A stretch of DNA of 64,000 nt, from the IMG/VR virus record IMGVR_UViG_3300031578_000015. One strand, given 5' to 3'. This stretch comes from an uncultured virus (IMG/VR IMGVR_UViG_3300031578_000015) (Duplodnaviria > Heunggongvirae > Uroviricota > Caudoviricetes). Below, piece after piece: positions 1 through 64,000 of the stretch. A program made the translations under genes and the position numbers. The first letter of the stretch is position 1, and the number at the start of each line of letters is the position of its first letter. A model generated the notes under the pieces. The model saw only the letters and a program-made list of their open reading frames with translations. It searched no databases and was not told the origin of the DNA.

Positions 1-349
1 CTACTGTTTTTGATTTAGTTCTTTTGGTTTCATCCAAAGGCATGATTTCAAAACCATATAATTTTTTTGTATTAAAAGAAAACCCACTTTCACAGTCATC
101 ATAAACCCATTTGAATTTATCTAAAAACTTATAATGTGCTGATGCCACTACCTCGCAAGCCAAAAAAGTTTTTCCTGATGACTTGTCTCCTACAAAATTA
201 ATTACCTTTCCAACAGGATAACCAAGCCCCTCCCCACCACCTACTTGAATATCTAATAATTCAGAGCCAGTTAAATATCTATTTGCCAATGGCTTTTTAA
301 CCTTTTTAGTCAGTATTTTCTTTTCTATGTTATCTGTTTCTTCACTCAT
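1..349 (-). CDS. recA: RecA/UvsX-like recombinase, N-terminal part (runs off window start)
   Basis: Manual translation from ATG at 349: MSEETDNIEK...TGSELLDIQVGGGEGLGYPVGKVINFVGDKSSGKTFLA...VYDDCES. This matches the RecA TGS-LD-GG-G-P-G segment and Walker A. Confidence 0.85.
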   Translation of the reverse strand, partial: MSEETDNIEKKILTKKVKKPLANRYLTGSELLDIQVGGGEGLGYPVGKVINFVGDKSSGKTFLACEVVASAHYKFLDKFKWVYDDCESGFSFNTKKLYGFEIMPLDETKRTKSKTV

Positions 350-536
350 TATTACTTCCAAAATTAAAGTAAATCCTAAATCCCATATTCCAATTTTTAC
401 CAAATACCAAAATAAAAGCAATCCAAAATCCTTTTGGTAAATAATTTCTTAGTAATATATTGATAGTAGGAAGTACAAAATCTGGGGTAAACATATATCC
501 AGGCACCTTATATAATTTTTGAAAATCTAATTTCAA
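342..536 (-). CDS. hypothetical protein
   Basis: TTG start with AAGGAG SD; stop overlaps the recA start. Confidence 0.55.
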   Translation of the reverse strand: MKLDFQKLYKVPGYMFTPDFVLPTINILLRNYLPKGFWIAFILVFGKNWNMGFRIYFNFGSNNE

Positions 537-629
537 TTGTTTTCTCCTTAAAAATCCCGGAAGGTTTATGTTAAATTATTCTTAATAACACTGTTTTGAA
601 TTATTTATGATTCCTTCCGGGTTATTATT

Positions 630-1754
630 TCACTTGGCTTTAAGCTTCTTTTGTTCCTTAGCACAATCTGCCCATAGATCACACTCTTCACAATCTTTAG
701 GGAACTTATCACAGTCCTTACCAAATATATGCTTTTTAGGGCATTTGAAAACAGTAACAGGCTTTCCTACTACAGTTTTTTTAGCAACGGGTTTTGCCTT
801 AGCTTTCGGTGCTGGTTCATCATCCTCCTCATCTTCATCTTCATCTGATTCCTCATCTTCATCCTCAGATTCTTCCTCGTCGGTATCCTCATCAGCATCG
901 TCGTCTTCGTCATCGTCCACATCGTCTTCATCCTCGTCTACTGGATGGCCTTTAGTTTTTCCCTTTGCCTTGGGTTTCTCATCTTCATCATCGTCAGAAC
1001 TATCTTCATCCTCATCACCAAATAATATTTTCTTAGCTTCATCATAAGTATTAAGAATCATTAGTTCATCAAAACTAATTGCCTTCTTTACCCATGAATC
1101 GTCAAGAGGATCATCCCTATCGGAAAATGAGAATGACTTGTATTCAAGGAACTTTATAGATTTCCCATTGATTACTGATTCGGTTTCTGCCGCCCTGAAA
1201 TTGATTGACTTACCATCATCGATATCTACGAAGTCGACGATACCACCATCGTCAGCGCTTGCTTTGGCTTCCTCAATTAATTCCTTTTCAAATAGAAAAT
1301 GGGAAATAGGCCAAATCTGTACTTCATCAGGATTATTCTTTATATCGCGGACATTATAAAAACATTGTCGCTTTGCCTTAAGTGCTCCGGCCTCATCCTT
1401 CTTGCCTTCATTGTAAAATGCCTGACGCTGTTCACAAATCGGGCATGGCTTATTGAAGTTTTCTTTATTGCAAATAATCTGTGCTTGCGTCGGGCCAATA
1501 TTGGAATGAATCCAAAGGTCAAGCATATATGACTGATCACCGACTTTTGCATCTCCAGTCTTTACTAACGGATCATTCTTTGTTTTGATTTCATAGGGGA
1601 TAATATCAATCTTGTTCTTGCCTTCTTTTGGCTTATAAAACTTGATATCCTCTACAAGCTTCCAATTCATTGCAGATGGCCTTGTACCTGCCCCGCGATC
1701 CTTTGACTCATAAGACTTCTTTAGCCGATCCTTTAGCGAATTACTCTTTTTCAT
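630..1754 (-). CDS. single-stranded DNA-binding protein (T4 gp32-like) with long acidic tract and Cys-rich C-terminus
   Basis: H...C...CPIC zinc-site pattern, D/E-rich tract, and location beside recA-like and uvsY-like genes. Confidence 0.7.
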   Translation of the reverse strand: MKKSNSLKDRLKKSYESKDRGAGTRPSAMNWKLVEDIKFYKPKEGKNKIDIIPYEIKTKNDPLVKTGDAKVGDQSYMLDLWIHSNIGPTQAQIICNKENFNKPCPICEQRQAFYNEGKKDEAGALKAKRQCFYNVRDIKNNPDEVQIWPISHFLFEKELIEEAKASADDGGIVDFVDIDDGKSINFRAAETESVINGKSIKFLEYKSFSFSDRDDPLDDSWVKKAISFDELMILNTYDEAKKILFGDEDEDSSDDDEDEKPKAKGKTKGHPVDEDEDDVDDDEDDDADEDTDEEESEDEDEESDEDEDEEDDEPAPKAKAKPVAKKTVVGKPVTVFKCPKKHIFGKDCDKFPKDCEECDLWADCAKEQKKLKAK

Positions 1755-1948
1755 AGTTCTCCTTTAATTGCTAATGTAACTTTGGTATTTTCTGTTAAAT
1801 CAAATAATGGAATGAATCCACCGCCATCTGCAATATTAAATCCAAAACCTAATTCATTATTCATATCGGGATTTTTATAAAGATATGCCAAACTTTTATC
1901 GCCATTACTTTCTAGCCAATACCATGATCTTTCAAATTTTTCCCACAT
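1751..1948 (-). CDS. hypothetical protein
   Basis: Short ORF tightly packed in the operon. Confidence 0.55.
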   Translation of the reverse strand: MWEKFERSWYWLESNGDKSLAYLYKNPDMNNELGFGFNIADGGGFIPLFDLTENTKVTLAIKGEL

Positions 1949-2131
1949 TTATTTGCCCTTATCTGACATTTGATATTTTCTATACTTTACCGTAGCGGCA
2001 TCAAGGGCCTTCAAAACATCATCTGGTTTTTGTCCATCTGCTACAGTAGCAACAAAATTAATATCCTCTGTTTCATAGTTGCCTAAATTAAATTTGCGGG
2101 TAAATGATACTTGAGTAATTTTAATATCCAT
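1949..2131 (-). CDS. hypothetical protein (RKFNLGNYE motif)
   Basis: GGAGG SD and operon packing; NLGNYE is typical of small phage replication-module proteins. Confidence 0.65.
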   Translation of the reverse strand: MDIKITQVSFTRKFNLGNYETEDINFVATVADGQKPDDVLKALDAATVKYRKYQMSDKGK

Positions 2132-2290
2132 TAGTGGTAATTATCCTCCATTTTTATTTCATAACCTAATTCTTGATAATGCTTTGCTAAATATTCTACT
2201 GCCGATGAACTTTGAAAAGGAATCTCTACTCCATCAACTTTCAGTAAATAACAAAAGGGTTCATTACTAATGATGCATATTTTATTCATA

Positions 2291-2758
2291 TTATTTCTTC
2301 TTTAGTTTGCTTCTGACTTCACGCTCTGCCTGTTCCGTTCCACCTTCCTTCTTTCCACCATTCGGCGTCGCATAAAATCCACCAATAAGCAACTTCACTT
2401 CATTATCAATCATTCCCTTTCGATGCTCCATTGCAGATACTGCCGCGATTAGAGTATTTACTTCATGCTGATTTTCAATGAACTTATCTTTATATTCCCT
2501 TACCTGAACATCAGACGCCACCTTCCCAGCAATACTCGCTTCTGTTTTCTTTCCCCATTTTCCTTCGTCCCAATTTTCACGATAATTACCGTCAGCTTGG
2601 GCAGTAGCAAGTTTCAAAGCATCCTCAGAATCGCCTAAAGCATTCTTGGCCTCTGCAAGCTTGTTTGCATAATACCAATAGACAGATGCGTGCTTCTCGC
2701 AAACCTCATCAAGCTGGTATTTATTGAACTTGATATCTGATTCAAAATCTCTTGTCAT
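2291..2758 (-). CDS. UvsY-like recombination mediator
   Basis: Helical 155-aa protein (DIKFNKYQLDEVCEKHASVYWYY) next to SSB and RecA-like genes. Confidence 0.55.
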   Translation of the reverse strand: MTRDFESDIKFNKYQLDEVCEKHASVYWYYANKLAEAKNALGDSEDALKLATAQADGNYRENWDEGKWGKKTEASIAGKVASDVQVREYKDKFIENQHEVNTLIAAVSAMEHRKGMIDNEVKLLIGGFYATPNGGKKEGGTEQAEREVRSKLKKK

Positions 2759-2966
2759 TTATTCTCCTTATTTTTATACCATTTAATTCCAAATCTACTT
2801 ACATAATGACACTTTTTATTATTGATAGTGTTCATCCCACTTTCTTGAATAGTAAAAAATCTTTTGATTATTCTATAAAAAGCAAACCAAAATCTATCAT
2901 CAATTCTTATCAATTATTTTCTCCAAATAGAAAAGTAATATTTTTACATAAAGGAATAATTATAAA

Positions 2967-3359
2967 TTACTCCTCCTCTTCCTCGTCGTCAGCTTCCTCT
3001 ACATCATCGTCCTGATCCTCTGCTTCGGCATCATCCTCGTCGTCATCGTCAGCGGGTTCAGGGGCAGGCTTGGCCTTAGCTTTCGGAGCCTTGGTAAGGG
3101 CCTTCTTCTCGGTCTTGGCCTTGGAGGCAGGCGCCTCATCCTCGTCACCATAACTAAGCTTGTCAGGATTGAACTTCGCGACTTTGGCAGAGAGCTTGGC
3201 AAGAAGGGCATTGTAAGCCTTTAGAACCTTCGCAACATCCTTAGCACTAAGATTCAATCCACCACGGCCACGAGTCCGGGTAAATCCTGCAGCATCAACA
3301 GCCTGCTTGACAAGCCCTTCATCAAACCCCACTGCCACTAGATCACGTACAGATGCCAT
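2967..3359 (-). CDS. small Ala/Lys-rich protein with acidic tail, probably highly expressed
   Basis: Strong AAGGAG SD and distinct GC-richer codon usage (AAG, CTT, GCC). Confidence 0.7.
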   Translation of the reverse strand: MASVRDLVAVGFDEGLVKQAVDAAGFTRTRGRGGLNLSAKDVAKVLKAYNALLAKLSAKVAKFNPDKLSYGDEDEAPASKAKTEKKALTKAPKAKAKPAPEPADDDDEDDAEAEDQDDDVEEADDEEEEE

Positions 3360-3405
3360 AAAAATCTCCTTGAAAATATTTTATCTATTCATACGAATAG
3401 ATTAT

Positions 3406-3633
3406 TTACTCTTTATAATTTATTACTTCCATAAAACATTTATTACAAAATAAATATGGTTCAGTATGGTTCAATATAATTGAATCTGGGTAATCTCTTC
3501 CTAATAATCCCCCTTCATTCTCTCCATTAATAATTTTCCATAATTGACCATTAAGCAAAATACCTTCTTTAATTATCTCTTTACATTTTCTGCAAACAAA
3601 TCCATCTAATTTGCCATCTTGTCTTATTCCCAT
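3406..3633 (-). CDS. hypothetical protein with CxxC...CxxC motif
   Basis: CRKC and CNKC motifs; own promoter and SD. Confidence 0.6.
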   Translation of the reverse strand: MGIRQDGKLDGFVCRKCKEIIKEGILLNGQLWKIINGENEGGLLGRDYPDSIILNHTEPYLFCNKCFMEVINYKE

Positions 3634-3641
3634 TTTATTTT

Positions 3642-3683
3642 CTCCTTATCTATATTATACATCATCTTTAATAATTTTTTCAA
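3642..3683 (-). promoter_or_regulatory. sigma70-type promoter with recurring AAGATGATG-TATAAT box plus SD
   Basis: Minus strand reads TTGAAA-N18-TATAATATAGATAAGGAG. Related boxes occur near 4630, 14990 and 27220 (minus) and 29740 and 31815 (plus). Confidence 0.6.
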
Positions 3684-4606
3684 CAAATTGCATTAAAGCA
3701 ATCTAATATAATCCCAAACTTTCCTGATGAATATGTAGGTTCCATAAACGCTTCCATAGTGATTGCAGCCTGCTTATTAGTTGATTTCAATAATACTGCC
3801 GACATATACCCTAAAACAATATATCTAACCGTCTCAGCATCATCTAGTTTTCCATTTTCCTTTAGCTTAGATAGGATCTTGTTTACTTCATTCCACGGCT
3901 TTTTTGCTAACAATGCCCTAGCTAATTCTATAATTTCAATATCATCCTCAGAGCCTTTTGAATCAAGTATTTTTTCAATATCCTTGTCATCATCAGCATT
4001 TGATATTTGCTCTAACATTACTAAGGCATTTCTAGGGGAACCTTCACATTTCTCAGCTATGCTTTCAATAATATCATCTGATAGTTTTATCTTTTCTAAC
4101 TTACAAACTCTATTTATTATTTCTTTAATATTATCAATTGGTAATGAAGCAAACTTTATTTCAGTACAACGGGAGCGAATAGCTTTTATTAGTTTATTTG
4201 GGTCAGTAGTGCATAATAGAAAATAAATATGATTTGGCGTGTCTTCCAAAGGTTTAAGCATTGCATTAGAAAAATCTGCTGTCCATTTATGACACTCATC
4301 TAGGATATAAACTACATAATTCCCGCTGGCGGGTAGCATACGGATAGATGACATTATTTCCCTAGCAGTATCAATGCCTCTACTATTTGCAGAATTGATT
4401 TCCCTGATATCCATATCACTAGTACCTAATTCTTTTGCAATGATCCTTGCAGTAGTTGTTTTACCTGTTCCTGGTGGACCTGATAATAAATAGACGTGGG
4501 AATGATTTTTCTTCTTTAGAGAGTTTTGTAAAGCCTTTATCTGAGCTTCATTGCCTACCATATCCTCGAATGATTCTGGTCTGTATTTGACATATAAATT
4601 GCTAAT
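3680..4606 (-). CDS. dnaX: DNA polymerase III gamma/tau-like clamp loader ATPase, probably starting at ATT 4606
   Basis: Motifs LYVKYRPESFEDMVG, GPPGTGKTT, EINSANSRGID, ILDECH, LKPLED and IRSRC. Confidence 0.9.
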   Translation of the reverse strand: MSNLYVKYRPESFEDMVGNEAQIKALQNSLKKKNHSHVYLLSGPPGTGKTTTARIIAKELGTSDMDIREINSANSRGIDTAREIMSSIRMLPASGNYVVYILDECHKWTADFSNAMLKPLEDTPNHIYFLLCTTDPNKLIKAIRSRCTEIKFASLPIDNIKEIINRVCKLEKIKLSDDIIESIAEKCEGSPRNALVMLEQISNADDDKDIEKILDSKGSEDDIEIIELARALLAKKPWNEVNKILSKLKENGKLDDAETVRYIVLGYMSAVLLKSTNKQAAITMEAFMEPTYSSGKFGIILDCFNAIC

Positions 4607-4910
4607 GTTTTTCTCCTTCCAACATATTATATACTATCTTTCAAATTTTTATCAGATAATCTTTCAATTTCCTCAAATTGTTCTCCTATAATAGTTAATA
4701 AGTTTTTCAAATGTTTTGTACTTGCTCCCATTTTCTTTCCTTTTATGCAATCCTCCGCCCATGTTAAAGATTCTTCCTGTTCTTTTGTCATGTCTATTCC
4801 TTTATGAGATTAAGAAATTGGTGCCTAGAAGCTATTCCATACCAAAAACCATAGGTATATTACCTGAAGCAAATCAAACCAGTCCTAGACAATATTAGGA
4901 AAACTATATA

Positions 4911-5273
4911 TTAGCATTTCTTTCCATGCTTATATGGACGGGTCGCATTATATTTCATTTTCATAGCAACATGATTTTCAATATCAATTTTCATATATCC
5001 GCAAAGATCCAAAATCCTGATAAGAGTGTCGGCAATCTCATCTTCAAAAGTATCTTTGATGAAATCTTCAAAGGATATAGTTTTGCCAAAATGAAAATCT
5101 GGGTCAACAAGTTTTGCATAATTATCTTTTCTATATGCCTCCATTGCCTCTCCTAATTCAGAAACAATCAGCATAAGTTTTTCAGGAATATTTACGGTTT
5201 CATCATCATAGAAACCATGAGCCTTCGCATTTTCATGGATTTTATCTCGTAGTTCATTCAACATTATTCCCAT
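4911..5273 (-). CDS. MazG-like nucleotide pyrophosphohydrolase
   Basis: LIVSELGEAMEA...EDEIADTLIRILD and KMKYNATRPYKHGK. Confidence 0.85.
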   Translation of the reverse strand: MGIMLNELRDKIHENAKAHGFYDDETVNIPEKLMLIVSELGEAMEAYRKDNYAKLVDPDFHFGKTISFEDFIKDTFEDEIADTLIRILDLCGYMKIDIENHVAMKMKYNATRPYKHGKKC

Positions 5274-5757
5274 CCTTTATAATTAATTCTTTTGCATATG
5301 GTAATGTCTCAATCCATTTACAAAATTTCTTCCAATGAGGCAACCTATGATTTCGCCTAGCAAAATATATTCGCCTAAGTGTTTGATAATTAGTCATAAA
5401 ATATCTTGTCTGTAAAAACCCCTCCTTGATGTTTTCCTTATAATTGATAAAATCATCTTCATTTTCAAACTTAGGGGCAGAATGCATAGTTGACTCTGAT
5501 CCTAATTGTTCATTGCCGATTCTATAAGTAACAAACTCATGCCAAAAATATCTAGGCGCTGTTAATGAATAATAAACTTGTAATCCACGTAAACTTTTTG
5601 CTTCATCATCGCCATGTAGGACTAATTTTGAAAGCAATACAATATCGTCTTGAAATGAATATATTTTATTTTGTTTATGTGATAATCTAGCGGCATTAGC
5701 GCAAAAAGTAAAATCAGCATCATACGGCCAATGATAATTAAGTATTGTTATATACAT
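5254..5757 (-). CDS. short ThyX-like (flavin-dependent thymidylate synthase-related) protein
   Basis: AARLS, APRYFWHEFVTYR, SESTMH, TNYQTLRRIYFARRNHRLPHW; the canonical RHR/SxRY motifs are altered. Confidence 0.6.
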   Translation of the reverse strand: MYITILNYHWPYDADFTFCANAARLSHKQNKIYSFQDDIVLLSKLVLHGDDEAKSLRGLQVYYSLTAPRYFWHEFVTYRIGNEQLGSESTMHSAPKFENEDDFINYKENIKEGFLQTRYFMTNYQTLRRIYFARRNHRLPHWKKFCKWIETLPYAKELIIKDGNNVE

Positions 5758-7776
5758 TTATTCTCCTTTCAAAAGCCCTGTTACTTTCATTTCTGCCCAA
5801 CACCCATTCACTTCACTTATTTTTTTCTCGATGAATAATGGAACAATTAACCAGTCAAATTGCTCTCTAATTTTTTGCGTTCCATAATTCCAAACAATAT
5901 AATCCAAATAATCCTCCTCCTCTGGATAGATATTAGGAATGATGGAATCATGAATTTCCAACAGTACCCTGCTTTTCATTTTCTTTTGCACTAATTTATG
6001 TGATACTTGTTGCAATGTCCATAACTTGCAATGACTTGCCGTTCCTTGAACAGGATAATTCAATATTTGATTCCTGGTCATTGGCGCATAGCACCTGAAT
6101 CCGGTAAGTAATTCTATATATCCTTTTTTCTCATAATCGGCCAATGTTTTTTCTCTAAAAGCATATGCAACATGAAATTTATCCCAAAATTTATCTTCTA
6201 CATCTTTCATATGCCTTTGCATATCTTTTATATTTTTAATGCCACAAGAAATTAAATGTTCTCTACTTTCCTTATCGCATTCATTCCATAAATTAACCGC
6301 AGTATTTTCCCAATAAGAACCATATGTAGTTGCAAATATAAAATTGCTTTTAGTTGTTTGTCTTTCTGATTTCAATACATCTTTTATTTTTCTGATATAC
6401 ACTTCTGCCGCCCAATCCCTATGCATATCAGTAGACGCATCATTGACATATCTTAACCATTCTGGATCTTTATTATAAACGGCATTGATTATCGCTTCCA
6501 TAGCCTTATAATCATATTCGCCTAATTTGCAATTATGTTTAGGAATAAAGCATTTTCTGATTATGTTCATTACAATTTCATCGCGTACAGGAATATTTTG
6601 CAAATTTGGATCACCGCATGAACTTCGGAAAGTTTGTACATTTTCCAATCTAATAGATGCGTGAAGTAGCCCATCGATATTTTCTCTAGTCAATGATGTT
6701 AAATAAGTGTCTTTTACCTTTTTCCACTTTCGCCATTCTAATACTTTCTTGACCAATGGCGATTTGTATTTTTCCAATGTAGTAACATCGGTTTTTGCTT
6801 TTCCAGTAGCCGTCTTATTCTTATCTGATAATTTATAATCAAGCTTGTCAAATAGTAAATATGCTATATCATCAGCAGCAGTAAATCTAAACTTACTATT
6901 TCTATCCCATAATTTCATTTCCTTCATGTTCATGGTATCACGTTCAATAGTTTTCATTTTAGTATTTATTTCTTCAAATGATTCTTTTGCCTGTTCAGAA
7001 TCAAATGGGAATCCTTCAACTTCTACTCTAGCTAAATCCAATGATGCTTCTGTAAAAAATTTTGCTCCGATGCTTGTATGTTCATCCAACTCCTTCAATT
7101 GTTTTTTATACAGTAAATAAGTGAATAATGAATCAAGCCCACCATATAGTAGTAAATCATTTAACGGAGCTTTATCTATTCTATTGAATGCATTGGCACC
7201 ATATTTTTTCTCTTCAATAGGATCAGGCTTCAAATAGTTTTCTATTGATTCCTCATATCCACCTACATTGAAATATTGTTTGGTCAGTGGCTTCAATCCC
7301 ACCTTGCCACGATTATCTATTACATGGGCATTTATCATTGTGCAAGCAATAATATTTTTAGGCCAATATCCTAAAATTACTTTTGTCCATACTGATTCAA
7401 ACTTCGCATTATGACATATCTTTTTTACTTCAGACAACATTGCTTCTTTCCAGGCAAGTCTAAAATTATCATCATCGAAAAATGGAAATGAAAATGCTTC
7501 CTTGCCATTGCTTAGTGAAGCTGAAAATATCCTATGCCCTTTCCTATATGGCTTTTTACCTGTGGTCTCATAATCAAATGCAAAATCATTTTTTGAAATA
7601 TATCGTATTGCATGGATAGCTTCTTTTACATCAACAATCACAGATACTTTTTCTACATATGAATTATATACTTCTAATTCCTCTTTAGTCATTGTAACTT
7701 TTTTTACATTGTTTTTTATAACTTCATCGCCGCGAGTAATTGCAGTTTCTTCTAGATCAAAAAAACCTTTAGGCAT
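5758..7776 (-). CDS. polA: family A DNA polymerase with 3'-5' exonuclease
   Basis: ExoI FDYETTG, ExoII HNAKFE, ExoIII YGGLD; RSSCGDPNLQNIP; motif A DYKAME; motif B RQTTK...YG; NYPVQG; motif C IHDS. Confidence 0.95.
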   Translation of the reverse strand: MPKGFFDLEETAITRGDEVIKNNVKKVTMTKEELEVYNSYVEKVSVIVDVKEAIHAIRYISKNDFAFDYETTGKKPYRKGHRIFSASLSNGKEAFSFPFFDDDNFRLAWKEAMLSEVKKICHNAKFESVWTKVILGYWPKNIIACTMINAHVIDNRGKVGLKPLTKQYFNVGGYEESIENYLKPDPIEEKKYGANAFNRIDKAPLNDLLLYGGLDSLFTYLLYKKQLKELDEHTSIGAKFFTEASLDLARVEVEGFPFDSEQAKESFEEINTKMKTIERDTMNMKEMKLWDRNSKFRFTAADDIAYLLFDKLDYKLSDKNKTATGKAKTDVTTLEKYKSPLVKKVLEWRKWKKVKDTYLTSLTRENIDGLLHASIRLENVQTFRSSCGDPNLQNIPVRDEIVMNIIRKCFIPKHNCKLGEYDYKAMEAIINAVYNKDPEWLRYVNDASTDMHRDWAAEVYIRKIKDVLKSERQTTKSNFIFATTYGSYWENTAVNLWNECDKESREHLISCGIKNIKDMQRHMKDVEDKFWDKFHVAYAFREKTLADYEKKGYIELLTGFRCYAPMTRNQILNYPVQGTASHCKLWTLQQVSHKLVQKKMKSRVLLEIHDSIIPNIYPEEEDYLDYIVWNYGTQKIREQFDWLIVPLFIEKKISEVNGCWAEMKVTGLLKGE

Positions 7777-8198
7777 TATTTATCCTTATTCAAACACATA
7801 TTTTCAGGATTAAAAACTCCTTCAAAACAAGGATAATAATCATTGGTATTTGTAGTGCCAACTGAAATAACTATTTTACCAGTAATACAATCAATTAAAT
7901 CTACTACATCATTATTTTGATATGAATCATTATCCCTAATTATTCCCAATACTTTTACTGGCTTGAATGTATTGGTAATTTCCAATCCTTCACGATTTTC
8001 TTTAAGTTCATCCATACACGATCTATAACCATCTTCTGAATTTTCGATAGCTGAAATATTTTTACCATCTAAAATAAAATCAACTGTACTTGAATCTGAG
8101 TATTCCCAATCATTTTCTTTTGCAATAGTTCCGTATTGACAACCAGTTAAAACATGTCCCCCAACTAAATCTTTTAATTCCATTTTACTCTCCTCCAT
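7776..8198 (-). CDS. hypothetical protein
   Basis: 140-aa ORF in the operon (EDGYRS, GTTNTNDYYP). Confidence 0.65.
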   Translation of the reverse strand: MEESKMELKDLVGGHVLTGCQYGTIAKENDWEYSDSSTVDFILDGKNISAIENSEDGYRSCMDELKENREGLEITNTFKPVKVLGIIRDNDSYQNNDVVDLIDCITGKIVISVGTTNTNDYYPCFEGVFNPENMCLNKDK

Positions 8199-9291
8199 CG
8201 AACGTCGAGATTAACTGAATACCAAACTCCGAAACGAATATAACTCGCGTTCTAACTTTTCCACCAACTTCGGTATTTTTCAAATAGAAACTCTTGCTAT
8301 ATTTAATTCCGCTTTCAATCATGTTATAATCTACGAAAATGCTGATTGGATCAAATTCCTTCTTGAATGGCTTTTCCCATGGAACATTTTCTGTATATTT
8401 TCCACTTGGCCGTTGACTAAATACCTCGATAAAATCTTTTGTAAATGTCAATTTAACAGTATCGAAACTTTCAATATTTGTGCTTAATGCTGCTGCCCTA
8501 TTCACTGCATCAATAAGTTTATTTGGTAATTCATTAGATATATCACCTTTTTCCTTTGCATGGGTAGTGACCAATGTATTGATCTTATCAAATGGGTAAT
8601 TATCCTGTACTAATCTTTTGCAACTAAATACTGTTTTATCCTCAGTGATGAAATGAACCCATGAATCACTTACATAATACTTTTTAGGATTTGATAATTT
8701 AAGCAATTCAGTAACTGCATCGTTATTGATCCAGAAACTATTTACAAACGCTTCATTCAACCCATACCAATTTATCTTTAGTTCATCAGCAGATACCATT
8801 ACTTGCTCATTGCAGAATAATCCTGATAATTTGGATTTAGATGAAAAATTACACAATTGCATTCCCTCGAAAAACCGTTCTGGAATTGGGGTAAACTTTT
8901 TAGAATCAATCTTTATTCCCTGGATACGTTCAATCAGGTTATTTTCTAGCAATGTGATTTCTGCCCGAGCATTTTCTGACTTGATGATCCACATATCATT
9001 TTTAGGAATGATAGTAATGGTATCACCTTCATAGCGGGAAATCAGATCATAAAAATCCTTTGCCTTGATAGCGGCTGAAATGTTCTCGCCAGCTTTATTG
9101 GTGATAGGAAAATGTACAGATACTGATATTGCATCATTATAAGTATAGATATACCCATTATGAAAAATATAAGTATCCGCGCCTTGCAAAATGGTATTGG
9201 AACTTTCTACACCAGGCATTGCCTTTTTCATTGCAGTAAGAAATTCACTTTTATTCAGATTCACTTTGTTCTCCTTTGTATGTTCCTGCAT
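8185..9291 (-). CDS. sliding clamp (DnaN/beta-like), copy 1; likely start GTG near 9264
   Basis: Clamp-sized (~360 aa) with beta-like spacing (NKSEFLTAM, CKRLVQDNYP, LIDAVNRAA); next to polA and dnaX. Confidence 0.6.
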   Translation of the reverse strand: MQEHTKENKVNLNKSEFLTAMKKAMPGVESSNTILQGADTYIFHNGYIYTYNDAISVSVHFPITNKAGENISAAIKAKDFYDLISRYEGDTITIIPKNDMWIIKSENARAEITLLENNLIERIQGIKIDSKKFTPIPERFFEGMQLCNFSSKSKLSGLFCNEQVMVSADELKINWYGLNEAFVNSFWINNDAVTELLKLSNPKKYYVSDSWVHFITEDKTVFSCKRLVQDNYPFDKINTLVTTHAKEKGDISNELPNKLIDAVNRAAALSTNIESFDTVKLTFTKDFIEVFSQRPSGKYTENVPWEKPFKKEFDPISIFVDYNMIESGIKYSKSFYLKNTEVGGKVRTRVIFVSEFGIQLISTFDGGE

Positions 9292-9499
9292 CTATTCGAC
9301 ATTGAATATTATGTTCTATCGCGGCTTCAATTCCATATTCATTCCAGCATTCTTCACACATATCAGTCTGTGAATATGGATATTGACTTTCTGTATCCCC
9401 TGTATAAATCGCAATGCTTATATACAATATATGTGGTTTTGTAATTCCACAAAAATTGCATTTGGCTTGCTTCCAGCCATCAGGATCGTTTATAGCCAT
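9251..9499 (-). CDS. hypothetical CxxC...CxxC protein
   Basis: CNFC and CEEC motifs; operon packing. Confidence 0.55.
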   Translation of the reverse strand: MAINDPDGWKQAKCNFCGITKPHILYISIAIYTGDTESQYPYSQTDMCEECWNEYGIEAAIEHNIQCRIDAGTYKGEQSESE

Positions 9500-10536
9500 C
9501 AGTCTAATTGCATCGGCATAACGATATGGTTACTATTATCCGTATAAATAAAAGTAATAGCTCTTACAAATTCGGTAAATTGTATTTCCTTTAATGATTT
9601 CAATGTCAAAACATCATTCAAGTATTTATAATTGATTGCTAAAGTAGTATTTTTGTATTCTCTAGTTTCATCATAAAATCCTTTCCATTGCATCGACCCC
9701 ATATTCTTATTTTCCCATTCAACAAAAACCATATCATCTTTATTGTGCTTAATCATTATTCTCTCAGTTGTATCCTTGTTTTTCAATTGCATTATTTTTG
9801 AATAAATATCTTTCCATTCAATCAAATCAGGAATGCCAATTGTATAAGTTTGCTTTTCAGGAACTACTTTACGCCAATTAGGAAATTGCCCTTCAATATT
9901 CGTCGTACAATAATATAGAATTGATCCTTTGTATTCAAATTGGAATACTGAAAACTTCTTATCTATTTTATATTTTATATTTGAACCTTTTTTCAATAGC
10001 CATTCTAAGCATTTTGTATTAGGCAGAATAACCGCCGGGAACTTGTCAAATCCTGATGAATGAAAAAGCCTTCGTCCATCAGTGGCAGCTACATTGCCAT
10101 CATCAAAATAAATGCCATTCATGAAATATCTTGTCTCATCATCTGAAATAAACTTGAAGGCATTTAACATCAATTCTGCTTGCACATCATTTATATTTAC
10201 ATATTCTCCAGTCAAATCAACTTCAATTTGTGGAAACTTTTCCAGGTTATTTTGATTGCTATTGAACCCATCCAGCTTTTTGAATGCCTTGCTCAGATTG
10301 TATTCATAAACACCGTTTTCTTCATTCCCATTGTAATCCATAAACAGGAAACTTTTGATATTTGTTACTTGCAGTCTATTTTCATTCTTGGCAATATAGG
10401 AACAAATAGACAGACTGTTTTTTGACAAATCCATGTGTGAAGCAACGTCTAAAAAAGCATTGACAGGGTCAACTACAATTTGTTTCTTTTCATGCTTTGA
10501 TTCATGCTTGATCTCTTCCCCAAATATATTTACCAT
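9499..10536 (-). CDS. dnaN: sliding clamp (DnaN/beta-like), copy 2
   Basis: FISDDETRYFMNGIYF...AATDGRRL, IEGQFPNWRKVVP, AINYKYLNDVL and a C-terminal IVMPM are DnaN signatures. Confidence 0.8.
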   Translation of the reverse strand: MVNIFGEEIKHESKHEKKQIVVDPVNAFLDVASHMDLSKNSLSICSYIAKNENRLQVTNIKSFLFMDYNGNEENGVYEYNLSKAFKKLDGFNSNQNNLEKFPQIEVDLTGEYVNINDVQAELMLNAFKFISDDETRYFMNGIYFDDGNVAATDGRRLFHSSGFDKFPAVILPNTKCLEWLLKKGSNIKYKIDKKFSVFQFEYKGSILYYCTTNIEGQFPNWRKVVPEKQTYTIGIPDLIEWKDIYSKIMQLKNKDTTERIMIKHNKDDMVFVEWENKNMGSMQWKGFYDETREYKNTTLAINYKYLNDVLTLKSLKEIQFTEFVRAITFIYTDNSNHIVMPMQLD

Positions 10537-10546
10537 ACTTACTCCT

Positions 10547-12121
10547 TTATTCTAGCAATTTAGCATTTTCATTTTTGACATATTCTATCATTCCTACATT
10601 CTTATTATATACTTCTTTTCCTTCAAATGATTTTACAATTTCCTTTTCCTCCACATCCATATCTGTATATTTCTTTTGCCCATAATCTTCAGGAAGCCAT
10701 TTTTTGTATTTGCAAGCAATAATATTGAATCGTCGTAATGTTCCATCATTTCTAAACTTCAAATGCATAGTACCTTTTTTATACAAACTAATAATAAAAT
10801 GTGAAGATTCTATATTTCGCATAGTACCATCTATAAATGCTTTTTCTATTGCATCTTTCATAGAAACAAAATCTTTTTCATAAGTGAAATAATTCATAAC
10901 TAAGTCAATATCGTTTAATGCTTGTTCAAAATCACTGCTTATTTTCAATGCTCCACTATAACTATAAAATGGATGACTATAAGTAGAATATAATCTATAT
11001 GGAATGATTACCTTGTTATTTACATAAAACGATTTGTTTGTTTTCCAACCATTGAAATAATGAATATTCGTTTTACATTCTTCCCAGTAAGAATATTGAG
11101 TGGTAAATGTATCAAATAAATCAGCTACTGCTTTATTCAAAATATCTTGATAATTACCTACTAACTTCAATATAAACTCTCTGATATTATTTTCTGTAAA
11201 ATCCATACTTGATTGTATTTCTATCTGTTTATAAAACTTGTCTTTTTCATTCTTAGTCATTCGCTTTTTTACTTCATCCAAATCCAATACTTTTATCCAA
11301 TAACTTTTTCTGATATTTGTGATAAAATCATTTATCAGTGCATTCAAATTAGGACCACTACTATGTGAATATGTTTTTTCACTACATGGAGTATCTAAAA
11401 TTAAAGTATCGCCGATCAATCGTTTATTGGTATAAAAGTAAACAATTATTTCCATGCCTTTATTCAATAATGCATTATACTCTTCTACAATAAATGAAAC
11501 ATTGTTCCGTGAAGCAAGGGATTTTTCTTCATCATCTATTTTAACATTTACTGTTTTTGCTTTATCGGTACATTTATCAAATAAATCATCTTCAATATTC
11601 TTTTCAACTTTTATATAAATCAACGCAACTTCTACTTTTGTTTTTCTTTCAGCATCAACAAAAGCATCTTTAATATACTCAATAGAAGCATTCAATTCTT
11701 TCAATTTTTGTACTAATGTTCTTCTCATATTTGAATGAGGATTTTTTATAGTTTCAGAATTCAATAAGCAAACAATCTGCCCTGAATATAAAATATCAAT
11801 AGCTTTCAACAAATGCTTATGTCCATTATCAAAAGGTGGATTCATAATAATTAAATCAAACTTATCTAATCCTGCATAAGTTAGAAAATCAGTATCAATT
11901 ACTTTATATGATTTTCCAATAAGTACCGAACGCAAATCATAATCTTTTTCAATACAAGACATATTACAAGTGCCATTATATCTATATTGTTCTTTTATAT
12001 AGTCTAAAATATCGCCTTTACCAGCTGAAGGTTCTAACATATTTGAAATAGTATTGTGATCTATTTTTGACCACATCTTGCTAATGAGTTTTTTGGGCGT
12101 TGGATAAAATGTTGCTATCAT
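10547..12121 (-). CDS. SAM-dependent DNA methyltransferase with DUF4942-like C-terminal domain
   Basis: FYPTP, LEPSAGKG, IIMNPPF; C-terminal YKKGTMHLKF. Confidence 0.85.
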   Translation of the reverse strand: MIATFYPTPKKLISKMWSKIDHNTISNMLEPSAGKGDILDYIKEQYRYNGTCNMSCIEKDYDLRSVLIGKSYKVIDTDFLTYAGLDKFDLIIMNPPFDNGHKHLLKAIDILYSGQIVCLLNSETIKNPHSNMRRTLVQKLKELNASIEYIKDAFVDAERKTKVEVALIYIKVEKNIEDDLFDKCTDKAKTVNVKIDDEEKSLASRNNVSFIVEEYNALLNKGMEIIVYFYTNKRLIGDTLILDTPCSEKTYSHSSGPNLNALINDFITNIRKSYWIKVLDLDEVKKRMTKNEKDKFYKQIEIQSSMDFTENNIREFILKLVGNYQDILNKAVADLFDTFTTQYSYWEECKTNIHYFNGWKTNKSFYVNNKVIIPYRLYSTYSHPFYSYSGALKISSDFEQALNDIDLVMNYFTYEKDFVSMKDAIEKAFIDGTMRNIESSHFIISLYKKGTMHLKFRNDGTLRRFNIIACKYKKWLPEDYGQKKYTDMDVEEKEIVKSFEGKEVYNKNVGMIEYVKNENAKLLE

Positions 12122-12147
12122 GCTTATCCTTATTATATATCATTAAA

Positions 12148-13569
12148 CTAAATTTTTCTCTTATATTTTGCACTTTCTTCAACTTTATTATACCCAATGA
12201 CTTCTTTCCTCATCCTTGAATCTATACATGGCCTACCTAAATCCAGGCATTGCAATACCACGGCCTGATCCGCTATATGCCTGCCCTCCCTAACCTCCAT
12301 CATTCCTAGTCTTATTATATTATTATGATTTTCCTTGTCAGTGGCATTCAAGCTTACTGCCAAAGTGACATGGTTTATTTTCCTAATATCCTCTGATGCT
12401 TGTGAAGTCTTGATATCACTATCAAATGTTTTCTTTTCTGTATGGCTTGCAGTTATTATCGCTATATTCCGTTCATTGGCAAAATCCCGTAATCCTTTCC
12501 ATATCTTATTTATCCTGTCCCTGTTATCTGTATATTTTCCTCCTGCCTCCATATAATCAGCATAGTCAATAATGATAGTATCAGGAACAAAGTTTTCATA
12601 ATAATATAGATTATCACAAACACTTTCTATCATTTGTACTGTTGCAGATACCATAGGAATGATTTTTATTCTGCCTTTCCTGTACAATCGCCTAAGCTTC
12701 TTTTGCATATCCTCAATAGTTTCTAAATTGGTTCCGTCCATTTCCTTTTCATCTTGCTCTATGGTAAAAAGGCCGTTTTCTGTTTCCTCGAAATGTGCTG
12801 AATGAATTGTGCGTTTATATAATGGTTGACCCGTAATGGAGGGCCAGCATCGTTTTATTATCGCAGTATCATTCATTTCAAGTGGGATATAAATAATCTT
12901 ATTGCTTTGACTCATTGCTATTTCTGCTGTATACCAAAGCCAGAATGACTTGCCTCGCTTGGCCGGTCCAAAAAAACTCATGAAATCGCCACGACAAATA
13001 GGTGGGATGATTGTCCCCACAGCTCCAGGGAACGTGATTATTTCATTATGCTCTTTTGTCAATGCTTCCAATATCTTGTTATGATCATGAAGCAAATCAA
13101 TGCCTTGGCCTGTTGGCTTTTCTACTCTTTTATGATTCGCAATAGCCAAATTACCTTTGTTTGGATCGTTAGAATCTACAGCATCTTGCATCTTTTCAAT
13201 AGTCAATTTTATATTCTGCATATCCAAATAATTCTTACAGTTATTTATCTCGAAATCAATATTGGTTACTTCTGTATTTTCATATTCACTGGAAATGGAT
13301 TTTAAGAATAACGAAATTGAATCATTTAATTCTTCATCGTCTTGCAATGATAATTTATTGTTTAGGTACAAATCCTTGATATGCTTATTTGGGCAAGTAG
13401 AAAACTCATCAAAAAAGGTTTTAACCCATTGATATATTTGTTTTGCATAGGGAGTCTCAAAAAATTGACTTCTAATCATAGGTAATACTTCTTGACAAAA
13501 CCTAGTATTAGTTATGAGAAGCGTGATTATTTTTCTCTCCATATTAAGAAGTATACGTTCACGTGTCAA
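12148..13569 (-). CDS. dnaB: DnaB-like replicative helicase
   Basis: Walker A GPAKRGKS, YIPLEM, IIIDYAD, IITASH, SEDIRK. Confidence 0.85.
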   Translation of the reverse strand: MTRERILLNMERKIITLLITNTRFCQEVLPMIRSQFFETPYAKQIYQWVKTFFDEFSTCPNKHIKDLYLNNKLSLQDDEELNDSISLFLKSISSEYENTEVTNIDFEINNCKNYLDMQNIKLTIEKMQDAVDSNDPNKGNLAIANHKRVEKPTGQGIDLLHDHNKILEALTKEHNEIITFPGAVGTIIPPICRGDFMSFFGPAKRGKSFWLWYTAEIAMSQSNKIIYIPLEMNDTAIIKRCWPSITGQPLYKRTIHSAHFEETENGLFTIEQDEKEMDGTNLETIEDMQKKLRRLYRKGRIKIIPMVSATVQMIESVCDNLYYYENFVPDTIIIDYADYMEAGGKYTDNRDRINKIWKGLRDFANERNIAIITASHTEKKTFDSDIKTSQASEDIRKINHVTLAVSLNATDKENHNNIIRLGMMEVREGRHIADQAVVLQCLDLGRPCIDSRMRKEVIGYNKVEESAKYKRKI

Positions 13570-13838
13570 ATGATATCCTTATTTTTCTTTTGTATACTTA
13601 AGCATCTAGGATTATCTACTGTAAAAGCTCTACATACTTCTGGTCTATCATTATAAATAGAACATAGATTATTTTCATTAAGTGCTATACAAGTTTTATG
13701 GTCTTTTTGCTTTCTCATATAAAATGCTTTATTTCTGACTATCAAATATTCAACAGGAATATCATAATTACCATACACTTCTACAGATAATCCCATACAA
13801 CATCCTGCCTTGCACTTGATACATTTTTCATTAACCAA
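13566..13838 (-). CDS. YkgJ-family CxxCxxxCC zinc/iron-chelating protein
   Basis: CIKCKAGCC...CIAL...CSIYNDRPEVCRAF. Confidence 0.8.
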   Translation of the reverse strand: MVNEKCIKCKAGCCMGLSVEVYGNYDIPVEYLIVRNKAFYMRKQKDHKTCIALNENNLCSIYNDRPEVCRAFTVDNPRCLSIQKKNKDII

Positions 13839-13839
13839 T

Positions 13840-14040
13840 TTAATCCTCAGTTGGTGTTGGTAATAAATCTTTTATACTTACCAATAATTCTTTTTCTCCA
13901 TACAATACAAATGTCTTACTAATAATTCCTGGCCCTTCGATATAACTAAAATCAGGATATTGCATTCTGATATTGTCTAAAGTAAATCTGATTTCTTTCC
14001 ACCAAATCCTTCCAACTTCAAGTTGCAACATAGTTCTCAT
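13840..14040 (-). CDS. hypothetical protein
   Basis: Operon packing and SD. Confidence 0.55.
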   Translation of the reverse strand: MRTMLQLEVGRIWWKEIRFTLDNIRMQYPDFSYIEGPGIISKTFVLYGEKELLVSIKDLLPTPTED

Positions 14041-14247
14041 TTATTTACATCCTTAAGCCCATATATGAAAACCCATAACAAAAAGAAAAGATGCTTTCCA
14101 ATCATTATCAGGATTGTCAAAAAATTTCCTTCCTGGTTCCCTAAAATTGACGGTGAAATAAGCTACAATAGGAAAACCAAAAATGATTATAGAAAATATA
14201 TCCTTTCGCCTTCCATCCTTGATAGTGCCAAATGGATATTTCATAAT

Positions 14248-14622
14248 TCACTTAAATTCAAAATTAGAAATTATTGTATTTTTAGGAACATATAAAATAT
14301 ATTGGGCTCTTCTTCCCCATCCATTTGTTCCCATATAATGTAAATATGGTTTTTCATATCCTTCATATATAGTACAATAATCAGCACGCATCTCTATTCT
14401 TTTAATTGTTCCTTGTTCATTTTTTATATATACTATAAAATAAGTAATTTCGTCGATACTTCCAAAACCAAGTACAAAATCACCTTGAATTTTTTCTTGC
14501 GTAGTAACACTAATTAAAGTATAATCATGCCATTTATTATCATAATTTGGTAAATTATTTGATTGTGCAGATACTTCAAACATTAAAAATAAAAACATAA
14601 AAAGCCCAAATACCTTTTTCAT
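14248..14622 (-). CDS. hypothetical exported protein
   Basis: Signal peptide MKKVFGLFMFLFLMFEVSA. Confidence 0.6.
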   Translation of the reverse strand: MKKVFGLFMFLFLMFEVSAQSNNLPNYDNKWHDYTLISVTTQEKIQGDFVLGFGSIDEITYFIVYIKNEQGTIKRIEMRADYCTIYEGYEKPYLHYMGTNGWGRRAQYILYVPKNTIISNFEFK

Positions 14623-15089
14623 ATTACCACAACCTCCCCATTGAAACTATTAGATGCCTTTATAGCAGTATCCTCAGAAACATATTTATAGGCCCTTTCT
14701 ATATCAATTGTCAAAATAACCTTTGAACGCTTATATGAAACAACCTTTTGTATATAATAAATGAAAATATCCTTAGATACTTTAACGATATATTTCATTA
14801 GAAAATGATGCCAATTAAAAATCCAATAATAGTACCAAAAACTAAACCAATAATAATTCTTGAAACATGAATATAAACAAGTAAAGGAGTCCAATTTTCC
14901 TTTTTATCTAATTGCATGTCTACTGCTTCTTTATAGCCGATTTTACAATATTCTTTAGTTACCTTATAAGTCATATTTTCTCCTTATCTATATTATATAT
15001 CATTAAACAAAATTTTTTAACACATTCTGCATAATATTATTCTGGTTGAATATCTTGTCTTTTTCCTTTCCATCAAACAATTTCCCTAA

Positions 15090-16553
15090 TCATTTTAGAT
15101 TTTTCATAATTACTTCATCAAAACTATAATTAAAAAGCGTAATATCCTTTTTTCCGTCAAGTATCATAGAAATTGCTTTGAAACTTTCTTCTATATTATC
15201 AGCTATTGAGTTTTCTATAGTTCTATTGGCAAAGGGGAAATATACCATTGCTCTATCTGCTTTTTGTCCTGGCCTATCTATTCTACTTAATACTTGTATT
15301 AATTGTCCTGGCGTATCTGGTATTTCTACTATTGCGATTCCTTCACTTACGGATAAAGTTAATCCCTCTCCCCCTGCTTCTGTTTGAATAAAAATCAATT
15401 TTACTTTTTTATCAGTTTGGAATCTATCTTCTGCCAATTGCCTTTTTGCATCTGTAGAAACCGAACCATCTATTTTTACTGCAATGCTTTTATATCTAGT
15501 ATATAAATCATCCATTACATTTTTATGCCAAACAGATACAACTAATTTATCATGGTCTTCTAAATACTCATCTATCCAAACGAAAAGCGCATTTCTTTTT
15601 GCCAAATACGCTAATCGTTTTAATTTGCTAAAACTATTTTTTACCTCTAATTTATTTCTATTGCCTTTAATTAATTCCTTTAATTCATTGCTAATATTGA
15701 TATAATTTTTTTCTTCTAATTTTGTTAATTCTAATGGAACTACAACAAATATAGGGTCTTTTCTAAACTTGTTCTGTATAATCATTATTTTTTTTAATTT
15801 CGCGTGTAGTTCATCTTCATTTGATGAGCCATTAAATTCCCATCCTCCTTTATATCCAATAGAAGGCCCACAATAATGCCAATAAAAATAATATTCACGA
15901 GGAAATAAATTAGGGGCTGTTAAATGCAAAATAGTCCATAATTTTTTAGGGTATTTTCTGGTCAATGTACCTGATAAAGGAATAAATACTTTTGGTTTTA
16001 TTGTTTTCATCATTTCATTTAAACACATTGTCCAAATAGCCTTGGGATTACCAAATTTATGAGCTTCATCAGGAATAATACCTGTAATACCTAATTTAGC
16101 TAATTCCTTCCACCAACCCTCTAATCTTACAATTCCTTTTTTATACCTATGTTTTTTATAATTTGATCCTTCTTTTTGTTTTCTTAATAATTCTTCTTTG
16201 TCAAATAATGCTTTTCGCTTGTTTTCTAGTTTTCTATCCTTAATATTTTCTTTGCCCAATATATGATAATTTATAATATAATAATCATAATTTTTTGGTA
16301 ACGAATATGTTTTTTCACCTGATAGTATATATGAATCTTTCCCTGACCATTTTTTTATCTCCCGCGCCCATTTTAACTTCATTGATTTTGTACATATAAT
16401 TATATATTTTCCAGGATAACTAATATCCATTGTTCCAATAGTTTCTATTGTTTTACCTACGCCACATTTTGAACCGTTAATAGCATAACCATTACGATCC
16501 TCTACGAACTTAATTGCCTTTTTTTGATGTGGAAGATACTTTAATCTATCCAT
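15090..16553 (-). CDS. SNF2-family helicase/ATPase; likely start ATG 16553, coupled to the endonuclease stop
   Basis: YLPHQ, GVGKT, DEAH, LSGT, KIDGS, AGGEGLTL, SRIDRPGQ. Confidence 0.9.
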   Translation of the reverse strand: MDRLKYLPHQKKAIKFVEDRNGYAINGSKCGVGKTIETIGTMDISYPGKYIIICTKSMKLKWAREIKKWSGKDSYILSGEKTYSLPKNYDYYIINYHILGKENIKDRKLENKRKALFDKEELLRKQKEGSNYKKHRYKKGIVRLEGWWKELAKLGITGIIPDEAHKFGNPKAIWTMCLNEMMKTIKPKVFIPLSGTLTRKYPKKLWTILHLTAPNLFPREYYFYWHYCGPSIGYKGGWEFNGSSNEDELHAKLKKIMIIQNKFRKDPIFVVVPLELTKLEEKNYINISNELKELIKGNRNKLEVKNSFSKLKRLAYLAKRNALFVWIDEYLEDHDKLVVSVWHKNVMDDLYTRYKSIAVKIDGSVSTDAKRQLAEDRFQTDKKVKLIFIQTEAGGEGLTLSVSEGIAIVEIPDTPGQLIQVLSRIDRPGQKADRAMVYFPFANRTIENSIADNIEESFKAISMILDGKKDITLFNYSFDEVIMKNLK

Positions 16554-17217
16554 TTTTTCTTTTTCTAGTTTCCCACATTTTCTTACTAGCAACGCTTATC
16601 TTTTCTCTTGTTTCTTTTGTATGTTTTCTTCCTTTTCCTTTTAAGCCTATTAATATTTTAGTTTCTTCTGAATGCCTAAATCCTCTTTTTGCATTACCCA
16701 TTTTTATTCTTGTTTCTTTAGAACGTTTTATTCCCTTATTCCAAGTATTACCTATTTTTGCAATTCTTAATTTTTCAATAGTTTCTGGGCTATGCTTTCT
16801 TCCTTTTCCGGCGGCACTAACTCTTCTTTTAGTTTCTTCCGTTACAGGAGCCTTAAACATAGCAGCTATTCTCATTTTTCTTCTTGTTTCCTTTGAATGA
16901 TGAAGCCCTTTGAAAAATCCTATCTCTCCTCCATAAGTAATATTATATCCAATTTTTTTATTAGTTGAATCATACAATTCGATAAACAATCGTTCAGCTT
17001 CTTCTAATCTCTTTATTGTTTTTACCCAATATAATATTTTAACTTTGAAATTTTCCTTCCCATATTTTTTCAAAGCATTTTGAATTGCTTTTCCACTACC
17101 AAAATATTTCTTGTCAAAATATGTTTTTCGATGTTGTCCAATATAAATCTTACCATTTATAAGATTAGTTGTCATATAAATATAACCAATAACATTTTCT
17201 GGTTTGTTTACTTTCAT
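16546..17217 (-). CDS. GIY-YIG homing endonuclease with NUMOD3 repeats
   Basis: GYIY...NGKIYIGQH, YFGSG, GYNIT and repeated HS/TxETxxK motifs. Confidence 0.92.
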   Translation of the reverse strand: MKVNKPENVIGYIYMTTNLINGKIYIGQHRKTYFDKKYFGSGKAIQNALKKYGKENFKVKILYWVKTIKRLEEAERLFIELYDSTNKKIGYNITYGGEIGFFKGLHHSKETRRKMRIAAMFKAPVTEETKRRVSAAGKGRKHSPETIEKLRIAKIGNTWNKGIKRSKETRIKMGNAKRGFRHSEETKILIGLKGKGRKHTKETREKISVASKKMWETRKRKNG

Positions 17218-17227
17218 TTTTAACTAA

Positions 17228-17350
17228 ACAAAAATCCTTAATGGGGTGGGCTGGTAGACCTTCATCGATACGCGGATATCGATTCACCCCATTAAGGATT
17301 CTCATAACCTCCGCGAATAATTTTAGATACATTGCTACCACAACATATCC
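17228..17350 (-). ncRNA. putative structured 5' leader (three stems, two pseudoknots) upstream of the GIY-YIG gene
   Basis: 16-bp perfect outer stem 17300-17285/17248-17233; inner hairpin ATCGATA/TATCGAT; 5' hairpin; loop pairings TGGTAG/CTACCA and CGCGGA/TCCGCG. Confidence 0.6.
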
Positions 17351-17358
17351 ATGCATAT

Positions 17359-17387
17359 AATATATACTCCTTTTGTCAAAATGTAAA
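17359..17387 (-). promoter_or_regulatory. promoter TTTACA-N17-TATATT at the cassette boundary
   Basis: Read directly on the minus strand, starting where the helicase remnant breaks. Confidence 0.55.
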
Positions 17388-17474
17388 GCCCCATTTCATC
17401 GGCAAGTAAACCAATGCCATTAACGGACTCAATCCAGTTTATTCCTTGCTTCTGAAAAGGGCGTAATTTATCAT
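17386..17474 (-). pseudogene. orphaned, frameshifted 5' end of an SNF2 helicase gene
   Basis: Reads KLRPFQKQGINWIESVNGIGLLADEMGL and breaks just before the expected GKT; the ATG at 17474 is one base out of frame. Confidence 0.8.
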
Positions 17475-17479
17475 TTCAA

Positions 17480-18604
17480 TCAGCCCCCAGCCTTGAAATT
17501 ATAAACAGGCTTTACAAAATCAATTATATCAACAGTATCTTTAATATTATCAATAATAGTTTGCTTATCTTTGTATGCTCCTGGAGCTTCATCAATAGTT
17601 TCTACATTTGCCGTAGTTGTATAAATGCCTTCCATTTGTTCTCTAAATGTAACTACAGACAATTCCTTTTTAGCTTGCGTCCTAGATAATATCCTACCAG
17701 CACCATGAGGAGCAGAATAATTATATATCGAATTTCCTTTGCCTTTACATATTGCTAGTCCATCTCGCATATTGAAAGGAATAATTACTAATTCATTTTC
17801 TCTTGCTGGAGTTGCTCCTTTACGAATAATATTATCATCCCCAATGAAATTATGTACAGATTCAATTTCCTGTAATGAACCATACCCTAAATATTCAGTT
17901 ATTCTATTCATCATTTCCCATCTATTTAACGATGCAAACTTTTGGGCAACTTTCAAATCACGAATATAATCTTGCCCATCCTTTTCATTAGTCAATAGAA
18001 ATTCTAAATCCTTATATTCATTTCCAATAAAATACTTTTTCAAATTAGCTTTAGCAATTGATTGATAATAATTAGCAACTTTCAATCCAAAATTCCTACT
18101 TCCAGAATGAATAGTTACCCAATAATTATTTTCAGAATCTTTGCCAACCTCACAAAAATGATTGCCCGAACCGAGCGACCCGATAGCACGTAATGCTTTT
18201 TTATAATCTTCTAGGCCAATATTTTTACAAACTTCTTGCACTTCATCCTTGAAATATAAACCTGTACTTTCTGTAATATTGTTATTTATAGAAAATCCTG
18301 ATGGGATATTTTTCTTAATAAAATCATCAAACTTTGGCAAATCAATATTTTCTATTGCAAACTTCCTAGATAACATCCCACAGCCGATATCGACCCCGAC
18401 TATGTTAGGAATTATATAATCATTCATTTTCATGGTAAACCCAACTACAGCGCCTTTGCCAGCATGACAATCAGGCATAATGGCAATATGAGTATTAGCA
18501 AAAGCAGGATGATTCAGAAAACCTTGTATTTGTTCTTTTGTAGTTTCATCAATAGCATCAATCATAATATGGGCAAAGTTATATTTACCTTTCATTACAA
18601 ACAT
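17480..18604 (-). CDS. rtcB: RtcB RNA ligase
   Basis: MPDCHAGKG, VGVDIGCG, GSLGSGNHF, HSGSR, HN, RKGATPA, SAPHGAGR, DEAPGAYK. Confidence 0.95.
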   Translation of the reverse strand: MFVMKGKYNFAHIMIDAIDETTKEQIQGFLNHPAFANTHIAIMPDCHAGKGAVVGFTMKMNDYIIPNIVGVDIGCGMLSRKFAIENIDLPKFDDFIKKNIPSGFSINNNITESTGLYFKDEVQEVCKNIGLEDYKKALRAIGSLGSGNHFCEVGKDSENNYWVTIHSGSRNFGLKVANYYQSIAKANLKKYFIGNEYKDLEFLLTNEKDGQDYIRDLKVAQKFASLNRWEMMNRITEYLGYGSLQEIESVHNFIGDDNIIRKGATPARENELVIIPFNMRDGLAICKGKGNSIYNYSAPHGAGRILSRTQAKKELSVVTFREQMEGIYTTTANVETIDEAPGAYKDKQTIIDNIKDTVDIIDFVKPVYNFKAGG

Positions 18605-18793
18605 TTAATCATCCTCAATTTTACAAGGATTATTTGTAGGGCATAATCCCCAAGTATCCCACCAATCACCACTAGATTTATATTCTGGAATATCAAAAGG
18701 AATTGCGTTCCATTTCCCACAGCACCCACAACAAAATCCTGAATAATGAATAATTTTTCTGCCCTTAATAATCCAAATTAAATATTTAAGCAT
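18605..18793 (-). CDS. small Cys-rich hypothetical protein
   Basis: CCGCCG...GLCP; operon packing. Confidence 0.55.
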   Translation of the reverse strand: MLKYLIWIIKGRKIIHYSGFCCGCCGKWNAIPFDIPEYKSSGDWWDTWGLCPTNNPCKIEDD

Positions 18794-19683
18794 AATTCCC
18801 TCCTTACCTCGGCTTCTTCGCTAGCATTATAATCACCAGGATCATGTTCAAATTCAGGATTGAATATTTCTACTTCTATGCCTAATCCTGCCAATCGTTG
18901 CCCATATTTTTTTGCTCTATCCTGCGCCATTTTTTCATTATCGAAAAGGAATATTACTTTCTTGAATCTATTAGCTAGTAATACAATTTGTTCTTCCGAC
19001 ATTGATGTTCCCATGCAGCTTGCCACATTTTTTGTCCCTAGTCGCCAACAATCAAAAACGCCTTCTACAATCAATAACCAATCTTCTAAACAATTATCTA
19101 AGTTGAAAAATATATGCTTGATATTGACTAAACCTAATTCAATAGGATAATTCTTATAACGTAATATTCCCAATTCATCGCATTTTTCTTTACTGTAAAT
19201 CGATCTAGCTTGAAATGATACTAATTGATTATGATATACAATTGGAATAATAATTCTAAAAGACCACTTTCCTGTTATACCTCCCCATGTAATACCATAA
19301 TCTCGAATGATAGTATCAGGATCGAATCGACGATTGACAATATAATTGAAAGCCTTCCCCTCAATTTTTACTCCAGGCAAAATGATCTTCTTGCCTTTTG
19401 ATTTTTTCCTATTCAGCTTTTGTCTTACTATTGTTTCAGTTGAATACTCTTCTAATAGTTTCTTTGTTTCATAAAATGATAAATGTAATAATTCTGATAA
19501 TACTTTTTCTATAGAACTTCCCTCGCACGTCCAACAATGATAGAATCCGCCTAATAAATTGATTCCTCCTTTGAATCCCCTATCGCCATTATCGTGGTAT
19601 GGGCAATTGATATTAACATAATTGTCTGTATCAATACGATACGGGATTTTATTATCTTTCAGTAGACGGATGAAATCTATCAT
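18778..19683 (-). CDS. DNA primase (zinc finger plus TOPRIM)
   Basis: CPYH...YHCWTC, RIIIPI, IVEGVFD, FLFDNE, HDPGD. Confidence 0.9.
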   Translation of the reverse strand: MIDFIRLLKDNKIPYRIDTDNYVNINCPYHDNGDRGFKGGINLLGGFYHCWTCEGSSIEKVLSELLHLSFYETKKLLEEYSTETIVRQKLNRKKSKGKKIILPGVKIEGKAFNYIVNRRFDPDTIIRDYGITWGGITGKWSFRIIIPIVYHNQLVSFQARSIYSKEKCDELGILRYKNYPIELGLVNIKHIFFNLDNCLEDWLLIVEGVFDCWRLGTKNVASCMGTSMSEEQIVLLANRFKKVIFLFDNEKMAQDRAKKYGQRLAGLGIEVEIFNPEFEHDPGDYNASEEAEVRRELCLNI

Positions 19684-20130
19684 TTAACCCACATTAGGAG
19701 AAACATCGGCATATTCAATTCCTGTACTTGCTTTATCCTCTACCTTCGGCTTTGCCCTGCTTTTTCGCTTAGGCTTTGTATCAATAATCATTTCTGCCAC
19801 CGCCTCGACTGCCGCTTTTCGACATTCATAAGGAGTATTTAAATCAATAGCTAATTCTGCCACTGCCTCGATCTTAGCATCATCACAAGCAGAAAGGCCA
19901 TTGATAAAATTTACTACCTTCTCCCGGCACTCATGATTAGGCAGAACAATATATTTCCCATCTCCAAACGTCTCCCAAAATAATTGGGTTAGCTTGTTGA
20001 TATCAATTCGCCCATGCTCATCTGCATACAGGTTTTCCACCTTCGCCCTCTGCAATACCTTGTAGAAATACTCCTCAGTGACATAGCCATAGACCTTGTG
20101 ATTCGTAGGATCGTTCATTGAAACGTTCAT
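19684..20130 (-). CDS. hypothetical protein
   Basis: AAGGAG SD; 148 aa. Confidence 0.65.
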   Translation of the reverse strand: MNVSMNDPTNHKVYGYVTEEYFYKVLQRAKVENLYADEHGRIDINKLTQLFWETFGDGKYIVLPNHECREKVVNFINGLSACDDAKIEAVAELAIDLNTPYECRKAAVEAVAEMIIDTKPKRKSRAKPKVEDKASTGIEYADVSPNVG

Positions 20131-20348
20131 AGATACTCCTTTATAAAAAATAATTAAAGACTTACTATTGGCTTTTTATATTGAGGTTCTGAATAGCCTA
20201 ATTTTTCAAACCAATTATCACCATATTTTTGTTTTAGCAATTCTACTTCTGCCACACATAGATTTTCAGGAAGAAGTCCAGCGCTCATGTTCATTAGAAG
20301 ATTACCGACTTCATCAAACATCATTTCATCTCCTCCTATCAAAATATA

Positions 20349-20780
20349 TTATACACTAACTTTAAGTTTTTTCATCTCAATCACAAAATAATTTTCTAAT
20401 ATCTTTATAATTTCTTCCTTGTTTTCCCAAATGTCCTTTTGTACTATCAATCTCTCAATAGCTTGACATTCTGCATAGCGATGAAGTGGCCTTAATGTTT
20501 TCCTCATCTCTGGCCAGAAGTCAAAGCCTGTTTGCCATTTCCTGCTTATAATCAATGCAGGCTTTTCACATACTACTTCATCCTTGATACCTAACTTGTT
20601 TTTAAGCCTTGTCTCTTTTTGCTTTCTGATTGTTTCAGGATCGCGGACGTATCCCTTTGGCCTTCCTCGTTTTTTCCCAGATGGTGCTTTGATGGGTTTT
20701 TCTTTTATGATACCTAGCTTCTTATTTTGCCTTCCGGCGAGCATTGCGGCTTTATGGGCCTCTGAAAGTACCTTAGCCAT
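20349..20780 (-). CDS. basic protein with AT-hook-like KKRGRPK; true start probably ATG 20780 (MAKVLSE)
   Basis: GAAGGAGG SD precedes 20780; the longer upstream extension overlaps a repeated intergenic element. Confidence 0.65.
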   Translation of the reverse strand: MAKVLSEAHKAAMLAGRQNKKLGIIKEKPIKAPSGKKRGRPKGYVRDPETIRKQKETRLKNKLGIKDEVVCEKPALIISRKWQTGFDFWPEMRKTLRPLHRYAECQAIERLIVQKDIWENKEEIIKILENYFVIEMKKLKVSV

Positions 20781-20784
20781 ATCA

Positions 20785-20913
20785 AACCTCCTTCTAAACT
20801 GCTCTAAAACCATTAAAATCAGGTCATAGTGAGGTTTTTTGATCAAGACCGTATAATCTTGCCTTTCCATAAAACAAATCGATCCTGGTCAATATTAGAT
20901 TTTTACTATATAT
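20785..20913 (-). repeat. ~125-bp dispersed element, copy A
   Basis: ATATATAGTAAAAATCTAATATTGACCAGGATCGAT...AAAACCTC...GGTTTTAG...GGAGG; related to copies near 25325, 38725 and 45008. Confidence 0.65.
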
Positions 20914-20968
20914 CATCCTAGCCTTATCAATTTCGGCCTGTGGACGCTTATAGCCTTTTTGCCTTCCT

Positions 20969-21250
20969 TTAGGCATTATGTTTGTTCCAATAGTTCATAA
21001 TCCTTAAAAACTTCATTTCCATTAAAATAGACAATATTGGATGTTTATTCCAATCAGATTTTATTACAAAATATTCCCCATCGCTATCAGATAAAGTAAT
21101 TTCAAATATGTTATCCTTTAACTGATAATGAGTTATATTTTTAGTGTCTATTTGAAAATAATTATAAGTATCAATTTTACCATTATCATACCATTGAATA
21201 CTTACATTAGGTAAACTAATAAACCGTTTCATTTTCATACCTCCATGCAA
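20969..21250 (-). CDS. hypothetical protein
   Basis: ORF coupled to the sigma-like gene. Confidence 0.55.
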   Translation of the reverse strand: MHGGMKMKRFISLPNVSIQWYDNGKIDTYNYFQIDTKNITHYQLKDNIFEITLSDSDGEYFVIKSDWNKHPILSILMEMKFLRIMNYWNKHNA

Positions 21251-21819
21251 AATTGATCTTTATTAGAACCTACCCACCATTCTCTTATTTCCTGCCAAGC
21301 CATTTTTATTCTATTTTGTGTCCAGCCTTCTGATACATACCTTTTTTGTATAAAGCTGAATCGAGGTTTCCAATTTATCTCGACATCTTCCCATTCCCTA
21401 GAAAGTATATACTCAACAATTGTCTTAGCATCTTCTGACAAGCTTATTTCATAATCCATTTTTGTTATTACTTTATCGAAAATATCATAGTGGAAAACAT
21501 CAGGAACATCTATCCTGTTTATATATGTATTCTTACCATATCCCTTCTTATGGCATTCCTTCACCCTCAATACATCCTTGTACTTATTCCTGTACTCCTT
21601 TTTGCAATAATGCTCTAATCTTTGTAATTCATTTGTCAGATAGGTGGAAAAAGTTGAAATAGTTTTATCCCATGTTTCTAATGCCTCGCAGAAAATTAGG
21701 AAACTTTGCCCTTCCAGATCTGCCCTGTCTAAATGATATTTCCTGGAATAATACCAACAAGCCTTTTCAATCATGGGCAGGAATTGCTTGAATTGTTTGG
21801 TGGCATATTTTTTAGTCAT
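21235..21819 (-). CDS. phage RNA polymerase sigma-factor-like protein
   Basis: Region-2-like segment FLPMIEKACWYY...ADLEGQSFLIFCEALETWD...FSTYL. Confidence 0.6.
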   Translation of the reverse strand: MTKKYATKQFKQFLPMIEKACWYYSRKYHLDRADLEGQSFLIFCEALETWDKTISTFSTYLTNELQRLEHYCKKEYRNKYKDVLRVKECHKKGYGKNTYINRIDVPDVFHYDIFDKVITKMDYEISLSEDAKTIVEYILSREWEDVEINWKPRFSFIQKRYVSEGWTQNRIKMAWQEIREWWVGSNKDQFCMEV

Positions 21820-22152
21820 AGTTAATACTTCATTAATGGCCGAAATTCAATACATAGATGATAAAAATAAATTGTTCCTGATGCACCTTGCCATATTCTA
21901 CTTGTTCCTTGGTACATATCATTCCAATAAACTTTTAATATCCTTCCTCTCATTAATTTAGTTTTCATTTCACTTCCTCCATATATGGTATTTCATTTTC
22001 GTTGAAAATGATCTTGGATTGGCTTGAAGGAATTATGGCCAATTCATCATTTTCCTTGTTGAAAATCCTAATTACCTTACCATCATGTACCATCATAGTA
22101 CCTCGAAACATTTGATTTGTGCGAACATCGTAAAGCTTCAAGTTATTCCTCC

Positions 22153-22374
22153 TTATTCAAACGTAATTACGATCTTGCCATCTTTCCACATTTCAAATAG
22201 TTCATGTTCGATCTTTTTTCTTGATAGTTCCATTGTCCTTTTGTAATATGAAATATCCTCCTCATTTGAAACTGCTAAGGCAAAATCATCCCTAGCACGG
22301 AAATATGTTTTCATTAGATTGCCAAGATTGATTTTGCTTTCTGCGTGCTTGATAAACTTTGCATTCTGGTTCAT
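22153..22374 (-). CDS. hypothetical protein
   Basis: GGAGG SD; operon packing. Confidence 0.6.
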   Translation of the reverse strand: MNQNAKFIKHAESKINLGNLMKTYFRARDDFALAVSNEEDISYYKRTMELSRKKIEHELFEMWKDGKIVITFE

Positions 22375-22559
22375 TTCAAAACCTCCTTAGCTTCTTCACA
22401 AGTCTTATAGACTTTCTTACCCTTGTAATATTCTTTTTCTGAGGAAAATACAGGAAGCATATAATTATTTTCTATTACATAGCCAATTATTTTGGCAACT
22501 TTCTTTTTTGGATTTGGTTCTAAGTCTTTTTTCATAAAACCTCCTATCAATTGAACTAA

Positions 22560-22644
22560 TGCCGGGGAGGGGATTTGAACCCCCATGCCATTGCTGGCGA
22601 CGGATTTTAAGTCCGTAGTGTCTTGCCAATTTCACCACCCCGGC
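22560..22644 (-). tRNA. tRNA-Leu, anticodon UAA
   Basis: GCCGGGG acceptor stem, ACGGA-CTTAAAA-TCCGT anticodon arm, long variable arm, GGTTCAAATCC T-loop; no encoded CCA. Confidence 0.93.
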
Positions 22645-22652
22645 AAGTATTC

Positions 22653-22727
22653 TAGGCCATCTTGGATTTGAACCAAGGACATCCACCTTATAAGGATGGC
22701 GCTGCTAACCATCTGAGCTAATGGCCC
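22653..22727 (-). tRNA. tRNA-Ile, anticodon UAU
   Basis: GGGCCAT/ATGGCCT acceptor, TAGCTCAG D-arm, CCATC-CTTATAA-GGTGG anticodon arm, GGTTCAAATCC. Confidence 0.9.
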
Positions 22728-22736
22728 TTGTTTTTT

Positions 22737-22997
22737 TTATGCTAGCACTTTCCTTGCTTCCCGCAGATTGAGCAAAACTGTATTGGCGTTGTATTCATTG
22801 ACGATTGCCAATTTTGCAACGCGCCTACTCCAAGTTTTTGAGTAGACATTGACATAAGAGAAAAGCTTATATTTGCAATCTTCTATTTCATAATATTGCC
22901 ATGATCTTTCTGATACTCTGACATAGGGCTTTTTCTGGTGGTTTGCCTGATTGATCTTTACCATCATTTCAAGTGCTTCGGTTTTGGTTAGTTTCAT
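22737..22997 (-). CDS. early hypothetical protein, paralog of 24706-24960
   Basis: Shares KINQANHQKKPYV and LxSYVNxYSKxWSRRV with 24706-24960. Confidence 0.75.
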   Translation of the reverse strand: MKLTKTEALEMMVKINQANHQKKPYVRVSERSWQYYEIEDCKYKLFSYVNVYSKTWSRRVAKLAIVNEYNANTVLLNLREARKVLA

Positions 22998-23206
22998 GAT
23001 ACTTCCCGAATGAAATTATAGCCACAATCATCATGATATGCTATTCCGTTTTCATTCCAGACTTCTGAAGTATTCGTGTCTATGAACCCTTCTTCACTAG
23101 GTAGATTTTCTTTTACTGTAAATTTGTAATAGGGAAGATTCGATCTCTTTACTTTGACTTTGTTGCCGTTTTTGCATTCATACACTTTGCCCTCTTCAAG
23201 TTTCAT
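22994..23206 (-). CDS. early hypothetical protein
   Basis: MKLEEGKVYECKNG; lies downstream of a promoter and leader repeat. Confidence 0.65.
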   Translation of the reverse strand: MKLEEGKVYECKNGNKVKVKRSNLPYYKFTVKENLPSEEGFIDTNTSEVWNENGIAYHDDCGYNFIREVS

Positions 23207-23217
23207 ATAATCCCCTT

Positions 23218-23282
23218 TGCTCGATTTCTAGGTTCCAGCTAACCTTGATACTTCATTATATATCCTTTAATCGCCTTGTAAA
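23218..23282 (-). promoter_or_regulatory. early promoter TTTACA-N16-TATAAT plus conserved leader ATCAAGGTTAGCTGGAACCTA..AATCGAGCAA
   Basis: Leader repeated near-identically at about 25162-25193; similar promoter near 23856-23883. Confidence 0.7.
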
Positions 23283-23824
23283 GAGTAAAAATTATATTTT
23301 ACGTTCATTTCTTCCATTTTCTTATTTTGCTTGATATACCAGTTCAATAAACACTTGATCGAAGCATATTCTTTTTTAGGTTCTTTTCTCAGAGTATGAA
23401 CAAATGTATATAGAGCATAATCATTTATATACCTTCTAGGATAATTTTTGCCAATCCATTCTCTGACAGATTTTACTTTCTCTATATATGGAATCATTAT
23501 TTTTTGGACTTCTTCATTTAAGAAAAGTTCTTTTGCTTTTTTCTCTTCTTCTTTTAGCCTATTGAAAGTATTGGTCAATGATTCGTAAAGTGAAGGGGAA
23601 TAATCCTTGAAATGATTGATACATTCTGAACCTACATAAGTTATTTTTGACCCATAAAAAATTTCATAACAATATCTAATACGATGCTCACAGACACATT
23701 GAGCATCTGATCCAGCTCCGGCATCTATAACCTCACCTGTATGTTCCCAGTTTTTTACGTCACCAAGTTTATCTATAAAGATTTTTATGAAAGCTGCTTT
23801 TGCTTCGATTCGTTCAGATTTCAT
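23267..23824 (-). CDS. hypothetical protein with CxCxH...GSEC motif
   Basis: QCVCEHRIRYCY...YVGSECINHF. Confidence 0.7.
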   Translation of the reverse strand: MKSERIEAKAAFIKIFIDKLGDVKNWEHTGEVIDAGAGSDAQCVCEHRIRYCYEIFYGSKITYVGSECINHFKDYSPSLYESLTNTFNRLKEEEKKAKELFLNEEVQKIMIPYIEKVKSVREWIGKNYPRRYINDYALYTFVHTLRKEPKKEYASIKCLLNWYIKQNKKMEEMNVKYNFYSLQGD

Positions 23825-23904
23825 CGCTATCTCCTATCAATCAACCTTAATAACATTATAATCCTTTTAGTCTCCTTGTAAAGGATAATAATTGATATTT
23901 TTCA

Positions 23905-24132
23905 TTATTTTAGTGTCTTAAATTTACTACCCGTGAGCGGGAATTGCATATAAATAGGATTGTAGGATTCATTTTTATAGCTATCGACGATTGTTTCTGC
24001 ACTTTTTATATCGTCTAATGGGCCAAGTATTTCCGCTCCATTAGTTTCTGTCGTGACATAATAACATCCTCTAAGACGTTTCATTTCCATAGCCATCGGG
24101 GATGTAGGATAGGCATAATGGACCATCTTCAT
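23905..24132 (-). CDS. early hypothetical protein
   Basis: ORF in the early module. Confidence 0.55.
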   Translation of the reverse strand: MKMVHYAYPTSPMAMEMKRLRGCYYVTTETNGAEILGPLDDIKSAETIVDSYKNESYNPIYMQFPLTGSKFKTLK

Positions 24133-24241
24133 TTCATTTCACCCTTTGCCTTCTTGGCAATTTCTGAACATAGCCCAATGGCAGGGCATCCTTTACAGCC
24201 GCGAAGATGACGGCGATGGCAATCAGTTGAGATTTTGGATT

Positions 24242-24586
24242 TCATTTTGTTTCTTGCAATTCCGAACAAGAAAGAAGTTTTTCAACTTCCTTGACCTGGA
24301 TGGTGTTTATCCATTTTGCATAGCATCCACGAAGAGCAATTTTCTGTACTTTTTTCAATACTTCTTTTTCTGAATGGCCATATTCGCCCAACCATTGTTT
24401 TGGTTCGGGATCGTTTTCTTCCATTTGTATATAGACATAATATGATTTTGTAGGCTTGGGGATGGATTTCATCATTTTATATCCCTTCCCTTCACAGGAA
24501 AAGCATACTCCACCCATTACATGATTAAAGGCCCGAATGTATCCCGTTCCAGAGCATTTCATACATTCAACCTTTACTAGGTTCAT
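24242..24586 (-). CDS. DnaJ-type zinc-finger protein
   Basis: CMKCSGTG...CFSCEGKG. Confidence 0.7.
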   Translation of the reverse strand: MNLVKVECMKCSGTGYIRAFNHVMGGVCFSCEGKGYKMMKSIPKPTKSYYVYIQMEENDPEPKQWLGEYGHSEKEVLKKVQKIALRGCYAKWINTIQVKEVEKLLSCSELQETK

Positions 24587-24705
24587 ATCAATCTCCTATC
24601 AATCAACTTAATAATAGTATAAGCCCCTTTTAGGGAATTAAAACTATTATTTGCCTCATTTTCGGATTATTTTGTCTTTTTTAGATTATTTTTACTATAC
24701 AGATG

Positions 24706-24960
24706 TTAAGTAGTTTGTAGGGCTTTCCTGGCCTGGCGAAGATCCAGATATTTCCCGCCAGCATTGACGAGCTTGCATACCCTACGACTCCAGCGCTTGC
24801 TATATATATTGACATAGCTATATAGGGTATAAGGACTGGCTTCGATTTCCCTGATCCATTCCCCACGATCTGATACAGGGACATAGGGCTTTTTCTGGTG
24901 GTTTGCCTGATTGATCTTTTCCATCATGGCCAGCGCTTCAACTTTGGTTAAGGTGCTCAT
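24706..24960 (-). CDS. early hypothetical protein, paralog of 22737-22997
   Basis: Shared peptide and DNA blocks with 22737-22997. Confidence 0.75.
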   Translation of the reverse strand: MSTLTKVEALAMMEKINQANHQKKPYVPVSDRGEWIREIEASPYTLYSYVNIYSKRWSRRVCKLVNAGGKYLDLRQARKALQTT

Positions 24961-25151
24961 GATACAACCTCGATCACGATACCCTTGCAGGCGTTGAGAT
25001 TGGCTCGGCTGTAACTTGCCCTGGTAAGGCGATCCAACTCCAATTTTGCAACATCATCGCCGAACCATGCCTTGCTATCCTTGTCCCAGGCAAAGCCAGC
25101 ATCAGTAAGGACTGTCTTGGCCGGATAAGTGTTGCCAGTTACTTTGTTCAT
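24957..25151 (-). CDS. early hypothetical protein
   Basis: VTGNTYPAKTVLTDAGFAWDKDSKAW; AAGGAG SD. Confidence 0.7.
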   Translation of the reverse strand: MNKVTGNTYPAKTVLTDAGFAWDKDSKAWFGDDVAKLELDRLTRASYSRANLNACKGIVIEVVS

Positions 25152-25324
25152 CTCAATCTCCTTGCTCGATTTTAGGTTCCAGCTAACCTTGATAAAAACA
25201 AGTATATATCATTTTTCGGTTTCGTAAATCCCTAAAATAAACAATTCGACGAATAAACTTCATTTTCTTCTTGTAAACTACTTAACATCTGTATAGGTTC
25301 TTGCCTTGAAACCTAATCTCAACT

Positions 25325-25449
25325 GCCCTCCCAAACCTTGCTAAAACCTTATAAATCTTTACTCTACGAGGTTTTCCAGCCAAGATCGATACTTCCCTAA
25401 CCAAAGCCATTTGCATCGATCCTAGCCAATATTAGATTTTCTATATATT
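25325..25449 (-). repeat. ~125-bp dispersed element, copy B
   Basis: AATATATAGAAAATCTAATATTGGCTAGGATCGAT...GGAAAACCTC...GGTTTTAG...GGAGGGCAG. Confidence 0.65.
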
Positions 25450-25589
25450 AGGAAAAACCTGTATATCTTCTAATAACTTTTCAGCTTGCAGATAGAGCGC
25501 TTCACCGTCAGGCCCTAGTTTCTGATTCTCCAAATATTCCATAACAGCTACTACAAATAATTCCATTTCGTCAGACATTTTTACTCCTT

Positions 25590-25787
25590 TCATTCATCTA
25601 TCTCATACTTAGTACAATCACATTCATTTTGGGCATACAAATATTCTATTTCATGTATAATTTTATCTAATTCAATTACCACATTAGAAAGATGATTACT
25701 ATTAGAGCCCCCAGCTACCCATAATCTATAAGCCCAATCAGAAAAAGTATGATTAATAGGTATTGTATTTTTTGGTAAATGTTTCAT
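25590..25787 (-). CDS. hypothetical protein
   Basis: Coupled to the upstream ORF by overlap. Confidence 0.5.
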   Translation of the reverse strand: MKHLPKNTIPINHTFSDWAYRLWVAGGSNSNHLSNVVIELDKIIHEIEYLYAQNECDCTKYEIDE

Positions 25788-27013
25788 TTATCTATCCCAT
25801 GCTCATCTTTTTTCTGACTGATAAACCAATCCCATGTCTGGCATTTTGTGCCGAAATGCTTCAAGTATTTTCGCCCTAGATTATTCAGAAAATCAAAATA
25901 TTCTTCCATGAACTTGTTGCTTCCACCATCAAGCCAATATCTATAATTGATATTTTCTTCAATCAAATCCTCAGCATTATCCTTGTACCATTTATAAACA
26001 GAATAAATCCTATTCCAGTACGCGAAGCTATCCCATTCATCATTGTAAAAATACATGAACTTGTTTTGAATATAGGTAGGCAATCGATTATAAGTATTTT
26101 CTGCAATGACTTCACGCGTCTTACTAGCCTTTTGCATAATTGTGATATAGAACATTGAAGTTTGTTTGATTGGATAATACATGAAAGATCCAATGTCTCT
26201 AGTTAGCCATTCTTTATTTTCTGATTCCCTATCAAGTTCAAACCAAGTAATATAATTCCTAGCTGCACATTGTAAAACCATAGATATTTGATTCCAATTA
26301 CCTTTGCAATCATTTACCTCTTTTGTAGTTTCATTGCTTATATAATAATTATTCTTTTCTACAAACCAATCAGCTAATGGATGGCGAGAATTGAACCTGC
26401 CTTCATAAAGATCATAGCAAGCATCTTGGAAATGTTTCATTGATTTAGTATGGATTTTATGGTCAGTAGGGAGGGTGAAGCTGAATAGTTTCTTGCCATC
26501 AGTAAGTCTAAGTCTATCTAATTCTAACAATATTTTTTCTACATTAGGATTCAATGAACTAATAATATCTTTCTTTTTTAACTTTTCCTGCTTAGGTAGA
26601 GGAAGTCCTAATTCATCAAATCCGGCCATGTTATTACTCTCCATAATTTCTAGGATATTTGGCCTAAATCTAAAATATACTTTATTACCTTTTGTCTTAT
26701 GATCCCAATTATTATATTTTTTTAGTGGATATTGATTCTCATTGAACTGACCTTCTCCACAAATCCTTTTTAGCATTTTACCAATTACTACTTTATTAGT
26801 GATATACAAAGTAGGAAGGTCGCTCAATACTTTATCATACCATATCCAATAATATCTTTTTGGCTTTTCATCTTTATTGTCTCGAACGTCTATATAATCA
26901 ATATTAGATGATTGCATATAAGTTAATAACCATCGTAAAACTACTGCATCTGACATAGTTAAATGTAATTTCAATAAATAATCTTGTCTGAATCCTTCAA
27001 TAGTGTTTCGCAT
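25784..27013 (-). CDS. putative replication initiator/organiser with N-terminal winged-helix-like domain
   Basis: N-terminus TIEGFRQ...DAVVLRW...YYWIWYDKVLSDLP resembles phage replication-protein N-termini. Confidence 0.5.
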   Translation of the reverse strand: MRNTIEGFRQDYLLKLHLTMSDAVVLRWLLTYMQSSNIDYIDVRDNKDEKPKRYYWIWYDKVLSDLPTLYITNKVVIGKMLKRICGEGQFNENQYPLKKYNNWDHKTKGNKVYFRFRPNILEIMESNNMAGFDELGLPLPKQEKLKKKDIISSLNPNVEKILLELDRLRLTDGKKLFSFTLPTDHKIHTKSMKHFQDACYDLYEGRFNSRHPLADWFVEKNNYYISNETTKEVNDCKGNWNQISMVLQCAARNYITWFELDRESENKEWLTRDIGSFMYYPIKQTSMFYITIMQKASKTREVIAENTYNRLPTYIQNKFMYFYNDEWDSFAYWNRIYSVYKWYKDNAEDLIEENINYRYWLDGGSNKFMEEYFDFLNNLGRKYLKHFGTKCQTWDWFISQKKDEHGIDK

Positions 27014-27044
27014 AGCATATCCTTTTAGAAATTATTTCAGATAA

Positions 27045-27205
27045 AACAAAACCCTTTCATGGTCTACGGCTCGCCGGAATATAGATGCCCACATTCAAAT
27101 AGCTTCTATGATTCCCCGTAGCCCATGAAAGGGCTTATTGGAACGATAGAATGTGAATTGTAAAAAGAACTGCTAGAAAATCTTTGCGAGGAGATCGTCT
27201 AGCTT
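27045..27205 (-). ncRNA. putative structured 5' leader with the same topology as 17228-17350
   Basis: Outer stem GCCCTTTCATGG-CTACGG/CCGTAG-CCATGAAAGGGT, inner hairpin, 5' hairpin; pairings CTCGC/GCGAG and TTCACATTC/GAATGTGGG; promoter TTTACA-N18-TATACT upstream. Confidence 0.6.
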
Positions 27206-27341
27206 CAATGGAGATAGTATACATCATCTTCCTAGAGAATGTAAAGTACCTAGAAAATAAAAGTAATGTGAAGCTTTGCTTCTACTTGTTTATATTACTA
27301 TATAAACTATATCTATTAGTAATGTATTATGTATTATAGCG

Positions 27342-27385
27342 TTTTATTGTTGAATAAAAGGGTCCTTTTATTGTTGAATAAAAGG
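27342..27385. repeat. two tandem 20-bp palindromic repeats TTTTATTGTTGAATAAAAGG
   Basis: 27342-27361 and 27366-27385, next to an AT-rich tract. Confidence 0.8.
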
Positions 27386-27456
27386 TGCAATAATCCCTTC
27401 TAGTGTAAGGAAATATATTTTCCTCCTTTTGAAAACACCCATAAACGCTCATTATT

Positions 27457-27849
27457 TCAATAGCAAAGCAGCTTCATAGATATAGGTTTTATAGTTTTCC
27501 ATTGTTTCCAATAAGTATCTACATAGCCATAATCAATATTTGTTCCGCTGACCAATACATCTAAGCCATTATCCCATTCTGTATATCTACTCCCATCAGT
27601 ACAGATTACTTCAAATGTTACTTCATAATAATTGATATTTACATTTCCGGTATTGGTTATTGTGTAGTCAAAAGTAATTAAGCCATAATCTCCTAATGTT
27701 GGATAATAATCTTGATAAACATTTGTAATAGTGACTGTGGCAGATTTTATTATAGGAATAGTTGTTGTGGTTGTGGTAGGAGTATCAATTGTAGGATTTG
27801 AGCATGAAAATAGGAATAGTACAAAAATGATGAACAGAAACTTTTTCAT
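27457..27849 (-). CDS. lipoprotein with Thr-rich linker
   Basis: MKKFLFIIFVLFLFS-C lipobox followed by PTTTTTTIP. Confidence 0.75.
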   Translation of the reverse strand: MKKFLFIIFVLFLFSCSNPTIDTPTTTTTTIPIIKSATVTITNVYQDYYPTLGDYGLITFDYTITNTGNVNINYYEVTFEVICTDGSRYTEWDNGLDVLVSGTNIDYGYVDTYWKQWKTIKPISMKLLCY

Positions 27850-27876
27850 ATTTGCCCCTTTAGAAAATATTGTTCA

Positions 27877-28932
27877 TTATTGACTTATCAATTCCTTTGC
27901 ATGTTTAACAAAAGTACTAAATGTTCTTGGGCTATTATCTCTTGGCTGTAATTTCCATATTAAATAATTTTCAATATCAAGTAGTTCTTTTGTATTTATA
28001 TTTCCAAGATCAAACATTCTAACACGATCAAAAATCTTACCACTTGCTTTATGCTGATTTATTCTATTTGGCCATTGTGTTTGTGTTTTTCCTATATATG
28101 TAATTTCATCCCCTTCTATCAAAAAGTATATTTTTGAAGATTTCTCATTGACATAATATTCAGTATCAAAAATATTGTGTTCTTTATAGTTATCAGATAA
28201 TATAAACAGTATCTGCTTAAAAAAAACATTTTTTTCTGTATCAATATGTAATAATTGCTCCATTTGCTTCATTTGCCTTTTATAGTTAATGAGATCAGAT
28301 TCAAAATTATATAGTATGAGTTTTTTTTCGTTAATTTGTAATATTATACTATTTAATATATTCTGATAAATATCAGGATATTCTAGTCTAAACTTTCTTA
28401 TTTTGAGTAACTTATTTGTCTGTATTAGTATCTCCTCATTTAAATTGTCTATTGTTTCTTTGTGTTTTTGGTAATTAGGCTTTTTCTTGTATATTACTTC
28501 ATCCATATGTGCTTGTAGCTGTCCATATTTCAATCTTAATTGTTCAAATATGACTGTTCTAATAAAGAATATAAGTGTTTTTGTTTCATTTTCTTCAAAA
28601 TTTATGTGTAATTTAAAATTGTATATAAATATATTTATATCTTCAATGGGATTATAGTAATCTGGAAGATGTGCTGGAGTAAATTGATTTAATAATGCAA
28701 TTTCAATCCCATATTCTTCTTTGTTATTTTTACCATTAATATTTATTCTTGCTGATAAGGCATAATCGTTAATATTTTCTTTGCTAAGTAACATTTTACT
28801 TATGTGACTTAAGCTAAATTCTATATATAGGTATTGTAAATCAGATTTTATTCTATAACAATTTTCTTTTTCAAGATAAGGGTCAAATATAAATGAATTT
28901 AATACTCTTTCCAAATCTGCTATATTAGTCAT
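27877..28932 (-). CDS. coiled-coil protein with C-terminal GIY-YIG-like domain
   Basis: KIYFLIEGDEITYIGKT...RINQH...IENYLIWKLQPRDN. Confidence 0.6.
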   Translation of the reverse strand: MTNIADLERVLNSFIFDPYLEKENCYRIKSDLQYLYIEFSLSHISKMLLSKENINDYALSARININGKNNKEEYGIEIALLNQFTPAHLPDYYNPIEDINIFIYNFKLHINFEENETKTLIFFIRTVIFEQLRLKYGQLQAHMDEVIYKKKPNYQKHKETIDNLNEEILIQTNKLLKIRKFRLEYPDIYQNILNSIILQINEKKLILYNFESDLINYKRQMKQMEQLLHIDTEKNVFFKQILFILSDNYKEHNIFDTEYYVNEKSSKIYFLIEGDEITYIGKTQTQWPNRINQHKASGKIFDRVRMFDLGNINTKELLDIENYLIWKLQPRDNSPRTFSTFVKHAKELISQ

Positions 28933-28959
28933 TGTTTATCCTTGGATTATCAATATTTG

Positions 28960-29553
28960 TCACAATTTGGCAATATCAAGATTGATTAGTTCATAACTGC
29001 CATCTTCAATTCTTTTATAGACTCTGAGATATTCCTTACTATTTACAATAGTAATTGAATTACTAATTGCTTCCATAGCAAGAAGCCATCGTTCATCCTT
29101 GATATCAAGTTTTCGTAGTTCAAGTATATTTCTGACATTTACATTTCCGACTTTGTCAACTTGGAAAGCTCTGTCAACTAAAACTTGGATTTCTTTTCTA
29201 GAGCCAATAATCCATTCTTTTATACATTCATCTATGAGTTTTTTTGCAATTTTGAGTCTTTCGTCAAATGTAATATTTTCCTTGATTGTCAATATCACTT
29301 TATGTGATCCATCAAAATTAAGAAGAGTCACATTCCCCTTTTCTCCTCCAAATGATGTATCATATTTTTTGGCAGAGTTTTCTAGAAATTCATATATATC
29401 GGAAAATGAATTATTCTTGAATGCTGATATTTTTTTACTTAGAAGTTCGGCTTGTTCTGCAATCCCTGTAATGACGGAATCTCTTATTTTATCGATGGGT
29501 TTTACCATATTGTTTGGAATCTCTTTGCCACGAGAATTGGTCATAGTGTTCAT
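28960..29553 (-). CDS. DUF3164-family protein (Mu-like phage family)
   Basis: GGEKGNVTLLNFDG, FDERLKIAKKLIDECIKEW, AFQVDK, WLLAMEAI, SKEYLRVY. Confidence 0.8.
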   Translation of the reverse strand: MNTMTNSRGKEIPNNMVKPIDKIRDSVITGIAEQAELLSKKISAFKNNSFSDIYEFLENSAKKYDTSFGGEKGNVTLLNFDGSHKVILTIKENITFDERLKIAKKLIDECIKEWIIGSRKEIQVLVDRAFQVDKVGNVNVRNILELRKLDIKDERWLLAMEAISNSITIVNSKEYLRVYKRIEDGSYELINLDIAKL

Positions 29554-29739
29554 AAAATCCCCCCTATCAACTTAATGGCAAGGCTACAATGCCCGCTTGT
29601 TAAAACTATTATATATCAGCTTTTCCAAAATAAAACATTAAAAAGCAGATTTCCGAACGATTTTAGAATATTTCCTCATTTTTTCACTATACGTCTGTTA
29701 AGTAAAGAATATGCGAAAAGATAGTCAAAAAATGTAAAG

Positions 29740-30066
29740 ATGATGTATAATAGAACTAGGGAAAGCAAAATAGTAAAAACCAAAGGGAGAGAAAAGATGG
29801 GAAAGAGAGATTGGAAGATTTTTCAGGTTTCTAAAGAACAGTTTATTGCAGTTATTCCTCCAGACAATGCTAAATGGAAGATTGAGTGGCATAAGACGTT
29901 TGAGGGGCTTTATGGGGCACAATATTATGATGATCGGTATAAGAGTGAATTTTGCCTTCAAGCATTCAGATCTTTTTCTTCTGGAAAGGAAGCCGCTGAT
30001 TACATTAAGGGAATAGAAGAAAGAAGTGATTGTTTCGTTATGGATGTTACAAAGGAATATCTGTAA
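29740..30066 (+). CDS. hypothetical protein, first gene of the right arm; likely start ATG 29797
   Basis: GGGAGA SD; follows the AAGATGATGTATAAT promoter box. Confidence 0.6.
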   Translation: MMYNRTRESKIVKTKGREKMGKRDWKIFQVSKEQFIAVIPPDNAKWKIEWHKTFEGLYGAQYYDDRYKSEFCLQAFRSFSSGKEAADYIKGIEERSDCFVMDVTKEYL

Positions 30067-30078
30067 TAATTAACCTAT

Positions 30079-31176
30079 TTGCTTTCCCTATATAAAGGAA
30101 ATAAATTGAGCCCAACTGATTTTCTAACAATTATTCAATCATTGCCTAAAAGCCAATCAGGATTTCCTACAAAAAAGGCCATTGTAGAAGCCACCAATCT
30201 CAATATGTATACAGTAAAAACAATGTTAGGCGGATTAGTAAAAAATGGGAAATTGAGGATGGAAGGAAACTGGTATAAGTTTATTGAGACAAAAATAGAT
30301 AATGGATTTCCTGTAGAAGTAAGTCAAAAACAAGCAGATGAATATATTGAAGCAATAAACGAAGAGAATAAGCCAACTATAGACAAATATTCAAATAAGG
30401 ACTACTCCTTTTCAATCCTTCGCTGGGTTATGCTTATTGTTGGTGTAGGTAGTGCTATAATTTCTGCATATTACACCCAAATATGGCAACACGAGACATT
30501 GAATCTTTTCTGGTCATGGTTTTTATCCTTAATTATGATAGGATTTTCCTCAGCCGCATTTCTCACTCTTATTGGCATTCTGACAAAATCAATTCATGGA
30601 AAGTTTTCTACTTGGTTATTGGCGGGGATCTTTTTTGTTCTTTGGATAATCTGTCTATTGTATTCAATTTCAGTTACCGTTGCCGGTCGCTATGCTCAAT
30701 ATCAAGAAATAGTTTTGACGAATCAAGTAGCGGAAAATAATCATACATTAGACACTATTAAGATTTCTAACGTTTTGGATATTATCAAAAGCTTAAAACT
30801 TGAAAGAGACAACAATCAAAAACGACTCAATACCTTATTTTTGCAGGCAGATGCAATTCAAAGGGGTGAGGAGGTTAAAGGTGAAACATGGTTGACAATT
30901 CAAAGCAGAATCTTGAATGTACAAGGAATAATTTCTAGTTTTAATAAGAATATTGAAGATAAAAGTGCAGAATATGAAAAAATCATGGGAATTTCATCTA
31001 TAATAAGTAAGAATGAAAGTAAGTTTGGTTTTTATGATTGGATAGCATCGATATATAATACTGATAGGAAAAATGTAGAATGGCTCATGGTATTATTTCC
31101 TAGTCTTTTCCTTGATATTGCTTCGCCTATCGCTTTAGCGGTATTCATGTTTTTAGGAAGAAAGAAGGAGGAATAG
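30079..31176 (+). CDS. membrane protein with N-terminal HTH-like segment and coiled coil
   Basis: Three central and one C-terminal hydrophobic segments flanking a coiled-coil region. Confidence 0.7.
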   Translation: MLSLYKGNKLSPTDFLTIIQSLPKSQSGFPTKKAIVEATNLNMYTVKTMLGGLVKNGKLRMEGNWYKFIETKIDNGFPVEVSQKQADEYIEAINEENKPTIDKYSNKDYSFSILRWVMLIVGVGSAIISAYYTQIWQHETLNLFWSWFLSLIMIGFSSAAFLTLIGILTKSIHGKFSTWLLAGIFFVLWIICLLYSISVTVAGRYAQYQEIVLTNQVAENNHTLDTIKISNVLDIIKSLKLERDNNQKRLNTLFLQADAIQRGEEVKGETWLTIQSRILNVQGIISSFNKNIEDKSAEYEKIMGISSIISKNESKFGFYDWIASIYNTDRKNVEWLMVLFPSLFLDIASPIALAVFMFLGRKKEE

Positions 31177-31177
31177 A

Positions 31178-31790
31178 ATGGAAAAAGAAAGGGTAAAACT
31201 TCATTTGAAAAATGGCAATGTTATAATGGCTGAATATGAAATAGATGAATATGATGATATTTATTATGATTGGAAGAAACAAGGCAATGATATTGTATCA
31301 TTTATTAATTGTGCAGTTATTTCTAATGAAATCATTGCAATAGAATGGGGTTTTGATGCACATGATTTATTGGAAGAATGAAAATGAAGTGTAATTTGGA
31401 ACAAATGGCGAAAGTAGAGTTGACTGATTTTGGATTGCATATCCTTGAAGATTTTGATCCTGAATTATTGCAGGATTGTAAGATCGGTAAATATCATCGG
31501 ATGGAGTTGTATATGTTATTTGATATTTTTGGAGATTATGCATATCATATTGACGATGTAGGTCCATTCGTTAATAATGTTATTGAAATAGAGGAAAGTA
31601 GATGATACAAGAGGGGAATGTCTTTTATATGGAAGACAAACAAACAAAGGCAATTGTTACAAGGTTATATTCCAACCAATCAAGCATTATCGAAGGGCAA
31701 AGCGAAAGGATTAAGTTTATTAAGCTAGTAGATAATGATGAATTGAAAGAAGGTAAGGTGAGAGTAACAGATTGGAGTTTACTTTTCTGA
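31178..31790 (+). CDS. three small overlapping hypothetical ORFs (31178-31381, 31378-31605, 31602-31790)
   Basis: ATGA overlaps and SD-like sequences. Confidence 0.55.
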
Positions 31791-31939
31791 CGATTGTCTA
31801 TACAAAATCTTGTAAGATGATGTATAATATAGATAGAGGTTGAAAAAGATAGCCTTTATAAAACGTTGTGGTTAGGCCGTCTTATCGATCATGGCCGAAA
31901 ACCAATATCGATCTGCCTTTGGCAGTGAGAAAATAGCAA

Positions 31940-31965
31940 GCTGGATAACGTAACCAGCATTTTAT
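31940..31965 (+). terminator. hairpin GCTGG-ATAACGTAA-CCAGC plus T-tract
   Basis: A covarying twin occurs at 38701-38724. Confidence 0.55.
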
Positions 31966-32003
31966 TTATAGTAGCCTGGACGGAATACCGTAAGGAGTAG
32001 AAA

Positions 32004-32318
32004 TTGAAAAATATTCAATTAGTGGCTAATTATGAATTGGATCTTTCTCTAAAATCTCCATTAATAGAATTACATCAAAAAGAAATAATTATAAGAGAAT
32101 TAGTTGACAACTTATCTCATCATATTGCTAGAAAACCAGGATTTTTTTCTGAGGAAGTTTTGTCAATAAGTGAAACACATGGACGATTGATAAAAAGATT
32201 TCATGGAGAATGTTTTGTATTAACTAAGGAAGAATATTTTCAATTGGTTGAAGAGATAAAACAATCTTTATATGAATATAGGCCAAATGGATATATGAGT
32301 ATAATTGATAATGATTAA
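32004..32318 (+). CDS. hypothetical protein
   Basis: TTG start with AAGGAG SD. Confidence 0.6.
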   Translation: MKNIQLVANYELDLSLKSPLIELHQKEIIIRELVDNLSHHIARKPGFFSEEVLSISETHGRLIKRFHGECFVLTKEEYFQLVEEIKQSLYEYRPNGYMSIIDND

Positions 32319-33405
32319 TTTATTGGATATTCAGCATTTCCAAAGTCACAAAAAAACTTCATTACAGTTTTCAAATGGTATCAATTCAATTGTAGGAATT
32401 TCTGATTCTGGTAAAACTTCATTGCTTCGCGCCTTGTATTGGGCAATAAATAATCGTCCTCTAGGCAATGCTGATATTTCTGATTGGAATAAGGATGATA
32501 ATGAAGAGCCAATAAAATCAACATTTGTAAGAGTCACCACTGATAAAGGAATAATTGAGCGAAGGAAAGGTAAAGTAAAAGTCAATGATGAAAATAAGAA
32601 GTTTAATGGTTATATAATCAATGGAGAAAATAGATTAGAAGCCGTAGGCACTTCTGTTCCTGATATTGTTACTAAAATGTTTAATTTGGATGAAGTCAAT
32701 TTCCAAGGGCAATTCGATCCTAGCTTTTTATTGTCAAATAGCGCCGGGGAAGTGGCAAGGTTTTTTAATTCAACAATCAGGTTAGATTTAATTGATAGGA
32801 TATTGTCAAAGGCAGATAGCAAAAGATTAGAAACAAACAAGGATAAGAAGAAATTAGAAGTTGAGCAAGATACTATAAATAAAGAAATAGCAAAGTTTGA
32901 TTGGTTAGAAGATGCTGAAATATTGATTGATAGGATTGTAAAAATAGAAAATAGAATAAATGTAAATGCTTTAATTTGTGATGAATTAGAAGAGAGTATT
33001 GCAAACATTAAGCATTATCAAAAGGAAGTTGAATCTCAAGAGGTTATCCTATCCGCCATCCCTATAGTTAAAAAAATAGATTTAATACAGGAATCGCTAG
33101 AAGAAAAAATTGAAAAACGTGAGCGATTACAAAATCTGTATGATGAGTATTTAGAACAAAATCGCATTATAGGGATGGCGGATTTTTCTAATGCAGAAAA
33201 GTTGATTAAGCAGATAGATGAATTGAATGATAAGATAGCAACAAAAGAAAATGAATATGAGGAATTGAAAGAGAGCAAAGATGAGTATAATGGGATATTG
33301 AATGATATTATTAGTTATAAAGATGATATAATGAAGTTGGAAAAAGAATTTCCATCGATGTGCCCTGTCTGCAATCAGCCATTAAGTAAGGATAAGTGCA
33401 AATGA
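32305..33405 (+). CDS. SbcC/Rad50-like ATPase, N-terminal half ending at the zinc hook
   Basis: HFQSH, Walker A GISDSGKTS, Q-loop NFQGQFD, coiled coil, terminal CPVC. Confidence 0.85.
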   Translation: MIMINLLDIQHFQSHKKTSLQFSNGINSIVGISDSGKTSLLRALYWAINNRPLGNADISDWNKDDNEEPIKSTFVRVTTDKGIIERRKGKVKVNDENKKFNGYIINGENRLEAVGTSVPDIVTKMFNLDEVNFQGQFDPSFLLSNSAGEVARFFNSTIRLDLIDRILSKADSKRLETNKDKKKLEVEQDTINKEIAKFDWLEDAEILIDRIVKIENRINVNALICDELEESIANIKHYQKEVESQEVILSAIPIVKKIDLIQESLEEKIEKRERLQNLYDEYLEQNRIIGMADFSNAEKLIKQIDELNDKIATKENEYEELKESKDEYNGILNDIISYKDDIMKLEKEFPSMCPVCNQPLSKDKCK

Positions 33406-33571
33406 GTTCTTCTTTTTTTGAATGGGAAAAGCAAAATAGTATATTAGATCAGAAGGAAAGATGTTTTTATGCAGTATTAAGGTTATTTGAAATTAAATCA
33501 CAAGAAGAAGTCATTACTTTATATAATCATAAAACAGTTAGTTATACACAAATATTAGAGGGCAATTAAGA

Positions 33572-34471
33572 ATGCCTAGATTAGTATGGTCAAGTGATTG
33601 GCATTTAGTTGATACCATTCCTCGATGTAGGCTAGATGAAGATTGGTATGGATTTTTAGACAGAATAATGAAGTTTATAGTAAAAACTGCTAATGATAAA
33701 AATGCTATTTTGGGGATAGGTGGAGATTTATTTGGTAGGCGTTCCCCAAATATTTCTAGTTATTTGCTTTCAATGTTTATTAAAAATGTTCTACAGGTCA
33801 AAAAAGGAACTAGGATATTAGCAGGTAATCATGATGAATATTTTCATAATTTTGATTATATTTCTAAGACTTCATTTGGAGTATTGGATGCTTTTATAAA
33901 AGGATCAGATAATAATGATAAATTATCATATATAGATGATTTGGGAACATGGCTTAATTTCAATGAAGATATAGTGAATCCTGGCAGAGAAATTGTTTTT
34001 ATCCATAGATTAGTATTTAATTCTATAAAAAATGTTCCTCCCAATGTTCAGGCAAGTACAGCGCAAGATTTATTGAATGAGTTTCCAAAGGCAAAAATGA
34101 TATTAACTGGTGACAATCATACTTCATTCATTTATAAAAAGAATGGTAGGATGGTTATCAATCCTGGATCAATTTATCGTGGTGATGTTAGCCAAAAAGA
34201 TATTGTTCCCACTATTTATTATATTGATACAGAAAAAGAGATTGTGGAAGAAATAAAAATCCCTGACAATGAAAAAATGGTGGAAGATTCGTATATAATA
34301 GAACGCGACATGAAAGAAAATAGAATAAGTGCTTTTGTAGAGAAGCTAAGGAACAATGAATCCGTTAATCTGGATTTTCTAGAAAACATAGAAAATGGGC
34401 TGTTGGCAAATAAGAAACTGTCAAAGGATACTGTAAAGATGATTAGATTTTTATGTGAGGAGGAAAAGTAA
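33572..34471 (+). CDS. SbcD/Mre11-like metallophosphoesterase nuclease
   Basis: SDWH, GGDLF, AGNHD, FIH, GDNH, NPGS. Confidence 0.9.
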   Translation: MPRLVWSSDWHLVDTIPRCRLDEDWYGFLDRIMKFIVKTANDKNAILGIGGDLFGRRSPNISSYLLSMFIKNVLQVKKGTRILAGNHDEYFHNFDYISKTSFGVLDAFIKGSDNNDKLSYIDDLGTWLNFNEDIVNPGREIVFIHRLVFNSIKNVPPNVQASTAQDLLNEFPKAKMILTGDNHTSFIYKKNGRMVINPGSIYRGDVSQKDIVPTIYYIDTEKEIVEEIKIPDNEKMVEDSYIIERDMKENRISAFVEKLRNNESVNLDFLENIENGLLANKKLSKDTVKMIRFLCEEEK

Positions 34472-34663
34472 AATGGCATTTAGAGTAATTAATGAATTAT
34501 ATAAACATTATCCCGGTAGAGATTGGGAAGATGATTTCAAGTTAGAAAATGGGAATTATTATTGTAATTGTATTAGTTGTAATCGACCGTTTATAGGGCA
34601 TAAAAGAAGGATTCATTGTTATGAATGTGCTAAGAAAGAAACCGAATTAGATGTAGGTAATCT

Positions 34664-34906
34664 ATGACCATCCAAAAGTTTGAGCAAATAAAATCTTCAA
34701 TTGTTTCTGCTACAAAAAAGCGCGATATGGCCGAGGGAGCCAAGCAGAAAATTGTAGAGGAATGGAAAAAGGATTATTCTATTTTTACGCAAGAGGAAGT
34801 GGAAAGTAAGTTATCTGAACTTGAAGCAGAAATTGAAGCTGATAAGAAAAAGAGAGATTCATTGATGACGAAATTGGATGCAGTAACAGATTGGGAGAAT
34901 ATGTAA
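34664..34906 (+). CDS. small coiled-coil protein
   Basis: Heptad-like pattern; lies between the SbcCD genes. Confidence 0.6.
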   Translation: MTIQKFEQIKSSIVSATKKRDMAEGAKQKIVEEWKKDYSIFTQEEVESKLSELEAEIEADKKKRDSLMTKLDAVTDWENM

Positions 34907-35218
34907 ATGGATAATAAAGATAAATGGATACAGTTTAAGAATTATTTACATAATGAATTAGGAATAACTAATGAACAAATTAGGGAATGGGTAAAAGAAA
35001 GTGTAGAATACCAAGTAGAAAAAATGATTAAACAAGAATTTGGCAAGTTTTCACTATCTGATTATATAGTAAAAACATTAAAGTCCTTTATGACAAGACA
35101 GCAAGATGGAGGAGTTATTAGGGAACAATCAGCATATGAAAATATTCGTAGAGACATAAGCGATAAAGTTGCTAAATTGATTTATAAAGATATTTCAATA
35201 AATAAAAAAGATGACTAA
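34907..35218 (+). CDS. hypothetical protein
   Basis: FKNYLHNELGIT; operon packing. Confidence 0.6.
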   Translation: MDNKDKWIQFKNYLHNELGITNEQIREWVKESVEYQVEKMIKQEFGKFSLSDYIVKTLKSFMTRQQDGGVIREQSAYENIRRDISDKVAKLIYKDISINKKDD

Positions 35219-35840
35219 TATAAAAGAATATCAAAATATACTCCTCAAGAATAAAGGAAAGTATGAATCGCTGTTAGAACGAAAGTCCAATATAGATGAT
35301 AAATTATCAGAATTATCAAAAACAATGATAGCGATAGAGGAAGCACAAATATTTATCCAGGCCATCGCAAAAGCTACGCAAGAACAATTAAAGTTTAATT
35401 TGGTGGAAATAATACAATTGTGTCTTGACGCTGTATTTCCTAACAAATACAAGTTTGATATTGCTTTTGAGATTAAAAATAGTAGAACTTGTGCTAGGCT
35501 TATTTATAGAACTATGGATGGAAAATACGAGCGTGATCCATTAAGGCAGAACGGGGGAGGGATATGCGACTTAACTTCATTTACCCTTCGTATTGCATTA
35601 TGGTCAATCGGCAAGACTGATAATGTTATTATTTTAGATGAGCCATTGAAAAACCTACAGCCAGTAGAATTAAATAAATTAGGTTTTGAAGTAATTAGAA
35701 GTTTATCTAAAAAATTAGGGCTACAGTTTATAATAGTGAACAATAGCATTGGATCTGAAAACTTGTTAGAGGTATCAGATAAGATTTTTGAAGTTTCTAT
35801 GAAAGATAGTGTTAGTAAAGTTATAGAAAAGGAGGTGTAG
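35211..35840 (+). CDS. SbcC/Rad50-like ATPase, C-terminal half
   Basis: Coiled coil, then signature-like NGGG, Walker B/D-loop IILDEPLKNL and LQFIIV. Confidence 0.8.
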   Translation: MTNIKEYQNILLKNKGKYESLLERKSNIDDKLSELSKTMIAIEEAQIFIQAIAKATQEQLKFNLVEIIQLCLDAVFPNKYKFDIAFEIKNSRTCARLIYRTMDGKYERDPLRQNGGGICDLTSFTLRIALWSIGKTDNVIILDEPLKNLQPVELNKLGFEVIRSLSKKLGLQFIIVNNSIGSENLLEVSDKIFEVSMKDSVSKVIEKEV

Positions 35841-36362
35841 AATGGTAAGATATGGTAAATATGAAGATCAAATAGATATTATTCCTAGTTTTGGTATGTA
35901 TATTCACAGACAGTTTAATGGTGAGCCATGGCATTTTCATTTCTATATGCAATGGATTTTTTATTATTTTGAATTGACAATTGGAAAATCAAAGCAAGAT
36001 ACATAAAGGAGGATAATATGGAATTATCTGAATTGGCACCAGGAATGAAGATATTATTCCATGATGAAGAAGTAAAATATTTATATACAAATGGTTTTTT
36101 TATTTATTGCATAGATGAAGATGGTTTAGGTATTATGACTACACCTGATAAATTAAGGATAATCGATGCCAAGTAAGAATAAGTATGAAAGAAAAATAAG
36201 TGAAGAAGCTGTTGAATATCAAAGAAAGAAAAAGCAAAGTAAGATTGTGTTAGAACATATTAGACATATTAAAATGAATGGAATTGGTAGAAAAATAGGG
36301 GCACCATTATTATTAGGATTATGCACGCATAGACTTGGAGTATGGAAAGGAGAGCCTATATA

Positions 36363-36770
36363 ATGAGAGAAATTAAGTTCAGAGCGTGGAATCCTCTTAC
36401 TAATAGTTGGTGGATATGGCGTGGCCCTATGTTTACGCTTAAGCCCCCATTTGATATTTATGAGATTTTAGATGATGATAGTAATTTGATTATTGAGCAA
36501 TATACAGGACTCAAAGATAAAAATGGAGAAGAAGTTTATGAAGGTGATTTGGTAAAAAGTTACTGGGATGGTAAAATATCTCAAATAATGTTTGGTGAGT
36601 TTAATTTAGATAATGATATGTCTAGTGAATGTACTATTATTGGTTTTTATTGGGGGGATAAAGAAGAGAATAGTGTTTGTGGATTTGGTTTAGATTGTGA
36701 GGGTAAAATAAATAAATATGAAGTAATGGGTAATATTCATGAAAATCCAGAATTACTAAATAAGAATTAG
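36363..36770 (+). CDS. YopX-family protein
   Basis: MREIKFRAW...QYTGLKDKNGEEVYEGD...VMGNIHENPELL. Confidence 0.9.
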   Translation: MREIKFRAWNPLTNSWWIWRGPMFTLKPPFDIYEILDDDSNLIIEQYTGLKDKNGEEVYEGDLVKSYWDGKISQIMFGEFNLDNDMSSECTIIGFYWGDKEENSVCGFGLDCEGKINKYEVMGNIHENPELLNKN

Positions 36771-36902
36771 CTACTTTTCATTTTGTGATAAGTGCTATAT
36801 AATACTAGATTGCAAGGAGGAATCAATCTTGAATAGTAAGGAGGCAAGGTCAATGTAGCCAACCGCTTGAGCGGAGGCATCTAAAATTCAAGGATTTATA
36901 AT

Positions 36903-38150
36903 ATGCGAAAATTATTTCTCATCTTCATTGTAGCCTGTCTTTTTATTCCAGTTTATGCCAATCCAATTACGATTACTCTCTTAACCTCTGGTGATACTAA
37001 ACTAGGTGATACTACGCTTTTCACTGAGGCCACAAAACTCACGAAGGCAGATTTCCCTAATACTGAATTTGTTTTTAATAAGATTGATCTTTCAGATGGA
37101 TCAAGTCTTTCTATGGATGCCCAACTCGCTGCCGGAACTCCCCCTAATGTGTATCTTGATACGATGGTAAGGGCCTCCAAGTACATGGTTCCTGAGTATG
37201 CTCTCCCTCTTAATACTTATATTCGTGATTTAGATAAGTATAATAAGGGTGTCCTTGATCCTTATAAGCGTAATGGTCAGCTTCTTGCTCTTCCTTCTCC
37301 TGGTGGTGCTCAGGCCATGTGCATCAATCTTGATATTATGAAGGAGATTGGCTATACAGTTCCTAATAATTGGACTATCAATGATTTTATGAAGATGGCA
37401 GAGCTTGTTAAAGAAAAGTACCATGGTAAAAAGTGGGCTACTGGAATGTTCGCAGCTAATCAATCAGGTGATTATCTGATTAATAATTGGTTTGAATCTT
37501 TTGGGGCTTATTATTATGCTAATGGTGATTATGATAGGTCAGTTATTGCAAATACTGGCGGAGATAAGGCATACAAGTTTTTTCAGGGACTTGTGACTAA
37601 AGGATATGTACCTCCTAATTCGGAAACGCTCACTGATGATGATTATGCAGCTGAGTGGTATCGAGGCCAACTCGCTGCTACCGCATTTTTCCCAAATTGG
37701 ACTGAAGGATATTTCAAGACTGCAGAATCAGAAGGATTGAAAAGGTTTAATTATGCTTTTGTTCCTTTTCCCCGAGATTCATCTGTCAAAGTAGTTCCTA
37801 CCTATTTTAGTAATGCCGCTGTAATTGTTCATAAGACTGGAACGGAAGCAGATAAGGTAGCTGCTAGATGGGCTGAATACTATAATTCTGCTTATCTGCA
37901 ATCTCTTCAAGCAAAAATTGTTGATGTTATTCCTAATAGAGTAGATGCAATTCCTAGTAATAATGTTTTCGTAGCTCAGGTATCTAAGATCGTTTCAGAA
38001 AATGGTATTTATGATGCAGGTCTTACTGATCCTCGATTCACTGAGCGCAGAAGTTTGAATTATCCTATTTTGCAGAAAGTTCTTACTTTTAAGATGACTC
38101 CTGAAAATGCTATTAAGGAATATCAAAAGGTTCTTTCAAACGTTAATTAA
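36903..38150 (+). CDS. carbohydrate ABC transporter substrate-binding protein
   Basis: Cleavable signal peptide, LAAGTPPNV, NGQLLALP, NWTINDF, FVPFP, terminal MTPENAIKE; own promoter near 36775-36803. Confidence 0.88.
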   Translation: MRKLFLIFIVACLFIPVYANPITITLLTSGDTKLGDTTLFTEATKLTKADFPNTEFVFNKIDLSDGSSLSMDAQLAAGTPPNVYLDTMVRASKYMVPEYALPLNTYIRDLDKYNKGVLDPYKRNGQLLALPSPGGAQAMCINLDIMKEIGYTVPNNWTINDFMKMAELVKEKYHGKKWATGMFAANQSGDYLINNWFESFGAYYYANGDYDRSVIANTGGDKAYKFFQGLVTKGYVPPNSETLTDDDYAAEWYRGQLAATAFFPNWTEGYFKTAESEGLKRFNYAFVPFPRDSSVKVVPTYFSNAAVIVHKTGTEADKVAARWAEYYNSAYLQSLQAKIVDVIPNRVDAIPSNNVFVAQVSKIVSENGIYDAGLTDPRFTERRSLNYPILQKVLTFKMTPENAIKEYQKVLSNVN

Positions 38151-38192
38151 ACCAATTTGTATGAATTGGTATTTTGTGTATAGGAGATTTTT

Positions 38193-38639
38193 ATGAAGAA
38201 GATTGGTTTTGTTTTTATTCTTGCAGTTATTCTTGGTTTTGTAGGATTTGCCGAGGATGGAGTAACCTTTGCATCTGATTCTACTTATGTGGCTACTCTT
38301 GATAAGAGTTCAGTTAATTTTGTGGCTAATCCTAATGCTTCAATGACGCTTTCAGTAGCTCCATTTTCCTTTGTTACTACTGGCAATGCTTCATATGATT
38401 TTGAAACTATGGATTTGACTGTACTTAATGTTTCTGAAAAGTTTGATTTTACCTATGGGGCATTTGATTTTTATATCACCCCCACTTTTGATTTGCTTGA
38501 TAATAATGCTATGACACTTCCTTCGGCTTTTGTTATGACTAAGGTTGTGCCATTTACTACTGTTACCGTTGCTAGCGATCTTATGGGATTTACAAATGAT
38601 GCTATGCTCGTGACGGTTACTGCGGAAATGATTTTCTGA
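38193..38639 (+). CDS. exported beta-rich protein, possible outer-membrane protein
   Basis: Signal peptide, alternating hydrophobic strands and C-terminal Phe (VTVTAEMIF). Confidence 0.5.
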   Translation: MKKIGFVFILAVILGFVGFAEDGVTFASDSTYVATLDKSSVNFVANPNASMTLSVAPFSFVTTGNASYDFETMDLTVLNVSEKFDFTYGAFDFYITPTFDLLDNNAMTLPSAFVMTKVVPFTTVTVASDLMGFTNDAMLVTVTAEMIF

Positions 38640-38700
38640 ATAAATAAAATCGCCCTACCTATGAAAATAGAAAACAGTAATAGGTAAACTACAAACAGGG

Positions 38701-38724
38701 GCCGGAACCGTAACCGGCATTTTT
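38701..38724 (+). terminator. hairpin GCCGG-AACCGTAA-CCGGC plus T-tract after the binding-protein operon
   Basis: Read directly; twin of 31940-31965. Confidence 0.55.
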
Positions 38725-38855
38725 AATATATAGTGAAAAGTTAATATTTGCTAGGATTGATCCGTTTAAGACCAAGGTAGGAGTACACTAGGTTCACTAG
38801 ATAATGCGTTCTAGGGGTCAATTTTTAAGCCTCAATGAAGATTAGAAAGGGGGCA
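38725..38855 (+). repeat. ~125-bp dispersed element, copy C
   Basis: ATATATAGTGAAAAGTTAATATTTGCTAGGATTGAT...AATGCGTTCTAGGG...CAATGAAGATTAG then SD. Confidence 0.65.
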
Positions 38856-38857
38856 AA

Positions 38858-39115
38858 ATGAGCAGAAGTGAGAAACATGTCCCGATTATCAAAGGTGGAG
38901 GTTATGGTAAACAGGGTAAAAAATGGGCAAATAAGAGGGTAAGGCATAATGACATAGGGGATCATTGTAGTTATAAAAAAATATACAATCAATATGATAT
39001 TTTCGATTATAGGTTTAATTTGTATAGAACAATAAAAGTGGATGGTATTCCTAGTGCATTTTGGTCAAATAGATTAATGACAATTAATGAGATAATGGAG
39101 TATTGGAGAAAATAA
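38858..39115 (+). CDS. hypothetical basic protein
   Basis: MSRS...KKWANKRVR; SD supplied by the end of element copy C. Confidence 0.65.
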   Translation: MSRSEKHVPIIKGGGYGKQGKKWANKRVRHNDIGDHCSYKKIYNQYDIFDYRFNLYRTIKVDGIPSAFWSNRLMTINEIMEYWRK

Positions 39116-39384
39116 TGTATCTTAGCACTGGGCAGATAGTAAGGCATAAGGGTGAAAGGAAAGTAGTAAAATATGTTTATAGGGATAGACAAGGTATTTA
39201 TACTGTAGAGTTTGTAGATAGGACAAAATGCACAGATATGAAAGAAATAGAAATAGATGGGAGGAAATAATGATTAATGCATTATGGCTTATTTTGATTA
39301 TTCCTGTATTTACTTTATTTGGTTTTCTTATTTGCGCCGTATTGGTAAATAATGAAAACGATAAATATGTAATAAAATAATTAT

Positions 39385-40212
39385 TTGAAATATTTATTGC
39401 TTATCCCTGCTATTGTATTTTTCTCATTATTCACTGCTTGGCCATTAGGCGAAGTTATTGTATTATCCTTATATAAAACTAATTTCATAACTACAAAATT
39501 TATAGGTATTGATAACTATATAGCTATTTTTTCAGATTCTGATTTTATCACAAGTATTTTCAATTCATTATTTTATTGTTTTCTAATGGTGCCAGGGGAA
39601 TTATTATTAGGACTAGGATCAGCATTTTTGATTTTCAAGCTATCCAAAAAATGGCAAGACGTTTCTAGGATTATTTTCTATATTCCTGTATTGACCGCTG
39701 GTATAATAATAGCACAAATATGGAAATGGATTTTTCATATTGATGGTGTATTTAATTGGTTTATTAAATTGATAGGTTTATCTCCTATTAATTATTTTGG
39801 AGATTGGTATTCAGCTATTCCTACTGTAGCATTTATAGTTATTATTGGATCGTTCGGAGCTAATACTATTATTTTCTTAGCTGCGATGCAAAGTATAGAT
39901 AAATCATTATTTGAAGCTGCTGAAATTGATGGGGCTTCTTTTAGGCAAATAAAATATAGAATAATACTACCTATGATAATGCCAACTATTAGTCTTGTTA
40001 CATTATTGACTATCATTGCTTCATTTGGAGTAATAGAAACAATAATGATGCTAGTTCCGCAAAGTTATGCGGCTACTGTCACTTATTCAATATATCGAAG
40101 TGGTTTCTTATTTTCAAAATATGGAATAGCGAGCGCGGAAGCAATAGTATTTTTGGTTATTATGATATCATTATCATTATTGAAAAATAGGATAGAGAAA
40201 AATGAAAGGTAA
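39385..40212 (+). CDS. carbohydrate ABC transporter permease (MalF/UgpA-like)
   Basis: FIGIDNY, multiple TM segments, EAA loop LFEAAEIDGAS, YGIASA. Confidence 0.92.
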   Translation: MKYLLLIPAIVFFSLFTAWPLGEVIVLSLYKTNFITTKFIGIDNYIAIFSDSDFITSIFNSLFYCFLMVPGELLLGLGSAFLIFKLSKKWQDVSRIIFYIPVLTAGIIIAQIWKWIFHIDGVFNWFIKLIGLSPINYFGDWYSAIPTVAFIVIIGSFGANTIIFLAAMQSIDKSLFEAAEIDGASFRQIKYRIILPMIMPTISLVTLLTIIASFGVIETIMMLVPQSYAATVTYSIYRSGFLFSKYGIASAEAIVFLVIMISLSLLKNRIEKNER

Positions 40213-40390
40213 AAATTTCTCTTGTAATAATACTGGTAAACGTAAAAAATCAGATTATTATGAAACCCCATATTGTCTTACTCAAGAATTACTGAATATG
40301 GTCCAATTAAAAAATCCCGAATATAAAGAACCTATTATTAGATGGATAGATATTCAAAAATACATATTGAATAAAAGAGATAGCAAGTGA
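40202..40390 (+). pseudogene. internally deleted remnant of a methyltransferase-like gene
   Basis: N-terminal SDYYETP..LTQELL is joined directly to C-terminal PIIRWID, with no SAM-binding or catalytic motifs between. Confidence 0.4.
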
Positions 40391-41178
40391 AAAAACATAA
40401 CAAAACAATTCAAAATAATTCTACTCTTTATTTAGGTGATTGTTTGGAAGTAATGAAAATTATTCCCGATAAAAGCATTGATATGATATTGTGCGATTTG
40501 CCGTATGGAACTACGGCCTGTAAATGGGATGTAATTATTCCATTTGAACCATTATGGGAACAATATAATCGTATAATAAAAGACAAATGTGCAATTGTTT
40601 TGTTTGGATCAGAGCCATTTACGAGCATTATGATAACAAGTAATATAGATGGATATAAATATAATTGGGATTGGAATAAACATATTCCTAGTGGTATTAG
40701 TTATGCTAGATGGAGACCAATGCAACAAACCGAACAAATAGCAATATTTTCTAATACTGGTAATAAAATTAATTATTATCCTCAAATGATAAAACGCGAT
40801 ATTTCAATAAAATCAGGTGGAACAAATCCATCTGAAACTGCTCCAATACGATATAAAGATAAAAATTTCAAAAAAACTTATGATTATAAAAATCCAATTA
40901 CACTTATTGAATTTACTAAAATAAGAAAAGGCAGTTTGCACCCTACCCAAAAACCAGTAGCATTATTAGAATATCTAATTAAAACATATACATTAGAAAA
41001 TGAAGTTGTTCTGGATAATTGCATGGGATCAGGTTCAACTAAAATTGCTTGTATAAATACCAATAGAAAGTTTATTGGTATCGAAAAAGATGAAAAGTAT
41101 TTTAATATAGCTTGTAATAGAAAACCTGGGGACAAGAAACAAATTGAAAAGAAAAATATAGGATTCAATTTTGATTAG
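40387..41178 (+). CDS. site-specific DNA methyltransferase (N6-A/N4-C, beta class)
   Basis: GDCLE, DLPYG, HPTQKP, VLDNCMGSGST. Confidence 0.92.
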   Translation: MKKHNKTIQNNSTLYLGDCLEVMKIIPDKSIDMILCDLPYGTTACKWDVIIPFEPLWEQYNRIIKDKCAIVLFGSEPFTSIMITSNIDGYKYNWDWNKHIPSGISYARWRPMQQTEQIAIFSNTGNKINYYPQMIKRDISIKSGGTNPSETAPIRYKDKNFKKTYDYKNPITLIEFTKIRKGSLHPTQKPVALLEYLIKTYTLENEVVLDNCMGSGSTKIACINTNRKFIGIEKDEKYFNIACNRKPGDKKQIEKKNIGFNFD

Positions 41179-41989
41179 AAAAATAGTTCTATTGATATTT
41201 TTCATATTGTTATTAGCACCTGTTTATTTTATGATTATAGGATCATTTCAAGATACTGGCAGACTCATGACAATGCCACCTAAAATAATACCTAGCAATA
41301 TTATATATTCTAATTACACTTTCTTTTTCAATAATTTTCCGGTATTTCTATGGGTATATAATACCATGTTTATAGTGTTTTTTACTGTTATTATATCTAC
41401 TATTACTTCATTAATGACTTCTTATGTGTTTGCTTATTATAAATTCAAAATGAAAAATGTTTTATGGACAATATTTTTGATTGGAATAATGCTTCCTAGA
41501 ATATCAATATTGATTCCTACTTATGTGATAATAAAGGAATTAGGAATAGCTGGACAATTATGGGCGGTTATTTTGCCTATTTGTTTTTCGCCATTTGGAA
41601 TATACTTAGCTAGGAATTATTTTGAATCTATTCCAATATCGTTATTAGAAAGTGCAAGATTAGATGGAGCTAATGAATTACAAATTTTATCAAAAATAGT
41701 TGCTCCATTGTCAAAGCCTATAGTTACGGCGCTGGCATTGTTTTCTTCAATTAATGCTTTACAAGATTATGTATGGCAAATGTTAGTATTACAAAAAGAA
41801 AGTTCGCAATCATTATTAGTTGGATTGATTAAAGCAAGTATGTTAAGAGGAGGTGGAGATTTGAATTTCAACTCTGTCGGTAAATCTATGGCTGTTGGCG
41901 TTTTATTGATGTTGCCTTTATTGATTATTTTTATAGTGGCTAATAAGTATTTTACTAAGGATATGTTATCCGGGGCGGTAAAAGAATGA
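41171..41989 (+). CDS. carbohydrate ABC transporter permease (MalG/UgpE-like)
   Basis: SYVFAYYKF, LIPTY, EAA loop LLESARLDGA, PLSKP, QDYVW, KYF...GAVKE. Confidence 0.92.
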   Translation: MIRKIVLLIFFILLLAPVYFMIIGSFQDTGRLMTMPPKIIPSNIIYSNYTFFFNNFPVFLWVYNTMFIVFFTVIISTITSLMTSYVFAYYKFKMKNVLWTIFLIGIMLPRISILIPTYVIIKELGIAGQLWAVILPICFSPFGIYLARNYFESIPISLLESARLDGANELQILSKIVAPLSKPIVTALALFSSINALQDYVWQMLVLQKESSQSLLVGLIKASMLRGGGDLNFNSVGKSMAVGVLLMLPLLIIFIVANKYFTKDMLSGAVKE

Positions 41990-42736
41990 TTAAAATAGGA
42001 GATAGAATTGGTCTCATTCTAAAAACAAATGTTAATACTAAGGAATGTTTTTTCTTGGGCTATGGGGTTTATGAAGGTAGATTTGTACCAGATATTATTA
42101 ATTGTAGTAAGAAATATAGAAAAAATGCAAAATGGTTAATAAGAGAAAATAAGGAAATATGTAGATTTAAGTTAGATAATGGCGAAATATTTTATGAGTT
42201 TGATACTTGGTGTATGTCAGAAGAAAGATTCAATGCAGTATTTGTAAATGATGAGTATAAAGAAGGATGGAAAGTTATCAATATAGATAGATATGGTAAA
42301 AGGAGAAAACAAAATGACAATTAAGAAAATAGTTATGGAGTATTTAGAAAAGAATGATTATGATGGGTTGTATTCAGAATGTGGTGAATGTGCATGTAAA
42401 AAAGATGATTTATTCCCTTGTGGAAATGTAGATGAAGATTGTAAGCCAGGATATTTGTATTTAGGTGACGATGATTATGATTTTTTAATTAAGCCAGAAC
42501 GTGAATCAATTGATACAGTAAAGGAGAAATACTAAATGGCTGAAATGCAAGATTTAATTGTCAAGATAACTTGTGAATGTGATACTAAAGGATTCGATGA
42601 AGCAATAAAGAAAATGAAAGAGTTCAATAAAGCTTCAAAATTATCGTTATGGACTATTATTAAACTACGAATAATGAAGATATTTATTAAGAAACCCAAA
42701 ATTAAAATAACAGAATTGATAGAAAGGAATAGATGA
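41986..42736 (+). CDS. three small hypothetical ORFs (41986-42324, ~42314-42535, 42536-42736)
   Basis: Operon packing; the middle ORF has DGLYSECGECAC...PC...CKPGY. Confidence 0.55.
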
Positions 42737-42900
42737 TGAATGAATCAGATTTAGAATTGATTGAAAAATGTTCACACTTATTTGAAAGATATAGAAAAGT
42801 AAATGATATTTCTATGAGTGTAAAAATGGCATTATTGGATTTATCAAATGATTGCATATATTTAGATATGTTATTCAAAAAATATGAAATGGAGTAAAAA

Positions 42901-43668
42901 ATGACAATTGCTATAATTGCAGCGCGTGGTGGTTCTAAACGATTACCTAGAAAAAATATTAAGTTATTTTGTGGCATTCCATTATTGGCTTGGAGCATTA
43001 TTCAGGCAAAATCATCTAAATATATAGATGAGGTTTATGTGACTACTGATGATAATGAAATAGCTGATGTGGCTGTTGAATATGGAGCAAAAGTAATAAT
43101 GAGACCTGATTGGGTAGATGTTGATTTCGCGGCAGCTAATAGACCGTTTATTCATGCTATGAAAATGTTGAAAGCTATTCATGGTGATATTTTCAATGAA
43201 GTATTAACTATTTTACCAACTACTCCATTGAATAAGCCTGGAGATTTTGATATAGGCATTGAAGAATATAGAAAATTAGGTTGTGATACTATGGGACCTT
43301 TGCGCCCAATTCGAGAAACAGTAGTACTAGAAAAAACTCATCCGAGACGCTGTCGCATGGCATTATTTGATAAGGGTTATAAATATTTAGGTGAAGCTAG
43401 CGGATGGGTGGTAACTAATCCCAATTGGTATATTGCTTTTAATAGTGAAATAAGCGATTTAGATTCAGTATTAAATGAAAAGGAAAATTGGCCAGCACTT
43501 GAACGATACTTTTTTCCTGTTGAATATTGGCAATATGCTGACGTTGATACATTAGAAGAATTTGAGTTTGCAGAAGTTGTAATGGAGCATTTTATTTTAA
43601 AAGGCAGAAAATACAATGAAGTTTATAAATATATTGAAAATAATATTCTACCATTTGGGGGTGATTGA
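42901..43668 (+). CDS. neuA: acylneuraminate (nonulosonate) cytidylyltransferase, NeuA/PseF family
   Basis: AIIAARGGSKRLPRKNIK, PLLAWSI, VTTDD, PTTPL, DVDTLEEF. Confidence 0.9.
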   Translation: MTIAIIAARGGSKRLPRKNIKLFCGIPLLAWSIIQAKSSKYIDEVYVTTDDNEIADVAVEYGAKVIMRPDWVDVDFAAANRPFIHAMKMLKAIHGDIFNEVLTILPTTPLNKPGDFDIGIEEYRKLGCDTMGPLRPIRETVVLEKTHPRRCRMALFDKGYKYLGEASGWVVTNPNWYIAFNSEISDLDSVLNEKENWPALERYFFPVEYWQYADVDTLEEFEFAEVVMEHFILKGRKYNEVYKYIENNILPFGGD

Positions 43669-43671
43669 AAA

Positions 43672-45009
43672 ATGAGTGAACAAGTATCATTAAATGGCGA
43701 TAAGTGGCATGGTGGGACTTTTAATGTTGGTATTGAATCAACAATAAGAACCGATTCATCTAAGTATAATCATAGCACACAGATTGCTCAAATTATGCAT
43801 GAAAAAGTTAATACAATTCAGAATTATCAAGTAATAATCAATGCAATAAAATCAGGCAGAGCCAGAGATATTGCTGATGAACCAAAAGCTATAATAAATG
43901 AAAATGGCGAAAAAATGCCATGTATTATTATTGGCTCTGGGCCCTCATTAGATGATTCTATTGAATATTTGCGCGAATGGAAAGGTGGGATAATTTGTAC
44001 AAGTAGCCATGCATTGACATTGATGCATTTTGGTATTGAACCTACACATATTTTAGCATTAGATGCTTTTTGTACATGGGATGAAATAAAAGGTGTTGAT
44101 TGGAGTAAAACTAGAACAAAACTTATAACTCATCCTGGTATGTGGCCAACGTTGCTAGAAAATTGGCCTAATGAAATGTTATTGTATATTGAAAATAATG
44201 GCCGCCCAGATTCATTTTACTCTGATACACAAAAGATAATGTACAGTCATAGAGAAGGTGGAACACAAAGGAACCCTGTTTTTCATTATTATATTAGAAC
44301 GGAAATAATGCTTTTTGCTTGTAGTCCACCATTACAATTGTTTGTTGCTGATATTTTAGGATATGGCACTATTTATACTTGTGGTGTAGATTTTGGTTTT
44401 CATTCAGGAAAAGAAAGATTTACTTCATGGGATTTTGATGAAAATAATATATGGCAAGAGCATAAACACCCATTTGAAATGAATGAAAGAATAGTTAAAA
44501 CAAATAATGGATTATACTCTGAAGAAATGCACATTTACTATAAAAAGAATTTCTTGAGTAGTTGGCGATTATCCAATAAAACAATGTATACTACGGATCA
44601 TGGTATTATCACTGAAACTCCATATATTGATATAACAGATTTAATTGTAAATCAAGGTTATAATCAACCACAACAATCTTCGCAATGGATAGCTGATAAT
44701 GTAGAACCTTATTTAGCATTAGTTGGCGCTTTTGTTATTGAAACGCCTAAGGGGTTATCATTTGTAGAATCTAATAATTATCAAATTGAATTGCCTAATT
44801 TTATGAGAGAAATAAATAAACGTTATCAATGCCCTAAATGCAAAGTTCAATTGTTAGTAAAGGATAATGATTCCCATGTAGGATCAGAATGTCCACAGTG
44901 CCATGAAGGTAAATTAGAATATGAGATAGGTGTTGATATTAAGCAAAATATGGCAAGAATTGAAAGATATATTGAAATGTCTAGGCATATTAATATAGAC
45001 AAATATTAA
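43672..45009 (+). CDS. Maf/DUF115-family putative nonulosonate glycosyltransferase with C-terminal zinc ribbon
   Basis: PCIIIGSGPSLD...GIEPTHILALD and GYGTIYTCGVDFGF; CPKC...CPQC; starts 3 bp after neuA. Confidence 0.75.
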   Translation: MSEQVSLNGDKWHGGTFNVGIESTIRTDSSKYNHSTQIAQIMHEKVNTIQNYQVIINAIKSGRARDIADEPKAIINENGEKMPCIIIGSGPSLDDSIEYLREWKGGIICTSSHALTLMHFGIEPTHILALDAFCTWDEIKGVDWSKTRTKLITHPGMWPTLLENWPNEMLLYIENNGRPDSFYSDTQKIMYSHREGGTQRNPVFHYYIRTEIMLFACSPPLQLFVADILGYGTIYTCGVDFGFHSGKERFTSWDFDENNIWQEHKHPFEMNERIVKTNNGLYSEEMHIYYKKNFLSSWRLSNKTMYTTDHGIITETPYIDITDLIVNQGYNQPQQSSQWIADNVEPYLALVGAFVIETPKGLSFVESNNYQIELPNFMREINKRYQCPKCKVQLLVKDNDSHVGSECPQCHEGKLEYEIGVDIKQNMARIERYIEMSRHINIDKY

Positions 45010-45137
45010 TATATAGAAAATACAATAAAGGCCCTTAAACGCGTTCAATTTGATTCAAGGCATAATCCGATGGCTTTTAATGGAAAATGCGTTCTAGGGC
45101 CTAATTTAAACGTTACAATGAAGATTAGGAGGGCAGT
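45008..45137 (+). repeat. ~125-bp dispersed element, copy D
   Basis: AATATATAGAAAAT...AATGCGTTCTAGGG...CAATGAAGATTAGGAGGGCAG. Confidence 0.65.
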
Positions 45138-45350
45138 TTATATGCTATTCTCAGAAAAAAGCTCTTTAGTTAAGAAACAAAATGAACTTATTTCAATTTG
45201 TGGGGAATATATTGATTTATTAGAAACTGAATTGCATGAAATAATTCCAATAGTATATAATCATGGTTGGCATTATAATTTAGCTAATCGTGGTAAAGAA
45301 TATAGGGATAAAATAGAACAATTAAAAAATGATATTGATTGGCTGCAATC

Positions 45351-45665
45351 ATGAAAATATTCATATCTGGCAGAATTAGTGATATGGATAATTTAAATAA
45401 AGAAGCCTTTGAAAAAGCAGAAAAACTATTACGTGAAAAAGGCCATCAACCAATCAACCCACATAAAATACCTGATCCTAATAAAGAATATACTTATGCT
45501 GAATATATGAAAATAGATTTACGGGCATTATTGGATTGTGAGGGTATTTATATGTTGAATGATTGGGAAAAATCAAAAGGTGCTTGTATAGAAAATATAG
45601 TAGCTACTATAATTGATTTAAAAATATTTTATGAAGGGGATTTTGATGATAGAAATGACAATTAA
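45351..45665 (+). CDS. DUF4406/nucleoside 2-deoxyribosyltransferase-like protein
   Basis: KIFISG...INP...YM...LLDCEGIYMLNDWEKSKGACIE. Confidence 0.8.
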   Translation: MKIFISGRISDMDNLNKEAFEKAEKLLREKGHQPINPHKIPDPNKEYTYAEYMKIDLRALLDCEGIYMLNDWEKSKGACIENIVATIIDLKIFYEGDFDDRNDN

Positions 45666-46095
45666 AATAACTGATTATAGTAAAAATTATGTAGAAATAA
45701 ATTCAGACATAGTAAGTGATGAAAATGAAGCGACCGAAACTGAAATGATTGTTTTTAATGATATTATAGATTTACTAGATAATATGATAAGTAATATGAA
45801 TAAAGATGATGTGGAAAATACCACTCAAGATATATTATCTAATATAGGAAAAAACAATGATAAAGTTTAATATAGAATATACAATAAATAATTGTAATGT
45901 AGTAAGTATAAAAACTAATATAATAAAAGATCCATCTACAACGCCATTAGATGAGGCGTCAGTTTCATTATTAGAAGTAATAGTAAAGGAAGCAATTAAG
46001 GATATAAAAACAGTTGATAAAGATACAAAAAGCATTCTTAATGCTATAGGCAAATAGCACTATACATACTAACAAAAATACGTTATAATAGCAAT

Positions 46096-46638
46096 ATGAA
46101 AACTAAGAAACCAATGCAGAAAAAACCTTCTCAAAAGAATATTAAAACTAAAACAATTATAGTTGATAAAAATCCTGTAGGTAATCAACCTAAATATGCT
46201 AAATGGATGGATGGTGTAGCAGAAAGACTCGCGAAACAAGGCAACAATCAAAAAGTAATATATCAATTGTTAGGAATTACAGAAGCTACAGGAATTAGTT
46301 ATAAAAAGAAATATCCAAGTTTTTCTAAAGCATTAGAAGATGGTTATAAAGATCCAATAAAAATAGCAGAAGATAGATTGCATAAATTGGTAAAAGGTTA
46401 TGAGTTTGATAGTGAACAATTGTTAGTAGTAAGTGATGGTGCACAATTAGGAAGCCATGTAGAACGAGTACCAATAAAGAAAAGAATAGAACCTAATCTA
46501 AGGGCAATTGAATTCTTTCTAAAGAATAGGAAATCATGGAAAGAAAATCCTAAAGATGGTTGGGGTGAAATGATTGAGATAAGTGGCAAAATGGAATACA
46601 AAGTTATTCCTGATGAAACACTAGAGGATAAAGAATAA
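46096..46638 (+). CDS. terminase small subunit
   Basis: HTH-like segment, YPSFSKAL, PNLRAIEFFLKNR; upstream of terL. Confidence 0.75.
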   Translation: MKTKKPMQKKPSQKNIKTKTIIVDKNPVGNQPKYAKWMDGVAERLAKQGNNQKVIYQLLGITEATGISYKKKYPSFSKALEDGYKDPIKIAEDRLHKLVKGYEFDSEQLLVVSDGAQLGSHVERVPIKKRIEPNLRAIEFFLKNRKSWKENPKDGWGEMIEISGKMEYKVIPDETLEDKE

Positions 46639-46802
46639 TGAAATTAGATTTCAAGCAATTTAATAATATATTGTATTTACTTATCAGGATATTATGGATT
46701 GGGTGTCCTAGAACTATTAGTGGCTATTTTTGGGCTTTATATATGACTCCTTATACCATTCTGTTTTTGTATTATAAAAGATATTTAGGATGGATTATAT
46801 AA

Positions 46803-48116
46803 ATGTCTGATATAGCTCTGCCTACAATTGATCTTCGCGGCTTTGGCAAAAAGATCAATAAGCATTTTATACCTTTATTTAAAGATAAGAGCCGAATCCA
46901 GGTTCTTGTAGGTGGAGCTTCATCCTCAAAATCGTATTCTACTGGTCAAAAATATATTTATAAATGCATCAGGGAAAAAGGCCATAAGATATTAGTTGTA
47001 AGAAAAGTAGCCAAGACATTAAGGCATTCTGTATTTGATTTAATGATAGCTATTATCAATGATTCTAATATGCAAGGGCTTTTCAAATATAATAGGTCAG
47101 AGTTTCTTATTACTTGTATAGCTAATGGTAATGAAATAATTTGTACTGGTCTTGATGATGTAGAGAAATTAAAATCAATCCATGGAATAACAGATATATG
47201 GATTGAGGAAGCATCAGAAATATCTGAAAGTGATTTCAACCAATTGGATCTTCGTCTTCGTGGCGAGACATTACATAAGAAAACAATTACTCTAACATTG
47301 AATCCTATATCCATAAAACATTGGATAAAGAAAAGGTTCTTTGATAGGAAAGAAAATGATTGTATTACTCATCATTCCACTTATAAAAATAATGAGCATC
47401 TAGATAAAGATACCATAAATAGATTAGAGCAAATAACAGATTCATATTTCAAAGCTGTTTATGTATTAGGTGAATGGGGAGTCTATGGAAATGTGGTATT
47501 TTTTAATTATGAAATATTAGACGATTCTGTTTTCCCATATAAAGAAGAGGACTTAGAAAATGTTTTTAATGGCATGGATTTTGGATTTGTTCACGCGCAG
47601 GCAATAGAACGTGCCGGATTCAAGGAAGATCATAAGCCTAAAGATAATGAAGGCCCCAAAGTTTGTTTATATTGTTTTGATGAATTACATGAAAAAGGAA
47701 GGATCAATTCAGAGTTTATAGATGATGCCAAAGAATACTTTGGTGATAAATTATACGAAATGTATATGACTGCTGATTCTGCATATCCAGCTTATATAGA
47801 AGAATGGAACAATGCAGGATTCAAGGTAGAAGGTTCTAAGAAGGGAAAAGATTCTGTCAAGTTCGGATTTGAATATTTGACAGGAATAAAGATATATATA
47901 AATGGCACTAAATGCCCACAATTAGCGCAAGAGATTCCATCTTTCAAAAGGAGAGAAGATAAGGATGGCAACGCTACTGAGGATTTTGTTTCTATTAACG
48001 ATGATGGCCTCGCCGCACTTCGGTATGGCAGCGAGTATATTTGGTCAAATCAAAATCAAGTGTTTTATGATGGATTAGATGATAGCGGATGGTCTTTAGC
48101 AGATATTGGATTATAA
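46803..48116 (+). CDS. terL: terminase large subunit (PBSX/SPP1-type)
   Basis: GGASSSKS, VVRK, GLDDVEKLKS, WIEEA, RLRG, LNP, GMDFG, ADSA, DDGLAALRY. Confidence 0.95.
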   Translation: MSDIALPTIDLRGFGKKINKHFIPLFKDKSRIQVLVGGASSSKSYSTGQKYIYKCIREKGHKILVVRKVAKTLRHSVFDLMIAIINDSNMQGLFKYNRSEFLITCIANGNEIICTGLDDVEKLKSIHGITDIWIEEASEISESDFNQLDLRLRGETLHKKTITLTLNPISIKHWIKKRFFDRKENDCITHHSTYKNNEHLDKDTINRLEQITDSYFKAVYVLGEWGVYGNVVFFNYEILDDSVFPYKEEDLENVFNGMDFGFVHAQAIERAGFKEDHKPKDNEGPKVCLYCFDELHEKGRINSEFIDDAKEYFGDKLYEMYMTADSAYPAYIEEWNNAGFKVEGSKKGKDSVKFGFEYLTGIKIYINGTKCPQLAQEIPSFKRREDKDGNATEDFVSINDDGLAALRYGSEYIWSNQNQVFYDGLDDSGWSLADIGL

Positions 48117-48549
48117 AGGAGAAGGTTATGGCATTAGAATTAAAAGATGTTGATAGATTATACAATTTCCATTTAGTTAATGGGAAGATTTTTTCTCGCT
48201 ATCTAAATGATGTGCAGTTAAAAGAAATAAGAAGAAAATGGATTATTGGTAATTCTAGAGGTTATGGCGAATTGGTAATTAATAACTATATAATCCAGAC
48301 AAAAGATTTAATTTGTATTGGATTAGATATTTCAGAAGAGGAGTAAGATATGCCAACTTCAAGAATTGATTGCATTAATATTAAAAAGCCAAATTGTGAG
48401 TTTTATGATGAGAATAGGTTGTGCCCTGATAATTGTATAGGATTCCATTCTGTAGAAACTGTAAGTCAAAATACTATTTCTGTACAAGTTGGAGCACCTA
48501 TTGAGGAAGCGAAGGAAGATATCCCAATTGCAAATAAAAGGAATAGATA

Positions 48550-50103
48550 ATGTTTCTACAAAAGATTTCAAAAGATATTTTATCCAATGACGATATTCTT
48601 AAATACATTCAAGATTATGAGACTAATATAGTTCCACATTTGAATGATTTATGGGAATACTATAAAGGAAAAGATGTAGCTATTCTAAAAAGAAAAACGC
48701 CTGACCCTAATAATCCTGATAACAGAATAGTCGTTAGTTACGGTAGAAAGATTGTTACTACATATACAGGTTATGCTTATCGCCCTAAATACATTTCATA
48801 TAAGCCTAATATTAAACAAAAAACTGAAGCTTTAATGAATGAAAGTGTTATTGTTCCAAATATGTCTGAAAAAGAACCAATAGAAAAAGAGTTTGTTAAT
48901 GAATTACAAGCAATTTATAATTTGAATCAGGAACATATAAAGACAAATAGAGCTGGACGCAATACTGCTATTTTTGGGTTATCATATGAGATTTGTTACA
49001 TTGATTCTGAGATTCAACCAATGGATTCTAAATTGCCAATTAAAGCAGTACCTAAGTTTTTTACTGTTGACCCTAGGGAAATGATAGTATTATATGATTT
49101 TAGTCCTGAACCCAAAATGAAGATTGCTATTAGATATTATAAAATGGAAGATTCAAAAAGTTTTAAAGTAGAAGTATACTATGCTGATCATGTGGAAGTA
49201 TATATCAGACACCAATTAGATAATGGTAAATGGGAATTACTCCCCTCTGGTCCTCCTTATACAAACTTTTATGGTCAAGTTCCGGTAGTTGCTTATTATT
49301 TAGGCGACGAAATGCAATCCATCATGGAAAACATTTTAACACTTATTGATGCACATGATGTATTATTTTCTGATTCAATGAATGAGTTTGATAGATTTGC
49401 CTTTGCTTATTTGATTATGAAAAAAGTTGGATTAACTTCTAATATTGATAAAAAAGATTCAACTAAAGTTAATTTTGCTTTACAGTTATTGAAACGCCGT
49501 AGGGTATTTGAGAACTTAGATGAAAAAGCTGATATTAAGTTTTTGACTAAGGATATACCTACTAATTTCATTGATTTAGTTGGAAAGCAATTAAGAGACA
49601 TGATTCATATACAATCTCATGTACCGGATTTTACTTCTGAGAAAATGACAGGTGCCAGTGGAATTGCAATCCAAAGGTTAATGTTTGATTTTGAAAATCT
49701 AGTATCTAGTGCCGAAGCTGATTTTGATCGTGGCTTATATGATAGAATGATTTTAGTTGCTAAAATTATGAAGATACTCAATATTGTAGATGGCGGTCCT
49801 GAAATGGTAACTATTAGCCATAAAAGAAATGTTCCATTAAATACACAAGAGTTTGCACAGACTGCTTTGACTATGCAAGGTGCTGGATTTAGTAGAAGAG
49901 CAATTGTTGGTATAATGCCAGAAGACATTATCCCTGATATTGAAAAAGAATTAGATTATGAGAAGCAAGAACAAATGGCAATGACTGGAGGAATGGATGT
50001 TTATGGGACAATGCCTAATCCTGATCAACAAAAACAAATAGATGATTTGATTAATCAGGGTATGAATCCTGATGATGCCACGGCGCAAGTAATGGGGGGA
50101 TGA
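48550..50103 (+). CDS. portal protein (SPP1-like)
   Basis: YYKG, NRIVVSY, LIDAHD, DIKFLTK, SHVPD, ASGIAI; follows terL. Confidence 0.92.
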   Translation: MFLQKISKDILSNDDILKYIQDYETNIVPHLNDLWEYYKGKDVAILKRKTPDPNNPDNRIVVSYGRKIVTTYTGYAYRPKYISYKPNIKQKTEALMNESVIVPNMSEKEPIEKEFVNELQAIYNLNQEHIKTNRAGRNTAIFGLSYEICYIDSEIQPMDSKLPIKAVPKFFTVDPREMIVLYDFSPEPKMKIAIRYYKMEDSKSFKVEVYYADHVEVYIRHQLDNGKWELLPSGPPYTNFYGQVPVVAYYLGDEMQSIMENILTLIDAHDVLFSDSMNEFDRFAFAYLIMKKVGLTSNIDKKDSTKVNFALQLLKRRRVFENLDEKADIKFLTKDIPTNFIDLVGKQLRDMIHIQSHVPDFTSEKMTGASGIAIQRLMFDFENLVSSAEADFDRGLYDRMILVAKIMKILNIVDGGPEMVTISHKRNVPLNTQEFAQTALTMQGAGFSRRAIVGIMPEDIIPDIEKELDYEKQEQMAMTGGMDVYGTMPNPDQQKQIDDLINQGMNPDDATAQVMGG

Positions 50104-50130
50104 AATTAAAGCAATTGGAGATATTAAGTA

Positions 50131-51102
50131 ATGCTAGAACTTAGTAGTTTAGAGAATAAAGCTTATGTCTTATTAATGAAACGAGAAGCTAAATACTCTA
50201 AGCTTATTCAAAATCAATTAACTAATTCATTGACTACAATTTATGGGATTATGACAAAGATATATAATTTATATGCGGTTAATGGAAAATTGACTAGAGC
50301 ACAAATGACTGCTTATAATAAATATTCAACAATGGAAAAGCAAATATTAGATGCCCTTGATCCTGCAATCAAAGCAAATATAGTTACTATTAAACATTTA
50401 TTGCCTAGTCAATTTCAAGAATCATTTTTCCAATATGCATGGGCAATCGATCAAGTATCAGGATTGAGATTATCATGGGGATTAGTTAATACAAAAATAT
50501 TATTAGGTGCATTTGATATAACTAATCCTAAAAATATTGAATTGCAAAATGCCTTGAATAATTATCCATTGGAGGCTAAGAAGAAAATAAGAACAGTGTT
50601 ATTGAATGGACTGTCATTAGGTAAATCATATAATCAAATGGCTAATGATTTAAAGGCAGTTATAAGTAAAATATATAGTAGTGCAATATTGATTACTAGG
50701 ACTGAGGCACAAATGGCGGTGAATGCAGGACAGTCATTAGTTTATCAAAGAGCAATTGAAAATGGAATACAAGGTAGTGAAGTATGGTCAGCGACAAAAG
50801 ATGCAAGAACTCGTTATGATCATGGGCGAATGGATGGTGCTAAAAGAATAGTAAGTGAAGGCCAAGATGGATGGATAATGCCTGACGGAAGTTTTGCATT
50901 AGGCCCTGGTGGGGATTGGGCACCATATCCAGGTTATCCAGGATTAAGGGCGGCGGAAAGATGCAACTGTCGATGCCATACAAGATTTCAAATAGATGGA
51001 TATGAACCGCAATTAATGAGGACTCGTGCTGAAGGGGTTATTCCATATCAGAATTATCAGGATTATATAGATCAATATCATCCTGATTGGGCGCAGAATT
51101 AA
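50131..51102 (+). CDS. head morphogenesis protein (SPP1 gp7/Mu gpF family)
   Basis: ITRTE, WSATKDARTRYDHGRMDG, ERCNCRC. Confidence 0.9.
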   Translation: MLELSSLENKAYVLLMKREAKYSKLIQNQLTNSLTTIYGIMTKIYNLYAVNGKLTRAQMTAYNKYSTMEKQILDALDPAIKANIVTIKHLLPSQFQESFFQYAWAIDQVSGLRLSWGLVNTKILLGAFDITNPKNIELQNALNNYPLEAKKKIRTVLLNGLSLGKSYNQMANDLKAVISKIYSSAILITRTEAQMAVNAGQSLVYQRAIENGIQGSEVWSATKDARTRYDHGRMDGAKRIVSEGQDGWIMPDGSFALGPGGDWAPYPGYPGLRAAERCNCRCHTRFQIDGYEPQLMRTRAEGVIPYQNYQDYIDQYHPDWAQN

Positions 51103-51298
51103 AGGGGGTTTAATATGGCAATTTTAGGGCATGCAGACATGATGAAACAACATGAACAAATGATAAAGGATTGTGCAAAGCAATTGAATAAGGGTGCAGA
51201 TATTAATGGAACTATGATTCCAACAATGGATAGTGGTAATGCCAAAAATTTAGGAATTAATGCACCATATTATATGGGTATGATGCAAGGAGATTGAT

Positions 51299-51442
51299 AT
51301 GCCATTAAAAAAGGGTAAGAAAAATATTGGTAGTAATATAACTTTGGAGATGAAACATAACCATCCTTATAAGCAAGCGCTAGCCATTGCTCTTAGTACA
51401 GCAAAAGTAAAGAAAGTCTCTAAGAAAAAGGTTAAGAAGTGA
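51299..51442 (+). CDS. small basic protein (MPLKKG...QALAIAL), below the ORF-track cutoff
   Basis: Manual translation, 47 aa; AAGGAG SD. Confidence 0.7.
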   Translation: MPLKKGKKNIGSNITLEMKHNHPYKQALAIALSTAKVKKVSKKKVKK

Positions 51443-51648
51443 ATAATAAAATATTAAAGCAAGTAGAAGATATTCAAACAAAGGAAAAGGAAATTGTGAG
51501 TTTGATTATGAATAGGGATAATTTGCAATCTTAGATTGCAGAATTAAATAATATGATGACAAATATAAAAGAAAGTATTTCATTTAGAGAGGCAGAATTA
51601 AGTGCAATGTATTTTGAATTAAAGAAACTTCTAACGGAGGGTAAATGA
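51439..51648 (+). pseudogene. coiled-coil ORF interrupted by an in-frame TAG at 51532
   Basis: Start and stop overlap the neighbouring genes; reads ...LQS*IAELNNM... Confidence 0.55.
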
Positions 51649-51821
51649 CAAGCACAACAGGAACAAGTATTAATAGTTATCTTGAATGGGTTAAACAAGA
51701 ATTAGAAAGAAAACATTATGGAGAAGTATCAATTCAGTTTACTGTGTGCGCTGGGCAAGTTACGGATGTTCGTAAAGGATCATTTGACAATGACCACTAT
51801 CCCATGAAGAAAAAGGAGTGA
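51645..51821 (+). CDS. DUF2292/YezD-like small protein
   Basis: Manual translation HYGEVSIQFTVCAGQVTDV, 58 aa; GGAGG SD. Confidence 0.55.
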   Translation: MTSTTGTSINSYLEWVKQELERKHYGEVSIQFTVCAGQVTDVRKGSFDNDHYPMKKKE

Positions 51822-51833
51822 ATAAATACCCTC

Positions 51834-51932
51834 TTTACATTTAGTATAGAATAGCTTATAATTGCATATGTAGAGTAAAGACCGACAGGAAAACCTGAGG
51901 CCCTTGCGGATAAAACCGTTAGGGCCTTTATT
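51834..51932 (+). promoter_or_regulatory. promoter TTTACA-N17-TATAAT plus two-hairpin leader before the scaffold/capsid genes
   Basis: CAGG-AAAA-CCTG, then AGGCCCT...AGGGCCT followed by T-rich sequence. Confidence 0.55.
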
Positions 51933-52005
51933 ATTTTAAAAAAGGAGACTAACATGGTGTGTAAAACTAAAAAAGGATCAAAGAAAAAGGGAGGCAAGTA
52001 ATTAA

Positions 52006-52281
52006 ATGAATCGATCAAGGCAAAGGAAATTAGATGCTAGGGAAAATAGACAGGCATCCTTGCATAGTCAAGGTATGACTGTTGAAAAGACCATTGTCAA
52101 ACTCCCACAGCCAAAAGCATTAGTTAAGAAAGAAAAGGTATTAGTTGAATCAGTTAAAAATGTAGAAGTAAAACGAGGAAGAGGCCGTCCGCCGAAGGCT
52201 TCTTACGTTAATACAAAGGAAATTAGTAAGGCACAGGTAGTGGGCTATAAAAAGACCATGAAGGGCAAGGAGAAAAAGTAA
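52006..52281 (+). CDS. basic protein with AT-hook-like KRGRGRPPK
   Basis: ORF abuts the scaffold gene. Confidence 0.6.
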   Translation: MNRSRQRKLDARENRQASLHSQGMTVEKTIVKLPQPKALVKKEKVLVESVKNVEVKRGRGRPPKASYVNTKEISKAQVVGYKKTMKGKEKK

Positions 52282-52983
52282 ATGGCTATTAATAAGGTAC
52301 CAGATATTGGATTACAGTGGTTTGCTGAAAATGATGAAATCACAATTGAACAGATTCGAGCTTTTATTGATGCAAATATGGAACGGGCTGATGTTGCTGA
52401 ATATGTTACTTCTCTTGCTACTGAAAAGCCGCTTACTGTGGAAACGGTTAATGCTTATTTAGGAACAGTTGAAGGAAAAAATTTAATTCAGCCAATTATT
52501 GATCGTGCTAATACTAAGGCAATTCAATCACATGATGAAAAACAGAAACCCGTAGTTGAAGCTACTATTAAGGCTAGAGTCAATGAAGAGATCCAGAGAA
52601 TGAATCCTACAGAAACACCAGAAATGAGGCAGATTCGAGAACTTCGCCAAAGTCAAGAAGACATGCAAAAGACTATGGAAAAGGAAAGACTCGATTATGC
52701 AATTACTCAAGAGTATGCAAAGCGGAATATCCCATTAGAGTTTGCTAAAGATATTCCTTGGCCATCTGTTGAGCATGCTATTAATGGTGCATTGGTTTGG
52801 GAAAAGGTGAAGGCAGGTGAAATTGATAAAGCAGTAAATGCCCGTTTAGCTGAAACGCCTAAGCCTAATGGATCAAAAGGAAAAGATGGCGAACCTGATT
52901 ATAAGACCATGTCTAAAGAAGAGCGGTTTGCATTTTTTAAACAGCAAGCAGAACAACGTGATAGCCGTGGTGCTATTAGTTAA
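52282..52983 (+). CDS. capsid scaffolding protein (DUF4355-like)
   Basis: LQWFAE, coiled coil, KAVNARL...P; immediately upstream of the major capsid gene. Confidence 0.75.
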   Translation: MAINKVPDIGLQWFAENDEITIEQIRAFIDANMERADVAEYVTSLATEKPLTVETVNAYLGTVEGKNLIQPIIDRANTKAIQSHDEKQKPVVEATIKARVNEEIQRMNPTETPEMRQIRELRQSQEDMQKTMEKERLDYAITQEYAKRNIPLEFAKDIPWPSVEHAINGALVWEKVKAGEIDKAVNARLAETPKPNGSKGKDGEPDYKTMSKEERFAFFKQQAEQRDSRGAIS

Positions 52984-52999
52984 ATAAAGGAGAAGTATT

Positions 53000-53869
53000 A
53001 TGGGTTTAGAGAATTTTATTCCTGAGATGTGGAGTGCAACATTATTCGTAAAGCTCCGCAAGGCATTAGTTTTTGGTGGATTAACTAATAAGAACTTTGT
53101 TGAAGATGTTTTTAATTATGGTGATACTGTTCATATCAATGAAATTGGTCCCGTAACTGTTAATAGTTATACAAAACATGCAACACTTACTTATGAGACA
53201 CTTACTTCCGCTCAGAAGACCCTTATCATCGATCAAGCTTCTAGCTTCTCTTTCAAAATTGATGATATTGATAAAGCCCAGACTCAGCCTAAAGTGATGG
53301 ATGGGGCTATGTCTGATGCTGCGTATCGAATTGGCGATACTATTGATCAGTTTATTGCCGGTCTTTATGCACAGGCAGGTGCTACTCCCGCCGCTACTAC
53401 TTATATTGGATCAAGTGGATCAAGCCTTTCTGTTTCTTCAGGTAACGTTATCGAGACTCTTTCTTATGCACAGCGTTACCTTACCGAAGCTAATGTACCT
53501 ACTCCTGGTCGCTGGATTACTCTTCCTCCTTGGCTTACTCAGAAATTGATTCTTGCCGAAGTTGGCGGTATTTCTGCAATTGCCGTGCCTAAGATTGAAG
53601 ATGATGGAGCAATTGTTAATGGATTTGTGGGCCGCGCATTTGGATTTGATATTTTTGAATCAAATAACGTTTCTAACAATGCTACTCAGTATCGTGTAAT
53701 GTGTGGTGATCGTTCGGCTATTAGTTATGGTGGTCAGGTTTCTGAAATTGAAGCTCTTCGCTTACAGACTACTTTTGCTGATGCAGCTCGTGGACTATAT
53801 GTGTATGGTGCTAAGGTAACCAGGGCTGAGGCTCTTCTTACTCTATATCTCGCCGAAGCTGCGGGCTAG
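53000..53869 (+). CDS. major capsid protein
   Basis: NFIPEMWS, GDTVHI, LIIDQ, DDIDKAQ, GFDIFESN, GLYVYGAKV. Confidence 0.92.
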   Translation: MGLENFIPEMWSATLFVKLRKALVFGGLTNKNFVEDVFNYGDTVHINEIGPVTVNSYTKHATLTYETLTSAQKTLIIDQASSFSFKIDDIDKAQTQPKVMDGAMSDAAYRIGDTIDQFIAGLYAQAGATPAATTYIGSSGSSLSVSSGNVIETLSYAQRYLTEANVPTPGRWITLPPWLTQKLILAEVGGISAIAVPKIEDDGAIVNGFVGRAFGFDIFESNNVSNNATQYRVMCGDRSAISYGGQVSEIEALRLQTTFADAARGLYVYGAKVTRAEALLTLYLAEAAG

Positions 53870-53884
53870 GAATAGGGGGATAAT

Positions 53885-54274
53885 ATGGCTAACGGAACTT
53901 TAAAGGTAACTACTGTTGCATTAACTGGTGTGGCTGGAACTGCTGCATCTACCACAATTGCATCTTCAGAGACAATGACTATTTCCGCCACTACTGCCCA
54001 GGCCGCGCTTAGTTTACGCTCGCTTATGGTATATGTAGCAAATGCAAGCTCCACCGCTTCTGTTACTCTTTCTCTAGGGGCTGGAACTAACTTCTCTGAA
54101 ATTGGCCAGGGAGCTTATTCTATTACAGTTGGTACTGCTGCAACTGTAATGATCGGTGGACAGGGTTTTGAATCTGCTAGATTCCTAGATTCAAATGGTG
54201 CTATTGTATTCACCCAGGCAGGGGCTGGGCCTACCACTTGGCTTGCTTTCCAAGAACCTAATGTTTGGGAATGA
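53885..54274 (+). CDS. Ser/Thr/Ala-rich virion protein, possible capsid decoration protein
   Basis: Directly after the capsid gene, with similar codon style; followed by a hairpin near 54283-54325. Confidence 0.55.
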   Translation: MANGTLKVTTVALTGVAGTAASTTIASSETMTISATTAQAALSLRSLMVYVANASSTASVTLSLGAGTNFSEIGQGAYSITVGTAATVMIGGQGFESARFLDSNGAIVFTQAGAGPTTWLAFQEPNVWE

Positions 54275-54341
54275 TTAATAATATAAATGGGGGAGGAAAG
54301 TTTATAATGAGTACTTCCCTATTTATATAAAGGAATAACTT

Positions 54342-54539
54342 ATGGCAACTAAAAAGAATTGGATTCAAGGAGCAATCGAAAAACCAGGTTCATTTTCTAA
54401 GAAAGCAAAAAATGCTGGAATATCCACAAGTGCCTATGCTACTAAATCACTGAAAAAGAAAAGTAAGGCAAGTTCTACAACAAAAAAGCAAGCAGTGTTA
54501 GCTAAAACTCTTGCAGGAATGAGAAAAAAGAAGAAATAA
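54342..54539 (+). CDS. small basic protein (KNWIQGAIEKPG)
   Basis: Lys-rich, with SD. Confidence 0.65.
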   Translation: MATKKNWIQGAIEKPGSFSKKAKNAGISTSAYATKSLKKKSKASSTTKKQAVLAKTLAGMRKKKK

Positions 54540-54540
54540 A

Positions 54541-55134
54541 GTGGCAACAATACTTTCCGTTTCAGAGTTACTAGATTTTCAACCTAATATCACAGCCACA
54601 GCCGGGACTATCATATCTAGGAAATGGATTGAAATTGTAGAGCAAAGATTGCCATTACTTACTAATGATTATTTTACTTCAGATATTATGCATATTGATT
54701 GTACTGCCACTTTTAATCAAACTGCTGGAACTATCATTATAGATCAAAATACATGGTCTCAATTTGGATTTAAAGATGGTGACAATATCCTAATTTATAA
54801 ATCATTGCGAAATGAAGGTTATTTACAAGTTGATACCTTTGTTGATAGTACTGCTACAATTGCATCAGCTTATACGGTTTACGATGAAGCTTATAATTAT
54901 AATATGGGAAGAATCATTTATTTCGGTGTAGTACATTGGACAATTGATATAAAAGCAATTGCTTCTGAAATGATTTATTATGATGCTGAATTGCGAAGTA
55001 AAAGAACTCCAGGTATTCGTTCAAGATCATTAGGACCATGGAGTGAATCATATGCAGGTGATACAGGGACATTTGGGTATCCATTAGAAATTTTAGAGAA
55101 ACTTGAAAAGTACAATATTGCTAGGTTAATGTAA
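54541..55134 (+). CDS. head-tail adaptor/connector
   Basis: Position and C-terminal GIRSRSLGPWSESY...GYP...L. Confidence 0.7.
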   Translation: MATILSVSELLDFQPNITATAGTIISRKWIEIVEQRLPLLTNDYFTSDIMHIDCTATFNQTAGTIIIDQNTWSQFGFKDGDNILIYKSLRNEGYLQVDTFVDSTATIASAYTVYDEAYNYNMGRIIYFGVVHWTIDIKAIASEMIYYDAELRSKRTPGIRSRSLGPWSESYAGDTGTFGYPLEILEKLEKYNIARLM

Positions 55135-55144
55135 GGAGAAAAAC

Positions 55145-55276
55145 ATGGCAAAGAAAGCAAGTCCAGCACAATTAGCAGCTAGGGCAAAGTTTGCGAAGAT
55201 GATTAAATCAAAGTCAAAGAAAGGTTCTGCAAATACTTCTACTACACCTAAAGTAAATACAAGTAAGGGAAAATAA
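55145..55276 (+). CDS. small basic protein (MAKKASPAQLAARAKF)
   Basis: Manual translation, 43 aa; AAGGAG SD. Confidence 0.65.
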   Translation: MAKKASPAQLAARAKFAKMIKSKSKKGSANTSTTPKVNTSKGK

Positions 55277-55277
55277 A

Positions 55278-55634
55278 ATGGCATTAAGGGATATGTTGAA
55301 TATAGTAAATGGAGTCTCTATCATCAAAACTACGTCAACTAATGATGGAATGGGTGGAATGACTTCAACTACTATAACTACAGTAATCCCTTTATGTGCA
55401 TTATGGCAAAATTCTAGTACCAATAAGTATATCTATGACAAATATGCAATGAATAGTTCTCATATTTTATGTTTTGAATATGGCGCTTACACTTTTAATG
55501 TTCCTGATAGTAGTGGAGGAACAGTTATTGAAACAGTATCTCATAATGGATCAATATATAATACTATGGGATTTCAAAATGATTATATGGATTTTCATGA
55601 AATAGTCACAATGAACTTGGATAGATTATCATGA
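55278..55634 (+). CDS. head closure protein
   Basis: DGMGG motif, SSHILC and gene order. Confidence 0.65.
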   Translation: MALRDMLNIVNGVSIIKTTSTNDGMGGMTSTTITTVIPLCALWQNSSTNKYIYDKYAMNSSHILCFEYGAYTFNVPDSSGGTVIETVSHNGSIYNTMGFQNDYMDFHEIVTMNLDRLS

Positions 55635-57160
55635 GCATGGTCAGAATCGATTTAAAAAAGAAATGGGATGGCTCTATTGTTAAATTATTAGGGAAAAAGG
55701 TAATAGATAAAAGTATATATGAAGTTGGATTGATTGTAGAAGGGAATGCCAAAGAATTAGCGGCTAAAAATTATGGTTATTTAGCAGCTAGTATCAATAC
55801 ACAATTTCAAGGTGGGGGAGATGAATTAGAAGATCCTAGTAAATATGCTAAAGAAATACCCCCAGTAGGGCATAATGTTGAAACATTTAGAAAAATACAA
55901 GCACCTTCACAAGAGGAAGTCGTGTTTGTTGGTACTGCGGTTGATTATGCTTGTATTTTTGATGGGCATACTAATATAAAAGTACAAGGAGGAAAAGGGT
56001 ATAAGGTTATATGTCAAATAAAAAAAGGGGATATGGTATTAACACAAACTGGAGAATATCATAAAGTAATTGAAACATTCAAAAAACCTGCTATACTATC
56101 TCCAGATTTAATTGAAATTATTTGCGAGTATAGAAAAAATAGAAATCACAAATTGATAGTGACCAAAGAGCATAAGATATTGGTTTTTAGAGATGTGCGA
56201 AATAAATGGGTTAAGGCAGAAGAATTATTATTAACCGATAAACTATTTTCTTTGAAAAAGAAAGAACCAAATAAAGGAAAAGGACTTCATAGGAACTGTT
56301 TACAATGTGGAAAAGAATTTCAGCCTCCAGGTCATAATGAGATTCATCAATATTGTTCTATGGATTGTAGGAATGAATATTGGAAAATTAATGGCAGTCC
56401 TAATATTGGTAGTAAGAGGACTAAAAAAACTAGAGACAAAATGAGTTTACTTAAAAAGAAGTATTTTGAATTGAATCCAGAAAAACATCCTAATCGGATA
56501 ATGAATAAAAAGGGATATCAAACCGATGTTGAAAAAACTATTGAAGATTGGTTGATTGAACAACAAGTACAATATGAAAAACAAAAAAGAATAGGAAGAA
56601 TATATGCTGATTTTTATTTACCTATTACAAATGAAATATTAGAAGGAGATGGAGCTTTTTGGCATTCAAACCAAAAAAAGGATATTGAAAGAGATAAATA
56701 TATAAAAAGTATTGATCCAACTATTAAAATAACTCACATGCACTTTTATGATAAACGATTTTCTAAAAATATAAATAGAAATCCATTAGAAAATGTATAT
56801 TATCAGGTATGTAATCCAAGTCCTAAAAGTTATGTTAATATGGGGGATTTTGAGTGTAGAAAAATTGTCTCTATAAAACCAATCAAGTATGGTGAAAATA
56901 TAAAAAAACATGCCAGTACACAAGCATATGTTTATGATTTATCGGTTGAAGGTGTTCATTCATATTATGCTAATGGCATATTGGTTTCTAATAGTCATGT
57001 GGAATTTGGAACTGTAAAAATGGACGCTCAGCCTTTTCTCAGGCCAGCAGCTGATATGGCACAAGGAAAAGTATTAGAAACAGTAGAGGCTAATGGTAAA
57101 CAACATTTTCTTGGTTATTTGCGACAGCATGAAGAATATTTACAAAGTAGGGGATTATGA
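55631..57160 (+). CDS. HK97 gp10-like neck/tail-completion protein interrupted by an intein
   Basis: Exteins join to VGTAVDYA|SHVEFGTVKMDAQPFLRPA, the gp10-family motif. Confidence 0.88.
   Translation: MSMVRIDLKKKWDGSIVKLLGKKVIDKSIYEVGLIVEGNAKELAAKNYGYLAASINTQFQGGGDELEDPSKYAKEIPPVGHNVETFRKIQAPSQEEVVFVGTAVDYACIFDGHTNIKVQGGKGYKVICQIKKGDMVLTQTGEYHKVIETFKKPAILSPDLIEIICEYRKNRNHKLIVTKEHKILVFRDVRNKWVKAEELLLTDKLFSLKKKEPNKGKGLHRNCLQCGKEFQPPGHNEIHQYCSMDCRNEYWKINGSPNIGSKRTKKTRDKMSLLKKKYFELNPEKHPNRIMNKKGYQTDVEKTIEDWLIEQQVQYEKQKRIGRIYADFYLPITNEILEGDGAFWHSNQKKDIERDKYIKSIDPTIKITHMHFYDKRFSKNINRNPLENVYYQVCNPSPKSYVNMGDFECRKIVSIKPIKYGENIKKHASTQAYVYDLSVEGVHSYYANGILVSNSHVEFGTVKMDAQPFLRPAADMAQGKVLETVEANGKQHFLGYLRQHEEYLQSRGL
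55952..56992 (+). mobile_element. intein (347 aa) with zinc finger and Vsr/DUF559-like endonuclease
   Basis: Starts CIFDGHT; block B VTKEHKIL; CLQC...YCSMDC; ADFYLP...EGDGAFWH; ends VYDLSVEGVHSYYANGILVSN before Ser. Confidence 0.9.
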
Positions 57161-57564
57161 GTCCTTCACAAATGATAGGATGGTCCTTAAATCAAACTTC
57201 ATCGGTGACAAATATAGTATCAACTAGAATATATGCTGGGCAAAGACCAGTAACAACTACGGTGCCTTGTATTAATTATTTTGAAATGGCTGGGACTAAA
57301 AGATTGAATGGATTTGAAAGATCTACTTATTCTATAAATTGTAGGGCAACTACGGCGGAAACAGCACTACAACTAGCTAGAAAAGTAGTTGATTTATTTG
57401 AAGGAGGAATATCAGGACGGGGTGGATATGGAAGTATGAATGGGTTTGAAATAACTAGAGCAAGTTTAAGACAAGGACAAGGATTGATTCCAGAACCAGA
57501 TGATACTTTATATAATGCTCCGGTTGATATTTTTATAGTATATCCTACATCAAGTGTAAGTTAA
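57157..57564 (+). CDS. tail terminator protein
   Basis: VSTRIY...P..PCINY, YSINCRA and gene order. Confidence 0.7.
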   Translation: MSPSQMIGWSLNQTSSVTNIVSTRIYAGQRPVTTTVPCINYFEMAGTKRLNGFERSTYSINCRATTAETALQLARKVVDLFEGGISGRGGYGSMNGFEITRASLRQGQGLIPEPDDTLYNAPVDIFIVYPTSSVS

Positions 57565-57575
57565 AGGAGAATAAA

Positions 57576-57734
57576 ATGGGGGGGCCAGGAAGCGGAAGGA
57601 AACCTAACGGGGTACCTAAAATAACTTCAAATAAAATAATTTCAATTAAAAATGGTAAAGTCATTCCAAAAATATCTAAAAGAAAAGCAGCTGGAAGAAA
57701 AAATGGAGTTTGGACTTACAATATTAAAGCATAA
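57576..57734 (+). CDS. small basic protein (MGGPGSGRK)
   Basis: Manual translation, 52 aa; AAGGAG SD. Confidence 0.65.
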   Translation: MGGPGSGRKPNGVPKITSNKIISIKNGKVIPKISKRKAAGRKNGVWTYNIKA

Positions 57735-57746
57735 AGGAGATTAATT

Positions 57747-58292
57747 ATGCCCATTTATCAGAATAGTACAGTAGCAGATGCAAAAGTAGAAATTGGAAAC
57801 TATGCAATGTATGTTGCAATTACAGCTGGGACCACTGTAGGCGGAAGTTGGATTAATCTAGGTGCCGGTATGGTTAAGAGTTTTTCTTATGATCCAGTTA
57901 GCTTTACTTCACAGGCTGGCAATGCACCTGATCCTATTCAAGGTATTTCAAGAGAAACGGCTAAGATTGCTATTGATTTGATTGAATATGATGGTTCTTC
58001 TTTCTCAATTCTGAGTGATGGAGCAATGACAGGCAGTTCAGGGTCATTAGTTGTAGGTGGTCAAACTAATGTGCAAGCTGGTAATGGATTTAAATTAGTT
58101 AATAACAGAAAATTAGCTTCCGGTTCCACCCAGACTACTACTTATGTATTTAATTTTGTATTTATGGATGGTGGATTCTCCACTTCTCCCAAATCCGATA
58201 ATGACGCTGATCCTATCAATGTTTATAGTTTTAATCTTTTAGCCAAGCAGTATATGACTGCACAAACAATCTTTACTAAGACGGTATCCTAA
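57747..58292 (+). CDS. major tail (tube) protein
   Basis: Position between terminator and chaperone; beta-rich 181 aa. Confidence 0.7.
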   Translation: MPIYQNSTVADAKVEIGNYAMYVAITAGTTVGGSWINLGAGMVKSFSYDPVSFTSQAGNAPDPIQGISRETAKIAIDLIEYDGSSFSILSDGAMTGSSGSLVVGGQTNVQAGNGFKLVNNRKLASGSTQTTTYVFNFVFMDGGFSTSPKSDNDADPINVYSFNLLAKQYMTAQTIFTKTVS

Positions 58293-58678
58293 TGAAAGTT
58301 GAAGATTTAGATGTACTTAGACCTGAACCAAGAATAGTCCATATAGGGGGCAAGGATATTGACGTATCCTTTGTTCCTTGTGGAATTACTTTTGATGTAG
58401 ATGCAATTGTAAGAGAACTGCAAGGAATGGATCAAAATAAATTGTTAGAAAATGGACTTGAAACTAAAAGGGCTTTTGAATTATCTGTAGAATTGTGTTC
58501 AGTATTTTGTTCACATAATTATCCTGAATTAGATAAAGAGTGGTTTTTTCAAAATACTGATGCAAATCAGATAAAACAATTTTCAACTGCTATTAAAGAT
58601 GCTCTAGTTAAAGCTTATGCTGGAATAGAGAATAATTCAAAAAATCAGAGGGCTCCCAAGATGAAGGAGAACAAGTAA
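58292..58678 (+). CDS. tail assembly chaperone (gpG-like)
   Basis: Position and slippery site near the 3' end. Confidence 0.8.
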   Translation: MKVEDLDVLRPEPRIVHIGGKDIDVSFVPCGITFDVDAIVRELQGMDQNKLLENGLETKRAFELSVELCSVFCSHNYPELDKEWFFQNTDANQIKQFSTAIKDALVKAYAGIENNSKNQRAPKMKENK

Positions 58679-58693
58679 TTCATCTTGGGAGCC
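58639..58693 (+). promoter_or_regulatory. programmed -1 frameshift signal: A AAA AAT plus 15-bp stem
   Basis: Slippery heptamer 58639-58645; stem 58651-58665/58679-58693. Confidence 0.85.
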
Positions 58694-58701
58694 TATTTAC
58701 A

Positions 58702-58947
58702 ATGATGGCTTTTTTATATTCATGGGCGACTAAAGAATATTTATTGTGGAATATGACAATTGGGCAAATAATTATGTATCATAATAGAGGCGTAGATTTA
58801 AAATGGCCTGATCCTAACAAGACTTCAAATGGCCCTGGATTATTGAATAAAAGTGCATCTGAATTAAGAAGAATGCGCGATGAATATAGGACACAAGTAG
58901 ATTTAAAAAAGAAACAATTGACAGAAAAATATGGAGATATAGGATGA
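58702..58947 (+). CDS. tail chaperone extension (gpT-like), reached by -1 frameshift
   Basis: The -1 frame is open from the slippery site into this ORF. Confidence 0.8.
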   Translation: MMAFLYSWATKEYLLWNMTIGQIIMYHNRGVDLKWPDPNKTSNGPGLLNKSASELRRMRDEYRTQVDLKKKQLTEKYGDIG

Positions 58948-58968
58948 TAAACAAACAAGGAAATCTCC

Positions 58969-61900
58969 ATGGCTAACACACTCGGAGATATGGTTGTTGC
59001 CATAACTGGCGATACTAGTAATTTTAATCTTTCTATAGATGCAGCTGGAAAAAAGTTGGATTTACTCGCGCAAATAACTGCTAAAAGTGCAGTTGAAATG
59101 TCTACATCATTTAAAAAAATAGATAATGAAGCAAAATTATGGGGTAATAGTACTGATTTAATAGCACAAAAACAAAAAGCCTTGAAAGATGAAATGACTA
59201 ATTTAATGAATCAAGGTTTTGATCCCATGAGTGCTAAAGTACAAAGTTTAAAAACTCAATATAGCGCTTTAGGTGATGAGGCTTTAGCATTAGAAAAGAG
59301 TCAAGTATCATTAAAGAATAATCTAAAAGAATTTGGTTCACTCATGACTGGATTAGGCGTTGGATTAACGGCAGGTGTGACTGTACCTATAATTGGTATG
59401 GCTAAAGCTGCTATTGCTTCTTCCGCGCAAATGGAAATGCTTCAGGCATCATTTACTACCTTTTTAGGTAGCGCAGACCAAGCCGCAGTATTAATGAATA
59501 ATTTAATTCAAATGGCTGCTAAAACACCATTTGTAACTACAGATTTAGCTAGTGGTGCTAAAATGCTATTGCAATATGGTATTGCTACTCAAGATGTAAT
59601 TCCTGATTTGAAGATGCTAGGTGATGTATCTTCGGGCAATACTGAAATATTTAATAGATTAGTTTATGCTTTTGGACAAATAAATTCAACTGGCAGATTA
59701 ATGGGTCAAGATTTGCGTCAAATGACTGAGGCAGGATTCAACCCATTATATATAATAAGTCAAAAAACTGGGGAAAGTTTTCAATCATTACAAAAAAGAA
59801 TGGCTGCTGGTGGAATATCTGCCGGTGAAGTTACTAAAGCATTTAAAATTGCTACAAGTGAAGGTGGAAAATTTTACCAGGGAATGGAAAGAGGAAGTTT
59901 AACATTTACAGGATTGGTTTCTACTTTAAAAGATAATATAGGAATAATGGGGAGATCAATAACAGATCAATTTATACCTGGATTAAAAGAAATAATTAAA
60001 TCATTGAGTGGAATGGCTCAATGGCTTACGGCATTAGATCCAAGTACAAAATCATTTATAGTTATTATGGGGGCATTTGCAGCTGCCGCTGGCCCTGTTG
60101 CATTAGGCATAGGATTGATTTCTAGTGCAATTGCTACAATGGATGTTGCAACTAAATCATTAATGCTTACTACAGGTCCAGTTATTTTAGCTATTGGGGC
60201 AGTTGTTGCTTTAGTAGCATTAATTGGTACAAAAGCTGCTGAATCTAAAAAACAATTAGATGATTTATCCACTGCCACATCGAAGATAGGAACATCTGAT
60301 CCAGCCATATTGAATAATGCATTGGTTGAAGTAAATAAACAGATACAGGCACAAAAAGATTTGATTGGTTTAGCAAAAATGAGAAAAGAATCTTTAGCTG
60401 CCGTTCCTGATTTAGAAAAAAAGTTAGCAGATTTAGAGCAAACTAGAATAGGGATATCTAGTACATTATTCCAAGTATTAAAGAAAGGAGAAAATTCTAA
60501 TTTAACTGATGTTCAAACATCTATTGAAAAAGAAGATGAATGGACTACAAAAAGAAAGGCTGCTGAAGCTGCATTAGCACATGAATATGCCTTGATCGAT
60601 GAAAAGCAAAAAGCTGCATATATCAGTGGTGAAGCTTATGATGCTCAATCTGAAAAAAGAAAAGCGTTATTAGAACTTTTAAATAAAATGCTAGAACAAG
60701 GCTTTACCGTACAAGGTGCTGGATACCAAACTATTCTGCAAGCTAATTTAGATGTAATGAACGGTGAAGAAGCTCGTTATGAAGCACTAAATAGAATGGG
60801 CAAGGAATATGCTGATAGCCAAATAGAAAATAATGCCAAAATAGCTACTGCTGAACAAGCCCAAGGCCAAGCATTAGAAGTTCAAGGTCAAACATATATT
60901 GATAATCAAAATAGAATAAAAGTAGCAGAACAAGCTAAATGGAATGCCTTAAATAAGATGGGACAAGATTACATAGATAATGAAAATAAGACAATTAATC
61001 TATCATTAGATATTGCTACTACAACATTATCTGCTATGGATGCTATAAAAAATGGAATTAATTCTAAAGATCCCTTAGGTGGATTGATTAAAACTATAGA
61101 AACTGTAACGGCTTCTATGGGACCTGAAGGTAAATTAGTAAGTACTATAATGCAAATTGGCACTTCATTTGTCGATATAATGAGATCATTAAATGATGAT
61201 ATTCAAGGAATATTGGGCAATTCCACTAAAGAAACACAAGATTTTGCCATGAATATAATGAATATAAATGAACAAATACTTAATGCTAAAATGCAAAATA
61301 ATAGGGATCAATTGGCGGATGATCTTGCATTACTTGGTGTTGAAGAACAAACCGCTCTTGAAGATGCCGGATTTAAAACTAAAACCGCGGAAGAACAATT
61401 ACAAGATCAATTAGCAACTGCTATAAAAAATGGTGATCTTGCAACTCAAGCAACCTTAAAGAATGAAATAGCTAAACAAAAAATAATTGATACTTATGAA
61501 GCCAAAAAAGCTGAGGCACAAGATATTGCTGATGCTGCATATAAAAAAATGGTGCATGATAAGGCTATACTAGATCAAAAAATTGCAATTGCACAAACAG
61601 AAATAGCAAAACAAGAATCAATTGCCAAATTACCATGGTGGGATTTTTTAACAGGTTGGAGCCAAAGAAAACAATTAGATAGTTTATATACTGATTTAAT
61701 TTCTGCAATACAAGCAACACCAATCCCTGCTGCTGCAAATGGTGCAATAGTTAATCCTACTCCTGGCGGGACGGTGATTCGTGTTGCAGAAGCTGATCAA
61801 CCAGAAGTTATTTTCCCATTAGATAGATTGGAAAGTTTCTTATCAAAAGGATTCAACACAAATAATATGAACACTAATGAAAATGAAGGGAATATAAATC

Positions 61901-61995
61901 TAGTTGTTACTCTTGATAGTAAACCATTCTTGGATAAGATATTTCCAGCAACTAAAAACAGAACTGTATTAATTAGTCAAGGAGCAGTAGTATGA
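58969..61995 (+). CDS. tape measure protein
   Basis: LGDMVVAITGD, AAKTPF, LGDVSSG, GRLMGQDLRQM, STLKDN; 1008 aa. Confidence 0.93.
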   Translation: MANTLGDMVVAITGDTSNFNLSIDAAGKKLDLLAQITAKSAVEMSTSFKKIDNEAKLWGNSTDLIAQKQKALKDEMTNLMNQGFDPMSAKVQSLKTQYSALGDEALALEKSQVSLKNNLKEFGSLMTGLGVGLTAGVTVPIIGMAKAAIASSAQMEMLQASFTTFLGSADQAAVLMNNLIQMAAKTPFVTTDLASGAKMLLQYGIATQDVIPDLKMLGDVSSGNTEIFNRLVYAFGQINSTGRLMGQDLRQMTEAGFNPLYIISQKTGESFQSLQKRMAAGGISAGEVTKAFKIATSEGGKFYQGMERGSLTFTGLVSTLKDNIGIMGRSITDQFIPGLKEIIKSLSGMAQWLTALDPSTKSFIVIMGAFAAAAGPVALGIGLISSAIATMDVATKSLMLTTGPVILAIGAVVALVALIGTKAAESKKQLDDLSTATSKIGTSDPAILNNALVEVNKQIQAQKDLIGLAKMRKESLAAVPDLEKKLADLEQTRIGISSTLFQVLKKGENSNLTDVQTSIEKEDEWTTKRKAAEAALAHEYALIDEKQKAAYISGEAYDAQSEKRKALLELLNKMLEQGFTVQGAGYQTILQANLDVMNGEEARYEALNRMGKEYADSQIENNAKIATAEQAQGQALEVQGQTYIDNQNRIKVAEQAKWNALNKMGQDYIDNENKTINLSLDIATTTLSAMDAIKNGINSKDPLGGLIKTIETVTASMGPEGKLVSTIMQIGTSFVDIMRSLNDDIQGILGNSTKETQDFAMNIMNINEQILNAKMQNNRDQLADDLALLGVEEQTALEDAGFKTKTAEEQLQDQLATAIKNGDLATQATLKNEIAKQKIIDTYEAKKAEAQDIADAAYKKMVHDKAILDQKIAIAQTEIAKQESIAKLPWWDFLTGWSQRKQLDSLYTDLISAIQATPIPAAANGAIVNPTPGGTVIRVAEADQPEVIFPLDRLESFLSKGFNTNNMNTNENEGNINLVVTLDSKPFLDKIFPATKNRTVLISQGAVV

Positions 61996-63650
61996 GAATA
62001 GCATATGAAAATATTATTGATGATTTAAATGCCTCAACGTTGACTGCTTTAACTACTGCAACTGGATATTCTATATTAGATGTTCAAGATCAGAGATTGA
62101 CCACTCAATGGCGAAGCGGTTCTTTTGTTGTGGGGGCATCTGCACAAACTATAACTATTGACTTTGGTTCCGCTAAAAAAATAAATACTGTTGCTATTTT
62201 AGGGCATGATCTATCTTTAGGCGAATTCCAAAATATTCAGCGTTTAGGATCAGAAATATATGTTCAAAGTTTAGCTTCGTTAGGATCAGGAATAGTAATA
62301 GCCGGTACTGCCGCTACTGGGCAAATATATAGATCATTGGATTCCGGCTCTAGTTGGACTAATATTCAGCGTTTAGGATCAGAAACACAGATATTAAGTT
62401 TAGTATCGTTAGGATCAGGGATAGTAATAGCCGGTACTTATCCTACTGGGCAAATATATAGATCATTGGATTCTGGTTCTAGTTGGACTAATATTCAGCG
62501 TTTAGGATCAGAAACACAGATATTAAGTTTAGTATCGTTAGGATCAGGGATAGTGATAGCTGGTACTGGAGCAACAGGTCAAATATACAGATCATTGGAT
62601 TCTGGTTCTAGTTGGACTAATATTCAGCGTTTAGGATCAGAAACATATGTATATAGTTTAGCTTCGTTAGGATCAGGAATAGTAATAGCTGGTACTGCCA
62701 CTACTGGGCAAATATATAGATCATTGGATTCTGGTTCTAGTTGGGCTAATATTCAGCGTTTAGGATCAGAAACATATGTTAATAGTTTAGCATCATTAGG
62801 ATCAGGAATAGTAATAGCTGGTACTGCCACTACTGGTCAAATATACAGATCATTGGATTCTGGTTCTAGTTGGACTAATATTCAGCGTTTAGGATCAGAA
62901 ACATATGTTAATAGTTTAGCATCATTAGGATCAGGAATAGTAATAGCTGGTACTGCCACTACTGGGCAAATATATAGATCATTGGATTCCGGCTCTAGTT
63001 GGACTAATATTCAGCGTTTAGGATCAGAAACACAGGTGCCGAGTTTAGTATCGCTAGGATCAGGAATAGTAATAGCTGGTACTGGAGCAACAGGTCAAAT
63101 ATATAAGTCGGAATTATATATCACAATTATGGGAAATGCTGTGAATTCATGGACTGCACCATCTGTTATTGAAACATTATCATGGAATGAAGGTGCAATA
63201 CTTAAATTTATAACTGATGCGCATTATCAATATTGGAGATTTTCAATAGCAAACTCTAGTAATTCTAATGGTTATGTACAAATAGGCAGATTATGGTTAG
63301 GAGATTATATTACCATTGATCCTTCATCATTATTAGATTTTAAAGTAATAAAGAAAAGATCAGATCAGGTTATTTATGGACGCAATAGACAAAAATGGGC
63401 AAATATAGGAGTAGGATGGAGACAATTTACATTTAATTTTCCACCTACACAAGAAGCTACATTACAACTAATTCAAAATATGTATGATACTGTAGGCAAT
63501 CATAGTTCATTTATTTTCTGTAATTTCGATACCATTCGCGATTATAAATTAGTAGAGCCTTGTTATGTATCAATAAATGGGGATTTAACTTTCTCACATG
63601 ATAATAGAATGAAGTTTACTTATCAATTAATTATGGAAGAGGATAAATAA
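61992..63650 (+). CDS. tail protein with inserted seven-repeat Asp-box (BNR) beta-propeller
   Basis: Follows the tape measure gene; YRSLDSGSSW Asp-box in the repeats; flanks include QYWRF and QIGRLWLG. Confidence 0.8.
   Translation: MRIAYENIIDDLNASTLTALTTATGYSILDVQDQRLTTQWRSGSFVVGASAQTITIDFGSAKKINTVAILGHDLSLGEFQNIQRLGSEIYVQSLASLGSGIVIAGTAATGQIYRSLDSGSSWTNIQRLGSETQILSLVSLGSGIVIAGTYPTGQIYRSLDSGSSWTNIQRLGSETQILSLVSLGSGIVIAGTGATGQIYRSLDSGSSWTNIQRLGSETYVYSLASLGSGIVIAGTATTGQIYRSLDSGSSWANIQRLGSETYVNSLASLGSGIVIAGTATTGQIYRSLDSGSSWTNIQRLGSETYVNSLASLGSGIVIAGTATTGQIYRSLDSGSSWTNIQRLGSETQVPSLVSLGSGIVIAGTGATGQIYKSELYITIMGNAVNSWTAPSVIETLSWNEGAILKFITDAHYQYWRFSIANSSNSNGYVQIGRLWLGDYITIDPSSLLDFKVIKKRSDQVIYGRNRQKWANIGVGWRQFTFNFPPTQEATLQLIQNMYDTVGNHSSFIFCNFDTIRDYKLVEPCYVSINGDLTFSHDNRMKFTYQLIMEEDK
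62232..63110 (+). repeat. seven tandem 129-bp (43-aa) repeats, last one partial
   Basis: AATATTCAGCGTTTAGGATCAG recurs every 129 bp from 62232. Confidence 0.95.
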
Positions 63651-64000
63651 TGTCTTTTTCGACTGATATTACAAAATCAGTTTCTGATTTTAGAATATTG
63701 ATTCATGTCGATAGCAAGGATGGAAATTATGCCGGAAGATTTTCATTTGATTCTTTTACTCCAATAGGTAGTGTAGTTCCTTACGATGGAAGAGTTCGTC
63801 AGGCACCCAGTATTTCAATTAATAGAGACTCTAATCAATTTGGAATATTAGTGTATTCCTCATCTGGTTTTACATTAAATAATGCTGATGGTTTATTTGA
63901 TACATTGATTGAAAACTATAATGTGATTGGTGCTACTTTTAGATTATATATAGGTTATGTTGATTTGAATATTTCAGAATATGTAAATATATATACTGGG
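63650..64000 (+). CDS. tail protein, N-terminal part (runs off window end)
   Basis: Manual translation MSFSTDITKS...FTLNNADGLFD...YIGY, open to the window end. Confidence 0.7.
   Translation, partial: MSFSTDITKSVSDFRILIHVDSKDGNYAGRFSFDSFTPIGSVVPYDGRVRQAPSISINRDSNQFGILVYSSSGFTLNNADGLFDTLIENYNVIGATFRLYIGYVDLNISEYVNIYTG

Follow-up and report, generated by a model that had tools for sequence, protein, structure and literature searches.

Genomic setting

The analysed window is a stretch of 64,000 nucleotides that makes up most of an uncultured tailed-phage contig (IMG/VR record IMGVR_UViG_3300031578_000015). It carries genes for a terminase, portal, major head protein, tape measure, DNA polymerase and clamp loader. 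The matches of the primase, considered as a pointer to the host, were at best 23-27% identical. A candidate structured RNA lies on the minus strand between the following genes:

17480-18604, minus strand: rtcB RNA ligase gene (PF01139), upstream neighbour of the RNA element
16546-17217, minus strand: free-standing GIY-YIG endonuclease of the SegE type with NUMOD3 repeats, 223 aa (PF19835 and PF07460 above cut-off)
15090-16592, minus strand: SNF2-type helicase gene, downstream, its probable ATG overlapping the nuclease stop codon

The rtcB gene is the upstream neighbour in the window phage only, other loci with the RNA having different neighbours, and a link to RtcB was rejected for this reason. 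The non-coding spacer between the rtcB stop codon and the -35 box before the RNA (17388-17479, minus strand, about 90 nt) is longer than in most other loci. Two public RNA runs yielded sparse contigs without ends and in small shares (0.11 and 0.07); one contig of 171 nt spans 17309-17479 and shows neither ends nor transcription.

Structure of the RNA

Judged from its sequence, the region of about 125 nt before the nuclease gene is a genuine and uncatalogued RNA fold with the following elements:

17351-17324, minus strand: H1, 5' hairpin of 11 bp including G-U; its loop TGGTAG (17340-17335) is the kissing partner of the H4 loop
17315-17310, minus strand: linker strand CGCGGA of pseudoknot 2, pairing with the H3 loop
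17300-17285 and 17248-17233, minus strand: 5' and 3' arms of stem S, terminator-like, 16 perfect base pairs
17283-17264, minus strand: H3, inner hairpin with loop TCCGCG (17276-17271)
17249-17260, minus strand: H4, 3-bp hairpin with loop CTACCA (17257-17252), preceded by an invariant GAA junction
17234-17226, minus strand: U-rich tract directly 3' of the stem, a putative termination site, present in all aligned RNAs

A sequence-only reading of the window had described the hairpin, the linker, the 16-bp stem, the inner hairpin, a CTACCA strand and the U-rich tract before the ATG, and each of them lies where it was placed. The same reading had claimed perfect 6-nt complements for both loops. This holds, and when the unpaired letters were shuffled 2,000,000 times, 61 of the shuffles had both complements. 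It had, on the other hand, taken CTACCA for a plain strand. The pairing with H1 stands, but CTACCA is the loop of the H4 hairpin, whose 3-bp stem is kept in 8/8 aligned RNAs. The H1 pairing is thus of the kissing-loop type, and S, H3 and H4 meet in a three-way junction at the core. The H4 stem is nearly invariant, and the covariation described below does not prove it.

The fold is more stable than all of 200 shuffled sequences (z = -4.88), and no inverted repeat longer than 12 bp occurred in 5000 dinucleotide shuffles. With a G-U extension stem S reaches 21 bp. The nuclease ATG at 17217 lies 15 nt past the end of the stem. The invariant unpaired bases are the AAA after H1 and the A and GAA junctions.

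A stable stem is immediately followed by a U-tract, 3' of a promoter-like box and 5' of a gene, as in terminators and attenuators. The loop, about 36 nt, lies outside the canonical range of 3-8 nt, and a simple terminator scan found no candidates. No alternative (antiterminator) helix sharing the terminator strand is common to the nine loci analysed below, and the pseudoknot strands do not overlap stem S.

The search of the whole window against Rfam 15 at the gathering threshold returned only two tRNAs. At E <= 10 the best match of the element had 16.3 bits and all matches were far below threshold, and the same was true of a second, related element of the window (instance 2, see below). This bears out the earlier failure to assign the RNA to a known family.

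Homologues and covariation

The RNA family comprises ten loci, the window and nine further ones from related phages. Scanned for the topology of the fold, the window and 79 GIY-YIG loci yielded both elements of the window and one clear homologue, L004, in which both pseudoknots are rewritten in other letters. Pattern scans extended the set: L118 and L123 came from a scan with 3 true members in 46 matches; L169 and L182 from another, with four true members among at least 240 matches, two of them L004 and L118 again; and L470, L480 and L481 from a further one with 7 true members in 14 matches, four of them previously known. A covariance model added a second copy in the phage G003 (L373, 356-533). 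This copy was left out of the analysed set of nine loci (eight distinct RNAs), since its RNA and flanks match L481 and its nuclease gene runs off the contig.

The family appears to be narrow. Two partly overlapping sets of 78 further GIY-YIG loci each were searched with the covariance model and no member was detected, so that, within this sampling, all members come from this one phage lineage. No true member was present among the at least 120 matches listed for a pattern scan of genome contigs. All ten blastn matches in cultured phages were at chance level (E 3-9), and none of the four matches of an exact 16-mer scan had the structure. On the other hand, a pattern scan of metagenomes gave at least 120 matches, which indicates that the family is undersampled.

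The absence of covariation in the pseudoknot pairs among homologues had been set in advance as a result that would speak against the fold. These pairs do covary. Counted sequence by sequence, the kissing helix has six perfect pairs in 9/9 loci, in five sequence variants, and pseudoknot 2 has 6-7 perfect pairs in 9/9 loci, in four variants. In the alignment of eight RNAs, 28 of 46 pairs show two-sided change, compared to 3-6 in slid controls; none of 500 shuffles was as high, a figure that does not translate into a probability given the kinship of the aligned sequences. Two-sided changes were seen in 8/8 counted pairs of H1, in 7 of the 16 pairs of stem S (100% of cells paired), in 6/7 pairs of H3 and in 4/6 pairs of the kissing helix, where they include transversions and all positions are paired in 8/8 RNAs. 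Pseudoknot 2 is only 67-78% paired in automatic alignments, as members differ by one base in its register; the per-sequence count is the better measure.

A mobile promoter-RNA-endonuclease cassette

A GIY-YIG gene follows the RNA in 10/10 loci, within about 25 nt of the stem. The shared sequence starts at a -35 box, usually a few bases past the stop codon of the upstream gene, and the loci fall into five insertion sites. The cassette precedes a helicase gene (window, L118), follows a membrane-protein gene (L004, L123), precedes or follows a clamp-like gene (L169, L480) or precedes a primase gene (L182, L470, L481). A duplicated 3' end of the host gene is clear in L004 and weaker in L123 and L480; it was not seen in the other loci. 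The protein has an N-terminal GIY-YIG domain, a C-terminal NUMOD3 part and an optional presence between conserved genes, as do homing endonucleases; its cleavage activity is predicted. By comparison of these sequences, the RNA belongs to a mobile cassette of promoter, RNA and nuclease in a narrow phage lineage. In seven phage records, such an RNA lies upstream of 9/9 GIY-YIG domains found by profile. As possession of the RNA was the reason for choosing these records, the count is non-circular for the two additional G003 cases only.

The RNA and the protein are not inherited as a matched pair. L480 and L481 have identical RNAs at different sites, and their nucleases are 34% (N-terminal) and 24% (C-terminal) alike. 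The RNAs of the window and L169 are 93% alike, and the C-termini of their nucleases 22%. Conversely, loci at the same site have different RNAs (67% for L004 and L123, 69% for L182 and L481), and two of the same-site pairs have similar nuclease tails (89% and 68%). The RNA thus follows neither the nuclease nor the site, which argues against a cognate inhibitor as well as a guide, and points to a portable module that acts on the host machinery. The earlier label of an endonuclease-associated RNA is therefore apt for the genomic linkage, seen in 10/10 loci, but not for a guide or cognate partner, the more so as related leaders of replication genes also occur where no nuclease is present.

Other interleaved inverted repeats (10-11 bp) occur directly before a GIY-YIG gene in L037 (2903-3008) and L068 (735-840); they do not belong to the type-1 family, that is, the family of the first element. 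In L021 (2921-3095), a 17-bp stem with 9- and 6-base complements lies near the start of the GIY-YIG match.

Promoter-like box, ribosome entry and leader frame

Upstream of the fold and across it lie the following candidate signals:

17387-17359, minus strand: promoter-like box of the sigma-70 type, TTTACA-17-TATATT (10/12 match), at the 5' edge of the cassette
17367-17372, minus strand: Shine-Dalgarno-like (SD-like) site in the promoter spacer, present only on transcripts from upstream
17165-17356, minus strand: leader reading frame of 63 codons through the whole RNA, ending out of frame inside the nuclease gene

The promoter-like box has the same spacing in 9/9 loci, with TATAAT as the -10 box in two of them. 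It ends 8 nt before H1, and the RNA would begin a few bases after it. The SD-like site of the spacer has predicted energies of -7.2 to -7.5 kcal/mol in 7/9 loci and is absent from two; one of these, L169, has a stop-start overlap, and the other, L004, has an SD-led frame of 22 codons that ends at the 3' end of H1. Ribosome entry is thus predicted upstream of the predicted start site of transcription in 9/9 loci, confined to transcripts from upstream. In contrast, the nuclease ATG has no SD within 16 nt in 9/9 loci; for comparison, 25 of the 29 window genes tested have an SD of -3 kcal/mol or lower.

The leader ATG sits just after the -10 box, and a stop-free frame runs through the RNA in 8/9 loci, the other frames having 1-11 stops. 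The leader peptide is not conserved, and its frame relative to the nuclease varies (0, +1 and +2 all occur). Once descent is taken into account, a lineage would keep the frame free of stops with a probability of 0.41-0.66 (from tests on five co-framed RNAs), and an open leader frame is present in 76% of column chimeras. The evidence for selection on the frame is moderate. The open frame in eight and the SD in seven of nine loci are sequence counts, and translation is predicted.

Several simpler modes of control were rejected. Sequestration of an SD by the stem does not fit, as no SD exists at the nuclease AUG in 9/9 loci, and AAGGA, an SD-like sequence of the stem, is missing in three loci and sits at too great a distance from the ATG. 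Programmed frameshifting joining the leader and the nuclease was dismissed because the relative frames differ between loci. No conserved antisense promoter was found: consensus-like sites occur in 6/9 loci, scattered, and none is in the window.

Leaders of the replication operons

The second element of the window and the gene that it precedes are:

27045-27205, minus strand: instance 2, double-pseudoknot terminator leader (type 2), with a promoter-like box at 27245-27216
25784-27013, minus strand: probable replication protein, 409 aa, after instance 2

Instance 2 had been proposed as a second example of the same element. The order of strands is the same and the base of the terminator stem is similar, but it belongs to a different sequence family, as the type-1 covariance model does not detect it at E <= 1. 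In G003, a homologue retains the two pairings, with three changes that are compensatory, as read from the alignment; there the type-2 leader is followed by a GIY-YIG gene and then by a homologue of the 409-aa protein. A type-2 pattern scan gave one true, previously known member in 13 matches. G003 carries three RNA copies with different loop sequences.

The 409-aa protein has no Pfam or PHROG family, and its 33 homologues are "hypothetical" wherever named. Its Atlas feature neighbours are phage replication proteins (score 0.94-0.95); they serve as a lead only, and the protein is probably a replication protein. The same operon in the phages G004 and G007 opens with a simpler leader, in which, as read from the sequence, 7 bases of a hairpin loop pair with those of the terminator loop. 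These single kissing-loop terminator leaders (type 3) lie at L492 (G004 C1, upstream of 63208) and L493 (about 2060-2190), and the 7-bp loop-loop match has different letters in the two phages.

With instance 2 included, a kissing-loop terminator leader heads the operon of the replication protein in 4/4 phages examined. In three of the four it is followed by a normal SD, so the leader must be leaky or switchable; this is the main argument for attenuation. G003 looks like an intermediate by which a nuclease could have captured the leader. As read from the sequences, type-2 leaders have no shared reading frame.

A conserved imperfect palindrome with an AT-rich flank was observed upstream of the promoter of the replication operon in 4/4 phages (window, 27270-27283, minus strand; L492, L493 and L494). 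Half of it recurs inside the inner hairpin of type 2. It may be an origin or an operator.

Mode of regulation

The attenuator was the best supported of the three earlier proposals, the others being a ribozyme-like fold and an endonuclease-associated RNA; the support is anatomical. Transcription attenuation, in one direction or the other, is a probable function of the RNA, and it most likely limits the amount of nuclease made. In favour count the covarying helices and pseudoknots, the position between promoter and gene, the conserved U-tract and the same logic, a hairpin kissing the terminator loop, at the replication operon in 4/4 phages.

As to the direction, we tentatively favour, at somewhat under even chances, a compact fold that terminates and is overridden by translation on operon transcripts. 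By sequence comparison, the fold consists of H1, stem S, the three-way junction, the H1-H4 kissing loop and the linker-H3 loop pseudoknot, and ends at the U-tract. Stem S and the U-tract would form an intrinsic terminator with an unusually large loop. Since the junction and both clamps belong to the same fold as the terminator, the folded state would be the stop state. Most transcription from the cassette's own promoter would stop after about 125 nt and yield a compact RNA; the fraction passing the terminator, translated without an SD, would give little nuclease. Transcripts of the host operon would bring along ribosome entry that own-promoter transcripts lack; the ribosome would melt the 5' domain and usually the stem too, termination would be suppressed, and the downstream helicase, primase or polymerase genes would remain transcribed. 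Such an override presupposes transcription-translation coupling in the host, itself putative. The module may derive from, or share ancestry with, the kissing-loop leader of the lineage's replication operon.

Override by translation is favoured by the upstream ribosome entries in 9/9 loci. Against it count the weakness of the leader frame once descent is allowed for, its varying register and the absence of a shared frame in type 2. A broader version of the hypothesis is possible but doubtful: gating of the terminator would need no strand exchange, the loop clamps tying the large-looped terminator to a 5' domain 60-90 nt upstream, which would report the passage of a ribosome (or pairing by earlier RNA copies). 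The lineage would dose its replication protein in this way, and selfish nucleases would have captured the device as a portable governor of expression, allowing insertion in essential operons without polarity.

Three-dimensional models of the stem and the pseudoknots bear on the direction of the switch. They are crude, their helix coordinates are general values, and strand passage is outside their scope. In the rigid-body model, the run of which stopped at its time limit, the 16-bp core coexists with both pseudoknots, and the 21-bp wobble-extended stem misfits pseudoknot 2 in 7/7 starts (closest approach 39.6 A, compared to 32.5 A allowed), which counts against the favoured reading. In coarse dynamics, 16/16 pairs zipped in 3/3 runs with the pseudoknots and likewise in 3/3 controls. 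Two other dynamics sets zipped 0-14 pairs with controls also unfinished, and the first geometric model had a noisy, inconsistent geometry. Steric or topological (threading) exclusion of the stem by the pseudoknots was rejected, as the 16-bp core zips with the pseudoknots as in controls. With support for exclusion thereby removed, one compact terminating fold overridden by translation is favoured over all rivals.

The strongest rival has the opposite sign and is, in our estimate, unlikely yet credible: the pseudoknots would form co-transcriptionally and hinder the terminator sterically at the exit channel of the polymerase in a tug-of-war, so that the folded RNA is read through and an unfolded 5' domain leads to termination. 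The strand order lets both pseudoknots form before the stem is complete, and the extended stem could not coexist with pseudoknot 2 in the model. Upstream pseudoknots and hairpins are described as lowering termination without sequence overlap (10.64898/2026.06.17.733018, accessible part), which points in this direction. However, the effect described in that part depends on a spacer a few bases long and weakens when hairpins are strong; here, most members have 8-9 nt at this point, and the stem comprises 14-16 bp or more. The models show no block of the 16-bp core, and a leader frame through the stem, open in 8/9 loci, would, if translated, oppose termination.

Action in trans is less probable still. 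Type III antitoxins are RNAs that inhibit a toxin, and the CI RNA of phage P4 acts on nascent leaders; by analogy the released RNA of about 125 nt could inhibit the nuclease or pair with nascent leaders as a feedback or immunity RNA. The promoter-like box, the terminator-like end, the compact covarying fold and the invariant junction bases would suit such an RNA, as would the lack of an SD at the nuclease and the different loops of the three G003 copies. A promoter mainly yielding a terminated, elaborately folded RNA also fits a stand-alone product. On the other hand, there is no cognate pairing of RNAs and nucleases (L480 and L481; window and L169), related leaders exist without a nuclease, and all loop sequences are tied up in cis.

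We consider it improbable that the fold is a riboswitch-like sensor, in which termination would depend on a bound small molecule or protein, the latter being either the nuclease or a host factor. The three-way junction with a kissing loop and the invariant unpaired bases recall such sensors. However, these bases are few, no Rfam riboswitch is matched at E <= 10, the simpler single-kiss leaders lack such a core, and the downstream genes suggest no ligand.

Even less can be said for processing of the nuclease mRNA by a self-cleaving ribozyme or by what is left of a self-splicing intron. The double-pseudoknot fold is of ribozyme size and rtcB lies upstream in the window, but no ribozyme or intron family of Rfam is matched at the gathering score or at E <= 10, rtcB adjoins in the window only, and the RNA lies between genes, not within one; a group I core is longer than this RNA. 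The proposal of a ribozyme-like fold thus found no support among the known classes. Finally, a guide or scaffold for an RNA-guided GIY-YIG nuclease, by analogy with the omega RNA of IscB, is hardly credible even though a nuclease gene directly follows in 10/10 loci: the loop segments that vary are paired inside the RNA itself, no variable unpaired guide following the target site was seen in the nine loci, identical RNAs occur at different sites and different ones at the same site, and the proteins have NUMOD3-type DNA-binding tails, which, unlike the RNAs, are alike in two same-site pairs.

Comparison with known systems

Free-standing homing endonucleases of T4-like phages have intrinsic terminators 5' of mobE and segF and hairpins sequestering the ribosome-binding site at I-TevI, I-TevII, I-TevIII, segB and Aeh1 mobE, with a further hairpin at seg43(25); in the accessible text, these terminators and hairpins are said to damp the endonucleases (PMC2988022). 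The likeness is a free-standing endonuclease in a phage operon with a 5' RNA structure, long and own-promoter transcripts being expected to behave differently. The T4-type structures, as described there, are single hairpins and terminators with 4-nt loops, whereas here the terminator loop is a three-way junction held by two pseudoknots. Moreover, the whole RNA lies downstream of the promoter-like box, and no SD is hidden in it: the arrangement of the T4-type hairpins, an SD about 8 nt before the AUG that is paired and a promoter in the 5' arm, was not found, as 9/9 loci lack the SD.

The pyrL leader senses UTP through pausing. In the pyrBI operon of E. coli, a ribosome suppresses a terminator within the leader frame (PMC5021804, in part). 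The window RNA would resemble this, its terminator-like stem lying inside a putatively translated leader frame, with a coupled ribosome as the proposed suppressor. The pyrBI leader has no pseudoknots, and here the SD of the leader lies inside the promoter, so that only read-through transcripts would be translatable.

In tug-of-war riboswitches, according to the available portion of the source, tertiary structure affects a terminator without shared strands (10.64898/2026.06.17.733018). In the RNA described here, too, the tertiary domain and the terminator do not overlap. However, the ligand-binding structure of those riboswitches lies 0-4 nt 5' of the hairpin, whereas here the upstream RNA docks onto the loop of the hairpin. 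The spacer before the Watson-Crick stem measures 8-9 nt in 5/9 loci and more in the others, and Rfam revealed no known aptamer.

Control by the ColIb-P9 leader is translational and needs an antisense RNA. The rep leaders of I-complex plasmids contain a pseudoknot (repY/repZ of ColIb-P9) that interacts with antisense RNA, as given in the accessible part of PMC10286972. They share with our RNAs the long-range loop pairing and, putatively, a translated leader peptide before the downstream gene, and instance 2 precedes a probable replication protein. In contrast to them, the nine loci have no conserved antisense promoter, and the second hairpin is terminator-like.

Fremin et al. (2023) listed phage RNA candidates within 25 nt of GIY-YIG genes in IMG/VR, 11 rows being labelled GIY-YIG in the portion available (PMC10690425). 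Six of these, compared by their table entries, are 58-97 nt long, as against about 125 nt here; overlap of our family with one candidate is possible.

Apart from the general anatomy of a terminator, the RNA lacks defining features of the systems compared; the leader frame is a candidate match to that of pyrBI. A terminator loop docked by two pseudoknots without shared strands was not found in Rfam or in the searches of openly accessible literature. It offers a natural test case for such docking to upstream RNA, in which the natural loop-swapped variants and single-kiss relatives are ready compensatory pairs. If correct, the favoured reading would account for the presence of a toxic homing endonuclease, promoter included, within replication operons, and would provide a transcription switch that is both small and orthogonal. 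Should the released RNA act in trans, it would add a new regulator to the RNAs of phage mobile elements.

Other features of the window

The two tRNA genes found in the Rfam search are adjacent (22560-22727, minus strand). Together with rtcB, they suggest a defence against tRNA-cleaving host systems.

Two further reading frames may be related to mobile nucleases. The 509-aa ORF at 55631-57157 (plus strand) has a C-terminal match to a neck protein and HNH-endonuclease matches in the middle, and possibly contains an inserted nuclease or intein. The 351-aa ORF at 27877-28932 (minus strand) has a GIY-YIG-like motif by eye in its C-terminal part; it has no Pfam or PHROG match and was missed by the GIY-YIG family profile. 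Two membrane proteins (39385-40209 and 41171-41986, plus strand) match PHROG 1577, of unknown function; they presumably resemble ABC-transporter permeases, unusual for a phage.

Several repeats were also observed. A unit of 129 bp occurs in seven tandem copies at 62103-63176, inside a gene of the tail region. A direct repeat of 82 nt (22909-22990 and 24869-24950, 87% alike) lies in two small paralogous genes. A repeated promoter-like element with an SD, judged by its sequence to be probably the main promoter type of the phage, occurs at 3636-3683, 9955-9996, 14974-15021, 29726-29770 and 31803-31847.
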